Assembly: GCA_937872085.1 (NCBI GenBank)
Contig: CALMQK010000363.1
Coordinates: 1 to 53,934, forward strand
Origin: an uncultured euryarchaeote
Lineage (GTDB): Archaea > Thermoplasmatota > Thermoplasmata > UBA10834
DNA: 53,934 nt
Direction: 5' to 3'
The translations under genes and the position numbers were made by a program. The notes beneath the pieces were generated by a model. The model was given only the letters and a program-made list of their open reading frames with translations. It searched no databases and was not told the DNA's origin. This document shows positions 1 through 53,934 of the stretch, piece after piece. Position 1 is the first letter of the stretch; each line of letters begins with the position of its first letter.

Positions 1-2
1 TA

Positions 3-1580
3 TCCGGGCTTGGAAAGGGCATCACAGCTTCATCCATCGGACGGGTCCTGAAGGCCAGGGGACTGAAAGTAACCGCCATGAAGATCGACCCCTACCTGAA
101 TTTCGATGCGGGAACATTGAACCCGTTCGAGCACGGAGAGGTGTTCGTGCTGGATGACGGCTGCGAAGCGGACCTGGACCTCGGAAACTACGAGAGGTTC
201 CTGGACACCAACCTCACGAGCGACCATGTCGTGACGACCGGGAAGGTCTACGGAAGCGTGATTGAGAAGGAGAGGCAGGGGAACTTCCTCGGCAAGACCG
301 TCCAGATCATACCTCACATAACGAACGAGATCAAGTCCATGATCTCGAACGTGGGGATCAAGACAGGCTCCGAAGTGACGATCGTCGAGCTCGGCGGCAC
401 CGTGGGGGACATCGAGTCCGCCCCGTTCCTGGAGGCCATGAGGCAGATGCACAGCGAGCTCGGCCATGAGAACGTCATTTTCGTACACACGACCCTCGTC
501 CCGATCCTGGGCACGCTCCAAGAGCAGAAGACGAAACCGACCCAGCACTCGGTGAGGGAGCTCAGGGCGATAGGGATACAGCCCGATGCGATCGTGGCGA
601 GATGCGAAAGGCCTCTCGACGAAGGTGCGAGGAAGAAGATCGCGTTGTTCTGCGACGTCCCTCTGGAAGCCGTGATCAGTGCTCCGGACGCGAAGTCCAT
701 CTACCAGGTCCCGGTCTTCCTGGAGGAGCAGGGACTCACCGACTATCTCCTTGCCAAGATGAACGTCAAGAGGGAACCAGATGGACTCGCCGAGTGGCGG
801 AAGTTCCTCGCGAAGGTCATGAACCCGAAGCACGAGGTGAATATCCTGCTTGTGGGCAAGTACATGGACCAGCGCGATTCATACATGAGCCATTACGAGG
901 CGCTGACTCACGCGGGGGCAGAGCTGGATACCCGGGTCAAGTTCCTCCGGATCGAGGCGGAGGACATCGAGAAGGGAGATCGAGGAGCGGTCCTGGAAGA
1001 AGCGGATGGAGTGCTGATCCCGGGGGGCTTCGGGTCGAGAGGCACCGAGGGCAAGATCCAGGCGATAAAGTATGCGAGGGAGAACAAGGTCCCATTCCTC
1101 GGCGTATGCCTGGGATTCCAGCTGGCGACCGTAGAGTTCTCCAGGAACGTGCTCGGGATGCACGATGCGAACAGCACCGAGTTCGATTCTCACACGTCAC
1201 ACCCGGTCGTCGACATCCTGCCCGAGCAGAAGCAGGTGACGAAGAAGGGCGCGACAATGAGACTGGGCGCCCAGCAGGTCATGGTCGAGGCGGGCTCACG
1301 CGCGGCAAAGCTGTACGGTGCCACTGAGATCAGTGAGAGGCACAGGCACAGGTACGAGATCAACCCGCACTACATCGACCGGATACAGGAGAAAGGGCTC
1401 AAGTTCACAGGGAAGTCCCCAGATGGCAAGAGGATGGAGATAGCCGAGCTCGAAGGGCATCCGTTCTTCGTCGGCTCCCAGTTCCACCCTGAGTTCAAGT
1501 CCAGGCCTCAGAGGCCAGGACCGTTGCATCATGGGCTCGTGAAGGCGGCGCTGGAATACTCGCACAAAAGGAAGAAGTGA
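3..1580 (+). CDS. pyrG: CTP synthase, 5' end cut by the window edge
   Basis: Frame is open from base 3 ([20 protein letters not shown]...), upstream of the first Met at 78. C-terminal glutamine amidotransferase motifs GVCLGFQ and HRHRYE are present. Confidence 0.95.
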
Positions 1581-1581
1581 G

Positions 1582-4500
1582 CTAGGCCGCGGGTGTCTCG
1601 CCGGACTTCGTTCCCTCGAGCGACCCCGTCGTGGGGGAAGGGGTCTTGCACTTGGGCAGCATGATCTTGAACACGGTCCCCTTGGAGGCGTCCCCCTTGA
1701 TCCGGTCCTCCACCCATATGCGTCCGCCGAACTTCTGCACGATCGCGCTCACGATGGACAGACCGAGTCCAAAGCCTTTGACACCCGTCACACCGGTGGC
1801 AAATCTCTCGAAGACGACGCCCTTCCTTTCATCCGGGATCCCCCTTCCGCGGTCCACGACCGAGATCAGCCACGAATCGCCTTGGGGAGATGCCTCGTCT
1901 TCGATGTTCACGTCCACCCTGACGCGAGTCGAGGTATCGAACTTGACCGCGTTCGAGATCACGTTGAGGAAGACCTCGTTCAGGTACTCATTGGCCATGA
2001 TGTAGTGTGTGCCTGGCGCGAGCGTGGAAACGACTGTGACCTTGCGATCGACAACAGTCTTCGTGACGACATCGACCGCGTCCGCGACCGCCTTTTGAAG
2101 GTCCGAGGGGACGTAGCCCGAGTCCGACATGGTCCTCACCTTCGCGAGCTTCCTTATGTTGTCTATCAGGCGAGCGTTGTTCCTGACCTGGATAAGGGCG
2201 CGCTCAGCGTATTTCCTCTGATTATCGTCGAGGAGCTTGTCCTGCAGGAGCAACTCGATGTACCCCATGATCCCTTGGTTGAAGTTGTTGATGTCGTGCG
2301 TCATCAGGTCGTTCAGCAGCGCGATCTCGTTCGCCGCCACCACCTGCTCCTCGAACGCTTTGGAGTTCTCGAACGCTATGGAAGCGATCCCCGCGAGGAT
2401 CTCGATGACCTCCATCTGGCCAGCGGAGGGTATCTTCAGGTCATTGGGCTCGTCGACAAGGAGGAAGCCCGTCAGCCTGCCGCTCTTATCCTTCATCGCC
2501 GCCATGAGCTTGTCGCGCTCGTGCCAAGCGTCCGGTGCGGCACGGGGTCTATCCGCGAGTTCCGGATGAGCTAGGAACGAGAAGCTCTCCACGCCGTATG
2601 ACTGGTCCTCGTACTTCACGAGATATGTCGTGGAACCGACCTTGAATTCGTCATCCATATCCGCAAGCACACCCCGCGCGGGCCTCTTGTTGCCCTTCTC
2701 GACCCAGTTCGGGTACCCCGTCTTCGCTCTGAGTATGAAGGAGTCGCCTTCGAGGTCCAGAAGCCTTATCGAGGCCCTCTTGAATCCAAACGACTGGACG
2801 ATGGCATCTGTGATGCGTTGAAGGAGGATGTCGAGATCGTCCATGTACATCACTGAGGTCGTCAGGTCAAGCACCTTCGCCATCTGCTCGATCTTACTTC
2901 GGCTTTCACCCAGCAGTGATTCCCTCACCCCGTAGAGCTCTGCGTTCTCGACTGCGACGGATGCCTGGCTCGCGAAGAGCTGAGCGATCTCGAACTCGGT
3001 TTCGGTAAACCGGTTCTCTCCATCCCTGTAGAGCGTCAGCACCCCTGTCACGTGATCCTTCCCCATCAACGGGATTACGGCCAACGCTTCTTTCTCATCC
3101 GGTGTGTCCTTGACATGGGCAACCCGGGAATCCGATGTCGTGTCGTTCACCAGCTCCGCCTTTCCAGTCCTGGCGACGTATCCGGTGACCCCGACATCGG
3201 TCGTGAATGTCTCGGCCATGATCTCAGCCGCATAGGGTCCGCGAGCGAGCACTGGCCGCACAAGGGAACTCGCGTGATCGATCTTGTAGAACGTGAGCCC
3301 ATCATACCAGACGACATCGCGGAGCTTCTCGGCGACGGCCTCGTAGATGCTGCTCGAGTCTATTTGTCTCTGCATCGCGAGCGCGGTCTCCAACAATGCG
3401 AGTTGGGAGTGCACCCGCTGGTTCAGGGATGAAAGCAGGTTTGCATTCTCCAGCGCGATGGCCGCGTGGTCGGCAAGGGACGAGAGAACCAACGCATCGC
3501 TCTTCGTGAAGGGTTTTCCGCCGATTTTGTTGTAGACATTGATGACGCCGATCCCTCTGCCTTCGACGACAAGGGGAGCCGTGATCATAGACCTGATCTC
3601 GAAAATCTCCGCCCAGCTCTCCTGCCCATCGGGGTCGGCTAGATAGTCGTTGACCACCTCGGCCTTCAGGTATCGAAGCGACCTTCCCGCAATCCCCACC
3701 TTCGTGCTGAAGATCTGCCCTTGGACCTTGCTCTTGTCTATTCGATAGGGAGCGACATAGCGGAGAACCTCCGCGCCTGGTTCGATCAAGCCCACCATCG
3801 ATTTCTCCGCCTTCAGCAGGTTGGCCGCATCTCGTGCGACCTGATCCAGGACGACCATGGGCTCAAGACGATAGGATATCTGCTTGCTTATCCTGTCGAG
3901 AACGGAGAGCGCCGCCTCGCGCTCCTTGGATTCGGTATAGACCCTGGCGTTCGTGACCGCCGTGGCGAGCATGTCCGCGATCATCTCGATGACGCTAACA
4001 TCGTTCCTGGTGAACGCATCCTTCGTGTCGCTCTGGATGTCCAGCACGCCCAGTATCTCCCCTCTGAACATGACGGGTGCTGACAGTTCGGACTTCGTGC
4101 CTATCAGGTCCCTTCGAACGTATCTGGGATCGGATTCTACATCCGCGCTGACCAGTGTCTCACCGAAGTAGGCCGCATGCCCGACGATGCCCTCTTTGAG
4201 CTTTATTCTAAGGTCCTTGGGAACGGCGTCCATGTGCCATCCGTATCCCGCTTTGAAGTCGAGATCGCCTCGTTCCTTGTCCATCATGAATATGGACACG
4301 TGCTTGTAGCCGAACCCTTGCGCGATGGACTTGACCAACTCGGTCATCAACTGATCAATGTCGAGCAAGGAGGTGACCACCCTTCCGATCTTGTTGATGG
4401 TCGTGAGCTGGCTGACCCTCCGGGCGAGCTCCACCGTTCGAGCCTCCATCTTCGATTCGAGCTCGCTGGTGTACTTCTCGTACTCGACCTTCTCGGTCTT

Positions 4501-5253
4501 CTGTCGCGTTATGTCGTGCAAGATGCCGACCGAGCCCAGCAGCCTGCCTTTCTCGTTCTTGACCGGCAACGCCTCGACTTGTGCATAATAGCGCGTGCCG
4601 TCCTTCCTGAGCCCGGTCATCTCCCCGTGCCATCCGAGCGTTTGGGCTGCCTTCAGTATCGTCGGCATTGTGCCGGACGAGTTGGTGGTGTCCGTCATGC
4701 TCAGCCCGGCGACTTGCTTCTCATCGTAGCCGGTCATCTGAACGTACGCCCTGTTGACATAGATGAGACGCCCTTCGAGGTCCGCAACGCACACTGCTTC
4801 CGACATCTGGTCGAACGAAGCTGTCATGACCCCGAGTCGGTCCTCAGCCTCCACTCTCCGCGTCACGTCGTGGGAGACGCACACGAAGAAGTCCTTCTTG
4901 GTCTCCTGATCGACCAGTGTCGTCACTTCCAGATCGACCGTTCGCCCGCTGGCCGTCTGGACCCGCCTCACGTACGGTCCTTTTTCGAAATCCCAGCCGA
5001 CATTGATCGGACAAGCGGGACATGCTCCCTCGACCTTCCCGCACCCAAGGGCTTCCGAACATTTCTTTCCTGTGATGTCTCCCCGAGTCGTTTTCATCTT
5101 CGAGTTCACGAATTCTATGGTCCCGTCCTTTCCAATTACCGCGACGCCGTCCGCGAGCGAGTCGAATGCAGCGAACCTGCTGGATCTGGACCTTCCGGCC
5201 TCGACCGGTTTCAAATCATTCAAGGGATTGTTCGAACTAGGCGGTGTCAACAT
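1582..5253 (-). CDS. Large cytoplasmic sensor histidine kinase (PAS-PAS-multiple GAF-HisKA-HATPase)
   Basis: 1223-aa ORF. H-box LMTHDINNFNQGIMGYIELL, N-box FLNVISNAVKF, G-boxes VVDRGRGI and GFGLGLS. Several GAF-like blocks and two N-terminal PAS-like blocks. No TM segment and no adjacent response regulator. Confidence 0.9.
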   Translation of the reverse strand: MLTPPSSNNPLNDLKPVEAGRSRSSRFAAFDSLADGVAVIGKDGTIEFVNSKMKTTRGDITGKKCSEALGCGKVEGACPACPINVGWDFEKGPYVRRVQTASGRTVDLEVTTLVDQETKKDFFVCVSHDVTRRVEAEDRLGVMTASFDQMSEAVCVADLEGRLIYVNRAYVQMTGYDEKQVAGLSMTDTTNSSGTMPTILKAAQTLGWHGEMTGLRKDGTRYYAQVEALPVKNEKGRLLGSVGILHDITRQKTEKVEYEKYTSELESKMEARTVELARRVSQLTTINKIGRVVTSLLDIDQLMTELVKSIAQGFGYKHVSIFMMDKERGDLDFKAGYGWHMDAVPKDLRIKLKEGIVGHAAYFGETLVSADVESDPRYVRRDLIGTKSELSAPVMFRGEILGVLDIQSDTKDAFTRNDVSVIEMIADMLATAVTNARVYTESKEREAALSVLDRISKQISYRLEPMVVLDQVARDAANLLKAEKSMVGLIEPGAEVLRYVAPYRIDKSKVQGQIFSTKVGIAGRSLRYLKAEVVNDYLADPDGQESWAEIFEIRSMITAPLVVEGRGIGVINVYNKIGGKPFTKSDALVLSSLADHAAIALENANLLSSLNQRVHSQLALLETALAMQRQIDSSSIYEAVAEKLRDVVWYDGLTFYKIDHASSLVRPVLARGPYAAEIMAETFTTDVGVTGYVARTGKAELVNDTTSDSRVAHVKDTPDEKEALAVIPLMGKDHVTGVLTLYRDGENRFTETEFEIAQLFASQASVAVENAELYGVRESLLGESRSKIEQMAKVLDLTTSVMYMDDLDILLQRITDAIVQSFGFKRASIRLLDLEGDSFILRAKTGYPNWVEKGNKRPARGVLADMDDEFKVGSTTYLVKYEDQSYGVESFSFLAHPELADRPRAAPDAWHERDKLMAAMKDKSGRLTGFLLVDEPNDLKIPSAGQMEVIEILAGIASIAFENSKAFEEQVVAANEIALLNDLMTHDINNFNQGIMGYIELLLQDKLLDDNQRKYAERALIQVRNNARLIDNIRKLAKVRTMSDSGYVPSDLQKAVADAVDVVTKTVVDRKVTVVSTLAPGTHYIMANEYLNEVFLNVISNAVKFDTSTRVRVDVNIEDEASPQGDSWLISVVDRGRGIPDERKGVVFERFATGVTGVKGFGLGLSIVSAIVQKFGGRIWVEDRIKGDASKGTVFKIMLPKCKTPSPTTGSLEGTKSGETPAA

Positions 5254-5424
5254 GCCTGGGAAATCCCCACTGGGCGTGAGATGGGTCTGCCTTGTCCATA
5301 AATGTTTCGAGAGGCATGTCGGAAGCCGGTCCTAGAATGGCCCAGAACCCATCGTGAGACACGGCGCTCGCACGGAGTCAGGCGCTCCAATACCTTTAAC
5401 TATGCCATGCACGATGAAACCACG

Positions 5425-6051
5425 ATGGCCACGAAGGCGAGCTTCGACTACGAGACTCTACTTGAGAGAGCGAAGAAGAAGCTTCCACAGACGCTCGAAT
5501 CGCACGACAGGTTCCAAGTCCCCGAGCCAGACGTGATGATCGAGGGAAAGACGACGGTCCTCAGGAATTTCGGGGACATCGTCGACACGCTGAGGCGGGA
5601 GCCCGATCACCTGCTAGGATACCTTCTCAGGGAGCTTGGGACCGCGGGCGCGCTCGAAGGAAGACGAGTGGTCTTCAAGGGCAAGGTCTCCACCGCGGCC
5701 GTAGCTGACAGGATAAAGGACTACGTCGACGAGTACGTCCTATGCTCCGAGTGCAACAGACCAGACACGAAGATAGCCAAGGAGGGTCGGATCCTCATCC
5801 TGGTCTGCGAGACTTGCGGCGCTCATCGCCCCGTCCATGTGAGGAAGCAGGTCAAGGCAGAGAAGGCCAGGGAGATAGAGGCTGGCCAGGTCTATGACCT
5901 GATGATCGAGGATGTCGGGAAGAAGGGCGACGGCATCGCCCGGAAGGGCGAGTTCATCATCTACATCCCTGGGACGGCAAAAGGTTCCCAGGTCAGAGTC
6001 ATGATCGAGAAAGTCTCTGGAACGGTCGCGTTCGGAAAGAGGGAGAGCTGA
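5425..6051 (+). CDS. eif2b: Translation initiation factor aIF2 beta subunit with C-terminal TRAM domain
   Basis: MATKASFDYETLLERAKKKLP N-terminus and zinc ribbon CSECNRPDT...CETCGA typical of aIF2-beta. An extra C-terminal TRAM-like block reads GQVYDLMIEDVGKKGDGIARKGEFIIYIPG. Alternative ATG at 5407; the ORF-track start 5302 is unlikely. Confidence 0.9.
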   Translation: MATKASFDYETLLERAKKKLPQTLESHDRFQVPEPDVMIEGKTTVLRNFGDIVDTLRREPDHLLGYLLRELGTAGALEGRRVVFKGKVSTAAVADRIKDYVDEYVLCSECNRPDTKIAKEGRILILVCETCGAHRPVHVRKQVKAEKAREIEAGQVYDLMIEDVGKKGDGIARKGEFIIYIPGTAKGSQVRVMIEKVSGTVAFGKRES

Positions 6052-6057
6052 GCAGAC

Positions 6058-6960
6058 CTAAGGCGCGACCAATCTCCCAGTGCACGATATCCGCGACGGT
6101 CCGCCGACCTCGACCCTTCTTATCGTTGACCCCTTCTTCTCCACGCGCACCGATATCTTCGACGGACGCCCGATCCAATGGCCTTGCTCCACAACTATGT
6201 CCTCGAACTCCTCGCGAGGAATGAAATCGTTCTCCACGAGGTACGCCCCCAACGCCCCCGCAGCCATTCCGGATGCGGGCTCCTCGAGAATCACATTCGA
6301 TGGAAGGAAACATCTCGCATGGATCGTCGAGCCCTGGTCGAGGACGCTCCACGAGTAGACCTCTATCCCGGCGACATCGAGCTCGCGCGAAAGGGCGCTG
6401 AGCTCGTCATGCCTTGGTTCCAGCTTCCCCATGATGTCGATCGACCTCACGGGGACCAGAAGGTATGGGACACCCGTGGAGGTCCTGCTGAGCGGGAACT
6501 CGTCGTGGAACAGCGCGTCCACGCCTACGCCGAGTGCGCTAGCGACCTCCTTCTCGTCCCCCTCTCGGGCGAACATCGGCCTCCTCTGAGTCATCCAGAC
6601 ACGCTCGAGAACCTCGGCTTTCTTCTCGACAGAGAACGGGAGGACGCCCACCTGCGATTCCATCCTGCGCTTTCCGCCCGGCGAAGAGCCAAACGCCCCC
6701 CTGTCAGCCAGACACCACAATGCGCCTATCGTGCCATGGCCCGAGAGCGGCTCCTCGGATGTGGGCGAGAAGAACCTAAGCCTCACATCGGCCTTCTTGG
6801 ATCTCAGGACGAACGATGTGACCGGTGAACCGACCTCGAATGCGATCCTCTGCATCTGCATCTCGTCCAAGTCATCGGCGTCGAACACCACCCCCGCTGG
6901 ATTGCCGGAATAGGCCTCCTGCGCGAACACGTCCACCTTGACGAAATCTAGTTCAGCCAC
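6058..6960 (-). CDS. PhzF-family isomerase-like protein
   Basis: N-terminus FVKVDVFAQEAYSGNPAGVVF and a ~300-aa two-domain length are typical of the PhzF/YddE family. Confidence 0.8.
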   Translation of the reverse strand: MAELDFVKVDVFAQEAYSGNPAGVVFDADDLDEMQMQRIAFEVGSPVTSFVLRSKKADVRLRFFSPTSEEPLSGHGTIGALWCLADRGAFGSSPGGKRRMESQVGVLPFSVEKKAEVLERVWMTQRRPMFAREGDEKEVASALGVGVDALFHDEFPLSRTSTGVPYLLVPVRSIDIMGKLEPRHDELSALSRELDVAGIEVYSWSVLDQGSTIHARCFLPSNVILEEPASGMAAGALGAYLVENDFIPREEFEDIVVEQGHWIGRPSKISVRVEKKGSTIRRVEVGGPSRISCTGRLVAP

Positions 6961-7050
6961 GGCGGTGACACCGGTCTCGGGCTATTTGGAGGTTTTCCGG
7001 GAATCACCGTTGCGCAAAGTATTTCTAAACCGGTTCGTCTAGCTGGGCCG

Positions 7051-7983
7051 ATGAAAGGGACGGTCAGGACCACCATCATCATGGCTTTGATTTTCTTGGT
7101 GGCCCAGCTTGGAGCCCTCGTGATGGTCTCTTCGATCCTGACCACGGAGGATCAGGCTTTCTCCAATCCGAATGACCCTCTGATCCCGATCTATTACATC
7201 GGCGCGATGATCCTGTTCACTCTGGCTGTGCTGTACATCATCAAGAAGAAGCGCGAGGACATCGTCAAGTTCATCTTCATCGGGGCTGTGGCGTTCACCA
7301 TATTCTATGTCCTGATCGCGATCGCGGCCAAGCTTACCTCGAACATCGTGGGTCTCATCCTCCCCCTCGCGATCACCGGCACGCTGACGTATTACTTGAT
7401 AAAGAAACCAGAATGGTACGTGGTCGATGCGTCCGGCGTTCTCATGGCAATAGGCGTGATCGGCATCTTTGGCATCTCGCTCAACATCCTGCCCGTGCTG
7501 ATCTTGCTCGTCGTGCTCGCGATATATGACGCTGTCTCGGTCTACGGCACGAAGCACATGGTGGCCTTGGCCGATGGGGTCACCGGCATGAGGCTGCCGA
7601 TCCTCCTAGTGATACCAAAGAAACGTGGATACTCTTACCTCACACAGGGATCGCTGGTCAAGGAGCTGGAGGAAGGGGAGGAACGAGAGGCGATGTTCAT
7701 GGGCCTCGGTGACATCATAATCCCCGGAGTGCTCGTGGCCTCCGCGTACAGCTTCCGGGCCGCATCAGGGGGTGGTCCATTCCACATAGAAGGCATCGAC
7801 GCCAATCTACTGGTGTCGCTCGGTACGCTCCTGGGAGCCATGCTGGGTTTCGCGGCCCTGATGACGTTCGTCATGAAGGGACGGCCCCAGGCCGGACTTC
7901 CTCTCCTCAACGGTGGCGCCATCCTCGGCTACCTACTATTCTACGCGCTCGTCTACGGCAACCTGAATTTCGGGATCTGGTGA
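7051..7983 (+). CDS. Presenilin/signal-peptide-peptidase-like intramembrane aspartyl protease (A22 family)
   Basis: Polytopic membrane protein with the catalytic YD motif (LAIYDAVSVYG), the GxGD motif (GLGDIIIPG) and a PAL-like GLPLL near the C-terminus. Confidence 0.85.
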   Translation: MKGTVRTTIIMALIFLVAQLGALVMVSSILTTEDQAFSNPNDPLIPIYYIGAMILFTLAVLYIIKKKREDIVKFIFIGAVAFTIFYVLIAIAAKLTSNIVGLILPLAITGTLTYYLIKKPEWYVVDASGVLMAIGVIGIFGISLNILPVLILLVVLAIYDAVSVYGTKHMVALADGVTGMRLPILLVIPKKRGYSYLTQGSLVKELEEGEEREAMFMGLGDIIIPGVLVASAYSFRAASGGGPFHIEGIDANLLVSLGTLLGAMLGFAALMTFVMKGRPQAGLPLLNGGAILGYLLFYALVYGNLNFGIW

Positions 7984-8047
7984 TTCCCTGAAGGAGCTGA
8001 ACCTGCTTGTCTGCTCCGATCTGCACGGCTCAAACCAGGCCCTCGGC

Positions 8048-8638
8048 ATGCTCGCGGAGGTCGCATCGTCCGGTTCCTATGACGCGATGGTCGTGTGCGG
8101 GGATTTCACCACCTTCGGCACGACCGAGTTCACCGAGACGTTCCTGAAGAGACTCAAGCTCCGGATCTTCGCGGTCCCAGGCAACTGTGATGTCCCGGAG
8201 ACCGTCTCCGTCCTCGAGGGGGCGAATGCGAGCATCCACAACGTGCGGGAGGAATTCATGGGCAAGCGGTTCTTCGGTTTCGGAGGTGCGTTGCCCGGGG
8301 GCGGGACCCCATTTGAGATCGAGGACGACATCCTTGAGAGGTCTCTCAGATCGGTGGCGGTCAAAGATGGCATCATGATCACTCACTGTCCTGCATACGG
8401 CATGAACGACCTCACCGGGAACGGGCGGCACCTGGGCTCTAAGGGGATACTTCGAGTTGCCAACGAATTCAAGCCCATCCTTGCGGTGTCCGGCCACGTG
8501 CACGAGTCACGGGGCAGGACAGTCTCGAAGGACACAGTGTTCGTGAACCCCGGAGCAGCCAAGAACGGTTCTTATGCCAGCGTGCGCTTGGGCGAGAGCG
8601 TGGATGTGGAGTTCCACGAGGTCCAGCTCCGACGCTAA
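8048..8638 (+). CDS. Metallophosphoesterase (calcineurin-like); the true start probably lies upstream of 8048
   Basis: Motifs GDFT, VPGNCD, GHVH. The expected first motif LLVCSDLHGS is in the same frame upstream (about 8003-8032), before the first ATG/GTG/TTG. Confidence 0.8.
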   Translation: MLAEVASSGSYDAMVVCGDFTTFGTTEFTETFLKRLKLRIFAVPGNCDVPETVSVLEGANASIHNVREEFMGKRFFGFGGALPGGGTPFEIEDDILERSLRSVAVKDGIMITHCPAYGMNDLTGNGRHLGSKGILRVANEFKPILAVSGHVHESRGRTVSKDTVFVNPGAAKNGSYASVRLGESVDVEFHEVQLRR

Positions 8639-8693
8639 CGACCCCATAATGTTTTAATAGACCTCCCACTTTCACTTGCCCGAGAGGTTACAG

Positions 8694-9101
8694 ATGGCCA
8701 TTTGGCAAGGCAGACCCAAGAGGAAGCCATCAGGCGGAAGGCTGAGGCTCGCCCGAAAGAAGAGAAGGTTCGAGGTCGGGAGAGAGAAGCAGTTCACACG
8801 CTTGGGTCCTCAGAAAGTCAAGCTCTACCGGGTTAAGGGAAAGGCCCAGAAGGCGCGCCTTCTGATGGCCAACACCGCCAACGTGGTGGACCCGAAGACG
8901 AGGAAGATCAAGAAGGTGAAGATCCTCACGGTCAAGACGAACCCATCGAACCCCAACTACGTCCAGAGGAACATCATGACCAAGGGCGCGACGATCATGA
9001 CGGAGCTCGGGGAAGCCGTGATAACCTCCAGGACCGGCCAGGACGGCGTAGTCAACGCCACCCTGATCCCATCTGCAGCGCCGCCCGCACCAGCCACCTA
9101 G
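8694..9101 (+). CDS. rps8e: 30S ribosomal protein S8e
   Basis: MAIWQGRPKRKPSGGRL... and NPSNPNYVQRNIMTKGA are characteristic of S8e. A TTG at 8676 is an alternative start. Confidence 0.93.
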   Translation: MAIWQGRPKRKPSGGRLRLARKKRRFEVGREKQFTRLGPQKVKLYRVKGKAQKARLLMANTANVVDPKTRKIKKVKILTVKTNPSNPNYVQRNIMTKGATIMTELGEAVITSRTGQDGVVNATLIPSAAPPAPAT

Positions 9102-9110
9102 GCGAGCTCT

Positions 9111-9134
9111 TTTCTGACAGCGGAACTCACCGAC
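9111..9134. repeat. Left copy of an imperfect direct repeat flanking the TnpB relic
   Basis: tttctgacag-cggaa-ctcaccgac here versus ttttgacag-aacc-ctcaccgac at 9541-9562. Confidence 0.45.
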
Positions 9135-9151
9135 GGTTCTGTAAAGAGTCG

Positions 9152-9180
9152 GGTGGTGGGCCTATCAGGGCGCCACCACC
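9152..9180. repeat. Imperfect hairpin at the 3' end of the TnpB relic (candidate IS605-type right-end hairpin)
   Basis: ggtggtgggcc / tatcag / ggcgccaccacc; the arms are complementary except for one bulge. Confidence 0.5.
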
Positions 9181-9524
9181 TCCATCTCCTCACTCATTCC
9201 GTTCGGCTCAGACCGTGCGGCCATCGCTGGCTCGTATAGGATCCTCATCGCGTCATGCCGGAATGCGCCGGGGTCGAACCGTAGACCCCCTACCACCTCC
9301 AATCTCTTGGAGACGGCTGTCTGCAGCAGGTCGATGCTGGCATTGACATTCCTGTCAAGGTTGAAGCCGCATTCGCATTCGAACAGAGTGCCCATTCGGG
9401 AATCAGGTCTCCCACATGTCAGGCACTTTCTGCTGCTGCACATTGGGTCATGATCTGACGCCAGATGCACTAGGATTCTCCGATTACATGTAGTATCAGG
9501 GAATCCGACTTCGGCCAATCCCAT
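9165..9524 (-). pseudogene. Relic of an IS200/IS605-type TnpB (OrfB) gene; only the C-terminal zinc-ribbon/RuvC-III part remains
   Basis: CSSRKCLTCGRPDSRMGTLFECECGFNLDRNVNASIDLL matches the TnpB C-terminal CxxC...CxCG...DRD.NAA.N block. The N-terminal two thirds of a TnpB are absent. Confidence 0.7.
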
Positions 9525-9540
9525 GAACTCACCACCCGAT

Positions 9541-9562
9541 TTTTGACAGAACCCTCACCGAC
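9541..9562. repeat. Right copy of the imperfect direct repeat flanking the TnpB relic
   Basis: Shares tgacag and ctcaccgac blocks at nearly the same spacing as 9111-9134. It is immediately preceded by caccacccg (9531-9539), the reverse complement of cgggtggtg at 9150-9158. Confidence 0.45.
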
Positions 9563-9606
9563 AAAGTTAGATAGCGGCGCGGTGTTCGCAAATTGGAGGT
9601 CCTGAG

Positions 9607-9909
9607 ATGGCCGTCGATCCTGAGAAAGCCGTCGTGCTCTACCCCGCATACTTCGAGCTCAAGATCAGCAGGGGTGAGGGGCGCATGGTCGCCAAGAAGA
9701 ATGCCGTCGAGGGCCCGAGCGCTCAGATGATATACGAAGCGGTCAAGTCGCTGGGGCTCGACTGCATCCTCGAGCTGGAGAAGTCCTATCCCAGGTTCTG
9801 GTACAAGTCGAATGGGAGGGTGCTCGTCGAGCCCAAGCTGAAGAAGCATGACTTGATGGAGAAGGTGGCTCTCAAGCTGAAGACCATGCCGAAACCGAAG
9901 CCTGAGTGA
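9607..9909 (+). CDS. srp19: Signal recognition particle protein SRP19
   Basis: VLYPAYFELKISRGEGRMV and the ~100-aa length are typical of archaeal SRP19. Confidence 0.9.
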   Translation: MAVDPEKAVVLYPAYFELKISRGEGRMVAKKNAVEGPSAQMIYEAVKSLGLDCILELEKSYPRFWYKSNGRVLVEPKLKKHDLMEKVALKLKTMPKPKPE

Positions 9910-9910
9910 A

Positions 9911-10201
9911 TCATCTGTCCTGAGGCGTCTCCACTTCCTCGACGAGTTTCTTGCCCGCGGAGACGCTGTCCAACGAGTGTATGACTGCTCCGCAATCAGA
10001 GATCGTCTCCTCGACGCTCTCAAAATCGATTGAGGTCCCCTCTATCGTTATCTTCACGCTCTCCGTCTCACGGTCGACCTCTTCCAGAGTGCAGTTGACC
10101 CCGGAAACGCCGTTCAGTACCCCGAGCCTGCGGGATAGCTCGATGATGGTCGGGTGGTGAGGCTTCAGGACATCCAAAACAAGCCGCTTGATCTCACTCA
10201 C
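9911..10201 (-). CDS. DUF211-family small protein
   Basis: IKRLVLDVLKPHHPTIIELSRRL...VKITIEGTSIDFESVEETI matches the conserved archaeal DUF211 (COG1888) pattern. Confidence 0.75.
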   Translation of the reverse strand: MSEIKRLVLDVLKPHHPTIIELSRRLGVLNGVSGVNCTLEEVDRETESVKITIEGTSIDFESVEETISDCGAVIHSLDSVSAGKKLVEEVETPQDR

Positions 10202-10346
10202 TTACTTGATCCCTGCCGATATCGATGTCTAAGAGGTCTGTCTATTTATTTCTTTTCTAAGTCACCGCCCCATTTTTCGTCACGCTGGCCATCGCCAGGA
10301 ACCGCGCGCTCGTCAGGTTTAAGAGCGCTCTTGACAATCCGAAGCC

Positions 10347-11780
10347 GTGGCTAGGCCTGCGATACCATCGGAGGAAGTGAAGGTCCTTGACATCAACGCA
10401 TCCTATCTCGGCGTGAGGACGATCGCGCTGATGGAGCGAGCAGGGCAGTCGGTGGCCAGATACATCCTCAGCATCTCCAAACCTGACTGGAAGGTCGCCG
10501 TCGTTTGCGGCAAGGGGAACAACGGTGGAGATGGATTCGTCGCAGCTAGGCACATCGCTCAATCCTTGCACACCGATGTCTTCCCTGCCGAATCGGAGAT
10601 ATCGAGCGACATCGCGCGGTACAACCTCGAATTGGTGAAGGATCTCGTCAAACAAACCCAGTCCTTCGAACCGAAACGATACGATGTCATCGTGGATGCG
10701 ATGCTCGGGGTCGGGATTCAAGGAAGGCCGCACGACCCGTACCCGAAGCTGATCAGGGCACTGAATGAGTCGAAGCGGATGGTCGTCTCGGTGGACGTCC
10801 CGTCGGGATGGCCCTCTGACCTGCAAGTGAGACCAGAGGTGACACTCACCCTCCACGCTCCGAAGGTGGGCATGACGAAGCATAATTCGGGGAAGATCGT
10901 CGTCGAGGACATCGGGATACCTCCCGAGGCAGAACTCTACTGCGGGCCAGGTGATTTCTCCTTGCTTCCGAAAAGGAAGAAGGATGCGCACAAGGGCGAT
11001 GCGGGAAGAGTCCTTGTCATCGGTGGCGGGCCATACACGGGCGCTCCAGCATTCACTGGCATGGCCGCGATGAGGTCCGGGGCGGACCTCGCGTTCGTCT
11101 TCACACCGGAGCCTACGGCATTGCCAGTATCGATCTACTCGCCGAACATCATAGTACGAGCGCTCGACGGGGAGATACTCATGACGGACCACGTTGCGCA
11201 GTTGGTGGCGTTCTCGGCCGGGGTGGATGTCATCGCGATCGGGCCTGGGTTGGGGAACGATCCAGAGACCATCCAATCCGTCCAGGAGATAGTGCGGAGG
11301 TCGGACAAGCCACTCGTCATCGACGCGGATGCGATCGGCGCCTGTGGAGCAAGACCTTCGGTCCTCAGGGGGAAGACCGGTGTCATCACGCCCCATGCGG
11401 GGGAGTTCAAGAAACTTACCGGAAAGACGCCTCCCACTGACGATCTCACGAAGAGGTCAGCGGCGGTCAAGGAGGCGGCAGGAAAGCTTGGAATGACCAT
11501 CCTCCTGAAAGGGCCGACAGACGTCATCAGCGATGGGACATATGTCAAGCACAATAGAGTCCACAACGAAGCGATGACTGTGGGCGGCACGGGCGACGTC
11601 CTCACGGGGATCGTGGCCGGTCTTCTTGGGCAAAAGGCGAGCCCGTTTGCAGCGGCGAGGATGGGGGCTTTCACCTGTGGCCTTGCCGGCAACCTTGTTT
11701 TCGAGGAGAAGAGCTATGGACTGCTGGCGACGGACATCATCGAGAAGATACCGTTGGTCCTGCGTAGACATCTGTCATAG
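10347..11780 (+). CDS. nnr: Bifunctional NAD(P)H-hydrate repair enzyme Nnr (YjeF_N epimerase + YjeF_C dehydratase)
   Basis: N-terminal GKGNNGGDGFVAARH and C-terminal HKGDAGRVLVIGGG...GGTGDVLTGIVAG motifs. GTG start. Confidence 0.9.
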   Translation: MARPAIPSEEVKVLDINASYLGVRTIALMERAGQSVARYILSISKPDWKVAVVCGKGNNGGDGFVAARHIAQSLHTDVFPAESEISSDIARYNLELVKDLVKQTQSFEPKRYDVIVDAMLGVGIQGRPHDPYPKLIRALNESKRMVVSVDVPSGWPSDLQVRPEVTLTLHAPKVGMTKHNSGKIVVEDIGIPPEAELYCGPGDFSLLPKRKKDAHKGDAGRVLVIGGGPYTGAPAFTGMAAMRSGADLAFVFTPEPTALPVSIYSPNIIVRALDGEILMTDHVAQLVAFSAGVDVIAIGPGLGNDPETIQSVQEIVRRSDKPLVIDADAIGACGARPSVLRGKTGVITPHAGEFKKLTGKTPPTDDLTKRSAAVKEAAGKLGMTILLKGPTDVISDGTYVKHNRVHNEAMTVGGTGDVLTGIVAGLLGQKASPFAAARMGAFTCGLAGNLVFEEKSYGLLATDIIEKIPLVLRRHLS

Positions 11781-11813
11781 TACGGAGCCACGTTCTGACC
11801 AGGGAGCTTACAC

Positions 11814-12494
11814 ATGAGGCTAGCCATACTCTCGGACATCCATTCAAACATCCATGCGCTCAAAGCCGTGGAGACCGAGCTCAAAGGCCGAGGGGGCGCC
11901 GATGTTGTCGTTTGCGCAGGAGACACCGTGGGTTACGGCGCATTCCCGAACGAATGCTGCAGGGCGATGAGTTCAATCTCGAAGCCGACCGCACTCGGGA
12001 ACCACGATCGGGCAGTGCTGGACCAGGACTCATCTTTCATGAATCCATATGCTGCGCAGGCCGTCCTGTGGACTTCGTCGCGCCTGGATGATGATTCGAG
12101 GAGATGGCTGCAGTCATTGAGTACGGAAGCGAGGTTCAAGGTCGCGGGACTGGAGGTGGCGATGTACCACGGCTCAGTCGAGAGTTGCACCGAGTATGTG
12201 TTCGAGGAGGACGCGACCGAGTCGATGCTCGCGAGAGCGCGATGCGGGCTCCTGATTCTCGGCCACACGCATGCCCCGTATGTGAGGAGGTTCCCAGCCG
12301 GACTCATCGTCAACCCTGGATCTGTTGGGCAACCGAGGGACGGGGATCCCAGATCCAGCTACGCTCTTCTCGACACGGACTCCCAGGAATGCGAGATAGT
12401 CAGACTGGACTACGATATCGACAAGGCGGCGAACGCGATCCAATCCGCAGGTCTGCCCAGGTTCCTGGGCGATAGACTCTCCCTTGGGAGATGA
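11814..12494 (+). CDS. Metallophosphoesterase, YfcE/MJ0936-like
   Basis: Motifs ILSDIHSN, AGDTVGYG, GNHD, LGHTH. Confidence 0.85.
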   Translation: MRLAILSDIHSNIHALKAVETELKGRGGADVVVCAGDTVGYGAFPNECCRAMSSISKPTALGNHDRAVLDQDSSFMNPYAAQAVLWTSSRLDDDSRRWLQSLSTEARFKVAGLEVAMYHGSVESCTEYVFEEDATESMLARARCGLLILGHTHAPYVRRFPAGLIVNPGSVGQPRDGDPRSSYALLDTDSQECEIVRLDYDIDKAANAIQSAGLPRFLGDRLSLGR

Positions 12495-12527
12495 AGCGGC
12501 AATTATATCCGCCTCGGCATTGTACGA

Positions 12528-13307
12528 GTGGCCATGGATATGGAGCCCGTACCAGACGTGCCCGCTTTGGTCATAAGAGGCAACAAGAAATGGCTGTGCG
12601 TCTCGGACCTCCATCTCGGGATAGAAGTGCAGCTCAGACATGCAGGTTTCAACATCCCGTCCCAGGCTCCGAAGATGCTCTCCAGCCTTGAGGCCCTGAC
12701 GGCATTCGCGGACAACCTGCTCATCCTGGGGGATGTGAAGCACCGGATCCCATCTGTGAGCTACCGCGAGGACAGGGAGATCCCGCCGATACTCGAGAAG
12801 CTCATGAATCGCTACAAGCAGGTCGTGATCGTCGCGGGCAACCATGATGGAGGGCTCGATGCGATCCTGCCTCCTGGAGTGAAAGCCGTTTCGGGGGCAG
12901 GCATCAGGATTGAGAACGCTGGGGCTTTCCACGGACATATCTGGCCATCCCACGAGGTCATGGAGGGTGACATGCTCGTGATGGGGCACATCCATCCTTC
13001 AGTCGTGCTCGCCGATTCCTTGGGGACCAGGAGCAACGAGAAGTGCTGGCTGAAGGGGAAGCTGAAGCCCAAGAAGGTGCTGGAGAGATACGACCACTGT
13101 CCAAAGGAGTTCATCATCGTCCCGGCATTCAACCCGTTGCTCACAGGTACCCCAGTCAACTCGACCACGGGCTCGAAATTCGGACCACTCTTCAGGAACG
13201 ACCTCGTGGATTCGAGAGATCTTGAGGCGTACCTCCTCGATGGCACCAATCTCGGCGTGCCTGCCCGAGTGAAGATGCGCGCGTGGCCAGAGAAGGACGA
13301 AGTCTGA
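12528..13307 (+). CDS. Metallophosphoesterase, MJ0037-like
   Basis: Motifs VSDLHLG, LGDVKH, AGNHDG, HGH, GHIHP. GTG at 12528 or ATG at 12534. Confidence 0.85.
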   Translation: MAMDMEPVPDVPALVIRGNKKWLCVSDLHLGIEVQLRHAGFNIPSQAPKMLSSLEALTAFADNLLILGDVKHRIPSVSYREDREIPPILEKLMNRYKQVVIVAGNHDGGLDAILPPGVKAVSGAGIRIENAGAFHGHIWPSHEVMEGDMLVMGHIHPSVVLADSLGTRSNEKCWLKGKLKPKKVLERYDHCPKEFIIVPAFNPLLTGTPVNSTTGSKFGPLFRNDLVDSRDLEAYLLDGTNLGVPARVKMRAWPEKDEV

Positions 13308-13943
13308 TTACTTTTTCTGCCTATCGAAGAAGATGTTCTTTCCGGTCGCGGACAGTGGGATCCCGTGGCTCATGTTCGCCTGGCCGAGCCCGAGCCGTCT
13401 GGCAGCCACGCCGATCCTGTACATGATCCGGTTGTCGATGTTGAACTCTCCCGCCTGCTTCGCGGCGGATCCGAGTGCTATCCCGAGGTCCAGGGCTCGG
13501 ACCACGCAGTTCGGCCCCTTGAAATCCCCCGAGGACGACTTCTCGTTGAACTCCTTGCAGGTCCCGTAACCGCATGCTCCACAGTTGAGCCCGACGCCCT
13601 TGTGCGGAAGCAGGCCGATGAGGACGACAGCGTCCGAGTCCAGCACGTTCTGGCCATCGCGCTCGAACCCATATGTCCCACGCTCCTTCCCTATTCTGAT
13701 CATGTCGTTACCGAGCGCGACGCGCTCTGAATCAGACAGCAGCGCGACCTCGATGAAGTCCTCTCCGGCCGCCTTTGGAGCGGTCCTAGCGGAAACCTCC
13801 ATCAACTCCCCGACGAACCTCACGGTGTCCTTCATGGCCATGGCCCACGACAACGCGTACTCGACTTTTATATCCGCGGACGGCATCCGCGTATGTCGGA
13901 GCGAAGTGGCGATGTCGATCTCCCCCATTTGTGCATCCATCAT
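13308..13943 (-). CDS. DUF2148-type ferredoxin-domain protein
   Basis: The C-terminal GLNCGACGYGTCKEF...GPNCVVRALDLGIALGSA block is typical of DUF2148. Start placed at the internal Met (MMDAQMGE); the upstream 80 codons of the ORF look non-coding. Confidence 0.75.
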   Translation of the reverse strand: MMDAQMGEIDIATSLRHTRMPSADIKVEYALSWAMAMKDTVRFVGELMEVSARTAPKAAGEDFIEVALLSDSERVALGNDMIRIGKERGTYGFERDGQNVLDSDAVVLIGLLPHKGVGLNCGACGYGTCKEFNEKSSSGDFKGPNCVVRALDLGIALGSAAKQAGEFNIDNRIMYRIGVAARRLGLGQANMSHGIPLSATGKNIFFDRQKK

Positions 13944-13980
13944 CCTTCTCGCAGCCCAGCGCGGGCCGCGGCTTATCAAG

Positions 13981-14922
13981 GTGCCGAAAGGCCTGAAACG
14001 CCGGGCGGGAACGCGGAAGGTACAGGTGAGGACCCGTCCGCAGGTCAAGGCGGTAAGGGTCAAGGGCCAGCTGAAGTGCGACATCTGCCTGGGAATGATC
14101 AAGAAGGAACTTCCGAGCGTGCTGTGCGGTTGCGGCAAGCAGTTCCACAACTCATGTGCGATGAGGGTCGGCTCATGCCCCATCTGCGGGAAGGAACTCG
14201 GCTACTCCGCACAGAAGCCGCACGTGATAGACTCGGAGATGCCCGTGCTGAGACCGATGCCCTTGACAAAGGAGGACAAGATGCTGCTCCTCGAGGAGAG
14301 GTTCCTCCTCGGCGAGGTGACCGAGAACACTTACCTCGCCCTGAAGGATCAAGTCCAGAAGGCGCCCGACGCATCCATGTTCTGCAGCATCTGTGGACGA
14401 AGGTTGCTTGATGGCGAGAGCTGCGACTGCACGCTCTATCGACGCTCCATCCAGTGCCCCGAGTGCGGAGAGAACCTCACGGACGAAGACCTCTTCTGCA
14501 GGAGATGCGGGGTCGTGTTCACCACGGATTTCTCGGAGGATCTGTTCCAATGTCCAGAGTGCGGCAGGATCGTCGCAGAGGGGGAGAGGTCATGTGGCTG
14601 CGGCGTCGTGCTCGTGGGCGAAGGGAACATGCTCTGTCCCAAATGCAACAAGGAGATACCCCAGGCCTCGCAGACGTGTGAATACTGCGGCGAATCCTTT
14701 GTAGAGCTGATCTCAGAGTGCCCGGCCTGCGGAAGAAGGGTCGACAAGGATGCGTTCGCTTGTCTGTGCGGAGTCATCTTTTCCGACAGAGTCGGGGGGG
14801 CAGAGTGCTCGGTCTGCGGGGCTAGGAGTGAGCTCCAGGACAAGTTCTGCCCGAAGTGCGGGGCGCGGTTCGCGGACGAGCCCAAGCTGCAGGGCAAAGT
14901 GGAGAGAAAAGTGAGAAGATAG
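13981..14922 (+). CDS. Multi-zinc-finger protein: N-terminal C4HC3 (RING-CH/PHD-like) finger, SHOCT-like helix pair, about six CxxC...CxxCG zinc ribbons
   Basis: CDIC-x12-CGC-x4-H-x2-C-x6-CPIC, then MLLLEERFLLGEVTENTYLALKDQV, then repeated CPECG...CRRCG type ribbons. Start uncertain: GTG 13981, GTG 14026 or ATG 13912. Confidence 0.7.
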   Translation: MPKGLKRRAGTRKVQVRTRPQVKAVRVKGQLKCDICLGMIKKELPSVLCGCGKQFHNSCAMRVGSCPICGKELGYSAQKPHVIDSEMPVLRPMPLTKEDKMLLLEERFLLGEVTENTYLALKDQVQKAPDASMFCSICGRRLLDGESCDCTLYRRSIQCPECGENLTDEDLFCRRCGVVFTTDFSEDLFQCPECGRIVAEGERSCGCGVVLVGEGNMLCPKCNKEIPQASQTCEYCGESFVELISECPACGRRVDKDAFACLCGVIFSDRVGGAECSVCGARSELQDKFCPKCGARFADEPKLQGKVERKVRR

Positions 14923-14939
14923 GCGGCGGTCAGGCCGCC
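14922..14939. terminator. GC hairpin between convergent genes (possible bidirectional terminator)
   Basis: ggcggc-ggtcag-gccgcc directly after the TAG of the zinc-finger gene, followed by a T-containing tract. Confidence 0.3.
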
Positions 14940-14964
14940 TATTGGATTGATTGAGGTTTGTGGC

Positions 14965-16158
14965 TCATCTGACGAAATCGATCGGCTCGTCGTTCCTGCC
15001 GTACGATTTGGAACCTGCCGCTGCCGGTCTCCTGGCATCGGACATGGCAGGTCGGCTCTCCTGCCCGACGAACGAATCCGACTTGGCGCCCGTGACGATC
15101 AGTAGGATCTTCACCGTGCTCTCCAGAGCCGGGTCGATGCTGCATCCCCAGATGAGCCGGGCATGCTTCGCGACCCTCTGTCCCACGACCTCTGCAGCCC
15201 TCTGAGCCTCAGTGACCGTCATGTCCGGTCCACCGACAACCCTTATGAGTGCGCCCTTGGACTCCTTGAGGTCGATCTCACCCAAGAGTGGCGAGTTGAG
15301 GGCCTCCTCGATTGCCGCCTCGACTCTGGTCTCCGGGTCGGCCTCATCGGATTCGCCGATACCGACGAATGCGACTCCGCCCTCGTTCATGACCGTCATG
15401 ATGTCGCTGTAGTCCAAGTTAACCAAGCCGGGCTTGGTGATGATCTCGGTCAGGCCTCTGATGGTCTGCATCAAGACTTCGTCCGCAACCTTGAACGCGG
15501 CGTCCACTGGGAGCTTCGGAACGAGTTCAAGGAGCTTGTCGTTGGGGATCACGATGGTCGTGTCGCACAGCCTCCTCAATCTCTCGAGTCCGTCTAGGGC
15601 GTTCTCCATCCTTACTTCGCCCTCCGCCTTGAACGGCAATGTGACGACGCCGATCGTAAGAGCCTTTCCTTCCTTCGCGAGCCTGGCAGCGAAGTGCGCG
15701 GAACCGGTTCCGGTGCCGCCTCCCATGCCAGCGGTGACGAAGACTATGTTGGATCCCTGAAGGAAATCCCTGATCTCCCTCTCGTTCTCCTTGGCCGCGG
15801 CCTCGCCCACCTGCGGTATGGCCCCCGCGCCGAGACCCCGCGTGATGTTCTTTCCTATCAGGATCTTCTTCGGAGAGTGGATCGAGAGCAAATGCTTCGC
15901 ATCCGTGTTTATCGCGCATAGCTGAGCGCCTGATACGCCGGCCTCGACACATCTGTTGATGGTGTTGGAACCAGCACCGCCGCAACCGATGATCTTTATG
16001 CTGACATCAAGCTGCGCCGCGATCTTTGCTATCTCCTCGTCATCCGCGGTAGGGGCAGCAGGTGGTGTGACCTGTACCTGTGCGGGCTGAGGGGAAGACT
16101 TTTCGTTCAGTTCATCTACGTCTTTTCCCAATGCTTCTTTAACAAGACTCTTCGGCAT
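14965..16158 (-). CDS. ftsZ: Cell division GTPase FtsZ (paralog A)
   Basis: GCGGAGSNTINR, tubulin signature GMGGGTGTGSA, T7 loop NLDYSD, C-terminal peptide IDFVR. Confidence 0.95.
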   Translation of the reverse strand: MPKSLVKEALGKDVDELNEKSSPQPAQVQVTPPAAPTADDEEIAKIAAQLDVSIKIIGCGGAGSNTINRCVEAGVSGAQLCAINTDAKHLLSIHSPKKILIGKNITRGLGAGAIPQVGEAAAKENEREIRDFLQGSNIVFVTAGMGGGTGTGSAHFAARLAKEGKALTIGVVTLPFKAEGEVRMENALDGLERLRRLCDTTIVIPNDKLLELVPKLPVDAAFKVADEVLMQTIRGLTEIITKPGLVNLDYSDIMTVMNEGGVAFVGIGESDEADPETRVEAAIEEALNSPLLGEIDLKESKGALIRVVGGPDMTVTEAQRAAEVVGQRVAKHARLIWGCSIDPALESTVKILLIVTGAKSDSFVGQESRPAMSDARRPAAAGSKSYGRNDEPIDFVR

Positions 16159-16198
16159 GTGTGCACCCCTAGACTATGTAAGTAATCAGGAACCGCCG

Positions 16199-16209
16199 AT
16201 ATAAATATT
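16199..16209 (-). promoter_or_regulatory. TATA-like box for ftsZ paralog A
   Basis: atataaatatt centred about 46 nt upstream of the ATG at 16158. Confidence 0.45.
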
Positions 16210-16407
16210 GCTAAGACGAAGAAAAGCCAGTATCTTGGAGTTTCCTTTCCTTCGGAAAGGAGAGACTCAAACATGCAAACGCACAGGGACATCAAGACTA
16301 GTCGCTCCTCTTCGCTCGTCACGGTTTCGTCGAGCAATCATCCGCACGCTGAGCTCACATATGCCTGGAATTCAAACAATCCACGAGGAGATTGCCTGGC
16401 GTGACTC

Positions 16408-16415
16408 TTTTATAT
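16408..16415 (+). promoter_or_regulatory. TATA-like box for ftsZ paralog B
   Basis: ttttatat about 50 nt upstream of the ATG at 16462. Confidence 0.45.
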
Positions 16416-16461
16416 CTTCAATTCAAATACCTACGTGCAAACAACTTGCAGATGGGATGAT

Positions 16462-17568
16462 ATGAAATCGCTTATTGATGATGCTCTCGAACAGCATGAG
16501 CTACAGAAGATCGCAAAGGTAGATTTGGGTACGCCAGACGATGACGAGTTGGCGAAGATCGTCGAGAAACTCAAGGTCCAGATTGCCATAATAGGATGTG
16601 GTGGCGGAGGTTCCAATACGGTGAACCGACTGAGCCAGTCTGGAGTATTTGGGGCAGAGCTCGTCGCGGCGAACAGCGATGCGAAGCATCTGCTCAATGT
16701 CCACTCCCCTCACAAGGTACTCCTCGGACGTTCGACCACCCGCGGCCTCGGAGCGGGGGCACTCCCTGAGATCGGCGAGCGCGCAGCTCAGGAGGCAGTC
16801 GACGAGCTGAAGGGTTACGTCAAGACCGCGAACATCGTCTTCGTGACGGCGGGGATGGGTGGAGGCACTGGAACAGGATCGGCCCCGGTGGTCGCGAGGC
16901 TTGCTCGAGAATCGGGAGCGCTCGTCATAGGCGTCGTGACGCTTCCTTTCAAGGCCGAAGGTAAGCTGAGGATGGACAACGCCTTGAAGGGACTCGAGAA
17001 ACTCAGGATGAACTGCGATACATGTGCGGTCGTGTCGAATGACAAACTGCTCGAGCTGGTCCCGAAGCTACCACTCGATGCGGCATTCAGGGTTGCTGAT
17101 GAAGTCCTGATGGAGTCCATAAAGGGCTTGACGGAGATCATCACGCGGCCGGGTCTGGTCAACCTCGACTTCAACGACGTGATGACGATCATGAAGAACG
17201 GTGGAGTCGCGATGATCGGCATGGGCGAGGCCGACAACAAGAGCGCGAGAGGTGACAGGATAGAATCCGCAGTCGGACAGGCACTTGAATCGCCGTTGCT
17301 CGGGGAGATCGACCTGACGACGGCACGAGGGGCTCTCATCAGGGTCACGGGCGGCAACGACATGACCATCACCGAAGCGGAGAAGGCGGCAGAGCTCGTC
17401 ACCGCGAGGATCAGTCCCTCGGCAAGAGTGATCTGGGGCTGCAGCGTCGACCCCTCGCTGAACGGGATCGTCAGGGCGATGGTCGTGCTCACGGGCGTCA
17501 AGAGCGCCTTGATCCAGCAGGCCGACGACGCCCCCAAGAGCAAGCATGGAATGGACTTCGTCCGCTGA
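16462..17568 (+). CDS. ftsZ: Cell division GTPase FtsZ (paralog B)
   Basis: GCGGGGSNTVNR, GMGGGTGTGSA, NLDFND, C-terminal MDFVR. ATG at 16462 preferred over the GTG at 16435. Confidence 0.95.
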   Translation: MKSLIDDALEQHELQKIAKVDLGTPDDDELAKIVEKLKVQIAIIGCGGGGSNTVNRLSQSGVFGAELVAANSDAKHLLNVHSPHKVLLGRSTTRGLGAGALPEIGERAAQEAVDELKGYVKTANIVFVTAGMGGGTGTGSAPVVARLARESGALVIGVVTLPFKAEGKLRMDNALKGLEKLRMNCDTCAVVSNDKLLELVPKLPLDAAFRVADEVLMESIKGLTEIITRPGLVNLDFNDVMTIMKNGGVAMIGMGEADNKSARGDRIESAVGQALESPLLGEIDLTTARGALIRVTGGNDMTITEAEKAAELVTARISPSARVIWGCSVDPSLNGIVRAMVVLTGVKSALIQQADDAPKSKHGMDFVR

Positions 17569-17576
17569 GATGTCAC

Positions 17577-17891
17577 ATGCCGAAGAAGAGGCCTGGCGAG
17601 AGATGGAGATACATCGCCTTCAAGATCGACGGCGCCGAATCTCTCTCAAGGAACGATTTCCTCGACGCGATGCTATTCACTTCGAGGAAGAGCCCATTGG
17701 GCGATTCGTTCAGGATCACGGTCTTCGAGAACAACTTCGGGATCCTCAAGGTGCCCCACAGATTGAAGGACGAGGCGATCAAGGTCCTGGGCTCCGTGGA
17801 CTCCATTAGGGGCTCACCCAGCAAGGTCACGACCCTGAGGACGTCGGGTACGATCAAGACCCTGAAGACGAAGTACGAAGCGCTGATCTAG
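17577..17891 (+). CDS. rnp2: RNase P protein component 2 (Pop5/Rpp14)
   Basis: RWRYIAFKIDG...ILKVPHR pattern and its position at the head of the exosome superoperon, before psmA. Confidence 0.85.
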   Translation: MPKKRPGERWRYIAFKIDGAESLSRNDFLDAMLFTSRKSPLGDSFRITVFENNFGILKVPHRLKDEAIKVLGSVDSIRGSPSKVTTLRTSGTIKTLKTKYEALI

Positions 17892-17960
17892 CGGCCAGCG
17901 AACACCGTCCATGAGGGCTCATACATCACGGTTCGAGCTGAGGGCGATTCGCCGAAAACC

Positions 17961-17967
17961 TTTATAT
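17961..17967 (+). promoter_or_regulatory. TATA-like box upstream of psmA
   Basis: aaaacctttatatcg about 77 nt upstream of the ATG at 18044. Confidence 0.35.
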
Positions 17968-18043
17968 CGAGTTACCACCTTAGCCAGAATCCAGGTCATC
18001 AGCTAGGTAGCTGAAGTCATCATTGTCAGAGAGGTGTTCAACA

Positions 18044-18760
18044 ATGCAACCAGGACAAATGGCATACGACAGGGCGATAACAGTGTTCTCGCCCGACGGA
18101 AGGCTCTTCCAAGTCGAGTACGCCCGTGAAGCCGTCAAGAGGGGCACGACGACGGTCGGCCTGAAGTTCAAGGACGGGGTCGCACTCATCGTGGACAAGA
18201 GGATAGCTAGCAAGCTCATCGAATCGAAATCTATCGAGAAGATCTTCCAGATCGACGAGCACATCGGATGCGCGACTTCCGGACTCGTCGCCGATGCCCG
18301 TGTCCTGGTGGACTACGCCAGGATGCTCGCGCAGGTCAACAAGGTGACCTACGCGGAGAAGATGGACATCGAGACTCTTGTGAAGAGGCTGTGCGACTTC
18401 AAGCAGAATTACACTCAGTACGGTGGGGTCAGACCATTCGGGACGGCATTGCTCGTCGCGGGTGTGGATGAGCAAGGAAACCACCTATTCGAGACCGACC
18501 CGAGCGGGGCTCTCGTGGCCTACAAGGCGGGGTCGATCGGTGCCGGCAAGAACGCGATCATGGACGTCTTCGAGGAGGAGTACAAGGAAGACATGAGCAT
18601 GGACGAGGCGATCTTGCTGGGCCTGAAGGCACTCCGGAAGGCGACCGAGGAGACACTCAACACGAAGGCCGTGGAGATAGGTGTCGTCAAGGTAGGAGAG
18701 CGGTTCAGGAGACTGACGGAGGCCGAGGTTGAGGCCTACGTCAAGAAGCTGGCCGCTTGA
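18044..18760 (+). CDS. psmA: Proteasome subunit alpha
   Basis: [34 protein letters not shown] is the canonical alpha-subunit N-terminus. Confidence 0.95.
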
Positions 18761-18770
18761 GCTTGATCAT

Positions 18771-19469
18771 ATGGTGGACATCGAGGACGCAATAGTCGCG
18801 CGATATGAGTCTCATGGAGAGAGCTTCGAGATACTCATAGACCCAGCCGCCGTCCAGAAGATGAAGGACGGGAAAGAGGTCGACCTCCTCGACCACTTGG
18901 TCATAGACACGATTTTCAAGAACGCCAAGAAGGGGACGCGAGCATCCGAGGAGAAGGTCAAGGAGATCTTCGGCACGATAGACTCGATGCAGGTCGCGAA
19001 GGTCATAGTCCTCAAAGGCGAGGTCCATCTGACGACGGAACAGCGGAAGGTCATGCTGGACAGCAAGAAGAAGAGGATCGTGGAGTACATCGCCAGGAAC
19101 GCGATGAACCCGCAGACAGGAGGTCCTCATCCGATCACCAGGATCGAGATAGCGATGGAGGAGGCTAAGGTCCATATCGATCCGTTCAAGAGCGTCGAGG
19201 CCCAGGTCCCGATGGTCATGGACGCTCTAAGACCGCTCATCCCCATCAAGTTCGACAAGGTGAGGATCGCCGTGAAAGTGACCGGAGAGGACTACGGCAG
19301 ATGCTACGAGGACTTCAAGCATTTCGGCAAGATCACGAAAGAGGAATGGCAGAAGGATGGCTCGTGGATCGGCGTCGTCGAGATGCCCGCGGGGCTACAG
19401 ACCGAGTTCCTCGAGAAAATCAGCAACAAGACCCACGGTGAGGCCGAGAGCAAGATTGTCAAGGGCTGA
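18771..19469 (+). CDS. SBDS-family ribosome maturation protein
   Basis: VARYESHGESFEILIDP...VIDTIFKNAKKG matches SBDS/Sdo1. Conserved position between psmA and rrp4. Confidence 0.9.
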   Translation: MVDIEDAIVARYESHGESFEILIDPAAVQKMKDGKEVDLLDHLVIDTIFKNAKKGTRASEEKVKEIFGTIDSMQVAKVIVLKGEVHLTTEQRKVMLDSKKKRIVEYIARNAMNPQTGGPHPITRIEIAMEEAKVHIDPFKSVEAQVPMVMDALRPLIPIKFDKVRIAVKVTGEDYGRCYEDFKHFGKITKEEWQKDGSWIGVVEMPAGLQTEFLEKISNKTHGEAESKIVKG

Positions 19470-19641
19470 TCCCTGGTCTGGCTTGTGGAAGGAGGCGTCT
19501 ACCCAGCCGAACCCCTCCGACCAAAAGATTTAAGGGATGAACACGTTTTCGGCTCTGAAGAGAGATAAGGGTAAATGCACTGCGGGCCACGAAGCGAATC
19601 TTTGTGATTTTAGCCTCGTTCCCAGCGTGTTTATCGAAAAC

Positions 19642-20349
19642 ATGCGAGTGAGACAAATGGGCAGTAATGATTCTAAAGAGGCAGCGAGAGAGATAGTCGT
19701 CCCGGGAGAGCTCCTTGCGATATCGAGCAAGAGGGCAGGGCCGGGGACCTTCTCGGAAGGCGGCAAGATATACGCCGCCCATTTGGGCATCAAGAGCGTC
19801 AGGCCGGACTCGATAAGCGTCGTACCCCTGTCGGGGCAATACATGCCGATGAGAGGAGACCTGGTAGTCGGCAAGATCATCGGAGTCGGGTCGTCCAACT
19901 GGCTGGTCGACATCAACTCGCCGTACCCGTCACCGCTTCATGTCAACGAGGTCCCGTGGAGGGTCGAGTTCGGAGAGACCCGCAAGTTCATGTCGGTCGG
20001 CGATATCGTCCTTCTCAAGATAGTCGGGGTTGACGAGATCAAGAGGATATCCGTGTCGATGCAGGACCACGGGCTCAGGAAGCTCACCGGAGGAATGGTC
20101 GTCGAACTGTCGCCCTCAAAGGTCCCGCGAGTCATAGGCAAGAACGGCTCGATGATACAGACAATGAAGACAATGACAGGTTGCAGGATCTACGTCGGCC
20201 AGAACGGAAGGATATGGATCGACGGGGAACTGGACAACATGGTACTCGCAGTCAAGGCAATCAAAATGATAGAAGACGAGGCGCACAACCTCGGACTCAC
20301 AGAGAAGGTCAAGAGATTCCTTGAGGAGAATCAGGTAAAGGGAGCGTGA
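19642..20349 (+). CDS. rrp4: Exosome complex RNA-binding protein Rrp4 (S1 + KH)
   Basis: [12 protein letters not shown]-terminus and a KH-domain [11 protein letters not shown] at 19657 is also possible. The ORF-track start 19537 lies in AT-richer, non-coding-looking sequence. Confidence 0.88.
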
Positions 20350-20353
20350 AGAA

Positions 20354-21103
20354 ATGGGTGGAGCACCTACAGATCTCAAACTGATAGACGAGAGAGGCCT
20401 CCGACTGGATGGCCGCAGGCCCGACGAGATGAGGCCGCTGAAGATCGAAGCTGGAGTATTGAACAAGGCTGACGGTTCCGCGTTCGTGGAATGGGGAATG
20501 AACAAGGTCATGGCCGCCGTCTACGGGCCGAGGGAGTGCCACCCCAGGCATCTCCAGAACACCGAGCGAGCGCTGGTCCAGTGCCATTACAACATGGCTT
20601 CGTTCTCGGTGGAGGACAGGAAGAGGCCCGGCCCCGACCGAAGGTCGCACGAGATATCGAAGATCCTCTCCGAGGCCCTGACGCACGTCGTTTTCACCGA
20701 GTACTTCCCGAGGACCTCGATTGATGTCTACATCGAAGTGCTCCAGGCGAACGCCGGTACGAGATGCGCAGGCCTGACCGCCGCATCGGTGGCGCTTGCG
20801 GATGCAGGGGTCCCGATGAGGGACCTTGTGGCCTCGGTCGCCGCTGGCAAGGTCGCGAACACGATTGTGCTCGACCTAGGCAAGGAAGAGGACAACTTCG
20901 GGCAGGCGGACATACCTGTCGGGTACGTCCCGAGGACCGACGAGGTCGTCCTGCTCCAGATGGATGGCGATCTCACGAGGGAAGAATTCGACAAGGGCCT
21001 TCACATGGCCGTGGGTGCTTGCAAGAAGGTTTACGAGGTTCAGAGGGACGCTCTGAAGAGAAGGTACTCTGCCAGAGCCGAGGGCCAAGAGGAGGGTGCT
21101 TGA
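20354..21103 (+). CDS. rrp41: Exosome complex exonuclease Rrp41 (RNase PH-like)
   Basis: [30 protein letters not shown], typical of RNase PH domain 1. Confidence 0.93.
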
Positions 21104-21104
21104 G

Positions 21105-21875
21105 ATGTCGAAGGACGTCGTAGCGGATCTCAAGAGGGACTACATCACCCGACTGCTGGCGAAGGGCATGAGGTCGGACGGGAGACAGTTCGACGAGATG
21201 CGATCGCTGAAGGTCGAGACGAACTACATCGGCTCCGCCCAGGGCTCGGCGCTCGTGCATCTTGGAGACACCACGGTAGTGGTGGGCGTGAAACTGATAC
21301 TCGGAGCGCCTTTCCCGGACACCCCTAACACGGGCGTTCTCACAACCAATGCGGAACTCATCCCGATGGCCAGCGAGACGTTCGAGAGCGGCCCGCCGGA
21401 CCAGACATCGATCGAGGTCGCCAGGGTCGTCGACAGAGGGATCAGAGAGGGCCATGCGGTGGATCTCGAGAAGCTCTGCCTGGAGCCTGGCAAGCAGGTC
21501 TGGATAATGTTCGTCGATGTGCATGTGCTGGACTACGATGGGAACCTGTTCGATGCGGCTAGCATCGGGGCGAACGCGGCGTTCAAGACCGCGATGGTAC
21601 CCAACAAGGCGGCTGGATTGGGCGAGGACGTCCCGTTGCCGGTGAAGCACCAACCGATATCCATAACCGTTGTCAAGATCGACGGAAAGCTCCTGGTGGA
21701 TCCGACGCACGACGAGGAGCGGGTCGCGGATGCGAGGTTGACCGTCGCGACGATAGAGACGGGGAACCTGTGCGCGATGCAGAAAGGATTGGATGGCGCA
21801 TTCACGCTCGACGAAGTGTTGAAGGTAGTAGAAACATCATCGAGGATCGGAGCGGAGATCCGCTCCAAGCTGTGA
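21105..21875 (+). CDS. rrp42: Exosome complex protein Rrp42
   Basis: RSDGRQFDEMRSLKVETNYIGSAQGSALVHLG. The ATG sits 2 nt after the rrp41 stop. Confidence 0.92.
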   Translation: MSKDVVADLKRDYITRLLAKGMRSDGRQFDEMRSLKVETNYIGSAQGSALVHLGDTTVVVGVKLILGAPFPDTPNTGVLTTNAELIPMASETFESGPPDQTSIEVARVVDRGIREGHAVDLEKLCLEPGKQVWIMFVDVHVLDYDGNLFDAASIGANAAFKTAMVPNKAAGLGEDVPLPVKHQPISITVVKIDGKLLVDPTHDEERVADARLTVATIETGNLCAMQKGLDGAFTLDEVLKVVETSSRIGAEIRSKL

Positions 21876-21885
21876 GGGGACCAAG

Positions 21886-22326
21886 ATGTCCAAGAGGACG
21901 AAGAAGGTCGGCTCTTCAGGAAGACTGGGAGTTAGGTACGGCGTCACGGTCAGGAAACGGATCGCAGACATCGAGGCCGTGGCAAAGGGGAGGCACGAGT
22001 GCCCGAAATGCAAAGCGGTCGCGATGTCGAGGAAAGCGAACGGCATCTGGTTCTGCAACCATTGCGGGGCGATCACAGCGAGCGGCTCCTACATGCCAAC
22101 GAAGCCTGTGGCAGTGAGGCGAGAGGTCGCCGTGGTCCTAGCGGAGGCAGAAGCCAAGGAAGCGGCAAAGAAGGAAGAGCCGAAGAAGAAAGAGGCTGAG
22201 CCCGAGGTCGAACAAGAGGAGATAAAGCGGGAGCCCGAGCCCGAAGAGCTCCTGTCCGAGGAGCCGAAGAAGAAGCCCGAAGAGCTCAAGCCCGAGAAGC
22301 CGAAGAAGCGGAAGAAGAAGGAGTAA
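21886..22326 (+). CDS. rpl37ae: 50S ribosomal protein L37Ae with a ~60-aa K/E/P-rich C-terminal tail
   Basis: RYGVTVRKR..CPKC....CNHCG zinc ribbon core; the tail reads EAKEAAKKEEPKKKEAEPEVEQEE...KPKKRKKKE. Confidence 0.92.
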   Translation: MSKRTKKVGSSGRLGVRYGVTVRKRIADIEAVAKGRHECPKCKAVAMSRKANGIWFCNHCGAITASGSYMPTKPVAVRREVAVVLAEAEAKEAAKKEEPKKKEAEPEVEQEEIKREPEPEELLSEEPKKKPEELKPEKPKKRKKKE

Positions 22327-22332
22327 GTTCCC

Positions 22333-22467
22333 ATGTACAAGTGCGCGAAGTGCAAGGAGCCCGTGAGGACCAACGTGAACACTGTCGGCCTTCAATGCGA
22401 GAAGTGTGGCTCGAAGGTGTTCTACAAGGAAAGGCCGAACGTGCGCAAGTCGGTCAAGGGAAGATGA
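22333..22467 (+). CDS. rpoP: DNA-directed RNA polymerase subunit P (Rpo12); 44 aa, absent from the ORF track
   Basis: My translation is MYKCAKCKEPVRTNVNTVGLQCEKCGSKVFYKERPNVRKSVKGR. It has a CxxC...CxxC zinc ribbon and the canonical position after rpl37ae. Confidence 0.85.
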   Translation: MYKCAKCKEPVRTNVNTVGLQCEKCGSKVFYKERPNVRKSVKGR

Positions 22468-22709
22468 ACTTGACGTGCAGGGCCGAGCTCACCATCGAAA
22501 CCGACTACGCCTCCGTCGTCGCAGGGGCGCTCTCGCCGGAGTTGGCCGAGAAGATCCCGAGGACGAGGATATCGGTCGCACCGGGGGACAGGAAGGTCTT
22601 GGTGAACATTGAGGCGGAAGATCAGACGGCACTGAGGGCGGCCCTCAACTCATATATCAGATGGACGAATGTAGCTGAAGAAACGGCAAAGGAGGCTAGA
22701 AGAGCATGA
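22464..22709 (+). CDS. pcc1: KEOPS subunit Pcc1-like protein
   Basis: MNLTCRAELTIETDYASVVAGALSPE...LRAALNSYIRWTNV resembles Pcc1/CTAG family members of the exosome superoperon. The ATG overlaps the rpoP stop (ATGA). Confidence 0.7.
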   Translation: MNLTCRAELTIETDYASVVAGALSPELAEKIPRTRISVAPGDRKVLVNIEAEDQTALRAALNSYIRWTNVAEETAKEARRA

Positions 22710-23095
22710 TGGACAGCATACCACCGAAGGTCCAGAATCAGATAGCACAGTTCCAGCAGCTGACCCAACAGATCCAGATGGTCACGAGCCAGAAGATCCA
22801 GCTCGAGGCCCAGGTGAGGGAACTGGACAAGACCATCCAGGAGCTCGAGAAGACCCCGTCGGAATCCGTCGTCTACAAGAACGTCGGGTCGCTCCTGATA
22901 CAGGTGAAGGACAAGCCGAGTCTCCTGACGGAGCTCAAGGACCAGAAGGAGACCACGGACGTCCGGGTGAAGACCCTCGAGAGGCAGGACAAGCATCTCC
23001 GCGAGAGACACTCGAGCCTGCAGGGGCAGATCACGCAGGCGCTCCAGGGGCCCGGCGCGGCGGCTCCTCCGAAACCCGACTCCGGTGGGGAATAG
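22706..23095 (+). CDS. pfdB: Prefoldin subunit beta
   Basis: Two coiled-coil arms flanking VYKNVGSLLIQV. Typical terminal gene of the superoperon. Confidence 0.9.
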   Translation: MMDSIPPKVQNQIAQFQQLTQQIQMVTSQKIQLEAQVRELDKTIQELEKTPSESVVYKNVGSLLIQVKDKPSLLTELKDQKETTDVRVKTLERQDKHLRERHSSLQGQITQALQGPGAAAPPKPDSGGE

Positions 23096-23139
23096 GCCCG
23101 CCGGGATTCAGACTTCTTCGGACATCTGGAAAGCACTTG

Positions 23140-23147
23140 TTTTATAG
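23140..23147 (+). promoter_or_regulatory. TATA-like box upstream of the DHH gene (near-leaderless geometry)
   Basis: ttttatag 24-31 nt upstream of the GTG at 23171. Confidence 0.4.
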
Positions 23148-23170
23148 TCAATTAGTTCTGACCTCTAGCC

Positions 23171-24115
23171 GTGCTCCTGGACATAGCGGCCGAACTGGCC
23201 AAAGGCGGCGGGACGCTCGTCTTAGTCCACGGGAACGCCGACCCTGATGCGCTGGCGAGCGCACATGCGGTCCAAAAGTCGTTCCCCGACGTGTTCATCG
23301 GCACTCCGGGAGGGCTCGACAGGGTCTCGAAGCTGCTTGCGAAGAACCTCGGCATCGAGACTTTCGAGGACGTCGCGAAGGTCCACGCCGCACGTATCTT
23401 GATCCTCGATACGTCCGGGCCGGAGCAGCTCAATGGAGAATTCGATCTCACGAATGCGATCGTGATCGACCATCACACGAGGAACACGAAGTGGGATGGC
23501 GCGCGGATGTACCACTCCGACGAGTCGAAGGCGTCCTGCTCGGAGATAGTCTACGAACTCCTCAAAGCGGCCGGGAAGTCACCTCCCAGAGAGGTATCCC
23601 TTGCACTCATGTTCGGCATCCTGACAGACACTGGCTACTTCAAGTTCGCCAGACCGAACACGCTCATCACTTTCTCGGAGCTCATGGCGCTCCACGACAT
23701 CCACATGGACGAGGCGATGAACCTCGCGGAGACCGAGACGGACATCTCCGAGAGGATCTCGCAGCTCAAGGGCGCGCAGAGACTGAAGTACTGGAAGGTC
23801 GGGGAGTTCATAGTGGCGGCTTCCCAAGGCAGCGCCTTCGAGGCCTCCGTGTGCAAGGCCCTGCTATCGCTCGGGGCTGACATAGCGTTCGTTGGCTCGC
23901 AGAGAGGCGACGATTTCAGGGTCAGCGCGCGAGCGACCCAGACCATGGTCAGGAAGGGGATCCACCTGGGCAAGCTGCTTGGAGGTATAGGGGAAGAGAC
24001 CACCAATGGCGGTGGTGGACATCCCGGCGCCGCAGGCTTGACCGGGGTCGGGGACGTCGAGGCCATACTCAACATCGCGGCAGAGAGCGCGATGAAGCTT
24101 CTCAAGAACATGTGA
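23171..24115 (+). CDS. DHH/DHHA1-family phosphoesterase (NrnA-like)
   Basis: Motifs HGNADPDALAS, ILDTSG, VIDHH, GILTDTGYFKF, GGGHPGAAG. Confidence 0.88.
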   Translation: MLLDIAAELAKGGGTLVLVHGNADPDALASAHAVQKSFPDVFIGTPGGLDRVSKLLAKNLGIETFEDVAKVHAARILILDTSGPEQLNGEFDLTNAIVIDHHTRNTKWDGARMYHSDESKASCSEIVYELLKAAGKSPPREVSLALMFGILTDTGYFKFARPNTLITFSELMALHDIHMDEAMNLAETETDISERISQLKGAQRLKYWKVGEFIVAASQGSAFEASVCKALLSLGADIAFVGSQRGDDFRVSARATQTMVRKGIHLGKLLGGIGEETTNGGGGHPGAAGLTGVGDVEAILNIAAESAMKLLKNM

Positions 24116-25159
24116 TCATCTGGTCACTGAGAGCGCCTTGACCTTGTCGAGGTTCTTCGGGTTCCTCTCGAAGTGCTCTCGGACGGGTTTCAAGATCGTG
24201 GCTAGGCATTCCGAGGCACCTTTCTTGAGGTCCTGAGGATGGAGCTTCCCGGCGGTGTAGGTCTCCTGCAGCTCATTGAAACTGCGGAAGTCGATCGGAC
24301 CACCGTACTTCTCCGGCCTGTCGATGTGGACGGAACCGAGCATCGGGAACACTATCAAACGCATTATGTCGATTACCGGATTTCCTTCAACCTCTGCAGG
24401 ACAGAATGCGTTCTTGACCTTCTTTGCGATTTCCTCGGGAGTGTCATGCATGAAGACTGCGCTACCGGGTGCGCTCTTGGACATCTTCGCGTCGACCGGG
24501 TCCATCCGTGCCCCGCCCTGCAAGCTCATCAGCAATGGTGTGTGCAGTGCGATCGGCTTCTTCCAACCGAGCTTCTCGGCGGCGTCCCTCGCGAGCATGT
24601 GCGCACGCCGCTGGTCCATTCCTGCGAGCGCGATGTCGACTCCAAGCTCAAAGATGTCTGCAGCTTGCATCGGCGGGTACATGACCTTGGACGCGTCGAT
24701 CTCGGCTTCGTCCTCCGTCCTCCCCATGATCGTCATCGCCCGCTTGATCCTCTGGAGTGAGCTGGCCTTGGCTATCCTGATGAACTTCTCCCAATAGCTT
24801 GCATGGCTGATCAGGTCGCTCGCCCAAACGAACTTGACTGAATCCTTCACGCCCGCCGCCAGGAAGCACTCCTTGAGGTACTCCCCGCAAGCCCTGATGT
24901 TCTCTAGCTTCCCTCCGAGCTTGTCGTTGATGAGGGCGTGCCAGTCTGCCAGGAATATCGTGACCTCGATACCTGCGTCCTGCAAGTCGATGATCTTGGC
25001 AGCGGTTATCAGTTGACCGGCATGAACGAACCCGCTCGGCTCGTAGCCGATGTACGCAGTCGGTTTGGGATTGCTCTCGAGGAGACTCTTCAACTCCTCG
25101 GAAGTGACGATCTCAAGCGAGTTCCTGGCGATGAGTTCGAGCTTCTTGCCGGTGTCCAT
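24116..25159 (-). CDS. tyrS: Tyrosine--tRNA ligase
   Basis: AYIGYEPSGFVHAGQ (HIGH-type region) and KMSKS. Archaeal TyrRS-like N-terminus MDTGKKLELIARN; the upstream part of the ORF is discarded. Confidence 0.9.
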   Translation of the reverse strand: MDTGKKLELIARNSLEIVTSEELKSLLESNPKPTAYIGYEPSGFVHAGQLITAAKIIDLQDAGIEVTIFLADWHALINDKLGGKLENIRACGEYLKECFLAAGVKDSVKFVWASDLISHASYWEKFIRIAKASSLQRIKRAMTIMGRTEDEAEIDASKVMYPPMQAADIFELGVDIALAGMDQRRAHMLARDAAEKLGWKKPIALHTPLLMSLQGGARMDPVDAKMSKSAPGSAVFMHDTPEEIAKKVKNAFCPAEVEGNPVIDIMRLIVFPMLGSVHIDRPEKYGGPIDFRSFNELQETYTAGKLHPQDLKKGASECLATILKPVREHFERNPKNLDKVKALSVTR

Positions 25160-25311
25160 CGATGTCTCCGGCACCATAAATGGATGCACACAAAAAAGCT
25201 TTGGGAAGGAGTTCGCGTGGAAAGCGTTAAAAACCACAGGCGCATTAGCATCGTCTCGCTCGAATCGAGGGGGAGTCGTCCATGTCAGTATCCGCACTGC
25301 GCAACGGCAAG

Positions 25312-25476
25312 ATGATTATCAAGGTCTCCGACGTCAAGGACTGTGTCGGAGAAGGCTGCAGGATCTCAGAGGAGTTCTACTACGAACTCGACAGAGAGGT
25401 CCGCGAGATGATAGAGATGGCCGCGAGGAGAGCAAAGAAGAACGGAAGGCGCACACTGAAGCCTTACGATCTGTGA
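25312..25476 (+). CDS. DUF1931-type histone-fold-like small protein
   Basis: MIIKVSDVKD....ISEEFYYELDREVREMIEMAARRAKKNGRRTLKPYDL follows the DUF1931 pattern. Confidence 0.65.
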   Translation: MIIKVSDVKDCVGEGCRISEEFYYELDREVREMIEMAARRAKKNGRRTLKPYDL

Positions 25477-25501
25477 GCCATCTTGAATCCGTTCATGCAC
25501 G

Positions 25502-26542
25502 ATGATGCTTTTGGAAAGACCGCACATGTCAGAGAGAAGATCTAAAGGCGCCCGCAGGTCAGATGCGACTTCTCCAGTGGCTGCGTGGAAGGAGAAGGAG
25601 TACCTCAACGGGAAGACGGTGGATGCAGGCGTCGTAATTCTTCGCACGTCGGGGTGCAGCCATTTCCATCGGGACGGCTGCTCGATGTGCGGCTACAACG
25701 TCGAATCGAGCTGCGACGTCAAGCCTGAGGACGTGACGAAACAGTTCGCCACTGGAGTCCAGAAGCTAGGTCAAGTCGATTTCCTGAAGGTCTACACGTC
25801 TGGATCGTTCCTTGATGAGTCAGAAGTAGGAAAGGAGCAGAGGGAGACCATCCTGAAGCATTGCGAGGATGGAGGCACCAGGCTCCTGTTCGAGTCGCGC
25901 CCAGAGTACGTGACAGATGAGACTCTTGGAAGTGTCGTGAGCATTCACGATGACATCGAGATTGCTCTGGGCCTTGAGAGCTCCAACGACAACGTTCTCA
26001 GATACTCCATCAACAAGGGATTCACTTTCAAGGACTACGAGCGGGCGGCTGCAACGGCGCACTCGCACGGGGCCGATGTCAGAACCTATGTCCTCCTCAA
26101 ACCTCCATTCCTATCAGAGTCGGAAGCGATCGCGGACTCGATAACCACGATGCGCGCGGCGGCAAAGATGAGCGAGACCCTTTCCCTCAACCCGGTGAAC
26201 GTGCAGAAGGGGACCCTGGTCGAGAAGCTGTGGAAGGGTTGGGCTTACAGATCGCCCTGGCTCTGGAGCGTCCTCGAGGTCATCAAGGCCAGCGAGGGAT
26301 TGTCCGGAAAGATCGTATGCGATCCTACGGGCGGGGGAAAGGAAAGAGGCGCACACAACTGTGGCAAGTGCGATGACGTGATCATCGATTCCCTGAAGTC
26401 GTATTCAATCACCCAAGATGCGAGCAGGCTCGGATGGCCGGAGTGCGGTTGCTCGGAGATCTGGAGGAGCGTTCTTGAGCTCGAAGACTACGTGATGGGG
26501 AGCTGCGACCTCCAAAGGTTTTTCAGGAAGCAGAGAGCATAA
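25502..26542 (+). CDS. Radical SAM protein of the TIGR01210/RaSEA type (archaeosine biosynthesis partner of ArcS)
   Basis: ILRTSGCSHFHRDGCSMCGY cluster, LKVYTSGSFLD, ALGLESSND; ~345 aa. Confidence 0.7.
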   Translation: MMLLERPHMSERRSKGARRSDATSPVAAWKEKEYLNGKTVDAGVVILRTSGCSHFHRDGCSMCGYNVESSCDVKPEDVTKQFATGVQKLGQVDFLKVYTSGSFLDESEVGKEQRETILKHCEDGGTRLLFESRPEYVTDETLGSVVSIHDDIEIALGLESSNDNVLRYSINKGFTFKDYERAAATAHSHGADVRTYVLLKPPFLSESEAIADSITTMRAAAKMSETLSLNPVNVQKGTLVEKLWKGWAYRSPWLWSVLEVIKASEGLSGKIVCDPTGGGKERGAHNCGKCDDVIIDSLKSYSITQDASRLGWPECGCSEIWRSVLELEDYVMGSCDLQRFFRKQRA

Positions 26543-26560
26543 CCGACCTGGGGATGTGCG

Positions 26561-26881
26561 ATGCAGGAATATGAGGTCAGAAGGGGTCAGGCGGAGAACG
26601 TTGCACCCGACAAGCTGAAGGCCGCGATGCAGGACATCTTCGGGAATGTCGAGGAGAAGGACGGGAGACTGGTCACGAACTTCGGGGCGCTGAAGCCGCT
26701 GGCTGCGTGGGCCTGCAAGAAGAACCTGTGCATAGACACGAAGATGGATCCCACGGTCCCGGACGATGTCGCGGGAAGCACGATCAAGGCGTTCAACACG
26801 TTTCTGGAGAGGGTGACTGGATACACGGCCAAGGAGCGAGGGAAGCGCGCCCAGAAAAAAGTGAAAGCGGGCAAGCTCTGA
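26561..26881 (+). CDS. Conserved small hypothetical protein with a lysine-rich tail (possibly DUF5611-type)
   Basis: 106-aa ORF with coding-like composition, tightly packed after the radical SAM gene. No motif I can name with certainty. Confidence 0.5.
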   Translation: MQEYEVRRGQAENVAPDKLKAAMQDIFGNVEEKDGRLVTNFGALKPLAAWACKKNLCIDTKMDPTVPDDVAGSTIKAFNTFLERVTGYTAKERGKRAQKKVKAGKL

Positions 26882-26889
26882 GCGGTCAC

Positions 26890-26898
26890 TTTTATATA
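26890..26898 (+). promoter_or_regulatory. Strong TATA box heading the ribosomal protein operon
   Basis: cacttttatatactatt, about 215 nt upstream of the rpl3 ATG. Confidence 0.5.
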
Positions 26899-26919
26899 CT
26901 ATTAGCTCATTCAGCGCGT

Positions 26920-27110
26920 TGCGATACCTGAGGCGGTATCGGCCAGACGCCATATGGGCAATGCCTAAAGAGCAACCCAACACTCGCGCTGAAAGATGTT
27001 TTCAGGCGCGAACGAGGCGTCACGGCCGAGGACAAAGGCCTCTCGGACGCTGTGCTCGAAACACTCGAGGACTTACAGCTAGGTCTATCGATTCGAGACG
27101 AGGGATAGCT
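26920..27110 (+). promoter_or_regulatory. Long structured 5' leader of the rpl3 operon (candidate regulatory RNA element)
   Basis: Hairpins cgatacc/ggtatcg (26922-26941), cgcgctgaaa/tttcaggcgcg (26985-27010), ccgagg../cctctcgg and ctcga/tcgag. No ORF. Confidence 0.35.
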
Positions 27111-28115
27111 ATGCCAGCCACTAGACGTCCAAGAAAAGGCTCAATGGGCTACTCACCCAGGAAGAGAGCGAGCAGCATAACCGCTAGAATCCAGACGTGG
27201 CCCGAGGGCGGAGACGACGCAAAGCTCCAGGGCTTCGCTGGATACAAGGCAGGGATGACCCACGCATTCATCGTGGACTTCCGCGCGAAGAGCACGACCG
27301 CTGGACAGGAAGTCCGGATCCCGGTCACGGTGCTCGAGGTTCCGCCGATGAAAGTGTGCGCGGTGCGATTCTACCAGGAGACCGCCTACGGCAAGAAGGC
27401 CATCGGCGAGGTCTGGTCCAAGAGCATCGACAAGGAACTCGCAAGGAGACTGCCGATCCCGAAGGACTATGACGAGAAGGCGGGTTGGACAGAGGCAGAG
27501 AAGCTGGAGTATGACGACATCAGGGCTCTGCTCTACACCCAACCAGTGCTAGTGAGCGGCCTGCCGAAGAAGAAGCCCGAGCTGATGGAGATCAGGGTCG
27601 GAGGCAGCAAGATGGAGGACCGGCTGAACTACGCGAAGAGCGTCCTAGGGAAGTCGGTGACGATCAAGGATTTCACCAAGGAAGGCGAGATGGTCGATGT
27701 CTCGTCGATCACGAAGGGCAGAGGGTGGCAGGGTGTCACGAAGAGATGGGGCACGAAGCTGCTCATGCACAAGAACAGCAAGCACAGAAGGCTCATAGGT
27801 ACCTTGGGTACGAAGCGGCCGAACTACGTCAGGCACACAGTCCCCCAAGGCGGCCAGAGAGGGTTCCACCAGAGGACCGAACTCAACAAGCGAGTCCTGA
27901 AGATAGGTGACAACGGAGAAGACATCACCCCCAAGGGCGGGTTCATCAACTATGGCATCGTGAAGAACAGCTACGTCTTGGTGCACGGTTCCGTGCCGGG
28001 CTCGTCGAAGAGGATCGTGAGGCTGAGGGAACCGGTGAGGCTAACGGGCGTCTTGAAACTCGCGGAGCCGCCGCAGATTACATTCATATCGCTCGAATCG
28101 AAGCAGGGGGTGTGA
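27111..28115 (+). CDS. rpl3: 50S ribosomal protein L3
   Basis: MPATRRPRKGSMGYSPRKRA start and the FAGYKAGMTH motif. Confidence 0.95.
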   Translation: MPATRRPRKGSMGYSPRKRASSITARIQTWPEGGDDAKLQGFAGYKAGMTHAFIVDFRAKSTTAGQEVRIPVTVLEVPPMKVCAVRFYQETAYGKKAIGEVWSKSIDKELARRLPIPKDYDEKAGWTEAEKLEYDDIRALLYTQPVLVSGLPKKKPELMEIRVGGSKMEDRLNYAKSVLGKSVTIKDFTKEGEMVDVSSITKGRGWQGVTKRWGTKLLMHKNSKHRRLIGTLGTKRPNYVRHTVPQGGQRGFHQRTELNKRVLKIGDNGEDITPKGGFINYGIVKNSYVLVHGSVPGSSKRIVRLREPVRLTGVLKLAEPPQITFISLESKQGV

Positions 28116-28120
28116 TTCGG

Positions 28121-28957
28121 ATGGCTGAGAAGAAAGCGAAGAAGGTAAAGGCCGAAGAGGCCAAGGAAGAGGCGAAGCCGAAACACATCCCAGGCAAGGT
28201 CAACGTATACGACCTCGAAGGAAAGGTCGCCGGGGAGCAGAACCTTCCAGAGGTCTTCAAGACCGATTTCAGGCCGGACGTGATCAGGAGGGCCGTTACT
28301 GCCATCGAGGCGAACAAGAGGCAGCCGTACGCTCCCTCGCCCACTGCAGGCATGAGGCACTCGGTCCAGACCTGGGGAAAAGGCAGAGGGGTTGCGAGAG
28401 TGCAGAGGCTGATGGACAGCTCACGCGCGGCGCAGTCTCCGAACAACGTCGGGGGAAGGCGTGCCCACCCGCCGAAGGTGGACAAGGACCTCGGCAAGAA
28501 GATCAACAAGCGCGAGATGTCGCTCGCCAAGCTTTCCGCGCTCAGCGCGACAAGCAAGCTTGACATGGTGAGATCACGCGGCCACAAGTTCGGTGAGGAG
28601 CTTACCGTGCCCGTTGTGGTCAAGGACGAATTCGAATCCATCAAGACGACGAAGCGGGCCATCGAAGCGCTGGCATCCATCGGCGTCTACGACGACATCC
28701 AGAGAGCACTCGACGGCAAGAATGTCAGGGCGGGCAGGGGCAAGATGAGAGGCCGCAGGTACAGGATCCCCAAGAGCCTGCTGGTGGTGGTTTCCAAGGA
28801 TTGCCCAGGCATGAAGAGCGTTCAGAACCTGCCTGGCGTGGACGTGGCGACGCCGAATGCGGTCAACGCTTCGTTGCTCGCTCCAGGCGGAGACCCGGGC
28901 AGGCTCGTGCTGATCTCCGAGTCCGCATTCCAGTTGATAGGAGCGTGGAGCCGATGA
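28121..28957 (+). CDS. rpl4: 50S ribosomal protein L4 (short K/E/A-rich N-terminal extension)
   Basis: VYDLEGK...RQPYAPSPTAG...RGGG-like core; operon position. Confidence 0.93.
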   Translation: MAEKKAKKVKAEEAKEEAKPKHIPGKVNVYDLEGKVAGEQNLPEVFKTDFRPDVIRRAVTAIEANKRQPYAPSPTAGMRHSVQTWGKGRGVARVQRLMDSSRAAQSPNNVGGRRAHPPKVDKDLGKKINKREMSLAKLSALSATSKLDMVRSRGHKFGEELTVPVVVKDEFESIKTTKRAIEALASIGVYDDIQRALDGKNVRAGRGKMRGRRYRIPKSLLVVVSKDCPGMKSVQNLPGVDVATPNAVNASLLAPGGDPGRLVLISESAFQLIGAWSR

Positions 28958-29232
28958 GAAGGACGATCATTCTTCATCCGTACGTGACAGAGAAGACGAT
29001 GAACGCGATGTCCGGTACGCCTACCCAGGACCTGAAGGACGGCAACAGGCTGGAGTTCGTGGTCCGGATGGATTCGACGAAGCCCGTCATCAAGAAGGCG
29101 TTCGAGGCCAGGTTCGAGGCGAAGGTCGAGAAGATCAACATCAAGATAATGAAGGACGGGAAGCACGCGATCATCAAGCTCAAGCCGGGCTACTCAGCCG
29201 AGGACATCGGCATGAGGATCGGAATATTCTAG
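28954..29232 (+). CDS. rpl23: 50S ribosomal protein L23
   Basis: ILHPYVTEKTMN...LEFVV; the ATG overlaps the rpl4 stop. Confidence 0.93.
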   Translation: MRRTIILHPYVTEKTMNAMSGTPTQDLKDGNRLEFVVRMDSTKPVIKKAFEARFEAKVEKINIKIMKDGKHAIIKLKPGYSAEDIGMRIGIF

Positions 29233-29244
29233 GTGGGTGACCAA

Positions 29245-29943
29245 ATGGGAAAGAGACTCATAACTCAGAGAAGGGGACGGGGCTTCGGCAGGTACAGGTC
29301 TCCGAGACATCTCAGATTCACCGACGCGACGCATCCGCGCATCAAGCCCGGGAGCGGCACCGTGATGGGGTTGGTCCACGAAGCCGGCAGGATCGCCCCA
29401 CTCGCCAAGATCGAGTTCGGGAAGGTCAAGCAGTTCATGATCGCCCCCGACGGGCTGATGGTCGGCCAGCAGGTGACCTTCGGCGCGGGCGGGGAGATCG
29501 TCGCAGGGAACACGATGCCGGTCGGCACGATCCCAGAGGGAACGATCGTCTACAACATCGAATCACAGCCTGGAGATGGCGGGAAGTTCGCGAGGACCGC
29601 GGGCACGGCCGCGACGATCGTCAGCCACGCGAAGAGGACGACCCTCCTCATGCCCTCGGGCAAGTTCAAGGAGGTCGACAAGAAATGCCTCGCCACGGTA
29701 GGACTGGTCTCTGGCGGAGGGCACAAGGAGAAGCCGTTGGCGAAGTCGGGCAAGAAGTTCCATGCGTACCACGGCAAGGCGAAGGCCTACTTCAAGGTCA
29801 AAGGCGTTGCGATGAACCCGGTCAACCACCCGCATGGTGGCGGTGGTCACCCCCACGTTGGTACCCAATCCAGCGTTGGCAGGAACACGCCCCCCGGAAG
29901 AAAGGTAGGTAGGCTGGCTCCACAAAGGAAGAAGAAGGTGTGA
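29245..29943 (+). CDS. rpl2: 50S ribosomal protein L2
   Basis: MGKRLITQRRGRG...MNPVNHPHGGG. Confidence 0.95.
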   Translation: MGKRLITQRRGRGFGRYRSPRHLRFTDATHPRIKPGSGTVMGLVHEAGRIAPLAKIEFGKVKQFMIAPDGLMVGQQVTFGAGGEIVAGNTMPVGTIPEGTIVYNIESQPGDGGKFARTAGTAATIVSHAKRTTLLMPSGKFKEVDKKCLATVGLVSGGGHKEKPLAKSGKKFHAYHGKAKAYFKVKGVAMNPVNHPHGGGGHPHVGTQSSVGRNTPPGRKVGRLAPQRKKKV

Positions 29944-29946
29944 TGA

Positions 29947-30585
29947 ATGGCCGACGAGAAGAAGAAGGAAGAGAAGCCGGCGAAGGCAGCAGCAAAGGCT
30001 CCAGCGGCTGAGAAAGGCGCGGTGAAGGTCCTGGGCGCCCCAAAGGGTGCAGCGGCACCTGCCGCACCGGCAGCGCCAGCAGCGGCTCCAGGAGTCGCAC
30101 CGGCCCCCGAGAAGAAGATCAAGCCCTCGGCCAGGCACATGGGTTCCGCGAAGTCCGCGAGAAGGAAGCTGAGGAAGAAGAAGAGCCAGATCCAGGCCCG
30201 GAGGAAGAAGGAGTTCACGTACAGAGGCCACTCGATGGAGGAGCTCCTCAAGCTGCCGTTCGCAGACATAATCGAGCTGCTCCCTGCAAGGGCCCGCAGG
30301 ACCTACATCCGCGGACTGAACATCGAGCAGGAAGCGTTCGTGAAGAGGCTGAGAAGGTCCGAAGGACGGCCCGTGAGGACCCACAGACGGGAGATACCGG
30401 TCCTGCCAGAGTTCGTGGGGAAGACGGTTCACATTTACAACGGCAAGGCGTTCCAGCCGATCGACATCAAGCCGGAGATGATAGGCCATGCGCTTGGCGA
30501 GTTCGCGATGACCAGGAAGTCCGTGAAGCACTCCGGCCTGGGAGTCGGTGCGACAAGGTCGTCCAAGTTCATGCCGCTCAAGTGA
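29947..30585 (+). CDS. rps19: 30S ribosomal protein S19 with a ~75-aa A/P/K-rich N-terminal extension
   Basis: Core reads [14 protein letters not shown]...[27 protein letters not shown]. The extension reads [24 protein letters not shown]...[12 protein letters not shown]. Confidence 0.88.
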
Positions 30586-30600
30586 GGAGGGTGAAAAATC

Positions 30601-31053
30601 ATGAGAGGATATTCACAGACGTCGGACCCGGAAACGACCTCCAGGGCTCTGGGCATGGAGCTCGGAGTCTCACCGAAGCACTGCCGAGAGGTCTGCAAGG
30701 AGCTGAAGGGCATGAAGGTCGAGGACGCCAAGAAGTACCTCCAGGGGGTCATAGAGCTGAAGATCCCGGTGCCCTTCACGAGGTTCAAGATGTACCTCAA
30801 CCCGAAGCGGAAGGTCGGCCCTGCCCGGTTCCCGAAGAATGCGGCGAAGGCCATCCTGAAGGTGCTCGAGAGCGCACAGTCGAACGCGGAGTACAAGGGA
30901 CTCGAGGCCGACAACATGAGGGTAAGGCTGGCGGCCGCGTCCAGAGGAAGGATCCAGAAATCCATGATGCCGAGGGCCCAGGGCAGGAGCACCCCTTGGA
31001 ACGATCAGACGACCAACATAGAGATCGTGCTTGAGGAGGTCGAGGCGTCCTAG
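30601..31053 (+). CDS. rpl22: 50S ribosomal protein L22
   Basis: SPKHCREVCKELKGMKVEDAKKYL; operon position. Confidence 0.92.
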   Translation: MRGYSQTSDPETTSRALGMELGVSPKHCREVCKELKGMKVEDAKKYLQGVIELKIPVPFTRFKMYLNPKRKVGPARFPKNAAKAILKVLESAQSNAEYKGLEADNMRVRLAAASRGRIQKSMMPRAQGRSTPWNDQTTNIEIVLEEVEAS

Positions 31054-31078
31054 GACGGCCCTCGAAGGAGTGATCATA

Positions 31079-32050
31079 ATGGCAAGTGAGAGGAAGTTTG
31101 TCACTGAGAACATTCGGCGCGTCCTGCTCAAGGAGTACCTGATGAAAAGGGTTGGCAGAGCCGGGTTCGGAGGGCTGGACGTGCAGAGGACGCCCATGGG
31201 CACGAGGGTCACGCTCATAACCGAGAGGCCGGGTCTGGTCATAGGCAGGAGGGGCGAGAACATCAAGAGCCTAACGCAGGCGATCGAGCATGATTTCAAC
31301 TTCAACAACCCGCAGATCGAGGTCCAGGAAGTCGATAACCCGAACCTGAACGCGCAGATCATGGCGGAGAAGCTCGCGAACGCACTCGAGCGGGGTTGGC
31401 ACTTCAGACGTGCGGGCCACTCGACGGTGCGAAGGATCATGGAGAATGGAGCGAGGGGATGCCAGGTCATAATCTCCGGCAAGCTCACCGGCCAGAGGCA
31501 CAGGACCGAGAAGTTCAAGGATGGACACATAAAGTACTGCGGCCAGGCCAAGCTGAATTTCATGCGCCAAGGTTTCGCGGCGGCCAAACTGAAACCTGGG
31601 GTAATCGGAGTCACGGTCCAGATCATGGACCCGAACGCGAAGCTCCCAGACGAGATAACGATCTTTCCGCCTGCACCCGCCCCCGAAGCACAAGTCGCCA
31701 CCCCAGAAGTGGCCGCTGCTGCGAAGGCCGATGAGAAGAAGGCGGAGGAAGCGGTCGCGGAACTGAAGAGGACCATCGAAGGAGAAAGTTCCGCCAAGCC
31801 GAAGCGTGTGAGGAAGAAGAAGGAGGAGGGCGAGCCCCAAGCCCCGATTGTTCCTGGCGAGGAAGAGAAGAAGATCGTCAGGAAGGCCAGGAAGAAGAAG
31901 GAAATCGCGCCGCCAGCTGCGGGAGAGGCCATCGTTGCAGTGACGCCTCCGGTCCAGGCGATAGTGGTGACAGAGCAGCCCAAACCGCCCGCGGAGACCC
32001 CCGAGAAGAAGGTGGAACAGGCTGAAGAGAAGAAGAAGGAGGCGCAGTAG
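31079..32050 (+). CDS. rps3: 30S ribosomal protein S3 with a ~120-aa A/P/K/E-rich C-terminal extension
   Basis: KH-domain core KFVTENIRRVLLKEYL...GRRGENIK, followed by the tail PAPAPEAQVATPEVAAAAKADEKKAEE...EEKKKEAQ. Confidence 0.92.
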   Translation: MASERKFVTENIRRVLLKEYLMKRVGRAGFGGLDVQRTPMGTRVTLITERPGLVIGRRGENIKSLTQAIEHDFNFNNPQIEVQEVDNPNLNAQIMAEKLANALERGWHFRRAGHSTVRRIMENGARGCQVIISGKLTGQRHRTEKFKDGHIKYCGQAKLNFMRQGFAAAKLKPGVIGVTVQIMDPNAKLPDEITIFPPAPAPEAQVATPEVAAAAKADEKKAEEAVAELKRTIEGESSAKPKRVRKKKEEGEPQAPIVPGEEEKKIVRKARKKKEIAPPAAGEAIVAVTPPVQAIVVTEQPKPPAETPEKKVEQAEEKKKEAQ

Positions 32051-32051
32051 A

Positions 32052-32378
32052 ATGGTTCTTCTCAAGTCCAAGGAGATCAGGGCGATGAGGCCCGACGACC
32101 TCATGGCCAAGTTCAAGGAGATCAACGACGAGCTGATGCACGAGAGAGGCGTGGCGGCGATGGGCGGCGCACCCGCGAGCCCAGGCAGGCTCCGCGCTCT
32201 CCGCACGGAGGTCGCGAGGATACACACGATCATGCGGGAAATAGAGCTGGCCAAAGCAGTGAAGGCCGGCCCGAGACCCGCGATGGAAGCGAAGGCAAAG
32301 GCGGAACCGAAGAAGACCCCGATGCCGAAGACGAAGAAACCGGTGGCCAAGAGGCCGACGAAGGAGGAGAAGAAGTAA
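32052..32378 (+). CDS. rpl29: 50S ribosomal protein L29 with a K/P/A-rich C-terminal extension
   Basis: [25 protein letters not shown] core; tail [29 protein letters not shown]. Confidence 0.9.
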
Positions 32379-32677
32379 TGGGTGGAATTTGCTCGGTATG
32401 TGGACTACCTGAAGAGCTCTGCATGTGTGAACAGATAGCGAAGGAACAACAGAAGATACGTATACTCACGGACACCAGAAGGTACGGCAAGGTCGTGACC
32501 GTGGTCGAAGGCATCGACTCGACGGACATAGACCTGAACGACCTCGCAAGGAAACTCAAGACCCGGTGCGCCGCCGGTGGCACTGCCAAGGAGGGCAGGA
32601 TAGAGCTGCAGGGCGACCACAAGAGGAAGGTCAAAGAGGTCCTCGAGGAGCTGGGATTCTCCGTGGTGAGCAGGTAG
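32378..32677 (+). CDS. sui1: Translation initiation factor aSUI1 (eIF1)
   Basis: [13 protein letters not shown]...[14 protein letters not shown]...[10 protein letters not shown]. Confidence 0.92.
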
Positions 32678-32683
32678 CCGAGC

Positions 32684-32947
32684 ATGAGTTTAGGAGATTT
32701 CCGGAGACGCGAGTTCATCGGACTGGACGTGGAGGTCCTGGAGTCCACCTGCAAGGAGTACCTTGGGATCAAGGGCAGGGTCGTGGACGAATCCAGGAAC
32801 ACATTCACGGTCGAGCAATCCGGGAAACCGAGGATGGTTCCCAAGGACTGCTGCAGGTTCCGGTTCGTGAACGAGGCGGGAGCGCACATCGTCTCCGGCG
32901 AGGACATCAAGTTCAGACCTGAGGACAGGATCAAGAAAGTGCGGTAG
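32684..32947 (+). CDS. rnp1: RNase P protein component 1 (Rpp29)
   Basis: EFIGLDVEVLESTCKEYLGIKGRVVDESRNTF is typical of Rpp29; canonical position between sui1 and rps17. Confidence 0.88.
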   Translation: MSLGDFRRREFIGLDVEVLESTCKEYLGIKGRVVDESRNTFTVEQSGKPRMVPKDCCRFRFVNEAGAHIVSGEDIKFRPEDRIKKVR

Positions 32948-32958
32948 GGTGAGATGCG

Positions 32959-33318
32959 ATGGCAGAGAAGGTCAAGAAGACGACTCAGACCGGCGTTAGG
33001 GACATAGGGCTCGACATGGAGCCGCCGAAGGGCATGTGCAAGGATCAGAACTGCCCGTGGCACGGTACGCTGCCGGTCAGGGGCACCATCCTGAGCGGCA
33101 CGGTCGTGTCCGCCAAGATGCAGACCACCGTGGCCATAGAGAGGCAGTACATGAGGAGCCTGCCCAAGTTCGAGAGACTGGAGAAGAGGACGAGCAAGTA
33201 TCTAGCACACTCCTCGCCCTGCATGCAGGCGAAGATCGGTGACGACGTCACCATCATGGAGTGCCGACCCCTCAGCAAGAGAGTATCATACGTCGTGATA
33301 GAGAACAAACGGAAGTGA
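32959..33318 (+). CDS. rps17: 30S ribosomal protein S17
   Basis: [16 protein letters not shown]...[13 protein letters not shown]. Confidence 0.93.
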
Positions 33319-33323
33319 TTACG

Positions 33324-33722
33324 ATGAAAGCAATTCCCGGAAGACAGACGCGAGGCATACCGACCCGTGCAAGGCTCGACTGCATCGACAACACCGGCGC
33401 GAAGATAGTCGAGGTGGTGAGCGTTCCGAAGTATCACGGGACCAAGAGGAGGTACCCGAACGCCGCGCTGGGCGAGATGATGGTCATCACGGTCAAGAAG
33501 GGCACACCTGAGGTCAGGAAGCAGCTGTTCAGGGCAGTCATTGTCAGGCAGAAGAGGGCTTTCCGAAGGCCCGATGGCACGATGGTCCAGTTCGAGGACA
33601 ATGCCGTCGTCCTGATCACCGATACTGGAGAGACGAAGGGGACGGACATCAAGGGGCCGGTCGCGAGGGAGGCCGCTGAGAGGTGGCCGAGGATCGCTGC
33701 GACCGCGTCGATGATCGTGTGA
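33324..33722 (+). CDS. rpl14: 50S ribosomal protein L14
   Basis: [18 protein letters not shown]. Confidence 0.95.
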
Positions 33723-33734
33723 GGAGGTTGGACC

Positions 33735-34118
33735 ATGGCATTGACAACTAGCACGAAGGCAAACAAGCAGAGGAAGGCGAGGGCCAATGCGCCCCTTCAC
33801 ATGAAGAAGAGGATGGTGGCGGCGCACCTTAGTTCCGCGCTCATGAGCGAATACAACGTCCGCTCCTTGCCCGTGAGAAAGGGCGACACCGTCAAGCTGC
33901 TCCGAGGGGCGAAGGACTTCAAGACATCAGAGGCGAAGGTCGCATCTGTCGACCTCAAGAGTTGCAAGATCATAGTCGAGAACGTCACGGTACCAAAGGC
34001 CGACGGCACGCAGAAGCCGAGGCCCGTCGACCCATCGGACGTCCTGCTGACCAAGCTCGACCTCTCCGATCCCTGGAGAAAGAGCAAACTGGACAGTCTC
34101 AAGGGAGGCATGAGCTAG
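33735..34118 (+). CDS. rpl24: 50S ribosomal protein L24
   Basis: KGDTVKLLRGAKDFKTSEAKV (KOW motif); operon position. Confidence 0.92.
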   Translation: MALTTSTKANKQRKARANAPLHMKKRMVAAHLSSALMSEYNVRSLPVRKGDTVKLLRGAKDFKTSEAKVASVDLKSCKIIVENVTVPKADGTQKPRPVDPSDVLLTKLDLSDPWRKSKLDSLKGGMS

Positions 34119-34829
34119 ATGAAGAAGCACCTCAAGAGGATGGCTGCGCCGAGCAGCTGGCCGATCACAAGGAAGACTAGCCACTGGGTGAGCAAGCCCA
34201 GCCCTGGACCGCACGGGACCGAGGATTCGATGCCGCTGGCGATGGTGATAAGGGACATGCTGAAGCTATGCGACAACTCCAGGGAGGCGAGGTTCATCAT
34301 AGGCAGCAGGGGAGTCCAGGTCGACGGCAGGATCGTCACGGACTACAAGTTCCCGATCGGGCTCATGGACGTAGTCACGGTCCTGAAGTCCAAAGAGAGC
34401 TACCGCATGCTGATAGACTACAAATCCAAGTTGCACCTGGTCCGGATCGAGGACAACGAGAAGGGCTGGAAGCTCGCCAGGATCGACAACAAGAAGGTCG
34501 TGAAGAAGGGGACGGTGCAGCTCAACCTGCATGACGGCAGGTGCATGCTCTTCCCGAGGGACCAGTACAAGACAGGCGACGTCCTGAAGCTCGAACTGCC
34601 TTCGCAGAAGGTCATGAAGGCCTTCAAGCTCGAGAAGGGGAACGTCGCGCTGCTCATTGGCGGGTCGCACCCCGGAAGCCTTCAGACGATAGAGGACTAC
34701 CAGGTGAGGAGGGGCTCCGCGCCCAACCTCGTGACGTTCAAGGAAGGCTTCTCGACGATCAAGGAGAACGTGTTCGTGGTCGGAGAGAAGACGCCCGAGA
34801 TCAAACTGCTGGAGGCGAAAGTCGCATGA
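34119..34829 (+). CDS. rps4e: 30S ribosomal protein S4e
   Basis: MKKHLKRMAAPSSWPI...PGPH. Confidence 0.95.
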   Translation: MKKHLKRMAAPSSWPITRKTSHWVSKPSPGPHGTEDSMPLAMVIRDMLKLCDNSREARFIIGSRGVQVDGRIVTDYKFPIGLMDVVTVLKSKESYRMLIDYKSKLHLVRIEDNEKGWKLARIDNKKVVKKGTVQLNLHDGRCMLFPRDQYKTGDVLKLELPSQKVMKAFKLEKGNVALLIGGSHPGSLQTIEDYQVRRGSAPNLVTFKEGFSTIKENVFVVGEKTPEIKLLEAKVA

Positions 34830-35338
34830 CCAACGGTATGAGGGAGATACGCCTGGAGAAGGCCGTCGTCAACATCGGCGTGGGCGAGGCAGGCGAGAGG
34901 CTCCTGAAAGCGGAGAAGGTCCTCAAGATGATCACTGGGAAGAAGCCCGTGAGGACCGTCGCGAAGACGACCAACAGGGACTTCGGCATCAGGGAGGGCA
35001 TGCAGATCGGGTGCAAGGTCACCCTGAGAGGGGACGAGGCGATGGAGTTCGTCAAGAAGGCGCTCTACATCAGGGATAACAAGATGGCGGCCTACTCGTT
35101 CGACCCCGTGGGCAACTTCTCGTTCGGCATTCAGGATTACACCGACTTCCCGGGGATGAAGTACGACCCCGAGATCGGCATATTCGGCTTGGACGTGAGC
35201 GCGGCCCTTGGCAGGCGTGGGAAGAGGGTCCAGATAAGGCGCATCCTGAGGGCCAAGGTGCCCAAGTACCAGAGGCTGACGAAGAAGGAAGGGATCGAGT
35301 TCGTCAAGTCCAAGTTCGGTGTGGAGGTGGTCGATTGA
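34826..35338 (+). CDS. rpl5: 50S ribosomal protein L5
   Basis: [22 protein letters not shown]; the ATG overlaps the rps4e stop. Confidence 0.94.
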
Positions 35339-35481
35339 AGCCCAAGAAAGTGTTCGGAAGGACGATCGGATGCACCAGATGCGGAAGGAAGAGGGGCATC
35401 ATCCGAAGGTACGGGATGCACCTATGCAGACAGTGCTTCCGAGAGATCGCACCAAACATCGGATTCAGGAAGTACTCGTGA
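35335..35481 (+). CDS. rps14: 30S ribosomal protein S14 (type Z); 48 aa, absent from the ORF track; TTG start
   Basis: My translation is (L/M)[47 protein letters not shown]. CxxC...CxxC present. The TTG overlaps the rpl5 stop. Confidence 0.85.
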
Positions 35482-35492
35482 GGTGAGATGAC

Positions 35493-35882
35493 ATGCAACA
35501 CGATACACTCAACGACGCGATGGGAGTCATCAAGAACGCCGAGAGGGTCGGGAAGGGCGAGTGCGAACTCCGCCCGTCGTCGAAGCTCATCGGCCGCGTG
35601 CTCAAGGTGATGCAGGAGAGCGGCTACATCAAGCAGTTCGAGCTGATCGAGGACGGCAGGAACCGGATGTTCAAGGTCGCGCTCTCGGGCCACATAAACA
35701 ACTGCGGCGTGATCAGGCCCAGGTATGCGGTCAAGGCGGCCGACCTGGAGAAGTACGAGGCCAGGTACCTGCCAGCACAGGATTTCGGAGTACTGATACT
35801 CACGACGACGAAGGGCGTCGTGACTCATATGGATGCTAAGAAAGGGGGCGTCGGCGGCAGATTGCTGGCGTTCGTCTACTGA
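35493..35882 (+). CDS. rps8: 30S ribosomal protein S8
   Basis: [18 protein letters not shown]. Confidence 0.95.
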
Positions 35883-35892
35883 GGTGTTCACA

Positions 35893-36432
35893 ATGCGCAC
35901 AGGAATGCTGAAGGATGAGATAGAGATCCCGGAGAAGGTCCAAGTTAGCATAGCCGACGGGATCGTCAATGTCAAGGGACCTCAAGGGGAGGTCTCGAAG
36001 AAGCTCTCGCACCCGAGGATCAAGGTCGAGAAGAAGGGGGATCACATCGTGGTCTCGAGCGAGCTTCCGAGGAAGCGGGAGAAGGCGCTCGTGGGAACGT
36101 ACGGAGCCCACATACGGAACATGCTCGTCGGGACCACCAAGGGCTTCGAGTACAAGATGAAGATCGTCTACGCGCACTTCCCGATCAAGGCATCGGTCAA
36201 GGGGGACGTGTTCCTAATCGAGAACTTCCTTGGAGAGAAGCACCCGAGGAAGGCCGATATCCTCGGCTCGACGAAGGTCGTCATCAAGGGGGACCAGGTC
36301 TCGGTCACGAGTCCGAACGTCGAGGATGCAGGCCAGACCGCGGCGAACATCGAGCGCGGGACGAAGATCAAGGGCTTTGACCCGAGGGTCTTCCAGGACG
36401 GCATCTACATCATAGAGAAGCCCGGGAGGTGA
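35893..36432 (+). CDS. rpl6: 50S ribosomal protein L6
   Basis: IEIPEKVQVSIADGIVNVKGPQGE. Confidence 0.94.
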   Translation: MRTGMLKDEIEIPEKVQVSIADGIVNVKGPQGEVSKKLSHPRIKVEKKGDHIVVSSELPRKREKALVGTYGAHIRNMLVGTTKGFEYKMKIVYAHFPIKASVKGDVFLIENFLGEKHPRKADILGSTKVVIKGDQVSVTSPNVEDAGQTAANIERGTKIKGFDPRVFQDGIYIIEKPGR

Positions 36433-37265
36433 ACGAGTTGCCAGAGAAGAAATCAGAACACCATGACGAGTTCATGAAGCTCCACATGTTCAAGGAAGAG
36501 TACATCGCGAAGCTCGAGGCCATCGGGATCACATCGCCCGAGGAGCTAGCGGAAGCTCTGGAGGACGATGAGAGGACGAAGGAGGTCCACGAGCACCTCA
36601 AAGGGGCCGGCCAGAAGACCATCGGGCACTGGAAGGAGGACCTCGGCGTGGTCTCAGAGGAGGAGGCCGAGACCGCAGAGGAGGAGCCGGAGAAGGCACC
36701 TGCGAAGAAGGTCAGGAAGGTGAAGGCTCCCGCGAAGAAGCCCTCGGAAACGAAAGAGGTGAAGAAGGAGGGCAAGAAGGAGAAGGCCGACAAGGGCGAG
36801 AAGAAGTCCGACAAGAAAGAGGACGAAGAGGTCGAGATCGAGGAAGAGGAGGGCTACAAGGTGAAGCTCAAGCCGAAGCTCTCGAAGGAGACCCTCTACG
36901 CGCTCAAGGTCAGGGCCGGCATCAACGCGAGGAGACCCGAGTTCCTCAGGCAGGAATGGCACAAGAGGCCGAGGCTGCAGAACGTCAAGTGGAGGAAGCC
37001 GCAGGGAGACCATTCCAAGATGAGGCATCATTACAGATACAGAATGACCATCGTGTCGATCGGCTTCGGCGGGCCGAAGGCCGCAAGATACCTTCACCCG
37101 TCCGGATTCAGGGAGGTCATGGTGCACAACGTGAAGGACCTCGCGAAGATCCACCCCGATGTCGAGGCGGCCCGGGTAGGGCACTCGGTCGGGTACAAGA
37201 AGAGGCTCGCGATCGAGGAGAAGGCGGACGAACTGAAGATCCGGGTTCTCAACAGGAGTGGATGA
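36429..37265 (+). CDS. rpl32e: 50S ribosomal protein L32e with a ~150-aa N-terminal extension (HhH-like segment + K/E-rich linker)
   Basis: C-terminal core PEFLRQEWHKRPRL...WRKPQGDHSKMR. The N-terminus has LEAIGITSPEELAEAL and an acidic/lysine-rich tract. GTG start. Confidence 0.88.
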   Translation: MNELPEKKSEHHDEFMKLHMFKEEYIAKLEAIGITSPEELAEALEDDERTKEVHEHLKGAGQKTIGHWKEDLGVVSEEEAETAEEEPEKAPAKKVRKVKAPAKKPSETKEVKKEGKKEKADKGEKKSDKKEDEEVEIEEEEGYKVKLKPKLSKETLYALKVRAGINARRPEFLRQEWHKRPRLQNVKWRKPQGDHSKMRHHYRYRMTIVSIGFGGPKAARYLHPSGFREVMVHNVKDLAKIHPDVEAARVGHSVGYKKRLAIEEKADELKIRVLNRSG

Positions 37266-37268
37266 TCG

Positions 37269-37718
37269 ATGAATCTCAAGAACCAGAGGAGGCTCGCATC
37301 TGAGCTGCTCAAATGCGGCGTCAACAGGGTATGGATCGACCCCAACATGACCGATGACACGACGGACGCGATCACCCGGGGAGACATCAGGGTACTGATC
37401 AACTCAGGAGCCATAGCCGCCAGACAGAAGAAGGGCGTTTCCAGAGGCAGGGCCAAGTTCGAACTGGCCCAGCGGAAGAAGGGCAGACAGAGAGGGCAAG
37501 GCTCGAGGCGCGGCAAGAAGGGCGCGAGAAAACCCTCGAAGGAGATCTGGATGCAGGCGATCAGGCCCATGAGAAGGAAGCTGAAGGAGCTCAGGGACAC
37601 CGGCAAGATCGATACCAGGACCTACCGTTCATATTACATGAAGGCGAAGGGCGGCCAGTTCAAGAGCAGGCCGCATATGGAATCTCACATGAGGGCTGAG
37701 GGGATCCTCAAGGAGTGA
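37269..37718 (+). CDS. rpl19e: 50S ribosomal protein L19e
   Basis: MNLKNQRRLASELLKCGVNRVWIDP. Confidence 0.95.
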   Translation: MNLKNQRRLASELLKCGVNRVWIDPNMTDDTTDAITRGDIRVLINSGAIAARQKKGVSRGRAKFELAQRKKGRQRGQGSRRGKKGARKPSKEIWMQAIRPMRRKLKELRDTGKIDTRTYRSYYMKAKGGQFKSRPHMESHMRAEGILKE

Positions 37719-38227
37719 TGGACATGGCCACAGGACCGAGATACAGAGTGCCTTTCAAGAGAAGGAGGCAGGGACGAACGGACTACAGGCACAGGGCGGC
37801 ATTGCTCAAGGGCAGGACCGCGCGCCTTGTCGTGAGGAAGTCCAACATGAACATCCGGGTACAATTCGTCGAGTACAAACAGATCGGAGACAACGTGCTG
37901 GCATCAGCCGTATCGACGGATCTGGCGGAGCTCGGGTGGAGCGGCTCTGGGAAGAGCACGCCCGGGGCTTACCTCACGGGTCTCCTGGCCGGCAAGAGGG
38001 CCAAGGAGAAGGGGCTCGGAGATGCCGTGCTTGACATAGGCCTGCGAAAGCCGACCAAGGGTGGCGTTGTGTTCGCCGTCCTGAAGGGAGTGCTGGATGC
38101 TGGGATCGAAGTCCCGCACAGCGACGAGATGATCCCCGTCCAGGACAGGATCACGGGCAAGCACATGCGCGAGGGCACGGCTGCCATGTTCGAGACCACG
38201 AAGAGCAAGATAGGAGGTGCGACTTAA
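37718..38227 (+). CDS. rpl18: 50S ribosomal protein L18
   Basis: [18 protein letters not shown]. Confidence 0.94.
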
Positions 38228-38964
38228 TGGCTGAATGGACGCCCAAGACAAGGCTGGGAAAGCTGGTCTCCGAGGGCAAGATAACGACGATGAGCGACGC
38301 GCTGAGGAGCAGGCTGCCATTGCGTGAACCGGAGATCGTGGACATACTCCTCCCGGAGCTGGCGGACGAGGTCCTCGATGTGAACATGGTCCAGAGGATG
38401 ACGGATTCGGGAAGGAGGGTCAGGTTCGCGATCACCGTCGTCGTGGGGAACTACGATGGCTACGTCGGACTGGGCAGGCTGAAGGGCAAGGAGGTCGGCC
38501 CCGCGATAAGGGCCGCCATCGATGTCGCCAAGCTGAACATCATTGAGGTGAAGAGAGGCTGCGGGTCGTGGCAGTGCGGCTGCCTCACCCCACACTCGCT
38601 ACCGTTCGAGGTCGCAGGGCATTCTGGGTCGGTAGTCGTCACGCTGAAACCGGCGCCTAGAGGCACTGGTCTCGCTGTCGGAGACATCGCGAAGAGCGTG
38701 CTCAAGCTCGCCGGCGTCAAGGACTGCTGGGGGTTCACGAAGGGACACACGAAGACGACCATCAACTTTTCCATAGGCGCGTTCGAGGCTCTGAGGAAGA
38801 CCTCCCAGATGAGGGTCACCGAGGAGCAGAGAACCAGGCTTCAGATCATGACCGGACCAACAGCGATACACATCGCAGGGGCTTCGATCGATCCGGATGA
38901 GCCCGAGGGACCGGAGTTGGCGGAACCCGAGAAGGCCATGGACCAACCGAAGGAGGGGCAGTAA
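38227..38964 (+). CDS. rps5: 30S ribosomal protein S5 (acidic/proline-rich C-terminal tail)
   Basis: [11 protein letters not shown]...[13 protein letters not shown]. Confidence 0.94.
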
Positions 38965-38965
38965 G

Positions 38966-39460
38966 ATGCCTGCTATCGCAGTAGTCAGAGTAAAGGGGCA
39001 TGCGAAGATCCAGCATACGACGGTCGACACGATGAACCAGATGAAGCTCAACCGCCCGAACCATTGCGTCATCCTCCCACAGACCATAACCACGAAGGGG
39101 ATGCTCCAGAAGGCCAAGGACTATGTCACTTGGGGCGAGGTGAACCACGAGCTCATCGCAAGACTGCTCCACCAGAGGGGGAAGATCGTGGGCGGCGACA
39201 AGCTCACCGACACCTACGTCAAGGCGAACTCGAAGTTCACCTCGATACTCTCATTCGCGAAGGCGCTCGAGAAGGGCGAGGCGAGGATGTCCGATGTGAA
39301 GGGGCTGAAGCCCGTCCTCCGGATGCCGCCTCCGCGCCAAGGCTATGAGAGCACGAAGAAGACCTTCGGGGACCACGGAGCGATCGGCTACCGGGGCGAC
39401 AAGATCGAGAAGCTTCTCGACCGGATGTTGGCCAAGCCGAACCCGACGGAGGGGAAGTAG
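38966..39460 (+). CDS. rpl30: 50S ribosomal protein L30
   Basis: MPAIAVVRVKGHAKIQHTTVDTMNQMKLNR. Confidence 0.92.
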   Translation: MPAIAVVRVKGHAKIQHTTVDTMNQMKLNRPNHCVILPQTITTKGMLQKAKDYVTWGEVNHELIARLLHQRGKIVGGDKLTDTYVKANSKFTSILSFAKALEKGEARMSDVKGLKPVLRMPPPRQGYESTKKTFGDHGAIGYRGDKIEKLLDRMLAKPNPTEGK

Positions 39461-39886
39461 ATGGTCAGCCGGACGAGCAAGTTCAGGGGAAGCAGGACCC
39501 ATGGCCGCGGGAAGAAGGCTGGACGAGGTGCTGGCCTGAGGGGCGGACGCGGGAACGCGGGCCTCCACAAGCACAAGTGGATAAGTATCGTTAAGTACTG
39601 TCCTGATTATTTCGGCCACCACGGGTTCAAGAGGCCACAGTCCGTCGTCTACTCCAAGATCACCATGAACCTGTCGGAGGTCGAGCAGTTCCTTCCATCC
39701 CTCTCCAAGAACGGATTCGCAGAGGAGAAGGGTGGGAAGTGGACCGTCGACCTCACGAAGATGGGCGTCGACAAGCTCCTGGGATCGGGGAGGATCCGCA
39801 TGCCTTTGACGATCAAGGTGGCAGAGGCGTCTGCGACCGCGCAGGAGAAGCTGAAGGAAGCTGGCGGAAACCTGATCAAGGAATGA
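39461..39886 (+). CDS. rpl15: 50S ribosomal protein L15
   Basis: KFRGSRTHGRGKKAGRGAGLRGGRGNAG. Confidence 0.94.
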   Translation: MVSRTSKFRGSRTHGRGKKAGRGAGLRGGRGNAGLHKHKWISIVKYCPDYFGHHGFKRPQSVVYSKITMNLSEVEQFLPSLSKNGFAEEKGGKWTVDLTKMGVDKLLGSGRIRMPLTIKVAEASATAQEKLKEAGGNLIKE

Positions 39887-39962
39887 CGAATCGAACTCAA
39901 GACCGAATGGCTGCAACGGATCTGAAAACGATAGAAGAGTCCTGACAATAGGAAGGGTGCAG

Positions 39963-41537
39963 ATGGCTGAGTCGGATGAACAGAAGAGCATGCTCTACAA
40001 GCTCAAGCCCGTCACCGACAGGCTTCCTGCGGTGACGAGGCCGGAAGGGCATGTGCACTTCAGGACCAAGATGATGTGGATCGTCCTGATCCTGGTGCTC
40101 TACTTCGCGATGACGAACGTCGTGATCTACGGGCTGGACGCATCGCAGAGGATCGACCTGTTCGCCCAGTACCGAGCGATACTCGCCGGCGCGCAGTTCT
40201 CTCTGATGCACCTCGGCATAGGACCCATAGTCACCGGCTCGATCATAATGCAGCTGTTCACGGGCGCGAAGATAATCAAGCTCAACCTCAAGGACGAGGA
40301 TGACAAGGCCGTCTACCAGGGCACCCAGAAGCTCATGGTCATCATCATGATCGTCGTCGAGGCGGTCCCACAGGTGTACGGCTTCATGGAACCGTCGGCC
40401 AAGTTCTCTCTCGGGATGAATAGTCTCCTGCCCGGGAACGGTGCAGGTCTTGCGAAGCTGCTCATCGTCGCGCAGCTGATCGTCGGCTCGTACCTGGTGT
40501 TCCTGATGGATGAGGTCGTCTCCAAGTGGGGCATCGGGAGCGGCATATCGCTCTTCATCGCGGCGGGGGTGGCGCAGGCGATATTCACCGGGTCGCTGAA
40601 CTGGCACCCGGCCGACAGCGCGCTGCCGATCAGCGCCTCCAACGCGCCGGCGGGCACGCTCCCGAAGACGATCTACCTTTTCCAGCACATGTCCGCGCCG
40701 CAACTGGCGAATGGCGGCTATGAGCGCATCTTCCTAGCGCAGCCCAACCCCATGGTCGCTCTCATAGGGACGATAGTCATCTTCCTGTTCGTCTGCTACA
40801 CTGAATCGAGCAGGATCGAGCTGCCGCTCGCGCACGGGGGAGCGAGAGGCGCCCGAGGCAGGTATCCGATCAAGCTGATCTACGCATCGAACATCCCCGT
40901 CATACTGATGGCCGCCCTGCTGGCGAACGTCAGCATGTTCTCCATGCTCTTCTTCAACCACCCTTCGTTCGAGAACGTGCCATTGCTGGGACACAACACT
41001 CTCTTAGGGTACTACGATGCAGGAGCGACCAGGCCATCAGGAGGTCTGGCATACTACCTGTCGAACGTCAACGGGGTGGGAGAGTGGCTCTTGCCACTCC
41101 TCAGCAATCAGTATCTTGGTGCTACGGGGCTCGACAAATCCAGGCTCCAGATCGGCATCCACGTCATCGTCTACGTCTCGGTGATGATCATAGGCTCCAT
41201 CCTGTTCGCCAAGTTCTGGATAGAGACGACGAACATGGGTCCGGAAGCGGTCGCCAAACAGATAGAATCCAGCGGCATGCAGATCCCCGGATTCAGGAGG
41301 GATCCGAGGGTCCTCAAGAGGGTTCTCGAAAGGTACATTCCTGTGGTCACGGTGATCTCGGGTGCGACCGTCGGGGCCCTCGCTGCGGGGGCCGACCTGA
41401 TCGGAACCGTGGGCAACGCGTCTGGCACGGGCGTTCTGCTGAGCGTCGGCATAATGATCCAGCTGTACGATGCCATCGGCAGGGAGCAGATGATGGAGAT
41501 GCACCCGGTGCTCAGGGGCTTCTTCGGAGGCGAATAG
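39963..41537 (+). CDS. secY: Preprotein translocase subunit SecY
   Basis: 10-TM protein following rpl15; GIGPIVTGSIIMQL and GISLFIAAGV motifs. Confidence 0.95.
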   Translation: MAESDEQKSMLYKLKPVTDRLPAVTRPEGHVHFRTKMMWIVLILVLYFAMTNVVIYGLDASQRIDLFAQYRAILAGAQFSLMHLGIGPIVTGSIIMQLFTGAKIIKLNLKDEDDKAVYQGTQKLMVIIMIVVEAVPQVYGFMEPSAKFSLGMNSLLPGNGAGLAKLLIVAQLIVGSYLVFLMDEVVSKWGIGSGISLFIAAGVAQAIFTGSLNWHPADSALPISASNAPAGTLPKTIYLFQHMSAPQLANGGYERIFLAQPNPMVALIGTIVIFLFVCYTESSRIELPLAHGGARGARGRYPIKLIYASNIPVILMAALLANVSMFSMLFFNHPSFENVPLLGHNTLLGYYDAGATRPSGGLAYYLSNVNGVGEWLLPLLSNQYLGATGLDKSRLQIGIHVIVYVSVMIIGSILFAKFWIETTNMGPEAVAKQIESSGMQIPGFRRDPRVLKRVLERYIPVVTVISGATVGALAAGADLIGTVGNASGTGVLLSVGIMIQLYDAIGREQMMEMHPVLRGFFGGE

Positions 41538-41541
41538 CCGG

Positions 41542-42252
41542 ATGGCTAGTCCCAAAGCGCCATCCGCAGGAGGGGCGAGGCCGCCCGCTCCCGACATGGG
41601 CAACCAACTCGTCGTGATGATGGCCCTCATCGTCGCCATGTTCGTGATGTTCGACAACAACCTGCGACTCGCACTTGGCAGGGCCGTCGGGGTCGGTCTC
41701 GACCCGCTGGTGGGATTCAACGGGCACGAGCCATTGCTCACGCTGCTGTTCACGGGTCTGCTCATGAGCTTCTTCTCGATCGCCGTAAGACACTTCTTCG
41801 TCGATTGGGTGAGCATGGCCAGGAACCAGAGGATATCCTCCGCGTTTCAGAAGGAGCTGAGGGAAGCGAGGACGAGCAACAACACCTACAAGCTGAAGAA
41901 GCTCACGGAGCTCCAGCCGCAGATCATGGCGCAGACCTTCAAGGCGTCGGGAACCCAGATGAAGCTGATGCCCGTGACGATGCTCGTGGTCATACCCATC
42001 TTCGCTTGGCTCGCGACCTTCATCTACACAACCGTCTCGTCCACCACTTCGACCAGCATCTCGGTGCCCTGGGCGTTGGATGTGGACATGAAGGGGTCCA
42101 ACATCCTGCCGAACTGGGTGCTGCTGTACTCCCTGCTGACACTGCCGTTCAGCCAGGTCCTCACGAGGACCCTGAAGTACTTCAGCTTCTCCAGGAGGCT
42201 CAAGAACATCGAGGGCGACGAGTTCGCACCCGCACCGAGGACGAACTTCTAG
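41542..42252 (+). CDS. DUF106/EMC3-like membrane protein (archaeal YidC/Oxa1-superfamily insertase candidate)
   Basis: TM segment, then a coiled-coil (QKELREARTSNNTYKLKKLTELQPQIM), then TM architecture. Conserved position between secY and cmk. Confidence 0.75.
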   Translation: MASPKAPSAGGARPPAPDMGNQLVVMMALIVAMFVMFDNNLRLALGRAVGVGLDPLVGFNGHEPLLTLLFTGLLMSFFSIAVRHFFVDWVSMARNQRISSAFQKELREARTSNNTYKLKKLTELQPQIMAQTFKASGTQMKLMPVTMLVVIPIFAWLATFIYTTVSSTTSTSISVPWALDVDMKGSNILPNWVLLYSLLTLPFSQVLTRTLKYFSFSRRLKNIEGDEFAPAPRTNF

Positions 42253-42268
42253 AAGGGGTGATGGTGCG

Positions 42269-42835
42269 ATGAGGATATCCATCTCAGGCCCCCCGGGAAG
42301 CGGCAAGACGACCATCTGCATGCTTGTCGCCAATAGGCTCGAGTACGATTTCGTGGTCGTGGGTCAGATCTTCAGGCAGATGGCCCTGGAGCGCAAGGTG
42401 GAGCTCGAGACCTTCGGGCGTCTGGCGGAGGAGGACGAGACAATCGACCGGGAACTGGACGAGCGCATGCTCGAGATGGCCAAGGCCCGGGAGGACATCG
42501 TCATAGAGGGGAGGATGACCGGGCCAATCCTGAAGAGCAACAATGTGCCTGTATTCGCGGTCTATGTCGCCGCCTCGGAGCATGTGAGGGCGGGTCGGAT
42601 ATCGAAACGCGAAGGGAAGGAGATCGAGCTGGTGCTCAGGGAGATGCAGACCAGGGAGAGGTCCGAGAAGAAACGCTACATGGCATACTACGGGATCGAC
42701 CCGTGCGACAGAGCGATCTACGACCTTTGGGTGGACTCCTCGGAGCTCACCGCCGACAAGGTGGCGGACATGATCGTGGAGAATGCGAGGAAGATCGATG
42801 CAGAAAATGCTGATCAAGTCAAAGCGGCCCATTAG
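42269..42835 (+). CDS. cmk: Archaeal-type cytidylate kinase
   Basis: MRISISGPPGSGKTT P-loop; ~188 aa; conserved position. Confidence 0.85.
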   Translation: MRISISGPPGSGKTTICMLVANRLEYDFVVVGQIFRQMALERKVELETFGRLAEEDETIDRELDERMLEMAKAREDIVIEGRMTGPILKSNNVPVFAVYVAASEHVRAGRISKREGKEIELVLREMQTRERSEKKRYMAYYGIDPCDRAIYDLWVDSSELTADKVADMIVENARKIDAENADQVKAAH

Positions 42836-43781
42836 CTCCGCACTTGGCAGGGACCCCGAGAAGAGGTCCGTCGCGGAGCTGCTCAAGGGCGGCGTGGTCG
42901 TCATGGACAAACCATCGGGTCCCACATCGCATCAGGTGACAAGCTGGGTCCAGAACATCGTCGGTGCCTCGAAGGCCGCTCATGGCGGGACCCTCGACCC
43001 GAGGGCCACAGGGATCCTACCCGTGGGACTTGGGGACGCCGTGCGAGCGATGGATGCCCTGCATGTCGGCACGAAGGCCTATGTCGGGGTCATGAGGATG
43101 CACGGGAACATCGACCTCAAGCGCCTCGACGAGGTGTCCAAGGAGTTCGTCGACGAGATCTATCAGACCCCGCCGATGAAGTCGGCCGTGAAACGCGAGA
43201 TGAGGACCAGGCGCATACACCGGCTCGAGATCCTGGAGGTATCCGACAGGGATGTCTTGTTCCAGGTGGACTGCGACGCGGGGACCTACATCCGCAGCTT
43301 GGCGGTCGACATGGGGGATGCCATGGCGATCGGGGCTCACCTTCAGGACCTCAGGAGAACCAGAGGGGGGATCCTCACGGAGGACTACGCCGTGACGCTC
43401 CACGACCTCAAGGACGCGATGGAGGAACATCTGGCTGGGAACAGCGCGCCCCTGAGGAAGATGCTGCACCCGAAGGAGATCCTCCTGGCTCACATCCCGA
43501 AGGTGCAGGTCAAGGACTCGACGGTCGATGCGATCTGCCACGGGGCGGACCTCGCGATGCCTGGAATAGTCGCGATAGATGAGGGACTGAAGAAGGGCGA
43601 TGTCGTAGCGGTCATGACCCTCTCAGGAGAAGGTGTCGGCTTGGGAAGGATGCTGATGGACTCCGGAGAGGTCATGAAGAGATCGGAGGGGATAGCGATC
43701 GACGTCTACAGGGGCCTGATGGTCCCGGGGACCTATCCACGCTCGTGGACCAGCTCGAAGGGTGCCCCTCAACAGAAATGA
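42798..43781 (+). CDS. truB: tRNA/rRNA pseudouridine synthase Cbf5 (TruB family + PUA)
   Basis: VVVMDKPSGPTSHQV, GTLDPRATGILPV, and a C-terminal PUA-like segment. Confidence 0.92.
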   Translation: MQKMLIKSKRPISSALGRDPEKRSVAELLKGGVVVMDKPSGPTSHQVTSWVQNIVGASKAAHGGTLDPRATGILPVGLGDAVRAMDALHVGTKAYVGVMRMHGNIDLKRLDEVSKEFVDEIYQTPPMKSAVKREMRTRRIHRLEILEVSDRDVLFQVDCDAGTYIRSLAVDMGDAMAIGAHLQDLRRTRGGILTEDYAVTLHDLKDAMEEHLAGNSAPLRKMLHPKEILLAHIPKVQVKDSTVDAICHGADLAMPGIVAIDEGLKKGDVVAVMTLSGEGVGLGRMLMDSGEVMKRSEGIAIDVYRGLMVPGTYPRSWTSSKGAPQQK

Positions 43782-44725
43782 TCCAGCGTCCTCTGCCTGG
43801 CGACCATGGGTTGAGCGTCTATTCCCAATGTCTTCTTGATCAGCACCGCCAGCTCCCTCGCGAAGCCGTGCGTCGTGAAGATCTCCTCCGGCCGGCACCT
43901 GCGTGCGAATTCGAGGAGCTCGTCGTAGCCGCAATGGTCGGAGATCGCGAATGCCTCGTCCACTCGCATCTGGTGATTGAAGTTTCTGTCCAGTGCCCAG
44001 CCGGAGAATGCCGCGGTCTTGGCACCATGCTTCCTCAGGGATTCCACTCTGGGCGCATCCTTCCCTTGGCCTGAGGTGATGTAGACGAAGGGTGGGTCCG
44101 GTGAGACGAACTCCGTGTCAGGAAGATCGTATCCGTGCCTCATGAGGATCCGGTTGTTCTCGGCTATCGCCTGATGGAGCACCAATGGCATGTCCCTGAG
44201 CGTGGCGGTCAGCTCCTGCGATTTGCCCAGGGGATATGCGAACAGAATGGCCGTGCCATCTCTACGGAGGATGTCGCTCAGCCAATCTCGCGCCATCGAC
44301 ATGACCTCCCCGTGCGCTGGGAAGACATATCGCGGCTTGCCGTAAGTGGCTTCCATGATCAGGACATCACATGTCTGGGGTGAGGCAGCCCGCGTGTGCT
44401 CTTTCTCCCTCGTGCAGAAATCACCCGTGTACAGCACCTTATTCTCCCCCTCGACGAGGAACATGTTGGAGCCGGCGATGTGCCCGGCCTCCAGCATCTT
44501 CACGCGCGGATCGGAGCATGCTTCGATGGACTTCTTCCTTCTTGCCTCGACGAAATCCCGCGTGACGGGAGAACAGATAGCGGCCAGCCGCTTGAAGGAT
44601 GTCGGCAGGTGGTCCATGTGCGCGTGAGAGATCATGCTGACATCGTCAGCCTGGACCCTCTTGGAATCGAACCTGAACTTGCACCCATCCATTTCGAGCA
44701 AGATGCCGTTGCCCAGCTGGATCAT
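43769..44725 (-). CDS. Short metallo-beta-lactamase/beta-CASP-type nuclease
   Basis: HxHxDH (ISHAHMDH), YTGDF, EATYG, SDH and THG motifs in the order expected for beta-CASP enzymes; 318 aa. Lies 46 nt downstream of the coiled-coil gene on the same strand. Confidence 0.75.
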   Translation of the reverse strand: MIQLGNGILLEMDGCKFRFDSKRVQADDVSMISHAHMDHLPTSFKRLAAICSPVTRDFVEARRKKSIEACSDPRVKMLEAGHIAGSNMFLVEGENKVLYTGDFCTREKEHTRAASPQTCDVLIMEATYGKPRYVFPAHGEVMSMARDWLSDILRRDGTAILFAYPLGKSQELTATLRDMPLVLHQAIAENNRILMRHGYDLPDTEFVSPDPPFVYITSGQGKDAPRVESLRKHGAKTAAFSGWALDRNFNHQMRVDEAFAISDHCGYDELLEFARRCRPEEIFTTHGFARELAVLIKKTLGIDAQPMVARQRTLDHFC

Positions 44726-44771
44726 CTGATGTTACCTTCGCGGATCGAGGAGACGGGCACAGCCGTATTTA

Positions 44772-47636
44772 TCATCTTATGCGCTCGAGCGAAAATGCTC
44801 CGATCATCAGGGCCTTGCTCGTGTGCTTGTACTCGACCCAGTCCCTCGTCTGTGCTTCGCCGATCCCTTGGATGCTGAGAAGGGTCTTCTGCTTGTCCGT
44901 CTTGAACTGGACAGACCCCGTCATGAGGTGCTGCACCGATTCGAGTTGCTGCTCGGTGTGCATACCCCTTTCTATCGCGAACAGAGAGACCGCCTTGGCC
45001 AGCTTGACCTTTGCAGCAACGGTCTGGGCGAACTGGAACGCCTCCTTCTCGTTCGACTGGGTCATGCTGAGTGAGAGCGACATGTAGGCTAAGCGGAAGT
45101 ACGGCTGCTTCTGCCTTTGGAAATCCTTGATGCATTTGTCGAGCGCGGCTGTGATTCCGCCGAAGTCTCCTGGACCTGACACCTTGATCACGCTCGGGTC
45201 GCTGCCGGCCTGCGGGTCCTGGACTCCCGATGCATCTATCCAGCGGACCATGCCAAGCTGCTGCATCTCCATGAACGTTGGGAGGATCGGCGCAATCTCC
45301 TTCGATATCTCGGCGGGCGGGTGCGATGTCGTGATCACGATCGCTGGCACGCCCTTCCTCAAACCTTCTGCGAGGAAGAGCAACATCGCCACTTCCTTTC
45401 CGATAAACGGTGGGCCGACGAATAACACTGTCGAGCCGAAGGGCATTCCGCCCATGAGAAGATCGTCCAGCCGCTCCATCCCGGTCTTGACCTTCGCCTC
45501 GGCATACTCTTCCTCGACCGCCTCCTCCTTCCCCTCGAGGTCCTCAGCTAGATGGACCCGGAGGGACTTCTCCTTCTTCTCCAGGTCCTTCTCGCGCTGA
45601 TAGAGCCGAGATTTGAGCTCCTGCTCGTGCTCCATGAGTCTCTTCTCGCGGTAATCGAGGGTCTTGGCACGTTCATCCTCCTCCGGGATCTCAGCCTCCG
45701 CCCTGACCTCCTCCACTTCGTCCACGCTCTCGAGGATGTCGCGCTCCATCGCCTTGAGCTCCGCCTGGCGCAACCCGACCTCGGCCTCCTGGGCGTGGAG
45801 ATCCTTCTCCTTCTCCAGGAGCGAGCGCAACCGGGTGTTCATGCGATCCTTCTCGACCATAAGCCCTTCGTTGAGCTCCTTGATCTTCTGCTCCCTCTTC
45901 TCGAGGGCCGCCATCTTCCTCGTGATCTCCTCTTCGCGCGTTTCGATGGTGGATAGTTTTGTACGCGTGTTGACTGCAAACTCCTGATACTGTTTCTCCT
46001 TGCTGCTAAAGGCTTCCTTCGACCTTGAGACCTCCTCAAGCTGTGAGTTCAAACCCTCGGCTGCTGCCCTCAGGTTAGCCTCCTTCTCCGTGAGCTCCTT
46101 CTCACGGGCCAGGATGGCACCCTCCTTGTCGACAAGCTCGTTCATCTGCTTGTCCGCCCTCGTTATCAGCCTTGCAGAGCGCTCCGACTTCTGGCGGATG
46201 TCGTCCTCGATCGCCTTGAGTGAGATCTCCTTCTCACTGAGTGCCTGCTGCTTAGCCAGGAGCTGCTGCTCGAGATTCTTCGCCGTGGTCTGGTCGATGC
46301 GGGCAACGCCGATCTGTTCCTTGGCCAGCTTCACCTCCAGGCCCTTCAGGTCCAGATGGGTCTCCCTCAACCCCAGTTGCTTCTCTCTTTCGGAGAGCTC
46401 AGCTTGGAGATCATCCAGTTCCTTCCTCATCGTGGTCATGGAGGCCTCGTTCGCCTCGACCTCTGCGACTCGGTTCTTGATGTCGCGGTCCTTTGACTGA
46501 GCATCAAGCAACAGCCTGTTGGCATCTCTCTCGCGGGCGGCGATGACGCCTTCCCTCACTGCGAAGCTTTTCGACACCTTGCTGAGCTCGCTGCTCTGGG
46601 CGTCGAGCTCGGCCTGCCTCATGCCGAACATGTCACGCTGATTCTCTATCTCGCTCGTCTGCTTGGCCAGCTTCTGCCTCTCGTCCTTCACCTGCAGCAG
46701 GCGCGTCTCGATCTCGGACTCGCTCGCCGTGGTCTGGCTCTTCCGCTCGTCGATGGAGGCGAGCTCTTCCTGGAGTCTCTTCTCGTAGACCTCGAGGTCC
46801 GATTCCCTGGACCTGAGCGCGTCCTCTCTGTAGATCAGTGCATGTCGCTTCTTGTCAAGCTCGATGAGCTGCTCCTTCAGCTTTCCGTCGCTGGCTCTAA
46901 GCACCTCGCGCTGTTGCACCGTGGTGGAGCTCGCGATTATGTGCAGCATGGAGCCGCTCAGTTGAATCGCTACAGCGCTGCCGAGGTAGGCCATGGGAAG
47001 TATGCTTGCAAGCACGACATATGGTCCGCCTGGGGGATCGAACTTGAAGAGCACTGGAAAGAACAACAGAACGGGGGGAAAGATCGCCGAGACGATGCTT
47101 ATCGTCCTGCGTCGGCTGGTCCCCTCCCAGGTCATCGCGAGCGAGATCAGCGTGAGGCTGATCCCCAACAGCGACGCCGAGTATAGCCAATCTGGTCGTC
47201 CGAGGGACATGTAGCCGAGCTCGTCGAGGGCTATAAGCACGATGAACAGCGAGGGCACGACGATTGCGACGATGTTCAGTATGAAGTGCGCATCTCTTCT
47301 GTCCGTGAGAAACGGCTCCCATTTTATCATGAGTGCCACTACGGCGACCACGACCCCTGCGACCAGTGGGATCATCCACTTCAGGATTGTAAGGAATTCC
47401 GGGCCGTTGCGAAGGAAATCCCAGTGTACCAGACCGTACGCGATGAGTGCGGTCAGAGCTAGTGCGAGGCCTGACGCTATGCCTATGATGTGCGCGAGCC
47501 TGCCCATCTTGAGCTGAAGGATCGCGGCCTTGCGCGATCTCTTGACCTCTGCGGACTCGACCTGCTCGACGTAGCTTTTTCGAGAAAGCGGCGGCGATGG
47601 TGCATGGTATCTCTTCGGCGGAGCCCGGGGAGCCAT
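44772..47636 (-). CDS. Membrane-anchored long coiled-coil protein with a C-terminal degenerate KaiC/RecA-like domain
   Basis: About six predicted TM helices (aa ~45-235), ~480 aa of heptad-like E/K/L/R/Q-rich sequence, then a KaiC-like domain LDDLLMGGMPFGSTVLFVGPPFIGKEV. Walker A ends in E, and the Walker B position reads AYMSLS. Confidence 0.8.
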   Translation of the reverse strand: MAPRAPPKRYHAPSPPLSRKSYVEQVESAEVKRSRKAAILQLKMGRLAHIIGIASGLALALTALIAYGLVHWDFLRNGPEFLTILKWMIPLVAGVVVAVVALMIKWEPFLTDRRDAHFILNIVAIVVPSLFIVLIALDELGYMSLGRPDWLYSASLLGISLTLISLAMTWEGTSRRRTISIVSAIFPPVLLFFPVLFKFDPPGGPYVVLASILPMAYLGSAVAIQLSGSMLHIIASSTTVQQREVLRASDGKLKEQLIELDKKRHALIYREDALRSRESDLEVYEKRLQEELASIDERKSQTTASESEIETRLLQVKDERQKLAKQTSEIENQRDMFGMRQAELDAQSSELSKVSKSFAVREGVIAARERDANRLLLDAQSKDRDIKNRVAEVEANEASMTTMRKELDDLQAELSEREKQLGLRETHLDLKGLEVKLAKEQIGVARIDQTTAKNLEQQLLAKQQALSEKEISLKAIEDDIRQKSERSARLITRADKQMNELVDKEGAILAREKELTEKEANLRAAAEGLNSQLEEVSRSKEAFSSKEKQYQEFAVNTRTKLSTIETREEEITRKMAALEKREQKIKELNEGLMVEKDRMNTRLRSLLEKEKDLHAQEAEVGLRQAELKAMERDILESVDEVEEVRAEAEIPEEDERAKTLDYREKRLMEHEQELKSRLYQREKDLEKKEKSLRVHLAEDLEGKEEAVEEEYAEAKVKTGMERLDDLLMGGMPFGSTVLFVGPPFIGKEVAMLLFLAEGLRKGVPAIVITTSHPPAEISKEIAPILPTFMEMQQLGMVRWIDASGVQDPQAGSDPSVIKVSGPGDFGGITAALDKCIKDFQRQKQPYFRLAYMSLSLSMTQSNEKEAFQFAQTVAAKVKLAKAVSLFAIERGMHTEQQLESVQHLMTGSVQFKTDKQKTLLSIQGIGEAQTRDWVEYKHTSKALMIGAFSLERIR

Positions 47637-47662
47637 TCCTCAATCCCTTCCCAATATAACCC

Positions 47663-47681
47663 GACGGTCGACTGGACCGTC
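47663..47681. promoter_or_regulatory. Perfect 7-5-7 inverted repeat in the divergent control region (candidate operator)
   Basis: gacggtc-gactg-gaccgtc, 27-45 nt upstream of the ATG at 47636. Confidence 0.3.
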
Positions 47682-47857
47682 TAGTGAAAAGCATCCTAAG
47701 TGTACTTAAACATTAACTCCCCGTTTCCATTGGGAAGTGTCACCTGGTGGCTCATCAGCTGGTGTCTGGCTTTTATCATGCCCACTATTTTCACCATACC
47801 CTCCCCCTAATCGGTTTAACTCCAGCATTGCGGATAGAGCGGCGCTGGTGACACGGC

Positions 47858-48637
47858 TTGCACATTCAAAGAACGGATGCTCTAGAAAAACCGCTCGTGC
47901 AGATACTAGACGAGCAGCTGGTCCGGGAGAGAACCCTGCGGTCTACAGTGCAGACATTGGACGACCTCACGGGCGGCCTGCGCTCGTCACAGGTCACGCT
48001 CTTCGACAGCGACAACGGATACGTTTCCAGCATCCTGCACATGCTCTGCATCCAAGCGATCTCTCAGTTCGACGAGGAGGTCGTGTGGATCGATGGAGGC
48101 AACGCGATCGACCCGTACGCCATCAGCTCGATGTGCAAGCGGCTCAGGCTGGACAAAAGGGAGATACTCTCGCGCGTGAACGTCTCGAGGGCGTTCACAG
48201 CGTACCAGCTCGTCGCGCTCATCGACGAGAAGCTCGAGGAGCAGGTGGAGAGGAGCGCTCCATCGGCCGTGATCGTGACCTCGATAACGGACATGTTCCT
48301 GGACAAGGACATGAAGTGGATGGAGTCGCACCAGCTCCTCAGGAGATGCCTCGAGGACATCTCCAGGGTGACGAAGGAGCACGAGACCATCACCGTGCTC
48401 ACGGACCGGACTCAAAATCAGCTCCGCCCGAGCCCGAAGCTCTCGACGCTGCTGTACGAGCATGCGGACCAGATAGTCCAGATGCGCACGAAGAGGGACG
48501 GGGTGCTCTTCCGATTGCCGAAGGAGGACCGCGAGATCGTGTTCTCGCCCGTGCCATGGAACCAGATGACTTTGGACGAGTTCAAAGGGGAGGATCATAT
48601 TGGGAAGGACCGTGGCCACTTACCGATTGGCACTTGA
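47858..48637 (+). CDS. RadB/Rad51-like RecA-fold protein lacking P-loop and Walker B acidic residue
   Basis: TLDDLTGGLRSSQVTLFDSDNGYVSSIL aligns with RadB LDELLGGG..G.VT.IYG..G.GKT, but the GKT is gone. AVIVTSITDMF replaces hhhhDS. TTG start, uncertain. Confidence 0.7.
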   Translation: MHIQRTDALEKPLVQILDEQLVRERTLRSTVQTLDDLTGGLRSSQVTLFDSDNGYVSSILHMLCIQAISQFDEEVVWIDGGNAIDPYAISSMCKRLRLDKREILSRVNVSRAFTAYQLVALIDEKLEEQVERSAPSAVIVTSITDMFLDKDMKWMESHQLLRRCLEDISRVTKEHETITVLTDRTQNQLRPSPKLSTLLYEHADQIVQMRTKRDGVLFRLPKEDREIVFSPVPWNQMTLDEFKGEDHIGKDRGHLPIGT

Positions 48638-48641
48638 ATCG

Positions 48642-48893
48642 ATGGCCCAGCAATGGAACGATTTCCGGAGGGCGCTCAGGAGCGGGGACAGGGAGGCTTT
48701 CGACGCTCTCATGAACCGGGCGCGGATGCACGCCTCGGCGGCGACATACGCGATCAGCCTGGACCCGACCGAGTCCGCCCTCCTGTCGATGCTGCTCGAG
48801 CACGAGAAGGAGATCCTGGCCTTGAGGAAGGAGCTGGAGAAGAAAGAGCACGGAGAGGAACAGGATGGGGGGAGGAGCGAGTCTGGACAATGA
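48642..48893 (+). CDS. Small alpha-helical hypothetical protein, translationally coupled to the downstream polymerase gene
   Basis: The ATG lies 4 nt after the upstream stop and its own stop overlaps the polB ATG (ATGA). No recognisable motif. A TTG at 48600 is an alternative start. Confidence 0.55.
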   Translation: MAQQWNDFRRALRSGDREAFDALMNRARMHASAATYAISLDPTESALLSMLLEHEKEILALRKELEKKEHGEEQDGGRSESGQ

Positions 48894-51589
48894 GAGGCTG
48901 GCTCATCGACATCTATCCCGAATACAAGACGAACTCGATCGTCTATTGGGTCAAGACTCGAAGGGGCGCACAGAGGATCGTCGATAGGACTTTCCTGCCG
49001 CAGATATTCGCCCATTCCTCTCCCGAGAAGCTGGATGAGCTGGAGAAGGCGCTCCCCATCCTCGACGCCGTTAAGTCCACCGAGCGGGTGATGAGGCGCA
49101 CATGGCTCGGCGAGAAAGAACGCGAAGTGCTCGCGATAACGATCGGCGATTACGCAAAGGTCGAGGAGGTCGCGCACACGATCGACAATCGCGGGAAGTA
49201 CAAGGATTACTCGCTGTTCAACGTCGACCTCAGGTTCAGCCAGAGGTACATCATCGAGAAGGGTCTCTTCCCAATGGGCTTGCTGGAGTTCAGGCCCAAG
49301 CCACGGATGATAGACGACCCGTTCGAGATAGACTACGAGCTTCCCCCCCTGAACACCACGGAACTGAGGGTTAGGCCCGAGGCGAAGCACGGCATACCGA
49401 CCTTCGACGACAAGTTGCTGTCCGCGAAGGTCGGAGAGCGGACGATCGACGGGGACGAGGAACGGATCCTGAAGGGTATCCAGGAGGCCGTAAGTGCCGA
49501 TGACCCAGACGTCCTCTTGACCGAGAACGGCGACGCGTTCTCCTTCCCATACCTATACCGAAGGGCACGGCAACTGGGACTGCCCCCGCTCCAGCTCGGG
49601 AGGGACTCCGATGACCAGCGCACGGACAAGAAAGGCATGTCCTACTTCACGTACGGGCAGATAAAGTACAAGCCAGCCTCGTACAAGCTCCACGGACGGA
49701 TACACATCGACCGCTCGAGCTCTTTCATGTACATGGAGAGCGGCCTGAACGGCCTCATCGATCTCTCGCGCATCTCCGGCATGCCCGTCCAGGAACTCTC
49801 GCGGCTCTCGCCAGGAACGGCCATCAACATGATGGAGATGAACCAGGCGATGAAGGATGGGTGCGTGATCATGTGGAAGAAGAACCTGCCGGAGAAGTTC
49901 AAGACCGCGGAGGAGCTCGTCATAGCCGACAGGGGCGGGTTCATCTACGAGCCCGTGATGGGCATCCACGATCACGTGCTGGAAGTGGACTTCACGTCCC
50001 TCTATCCCAACATAATGGTCAGGTTCAACATCTCACCCGAGACAGTTATGTGCTCATGCTGTCCCGAGCCCAAGAGGAAGGTGCCAGTCCTCGGTTACGG
50101 GATATGCGACAAGCACCTAGGGCTCATACCGCGCGTGCTGAAACCGGTCGTGGAGCGCAGGACGAAGTTCAAGAGATTGGTGAGGGCCGGTGTCGGGGAC
50201 ACCAAGGTCTACAAGGAGCGCGTGGACATCCTGAAATGGCTGCTCGTCACGTGCCTCGACCCCGAGACGGAGCTGCCGTTCAGGAAGCGTGGCAAGTTCG
50301 ACATATCGTCCATCGGGGACCTCGTCGACGGATATGCTGGGAGACGCTCCAACGAGATAGACATCGCGGACGGGCTCGAGGTGTTCGGCGTCGACCAGGA
50401 CTTGGATCCGGCGTTGAAGCACGTGCAGAATGTGTTCAAGTTCCCTGCGCCCAAGCACATGATCGAGCTCGACCTCGGGAAGAGCAAGCTGAGCCTCACT
50501 CCTGACCATCCATGCTATGTCACCAACGGTCACATGCTTGAGCTCCGGAGGGCGGATCGGATCGCCGCGGGGGATCATGTCCCAGCACTCCTCCCTCTCT
50601 ACAGCCGCGAGAGCAGGGCGGGGAACCATGTCGCACATCTTCGCGTGGAGTCCACGAGGAGGGTCAAGGCGAGGTCGGACCACGTCTATTGCCTTGGCGT
50701 CCGCGAGCCACTTCACGGGTTCGCCCTCGCCAGCGGGGTGCTCACACACAACTGTTTCGGATACACGGGCTACAGGAACGCCCGGTTCGGCAGGATCGAG
50801 TGCCACGAGGCCATCAACGCGTACGGCAGGGAGCTGTTCCTGCAGACCTCCGAGATAGCGGAGGCGCACGGGTTCGAGGTCCTGCACGGCATCGTCGATT
50901 CATTGTGGCTCAAGGGAAGAGGCGACCCCGAGAAGTTCTGTGAGCACGTCTCAGGGCACATCGGGATCCCTCTCGAGCCCGTGGGGATCTACAAGTGGCT
51001 CGTGTTCCTCCCGGACCGCGTGCACGGCGTCGGCGTGCTGAACAGATACTATGGGATGTTCGAGGACGGCAAGTTCAAGCTCAGGGGGATAGAGCTCAGG
51101 AGACGCGACACGACCGACATTGTGCGCGACATGCAGAACGACCTGCTCTCCCATTTCTCGAAGGCCTCGGACGCCCAACAGTTCATCGAACTGGTCCCAT
51201 CCGCTCTGGACGTCGTTGACCGATATGTCGAGACGCTAAGGTCTCAGACCGTCCCTCTGAACAAGCTCCTGGTCACGAGGAGCATCACGAAGAAGCTCGA
51301 CGAGTACAGGCAGTTCAACGACGGGGTGGCGGCCCTGATGCAACTTGACGAAGAAGGCTTCGAGGTGAACCCGGGAGAGGCGATACGATACCTCATCTGC
51401 GACTGCAGGAGCAAGGACCCGAAGAGGCGCGTGAAAATCGATTCGTTCATCACGGGTGATGAGGGATACGATGTGGATGCTTACGTCGATCTCCTTCTCC
51501 GCGGGGTCGAGGGGATGCTGCTGCCGTTCGGATACGACAAGAAGAGACTAGCGGAAATCTTCGGCGCGAGGAGCCCGCGGGGGCCTTGA
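48890..51589 (+). CDS. polB: Family B DNA polymerase homolog with inactivated exonuclease and diverged polymerase motifs, interrupted by a mini-intein
   Basis: Collinear with Pfu-type PolB. Exo II reads ENGDAFSFPYL (D to S), Exo I reads NTTE, and the Exo III region is deleted. Motif A DFTSLYPN is intact. Motif B reads KWLLVT/CFGY, motif C HGIVDS, and KxY reads LNRY. Confidence 0.85.
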   Translation: MRGWLIDIYPEYKTNSIVYWVKTRRGAQRIVDRTFLPQIFAHSSPEKLDELEKALPILDAVKSTERVMRRTWLGEKEREVLAITIGDYAKVEEVAHTIDNRGKYKDYSLFNVDLRFSQRYIIEKGLFPMGLLEFRPKPRMIDDPFEIDYELPPLNTTELRVRPEAKHGIPTFDDKLLSAKVGERTIDGDEERILKGIQEAVSADDPDVLLTENGDAFSFPYLYRRARQLGLPPLQLGRDSDDQRTDKKGMSYFTYGQIKYKPASYKLHGRIHIDRSSSFMYMESGLNGLIDLSRISGMPVQELSRLSPGTAINMMEMNQAMKDGCVIMWKKNLPEKFKTAEELVIADRGGFIYEPVMGIHDHVLEVDFTSLYPNIMVRFNISPETVMCSCCPEPKRKVPVLGYGICDKHLGLIPRVLKPVVERRTKFKRLVRAGVGDTKVYKERVDILKWLLVTCLDPETELPFRKRGKFDISSIGDLVDGYAGRRSNEIDIADGLEVFGVDQDLDPALKHVQNVFKFPAPKHMIELDLGKSKLSLTPDHPCYVTNGHMLELRRADRIAAGDHVPALLPLYSRESRAGNHVAHLRVESTRRVKARSDHVYCLGVREPLHGFALASGVLTHNCFGYTGYRNARFGRIECHEAINAYGRELFLQTSEIAEAHGFEVLHGIVDSLWLKGRGDPEKFCEHVSGHIGIPLEPVGIYKWLVFLPDRVHGVGVLNRYYGMFEDGKFKLRGIELRRRDTTDIVRDMQNDLLSHFSKASDAQQFIELVPSALDVVDRYVETLRSQTVPLNKLLVTRSITKKLDEYRQFNDGVAALMQLDEEGFEVNPGEAIRYLICDCRSKDPKRRVKIDSFITGDEGYDVDAYVDLLLRGVEGMLLPFGYDKKRLAEIFGARSPRGP
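50252..50752 (+). mobile_element. 167-aa mini-intein (no homing endonuclease domain) inside PolB motif B
   Basis: Begins CLDPETELPF (block A), has LTPDHP (block B TxxH), and ends VLTHN followed by Cys +1. Removing it restores KWLLVT-CFGYTGYRNARFG, collinear with KLLANSFYGYYGYAKARW. Confidence 0.8.
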
Positions 51590-51629
51590 TTCGGACTCCG
51601 TGTCAAGATTGTACTGACTCTTCGAATAG

Positions 51630-51637
51630 TTTATATA
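51630..51637 (+). promoter_or_regulatory. Orphan TATA box with no ORF downstream for ~330 nt
   Basis: gaatagtttatatagcat, 40 nt after the polB stop. Confidence 0.4.
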
Positions 51638-51654
51638 GCATAGAGTCGGAATTG

Positions 51655-51920
51655 TGGTGAGGCATACGAGGGGGGGGAAGAGATGCTTTCTCAATCCTAC
51701 CTAGCTTGCCTGCCTCGGCGCTCTAGCTTAACCTAGGGCCTGAGACACAAAATGAGGAGGAAGGGAACGCCTTGGGCAGGATGCCCAATAGAAGCGCTCA
51801 GTTTTGTCCTTCGGCGTAACAACCCATAGGAAGAGCGCGCAACCGGGTACTGCAAATTCGGGGGGAGATAAGGCGCAACCCCTTCCTCTGATAACACCCT
51901 CCTCGTTGAGTTCGATTGGC
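51655..51920 (+). ncRNA. Candidate structured non-coding RNA of unknown class (strand tentative)
   Basis: No credible ORF. Long-range helix gaggaaggg..cgcc (51757-51771) with ggcg..cccttcctc (51872-51888). Perfect hairpin ttgggca-gga-tgcccaa (51772-51788). The downstream gene has its own TATA. Confidence 0.25.
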
Positions 51921-51924
51921 AGAG

Positions 51925-51931
51925 TTTTAAT
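51925..51931 (+). promoter_or_regulatory. TATA-like box for the small membrane protein gene
   Basis: ttttaat 36-42 nt upstream of the ATG at 51967. Confidence 0.35.
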
Positions 51932-51966
51932 GTGCTGGACGGATACCTCGTCCAGAAGGTAATGCC

Positions 51967-52320
51967 ATGGACGACCAGTTGACTATCGCGATCCGGCTGT
52001 TGGTCGCCGCGTGCGCGCTGATACCATTCGTCGTGTTCTTGGTGTCGTATCTGCGCACGCGCATGACCAGGCTGCTCTTCGCGGCGCTTGGGTTCGGAGT
52101 GTACGTGGTGAAGGAGGTCCTGCTCGCTGGCGGGGTCTTCACCATCGTGGTCAATGCGAAGAATCCGCACGCGCCTACAGTGACCCACTCCCAGCTCGCA
52201 TTGCTCGAAGCCGGGCTCGATCTGGCCATCATAGTGTTGTTCGTGGTGGCTCTCCTTTGGAAGCAGGGTGCATCAGAAGATGGAAAAGCCGGAGCTGGAG
52301 ACAAGAAAGGCAGTGTATGA
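51967..52320 (+). CDS. Small three-TM membrane protein
   Basis: Three hydrophobic helices and a charged C-terminal tail. Overlaps the downstream regulator gene. Confidence 0.6.
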   Translation: MDDQLTIAIRLLVAACALIPFVVFLVSYLRTRMTRLLFAALGFGVYVVKEVLLAGGVFTIVVNAKNPHAPTVTHSQLALLEAGLDLAIIVLFVVALLWKQGASEDGKAGAGDKKGSV

Positions 52321-52795
52321 CCTAGTCGTCCGAAAGCCAGGCGTCCACCTCCGGGAGATCGAGCGAGATACGAACCTGTCTCTGGGGGTGGTCAGATATC
52401 ATCTGGACCGCCTGCAAAGAGAGGAACTCATCTCCTCCGAGGCGGATAGATACTTCAAACGCTTCTTCCCAAAGAACAGGATCCCGAACGTCCCCACCGG
52501 GACATTCGCGGTCCTCAGGCAGGAGAGCCTCAGGAAAGTAATGCTCCACCTCCTGAACAATCCTGGCTCCACCCACGCGCAGCTCAAGGACGCCCTCCAG
52601 CTTCCACCCTCCACGCTCTCCACCTATCTCTCCATCCTTTTGAAGAAGGGGGCCATCTTGAGGGAGCGGAAGGGAAAGGAGAACTTCTATTCGGCAGCAG
52701 ACGAGGAGAGCGTGATCAAGGTGCTCCTTGTCTACAGGCCGAGCTTTCTGGACAAGCTCGTGGACAATGCCATCTCGATGTATCTCGAGCGCTAA
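52280..52795 (+). CDS. Transcriptional regulator with two winged-helix (ArsR/TrmB-like) domains
   Basis: AVYDLVVRKPGVHLREIERDTNLSLGVVRYHLDRLQREELI, and a second copy KVMLHLLNNPGSTHAQLKDALQLPPSTLSTYLSILLKKGAI. Confidence 0.75.
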   Translation: MEKPELETRKAVYDLVVRKPGVHLREIERDTNLSLGVVRYHLDRLQREELISSEADRYFKRFFPKNRIPNVPTGTFAVLRQESLRKVMLHLLNNPGSTHAQLKDALQLPPSTLSTYLSILLKKGAILRERKGKENFYSAADEESVIKVLLVYRPSFLDKLVDNAISMYLER

Positions 52796-52803
52796 TACCC
52801 GCA

Positions 52804-53934
52804 TCAAGCGAGGAACGTAATCGCGATCGGGACAAGCAGACAGCCCATGAGCTGGATGCGACGTATCCCCGCAAGCGGTGGGATCAAACCCAGCGTCGTC
52901 GCGGTGACCATCAAGATCGTCCCTCGCGTTCCAGTCAACGCGAGCGAGAGGGCGCACACGAAAGCCAACGAGCCCAAGGCGAGCGCCCTGGAGCACAGCA
53001 CGGCGCGCAACCTCGCCAGCCGAGTGCAAAGCCAGCGGAGCACGGAGTGCGAGATGAGAGAGGCGAGGAGCATCGAGAGGACGATGGACACCATCGGGAG
53101 GACATTCGATGAGTAGCCCTTGGAGATGTTTCCGCCTCCGAGGAAGAACTGCACCGCGTCCATCGAGCCGCTGCGGGCTCGCAAGATGGTGAACAGCGCC
53201 CCGACCGCGAATATGGCGCCTGAGGACGAAATCGCGGAATAGAGCCAGATGAACCTGACGGAGCTGCTGATGTCACCGCCCCCACATACCTCCTTCGTGC
53301 CAGGAGAACACAGAGTGACCGCCGAGCCGGAGGTCATCCCCGGCATCCACCCAACGATGAACCCGCCGAACAGTGAGGTGACGAGGTCCCGGAGGCCCGG
53401 GCTGTGATGCGGGATGATCCCGGTGGATTTGGCGTCGGCGACGGACCTCGAGCCGAGGCTCAAGAGCAGACCGGAGACCCCGAAGAGGCCAGCGAACATC
53501 GGAAGAAGCAACGATGACTTCAGGACGTAGCCGCCAGGCATCCATGGAAGATCCGGCAAGGGACATGCGTAGTAATCGGTCCTAAGGACGATCGTGCCCA
53601 AGACGCCAGCGGCCAGGAACACGGCAACGGCTTTCAGAATCCTAAGGAGCGTGTCGACGCGCTGAACCCTGGCTTGGAACGGTGATCCTTCGGAGGCCAG
53701 AAGGACCATCGAGAAGAAGATGATGAACAGGGCCATCACCCTCCGAACGAGCGAGTAGAGCCCGATCGGTTCGCCCATAAGCAGGCACATGGGTACCAGG
53801 AAGATGACGGACAGAAGCACGCCGGCGAGGGAACCGTCTGCGGACGCCGTGACGGCAATCCCTCCGAACCCCGCCTTGGCCAGCCTGTGCGCCGGAAGCA
53901 CGGAGACGACATCCTCCGACGGTATCCCGACATA
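52804..53934 (-). CDS. Polytopic membrane protein, TctA/DUF112-like permease; 5' end runs off the window
   Basis: Many TM helices. The frame stays open upstream of the GVG-encoded start candidate at 53901 through to the window edge (YVGIPSEDVVS...). Confidence 0.6.
   Translation of the reverse strand, partial: YVGIPSEDVVSVLPAHRLAKAGFGGIAVTASADGSLAGVLLSVIFLVPMCLLMGEPIGLYSLVRRVMALFIIFFSMVLLASEGSPFQARVQRVDTLLRILKAVAVFLAAGVLGTIVLRTDYYACPLPDLPWMPGGYVLKSSLLLPMFAGLFGVSGLLLSLGSRSVADAKSTGIIPHHSPGLRDLVTSLFGGFIVGWMPGMTSGSAVTLCSPGTKEVCGGGDISSSVRFIWLYSAISSSGAIFAVGALFTILRARSGSMDAVQFFLGGGNISKGYSSNVLPMVSIVLSMLLASLISHSVLRWLCTRLARLRAVLCSRALALGSLAFVCALSLALTGTRGTILMVTATTLGLIPPLAGIRRIQLMGCLLVPIAITFLA

Follow-up and report, generated by a model that had tools for sequence, protein, structure and literature searches.

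Replicative polymerases are textbook hosts of inteins. The classic family B examples are found in PolB3 of Thermococcales, Methanococcales and Halobacteria at the sites pol-a, pol-b and pol-c, where they interrupt catalytic motifs of the polymerase, and the pol-b intein lies in motif B (e.g., PI-PkoII, PDB 2cw7). Mini-inteins without an endonuclease are carried by the PolD large subunit DP2, another replication/repair polymerase, as represented by the Pyrococcus abyssi (Pab) and Pho PolII inteins (2lcj, 7oec, 5bkh). In addition, class 3 inteins, such as that of mycobacteriophage Bethlehem DnaB, are recognised by a non-nucleophilic residue 1 that co-varies with a Trp-Cys-Thr triplet, together with a +1 residue that is Thr or Ser (PMC2807308).

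PolB2 constitutes the "inactivated", now translesion-synthesis, branch of the archaeal family B polymerases. The iRadA-PPB2-PolB2 operon is known, and the PPB2 family has been described as helical (PMC4104785, PMC11791011). The HxxxD form is the known motif C of PolB2 (PMC2527604, PMC8764526), and Sulfolobus PolB2/Dpo2 lacks exonuclease activity and is active as a translesion extender (PMC8764526, PMC11791011), Sulfolobales being the group in which PolB2 was assayed. The word "intein" is absent from PMC2527604, PMC8764526, PMC11791011 and PMC7544198, and in the text of PMC4104785 the polymerases discussed as intein hosts are PolB3 and PolB1 alone. None of the PolB2 papers or polymerase surveys searched describes a fixed intein family in this gene.

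The window, i.e., the whole stretch of 53,934 nucleotides analysed here from an uncultured Thermoplasmata archaeon, carries an operon of this kind, in which PolB2 is split within motif B by an insert. The operon and its host polymerase comprise the following features.

47858..48637, + strand: iRadA, RadA/Rad51-like, first gene of the PolB2 operon (Pfam Rad51, direct reading)
48642..48893, + strand: PPB2 (arCOG07300-like), 83 residues from the ATG at 48642 (size and position)
48890..50251, + strand: PolB2 N-extein, 454 residues
49526-49555, + strand: ExoII region NGDAFSFPYL, degenerate exonuclease, in the N-extein (alignment to Pab PolB)
49988-50011, + strand: motif A DFTSLYPN, in the N-extein
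50234-50251, + strand: first half of motif B, KWLLVT, in the N-extein
50753..51589, + strand: PolB2 C-extein, 278 residues plus stop codon
50882-50905, + strand: motif C LHGIVDSL, HxxxD form, in the C-extein

The iRadA protein has no Walker A motif, FDSDNGYVSS replacing GxxGxGKT; it matches Pfam Rad51 with 33.1 bits (cut-off 22), and its matches to RadA equivalog models are weak and far under their cut-offs. PPB2 had no family match in Pfam or NCBIfam, and its assignment is based on its size, its position and this absence of a profile match; if it started from the TTG at 48600 instead, it would have 97 residues. Only 4 nt lie between iRadA and PPB2, and the likely PolB2 start, the ATG at 48890, overlaps the stop codon of PPB2 as ATGA. 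In PolB2, the counterpart of Pab PolB VLYIDTDGL is LHGIVDSL, so that YxDTD has become HxxxD with the distal Asp kept, and the exonuclease motifs are lost, with no counterpart of DIE and with FD changed to FS in NGDAFSFPYL. The spliced sequence gives one contiguous match to NCBIfam model NF004416 and the unspliced sequence two separate stretches; NF004416 and NF004418, the best NCBIfam models for the spliced host, match below their cut-offs. The same genome also encodes, on contigs C78 and C20, a canonical PolB that is distinct from this protein and contains KILMNSFYG and YSDTDS.

Judged by its motifs and gene order, the host is thus a typical PolB2 (Dpo2-type) and the last gene of an iRadA-PPB2-PolB2 operon. 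It resembles the published mutasome operon in gene order, in the P-loop-less iRadA and small PPB2, and in the HxxxD motif C and lost exonuclease motifs (PMC2527604, PMC4104785, PMC8764526, PMC11791011), but differs in that the published descriptions contain no intein in PolB2. The first-pass annotation had regarded the polymerase as seemingly inactivated, with degraded motifs; this does not hold, since these motifs are the PolB2 family norm and the Sulfolobus enzyme is active.

The insert lies in frame within the open reading frame 48653-51589, as seen from its translation, and contains the following elements.

50252..50752, + strand: mini-intein, 167 residues, CLDPETEL...VLTHN (translation, profiles, alignment, predicted structure)
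50252-50254, + strand: Cys1 of the mini-intein
50498-50509, + strand: block B Thr83 and His86 (LTPDHP)
50690-50692, + strand: block F Cys147
50747-50752, + strand: His166-Asn167, C-terminal end of the mini-intein
50753-50755, + strand: +1 Cys, first residue of the C-extein

Translation bears out the initial description of 167 codons with a first Cys (CLDPETEL), LTPDHP, and a final HN followed by Cys. The precursor has 899 residues and the spliced PolB2 would have 732. Deletion of the insert in silico joins KWLLVT to CFGYTGY, the second half of motif B, which opens the C-extein, and the same junction, as had been proposed for the excision product, is found in intein-free orthologues, which read KWLLVTCFGYTG, identical to the predicted ligation product. 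Nine intein-free orthologues among the top matches have KW[LV]LVTCFGYTG exactly at the junction, and all Methanomassiliicoccales orthologues share this reading. In the homologue alignment, KWLLVTCFGYTG and HGIVD are near-invariant across the family.

Comparison with intein profile models, one of the checks suggested at the outset, gave 34.1 bits for TIGR01445 (intein_Nterm; cut-off 24.5), and for TIGR01443 (intein_Cterm; cut-off 15.6) 16.0 in the full protein and 14.2 on the insert alone; the match to Pfam Intein_splicing (PF14890), at 26.3 bits (E 7e-6), fell short of the gathering threshold, 35.8. A six-frame scan of the whole genome with TIGR01445 returned no match and missed this intein as well; genome-wide E-values are out of reach for so short a model, and the scan is therefore uninformative on other inteins in that genome. 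The AlphaFold model of the 167 residues has a mean pLDDT of 94.4 with no residue below 70 and forms one compact domain with a predicted HINT fold. The 50 best matches to this fold in the PDB are all intein, intein-like or hedgehog (HINT-fold) domains; Foldseek comparisons with solved mini-inteins gave E-values of 5e-11 to 1e-8, with the highest TM (0.87) for the Mvu TFIIB mini-intein, followed by the Pho RadA, Pho/Pab PolII and CDC21 inteins. By sequence, the closest solved relative is the Pab PolII mini-intein (2lcj, E 2.5e-5). A Pfam profile search of the insert found no endonuclease family, and there is no room for an endonuclease domain because all 167 residues form the one compact domain. 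The resemblance goes well beyond chance, and the TIGR01445 match, the predicted HINT fold and the empty-site orthologues confirm the earlier proposal that 50252-50752 is a real mini-intein in motif B of the polymerase.

Sister clades have longer inteins at this PolB2 site, 461-528 residues in length and with two LAGLIDADG motifs, and both motifs fall in an alignment gap of the window sequence, in line with the claimed lack of an endonuclease. The ends and +1 residues of the sister-clade versions are GN|S, SN|S, GQ|S and SQ|C, and that of the window is HN|C. The mini-intein very probably descends from a LAGLIDADG-bearing homing intein of this site and has since lost the endonuclease. Another genome carries a free-standing, clearly degenerate relative (L087).

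Orthologues were found both with the intein and with empty sites, which answers the presence/absence check that had been suggested. Within the window's GTDB order, 34 of 49 genomes have the intein, and so do 33 of the 45 other members of its GTDB family; PolB2 is present in 38 of these 45, two of which (G332 and G334) have intein-free alleles. At least three clean, independent losses of the intein have occurred in the window's clade. Pairwise identities of intein and extein are correlated (r = 0.89 over 4,560 pairs), and the intein is still in place where host identity has fallen to about 60%; its descent is vertical, in step with the divergence of the host. Both parts are under purifying selection, the exteins more strongly (dN/dS 0.07-0.13) than the intein (0.24 at dS 0.22 and 0.29 at dS 0.79), and this matches the expectation that preserved splice residues go with a selected host gene. 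An alignment of 38 diverse inteins of the PolB2 site shows no variation at C1, T83, H86, C147, G156 and F157, and conservation of at least 90% for the C-terminal Asn; all 105 aligned mini-inteins have Cys1 and an HN end followed by Cys, and in more than 100 orthologues little or no change is seen at C1, T83, H86 and the C-terminal Asn. P0027, a close homologue cluster with HT in place of the HN end, may not splice, so the constraint on the splice residues is not absolute.

As for the insertion site, an ungapped alignment to Pab PolB pairs K-W-L-L-V-T|C-F-G-Y with K-I-L-A-N-S|Y-Y-G-Y, which supports the original placement of the insert inside motif B. The T|C junction equates to S|Y in this alignment, and the insertion therefore follows the Ser equivalent (T454), one codon past N|S. 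The classic pol-b site is presumably the N|S of KxxxNSxYG, because KILANSYYG offers no +1 nucleophile other than Ser; this register was not stated in any text that the literature searches turned up, and the PI-PkoII PDB entry appears to comprise the intein alone. The insert had been assigned to the N/S-equivalent classic site, an assignment that has to be revised: relative to the presumed N|S, it lies one codon downstream and in a paralogous gene. On the alignment, the PolB2 site would share its motif with the pol-b allele at a different position. The LAGLIDADG-bearing PolB2 version is weakly similar to PI-PkoII (E 3.8e-6), and no more so than to inteins from unrelated hosts. No interrupted PolB3 was found among the matches listed in a sample of 301 phylum genomes.

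The PolD mini-inteins are the best sequence relatives among solved structures and strong fold matches, with a similar size. The NCBIfam model for DP2 with intein, NF011302, gives 48.8 bits on the window protein, and DP2 inteins are the best non-PolB2 matches in the phylum sample. With sequence identity to the window intein of only about 20%, they differ in host (DP2 instead of PolB2) and insertion site, and in the HMMER alignment a Ser of the Pab PolII intein stands opposite the block F Cys. All 38 inteins of the site have this Cys147, at position 4 of block F, where most inteins have Asp, and catalytic details may thus differ from textbook class 1. It resembles the block F Cys that serves as the branch nucleophile of class 3, and the window's clade also shares with class 3 a Thr (Thr165) three residues before the end. 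Class 3 membership was nevertheless rejected, since Cys1 is invariant, block B has Cys88 (conserved in the window's clade) or Phe (in sister clades) where class 3 needs Trp, and the +1 residue is Cys rather than Thr or Ser (PMC2807308).

It is highly probable, then, that a vertically inherited, endonuclease-free mini-intein resides in motif B of PolB2 and excises itself by a predicted class 1 route; splicing itself and its mechanism class are inferred. An N-S acyl shift at Thr454-Cys1, aided by Thr83 and His86 of block B, would be followed by attack of the +1 Cys on the thioester, cyclisation of Asn167 with the assistance of His166, and an S-N shift yielding a Thr-Cys peptide bond. The product would be a 732-residue PolB2 with the family-invariant KWLLVTCFGYTGY, which presumably partners the co-encoded iRadA and PPB2. 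Motif B belongs to the fingers domain, and it is there that the intein interrupts this translesion polymerase. Only exact deletion spares motif B, and for this reason the intein persists and selection on PolB2 keeps it splicing-competent.

Alternatively, the intein might be conditional, with splicing as a post-translational switch that holds a mutagenic PolB2 inactive until a cue such as reducing conditions, temperature, DNA damage or single-stranded DNA, possibly controlled by disulfides among Cys1, Cys88, Cys147 and the +1 Cys, which presumably cluster at the active site. Redox control via disulfides has been reported for PolII (DP2) inteins, the closest characterised relatives; the invariance of Cys147 in the inteins of the site, the conservation of Cys88 in the window's clade and the retention of the intein across considerable host divergence would suit such a role, and a damage-tolerance polymerase is a host worth gating (PMC8764526). 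We nonetheless regard conditional splicing as unlikely, because the difficulty of exact deletion in an invariant motif already explains retention, the clean losses and the intein-free alleles within the same family indicate that the host works without the intein, and the evolutionary rate of the intein is two to three times that of the exteins, as expected of a passenger. The broader proposition, in which the intein is a retained redox- or stress-responsive gate on an error-prone PolB2 and the motif B site an arena of conflict, is similarly improbable; if true, conflict at the site would span endonuclease-bearing inteins, mini-inteins, clean losses and recurrent T-insertion alleles of a sister clade, some of which would need a +1 ribosomal shift at UUU-C for expression. 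A domesticated or decaying HINT domain that no longer splices, and is a permanent insert or merely inactivating, is very improbable: splicing is a prediction, the Pfam Intein_splicing score is under threshold, P0027 is without the terminal Asn and L087 demonstrates that decay occurs in the intein lineage, but the catalytic residues are (near-)invariant in more than 100 orthologues at a dN/dS of about 0.25, the insert splits the most conserved fingers helix, which is contiguous in every intein-free orthologue, and the strong purification of the exteins would be pointless were the protein permanently disrupted.

The predicted self-excising mini-intein is an ordinary kind of element, found in a host gene for which the searched papers describe none. 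The selection that preserves its splice residues is independent evolutionary evidence that Thermoplasmata PolB2 has to be produced as an intact chain, and supports PolB2 being functional beyond Sulfolobales. Moreover, one gene family displays most proposed stages of the homing cycle, namely endonuclease-bearing inteins, endonuclease loss, long-term vertical persistence and precise loss, and the PolB2 site is therefore a convenient natural data set on that cycle. Compact cysteine-type mini-inteins of mesophilic archaea are also potential parts for protein engineering.

In the sister clade, T insertions were observed one codon past the splice site. The C-terminal part that they frameshift has a dN/dS of 0.09-0.20, a pairwise measure that cannot prove translation of the frameshifted copies. 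The idea that CGG acts as a rare "hungry" codon after UUU was unsupported by the codon count, which is crude because spurious long open reading frames are common at 67% G+C. An ancient frameshift maintained in every intein-free sister-clade allele was rejected as well: the protein search recovered many canonical, in-frame intein-free alleles and the +1 alleles are scattered in the sister-clade tree, from which it follows that the T insertions are recurrent.

The PolB2 gene of the window is interrupted in motif B by an intein, which is very probably best explained by autocatalytic splicing of the ordinary kind that would remove it and restore motif B, and by maintenance in which the intein would be kept since exact deletion alone is tolerated. 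The features concerned are the following:

47858-48637, plus strand: iRadA, a RadA-like protein without a P-loop (Pfam Rad51)
48642-48893, plus strand: small protein without a family match, between iRadA and PolB2 (by position)
48653-51589, plus strand: PolB2 open reading frame with its intein (by translation)
50252-50752, plus strand: intein of 167 codons, CLDPETEL...LTPDHPC...HVYCLGV...VLTHN, then CFGYTGY (by translation)

The probable start of PolB2, ATG 48890 (MRGWLIDIYPE), shares an ATGA with the stop codon of the gene before it and gives a predicted 899-residue precursor and a 732-residue spliced product. The first-pass annotation had placed a 167-codon mini-intein without room for an endonuclease at these coordinates, and translation, profile matches and HINT-type fold matches bear this out. 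The NCBIfam intein N-terminal model scored above its threshold (34.1 bits, cut-off 24.5), the C-terminal model barely so on the full protein (16.0 bits, cut-off 15.6), and Pfam Intein_splicing matched at E 7e-6, under its gathering score. Among solved structures, the Pyrococcus abyssi PolII mini-intein (2lcj, E 2.5e-5) is nearest in sequence. An AlphaFold model, built from 38 inteins excised from related loci, has a mean pLDDT of 94.4 with no residue below 70, and its top fold matches are the archaeal mini-inteins of Mvu TFIIB (TM 0.87), Pho RadA, Pho/Pab PolII and CDC21-1. The 167 residues gave no endonuclease match and have no space for such a domain.

In an ungapped alignment from the invariant Lys to the Gly of motif B, the insertion point T454|C455 falls on S|Y of KILANS|YYG. 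The classic Thermococcales pol-b intein is probably inserted at N|S, a register in keeping with Ser as the sole possible +1 nucleophile in KILANSYYG. The PolB2 site thus lies in the same motif of a paralogous gene with a probable offset of one codon, and the earlier equation with the classic N/S site holds for motif B but not for the exact position, which falls after the Ser equivalent. Outside PolB2, the nearest intein relatives are those of PolD DP2, with those of MCM and other hosts next, and no PolB3 intein was present among the inspected host genes of the phylum sample.

Among 38 diverse inteins, C1, P9, G46, P67, T83, H86, V145, C147, G156 and F157 are invariant, while D3, T6 and N167 are conserved in at least 90%, in agreement with the earlier view that the splicing residues are preserved. 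Cys147 occupies the block F position, where most class 1 inteins have Asp and where class 3 inteins carry their branch nucleophile. The definition of class 3 requires a first residue that is not a nucleophile and that co-varies with a Trp-Cys-Thr triplet, together with Thr or Ser at +1 (PMC2807308). Membership of that class was rejected; because Cys1 is invariant, block B lacks Trp and +1 is Cys, the intein is filed, on its residues, as class-1-like with an unusual block F. In one cluster of close homologues (P0027, 77% extein identity, 5 member sequences), the intein ends in His-Thr instead of His-Asn (equivalent of window 50747-50755), which should block Asn cyclisation; this could reflect an error in sequencing or an allele defective in splicing.

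In comparison with the two relatives of least saturation, dN/dS was 0.24 (dS 0.22) and 0.29 (dS 0.79) for the intein and 0.07-0.13 for the exteins. The intein is under constraint two to three times weaker than that on the host, and the host is, as had been proposed, still under selection.

Orthologue comparison, the presence/absence check proposed earlier, covered the best 120 homologues, down to about 47% identity, and both states were found at the identical junction. A 159-169-residue insert lies exactly at KWLLVT|C...HN|CFGYTG in 105 sequences, including the window's own, while 9 alleles are intein-free (KW[LV]LVTCFGYTG) and 6 carry a 528-residue version. The Methanomassiliicoccales orthologues all lack the intein (KW[VIL]LVTCFGYTG), and Ala or Ser takes the +1 position in a few further lineages; PolB2 therefore has the +1 Cys natively, yet the residue is replaceable where the intein is absent. 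The intein is present in 34 of 49 species genomes of the window's GTDB order and in 33 of 45 other genomes of its family; 38 of these 45 have PolB2, which is intein-free in two (G332, G334), and the few PolB2 genes left beside these two and the 33 with intein are fragments at contig ends. On the unrooted extein tree, the intein-free state requires five changes, four of them forced by the starred branches; one of the five, P0121, is a homologue from the sister clade, which leaves at least three forced changes within the window's mini-intein clade. Intein and extein pairwise identities are correlated (r = 0.89, 4,560 pairs), and in view of this co-variation and of the lack of an endonuclease, the sequences are read most economically as an intein inherited vertically and lost cleanly, although the tree itself is unrooted.

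A conditional, regulatory intein is improbable: the four cysteines at the active site and the mutagenic nature of the host polymerase would suit it, but the repeated clean losses and the faster evolution of the intein than of its host point to a passenger. It is less probable still that the insert, with its conserved splicing residues, is permanently retained or dead.

The exteins align best with Thermococcales PolB (E 6e-59). Motif A is intact (DFTSLYPN). At motif B, KWLLVT|CFGYTGY stands where Pab PolB has KILANSYYGYYGY, and at motif C LHGIVDSL stands where it has LYIDTDGL. In the alignment to Thermococcales PolB, ExoI has no counterpart, and in ExoII FD is changed to FS. This pattern of motifs and exonuclease residues is, by sequence, the hallmark of the PolB2 family, which was originally termed 'inactivated' (PMC2527604, PMC4104785). 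Sulfolobus PolB2 is an active, exonuclease-free mismatch and lesion extender with HxxxD as motif C (PMC8764526), and KWLLVTCFGYTG and HGI[VI]DS hardly vary across about 120 homologues; the motifs are not in decay, contrary to the first-pass annotation of an inactivated polymerase.

PolB2 has been modelled as a mutasome together with iRadA and PPB2 (PMC11791011), and the gene order in the window is exactly this arrangement. The stretch 43769-51589 had earlier been taken for a module not yet described, made up of degraded RecA-fold and PolB proteins; its plus-strand half (47858-51589) is the already published operon (PMC4104785, PMC11791011). A divergent 954-residue protein (44772-47636, minus strand), with a KaiC-like domain at its end (Pfam KaiC, 43 bits), does not belong to that operon. 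The window's MAG (84.6% complete, 391 contigs) also encodes PolD DP2 and a canonical PolB with KILMNSFYG and YSDTDS, so PolB2 is an accessory polymerase in this organism. The canonical PolB, without intein, is spread over two contigs (C78:383-2644 and C20:1-487) with the overlapping end FFSHGMKKRYVGRMVWP common to both; the gene itself is not split, the break being one of assembly.

An intein in PolB2 is not mentioned in the PolB2-focused papers or the family B survey (PMC2527604, PMC8764526, PMC11791011, PMC7544198), and the main text of Makarova et al. 2014 (PMC4104785) treats inteins for PolB3 and PolB1 only. One other paper was found to pair 'PolB2' with inteins; there the name denotes split inteins that interrupt PolB-type polymerases from T4-like phages and from metagenomes of marine sediment. 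Public database entries describe the present proteins as 'DNA polymerase elongation subunit (family B)', some with a precomputed Pfam intein match.

In a sister clade of Thermoplasmata from soil and groundwater, whose PolB2 is about 45% identical to that of the window, 1-3 extra T's occur in motif B of several genes, directly 5' of the Phe codon and one codon past the splice site, at these loci outside the window:

L045:5730-5745, +1 allele
L069:2280-2295, +1 allele
L077:5350-5365, +1 allele
L078:5355-5370, the one +2 allele
L068:5355-5372, +3 allele
also L128, L132, L133 and L134, +1 alleles

The +1 alleles comprise seven distinct sequences (L069 and L129 counting as one) and read TGT-T-TTC or GCA-T-TTC, while the +3 alleles (L068/L130/L131 and P0143) are in frame with an extra Phe (FF). 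Each frameshifted gene is otherwise intact, the T insertion being its single defect. Since the sequences originate from several different studies and, wherever contig names tell, from short-read assemblers (k141-type for L077 and L068, RBG-type scaffolds for L045), homopolymer error is unlikely. On the tree, +1 alleles are dispersed, with canonical, intein-bearing and +3 alleles between them, which indicates that the insertion is recurrent. The genes might be expressed through +1 frameshifting or recoding: the zero frame is UUU CGG in all +1 cases, so that tRNA-Phe, by slipping +1 onto UUC, would bring back the canonical protein; the one programmed frameshift established in archaea is a -1 shift (PMC8211752). 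They might also be repair scars giving resistance to a segregating homing endonuclease, or null alleles.

More distant clades have, at the same site, mini-inteins of 179-201 residues and long inteins of 461-528 residues with two LAGLIDADG motifs, and the junctions differ among them (GQ|S, GN|S, SN|S, SQ|C). The long version resembles PI-PkoII weakly. In the sister clade with the 528-residue version, 528-residue LAGLIDADG and 168-residue mini alleles (P0107-P0113 and P0115) are interleaved on the extein tree, yet the three minis have one deletion boundary as well as derived residues in common, which suggests that the two intein alleles are swapped between closely related hosts via recombination or homing. 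Moreover, another Thermoplasmatota genome has a 198-residue ORF that stands alone (L087, G056:C4:38710-39207, minus strand) and scores 81 bits against the PolB2 intein profile; it lacks Cys1, TxxH, the block F Cys and surrounding PolB2 exteins, terminates in HE-stop, and has the look of an intein remnant, decayed or stranded.
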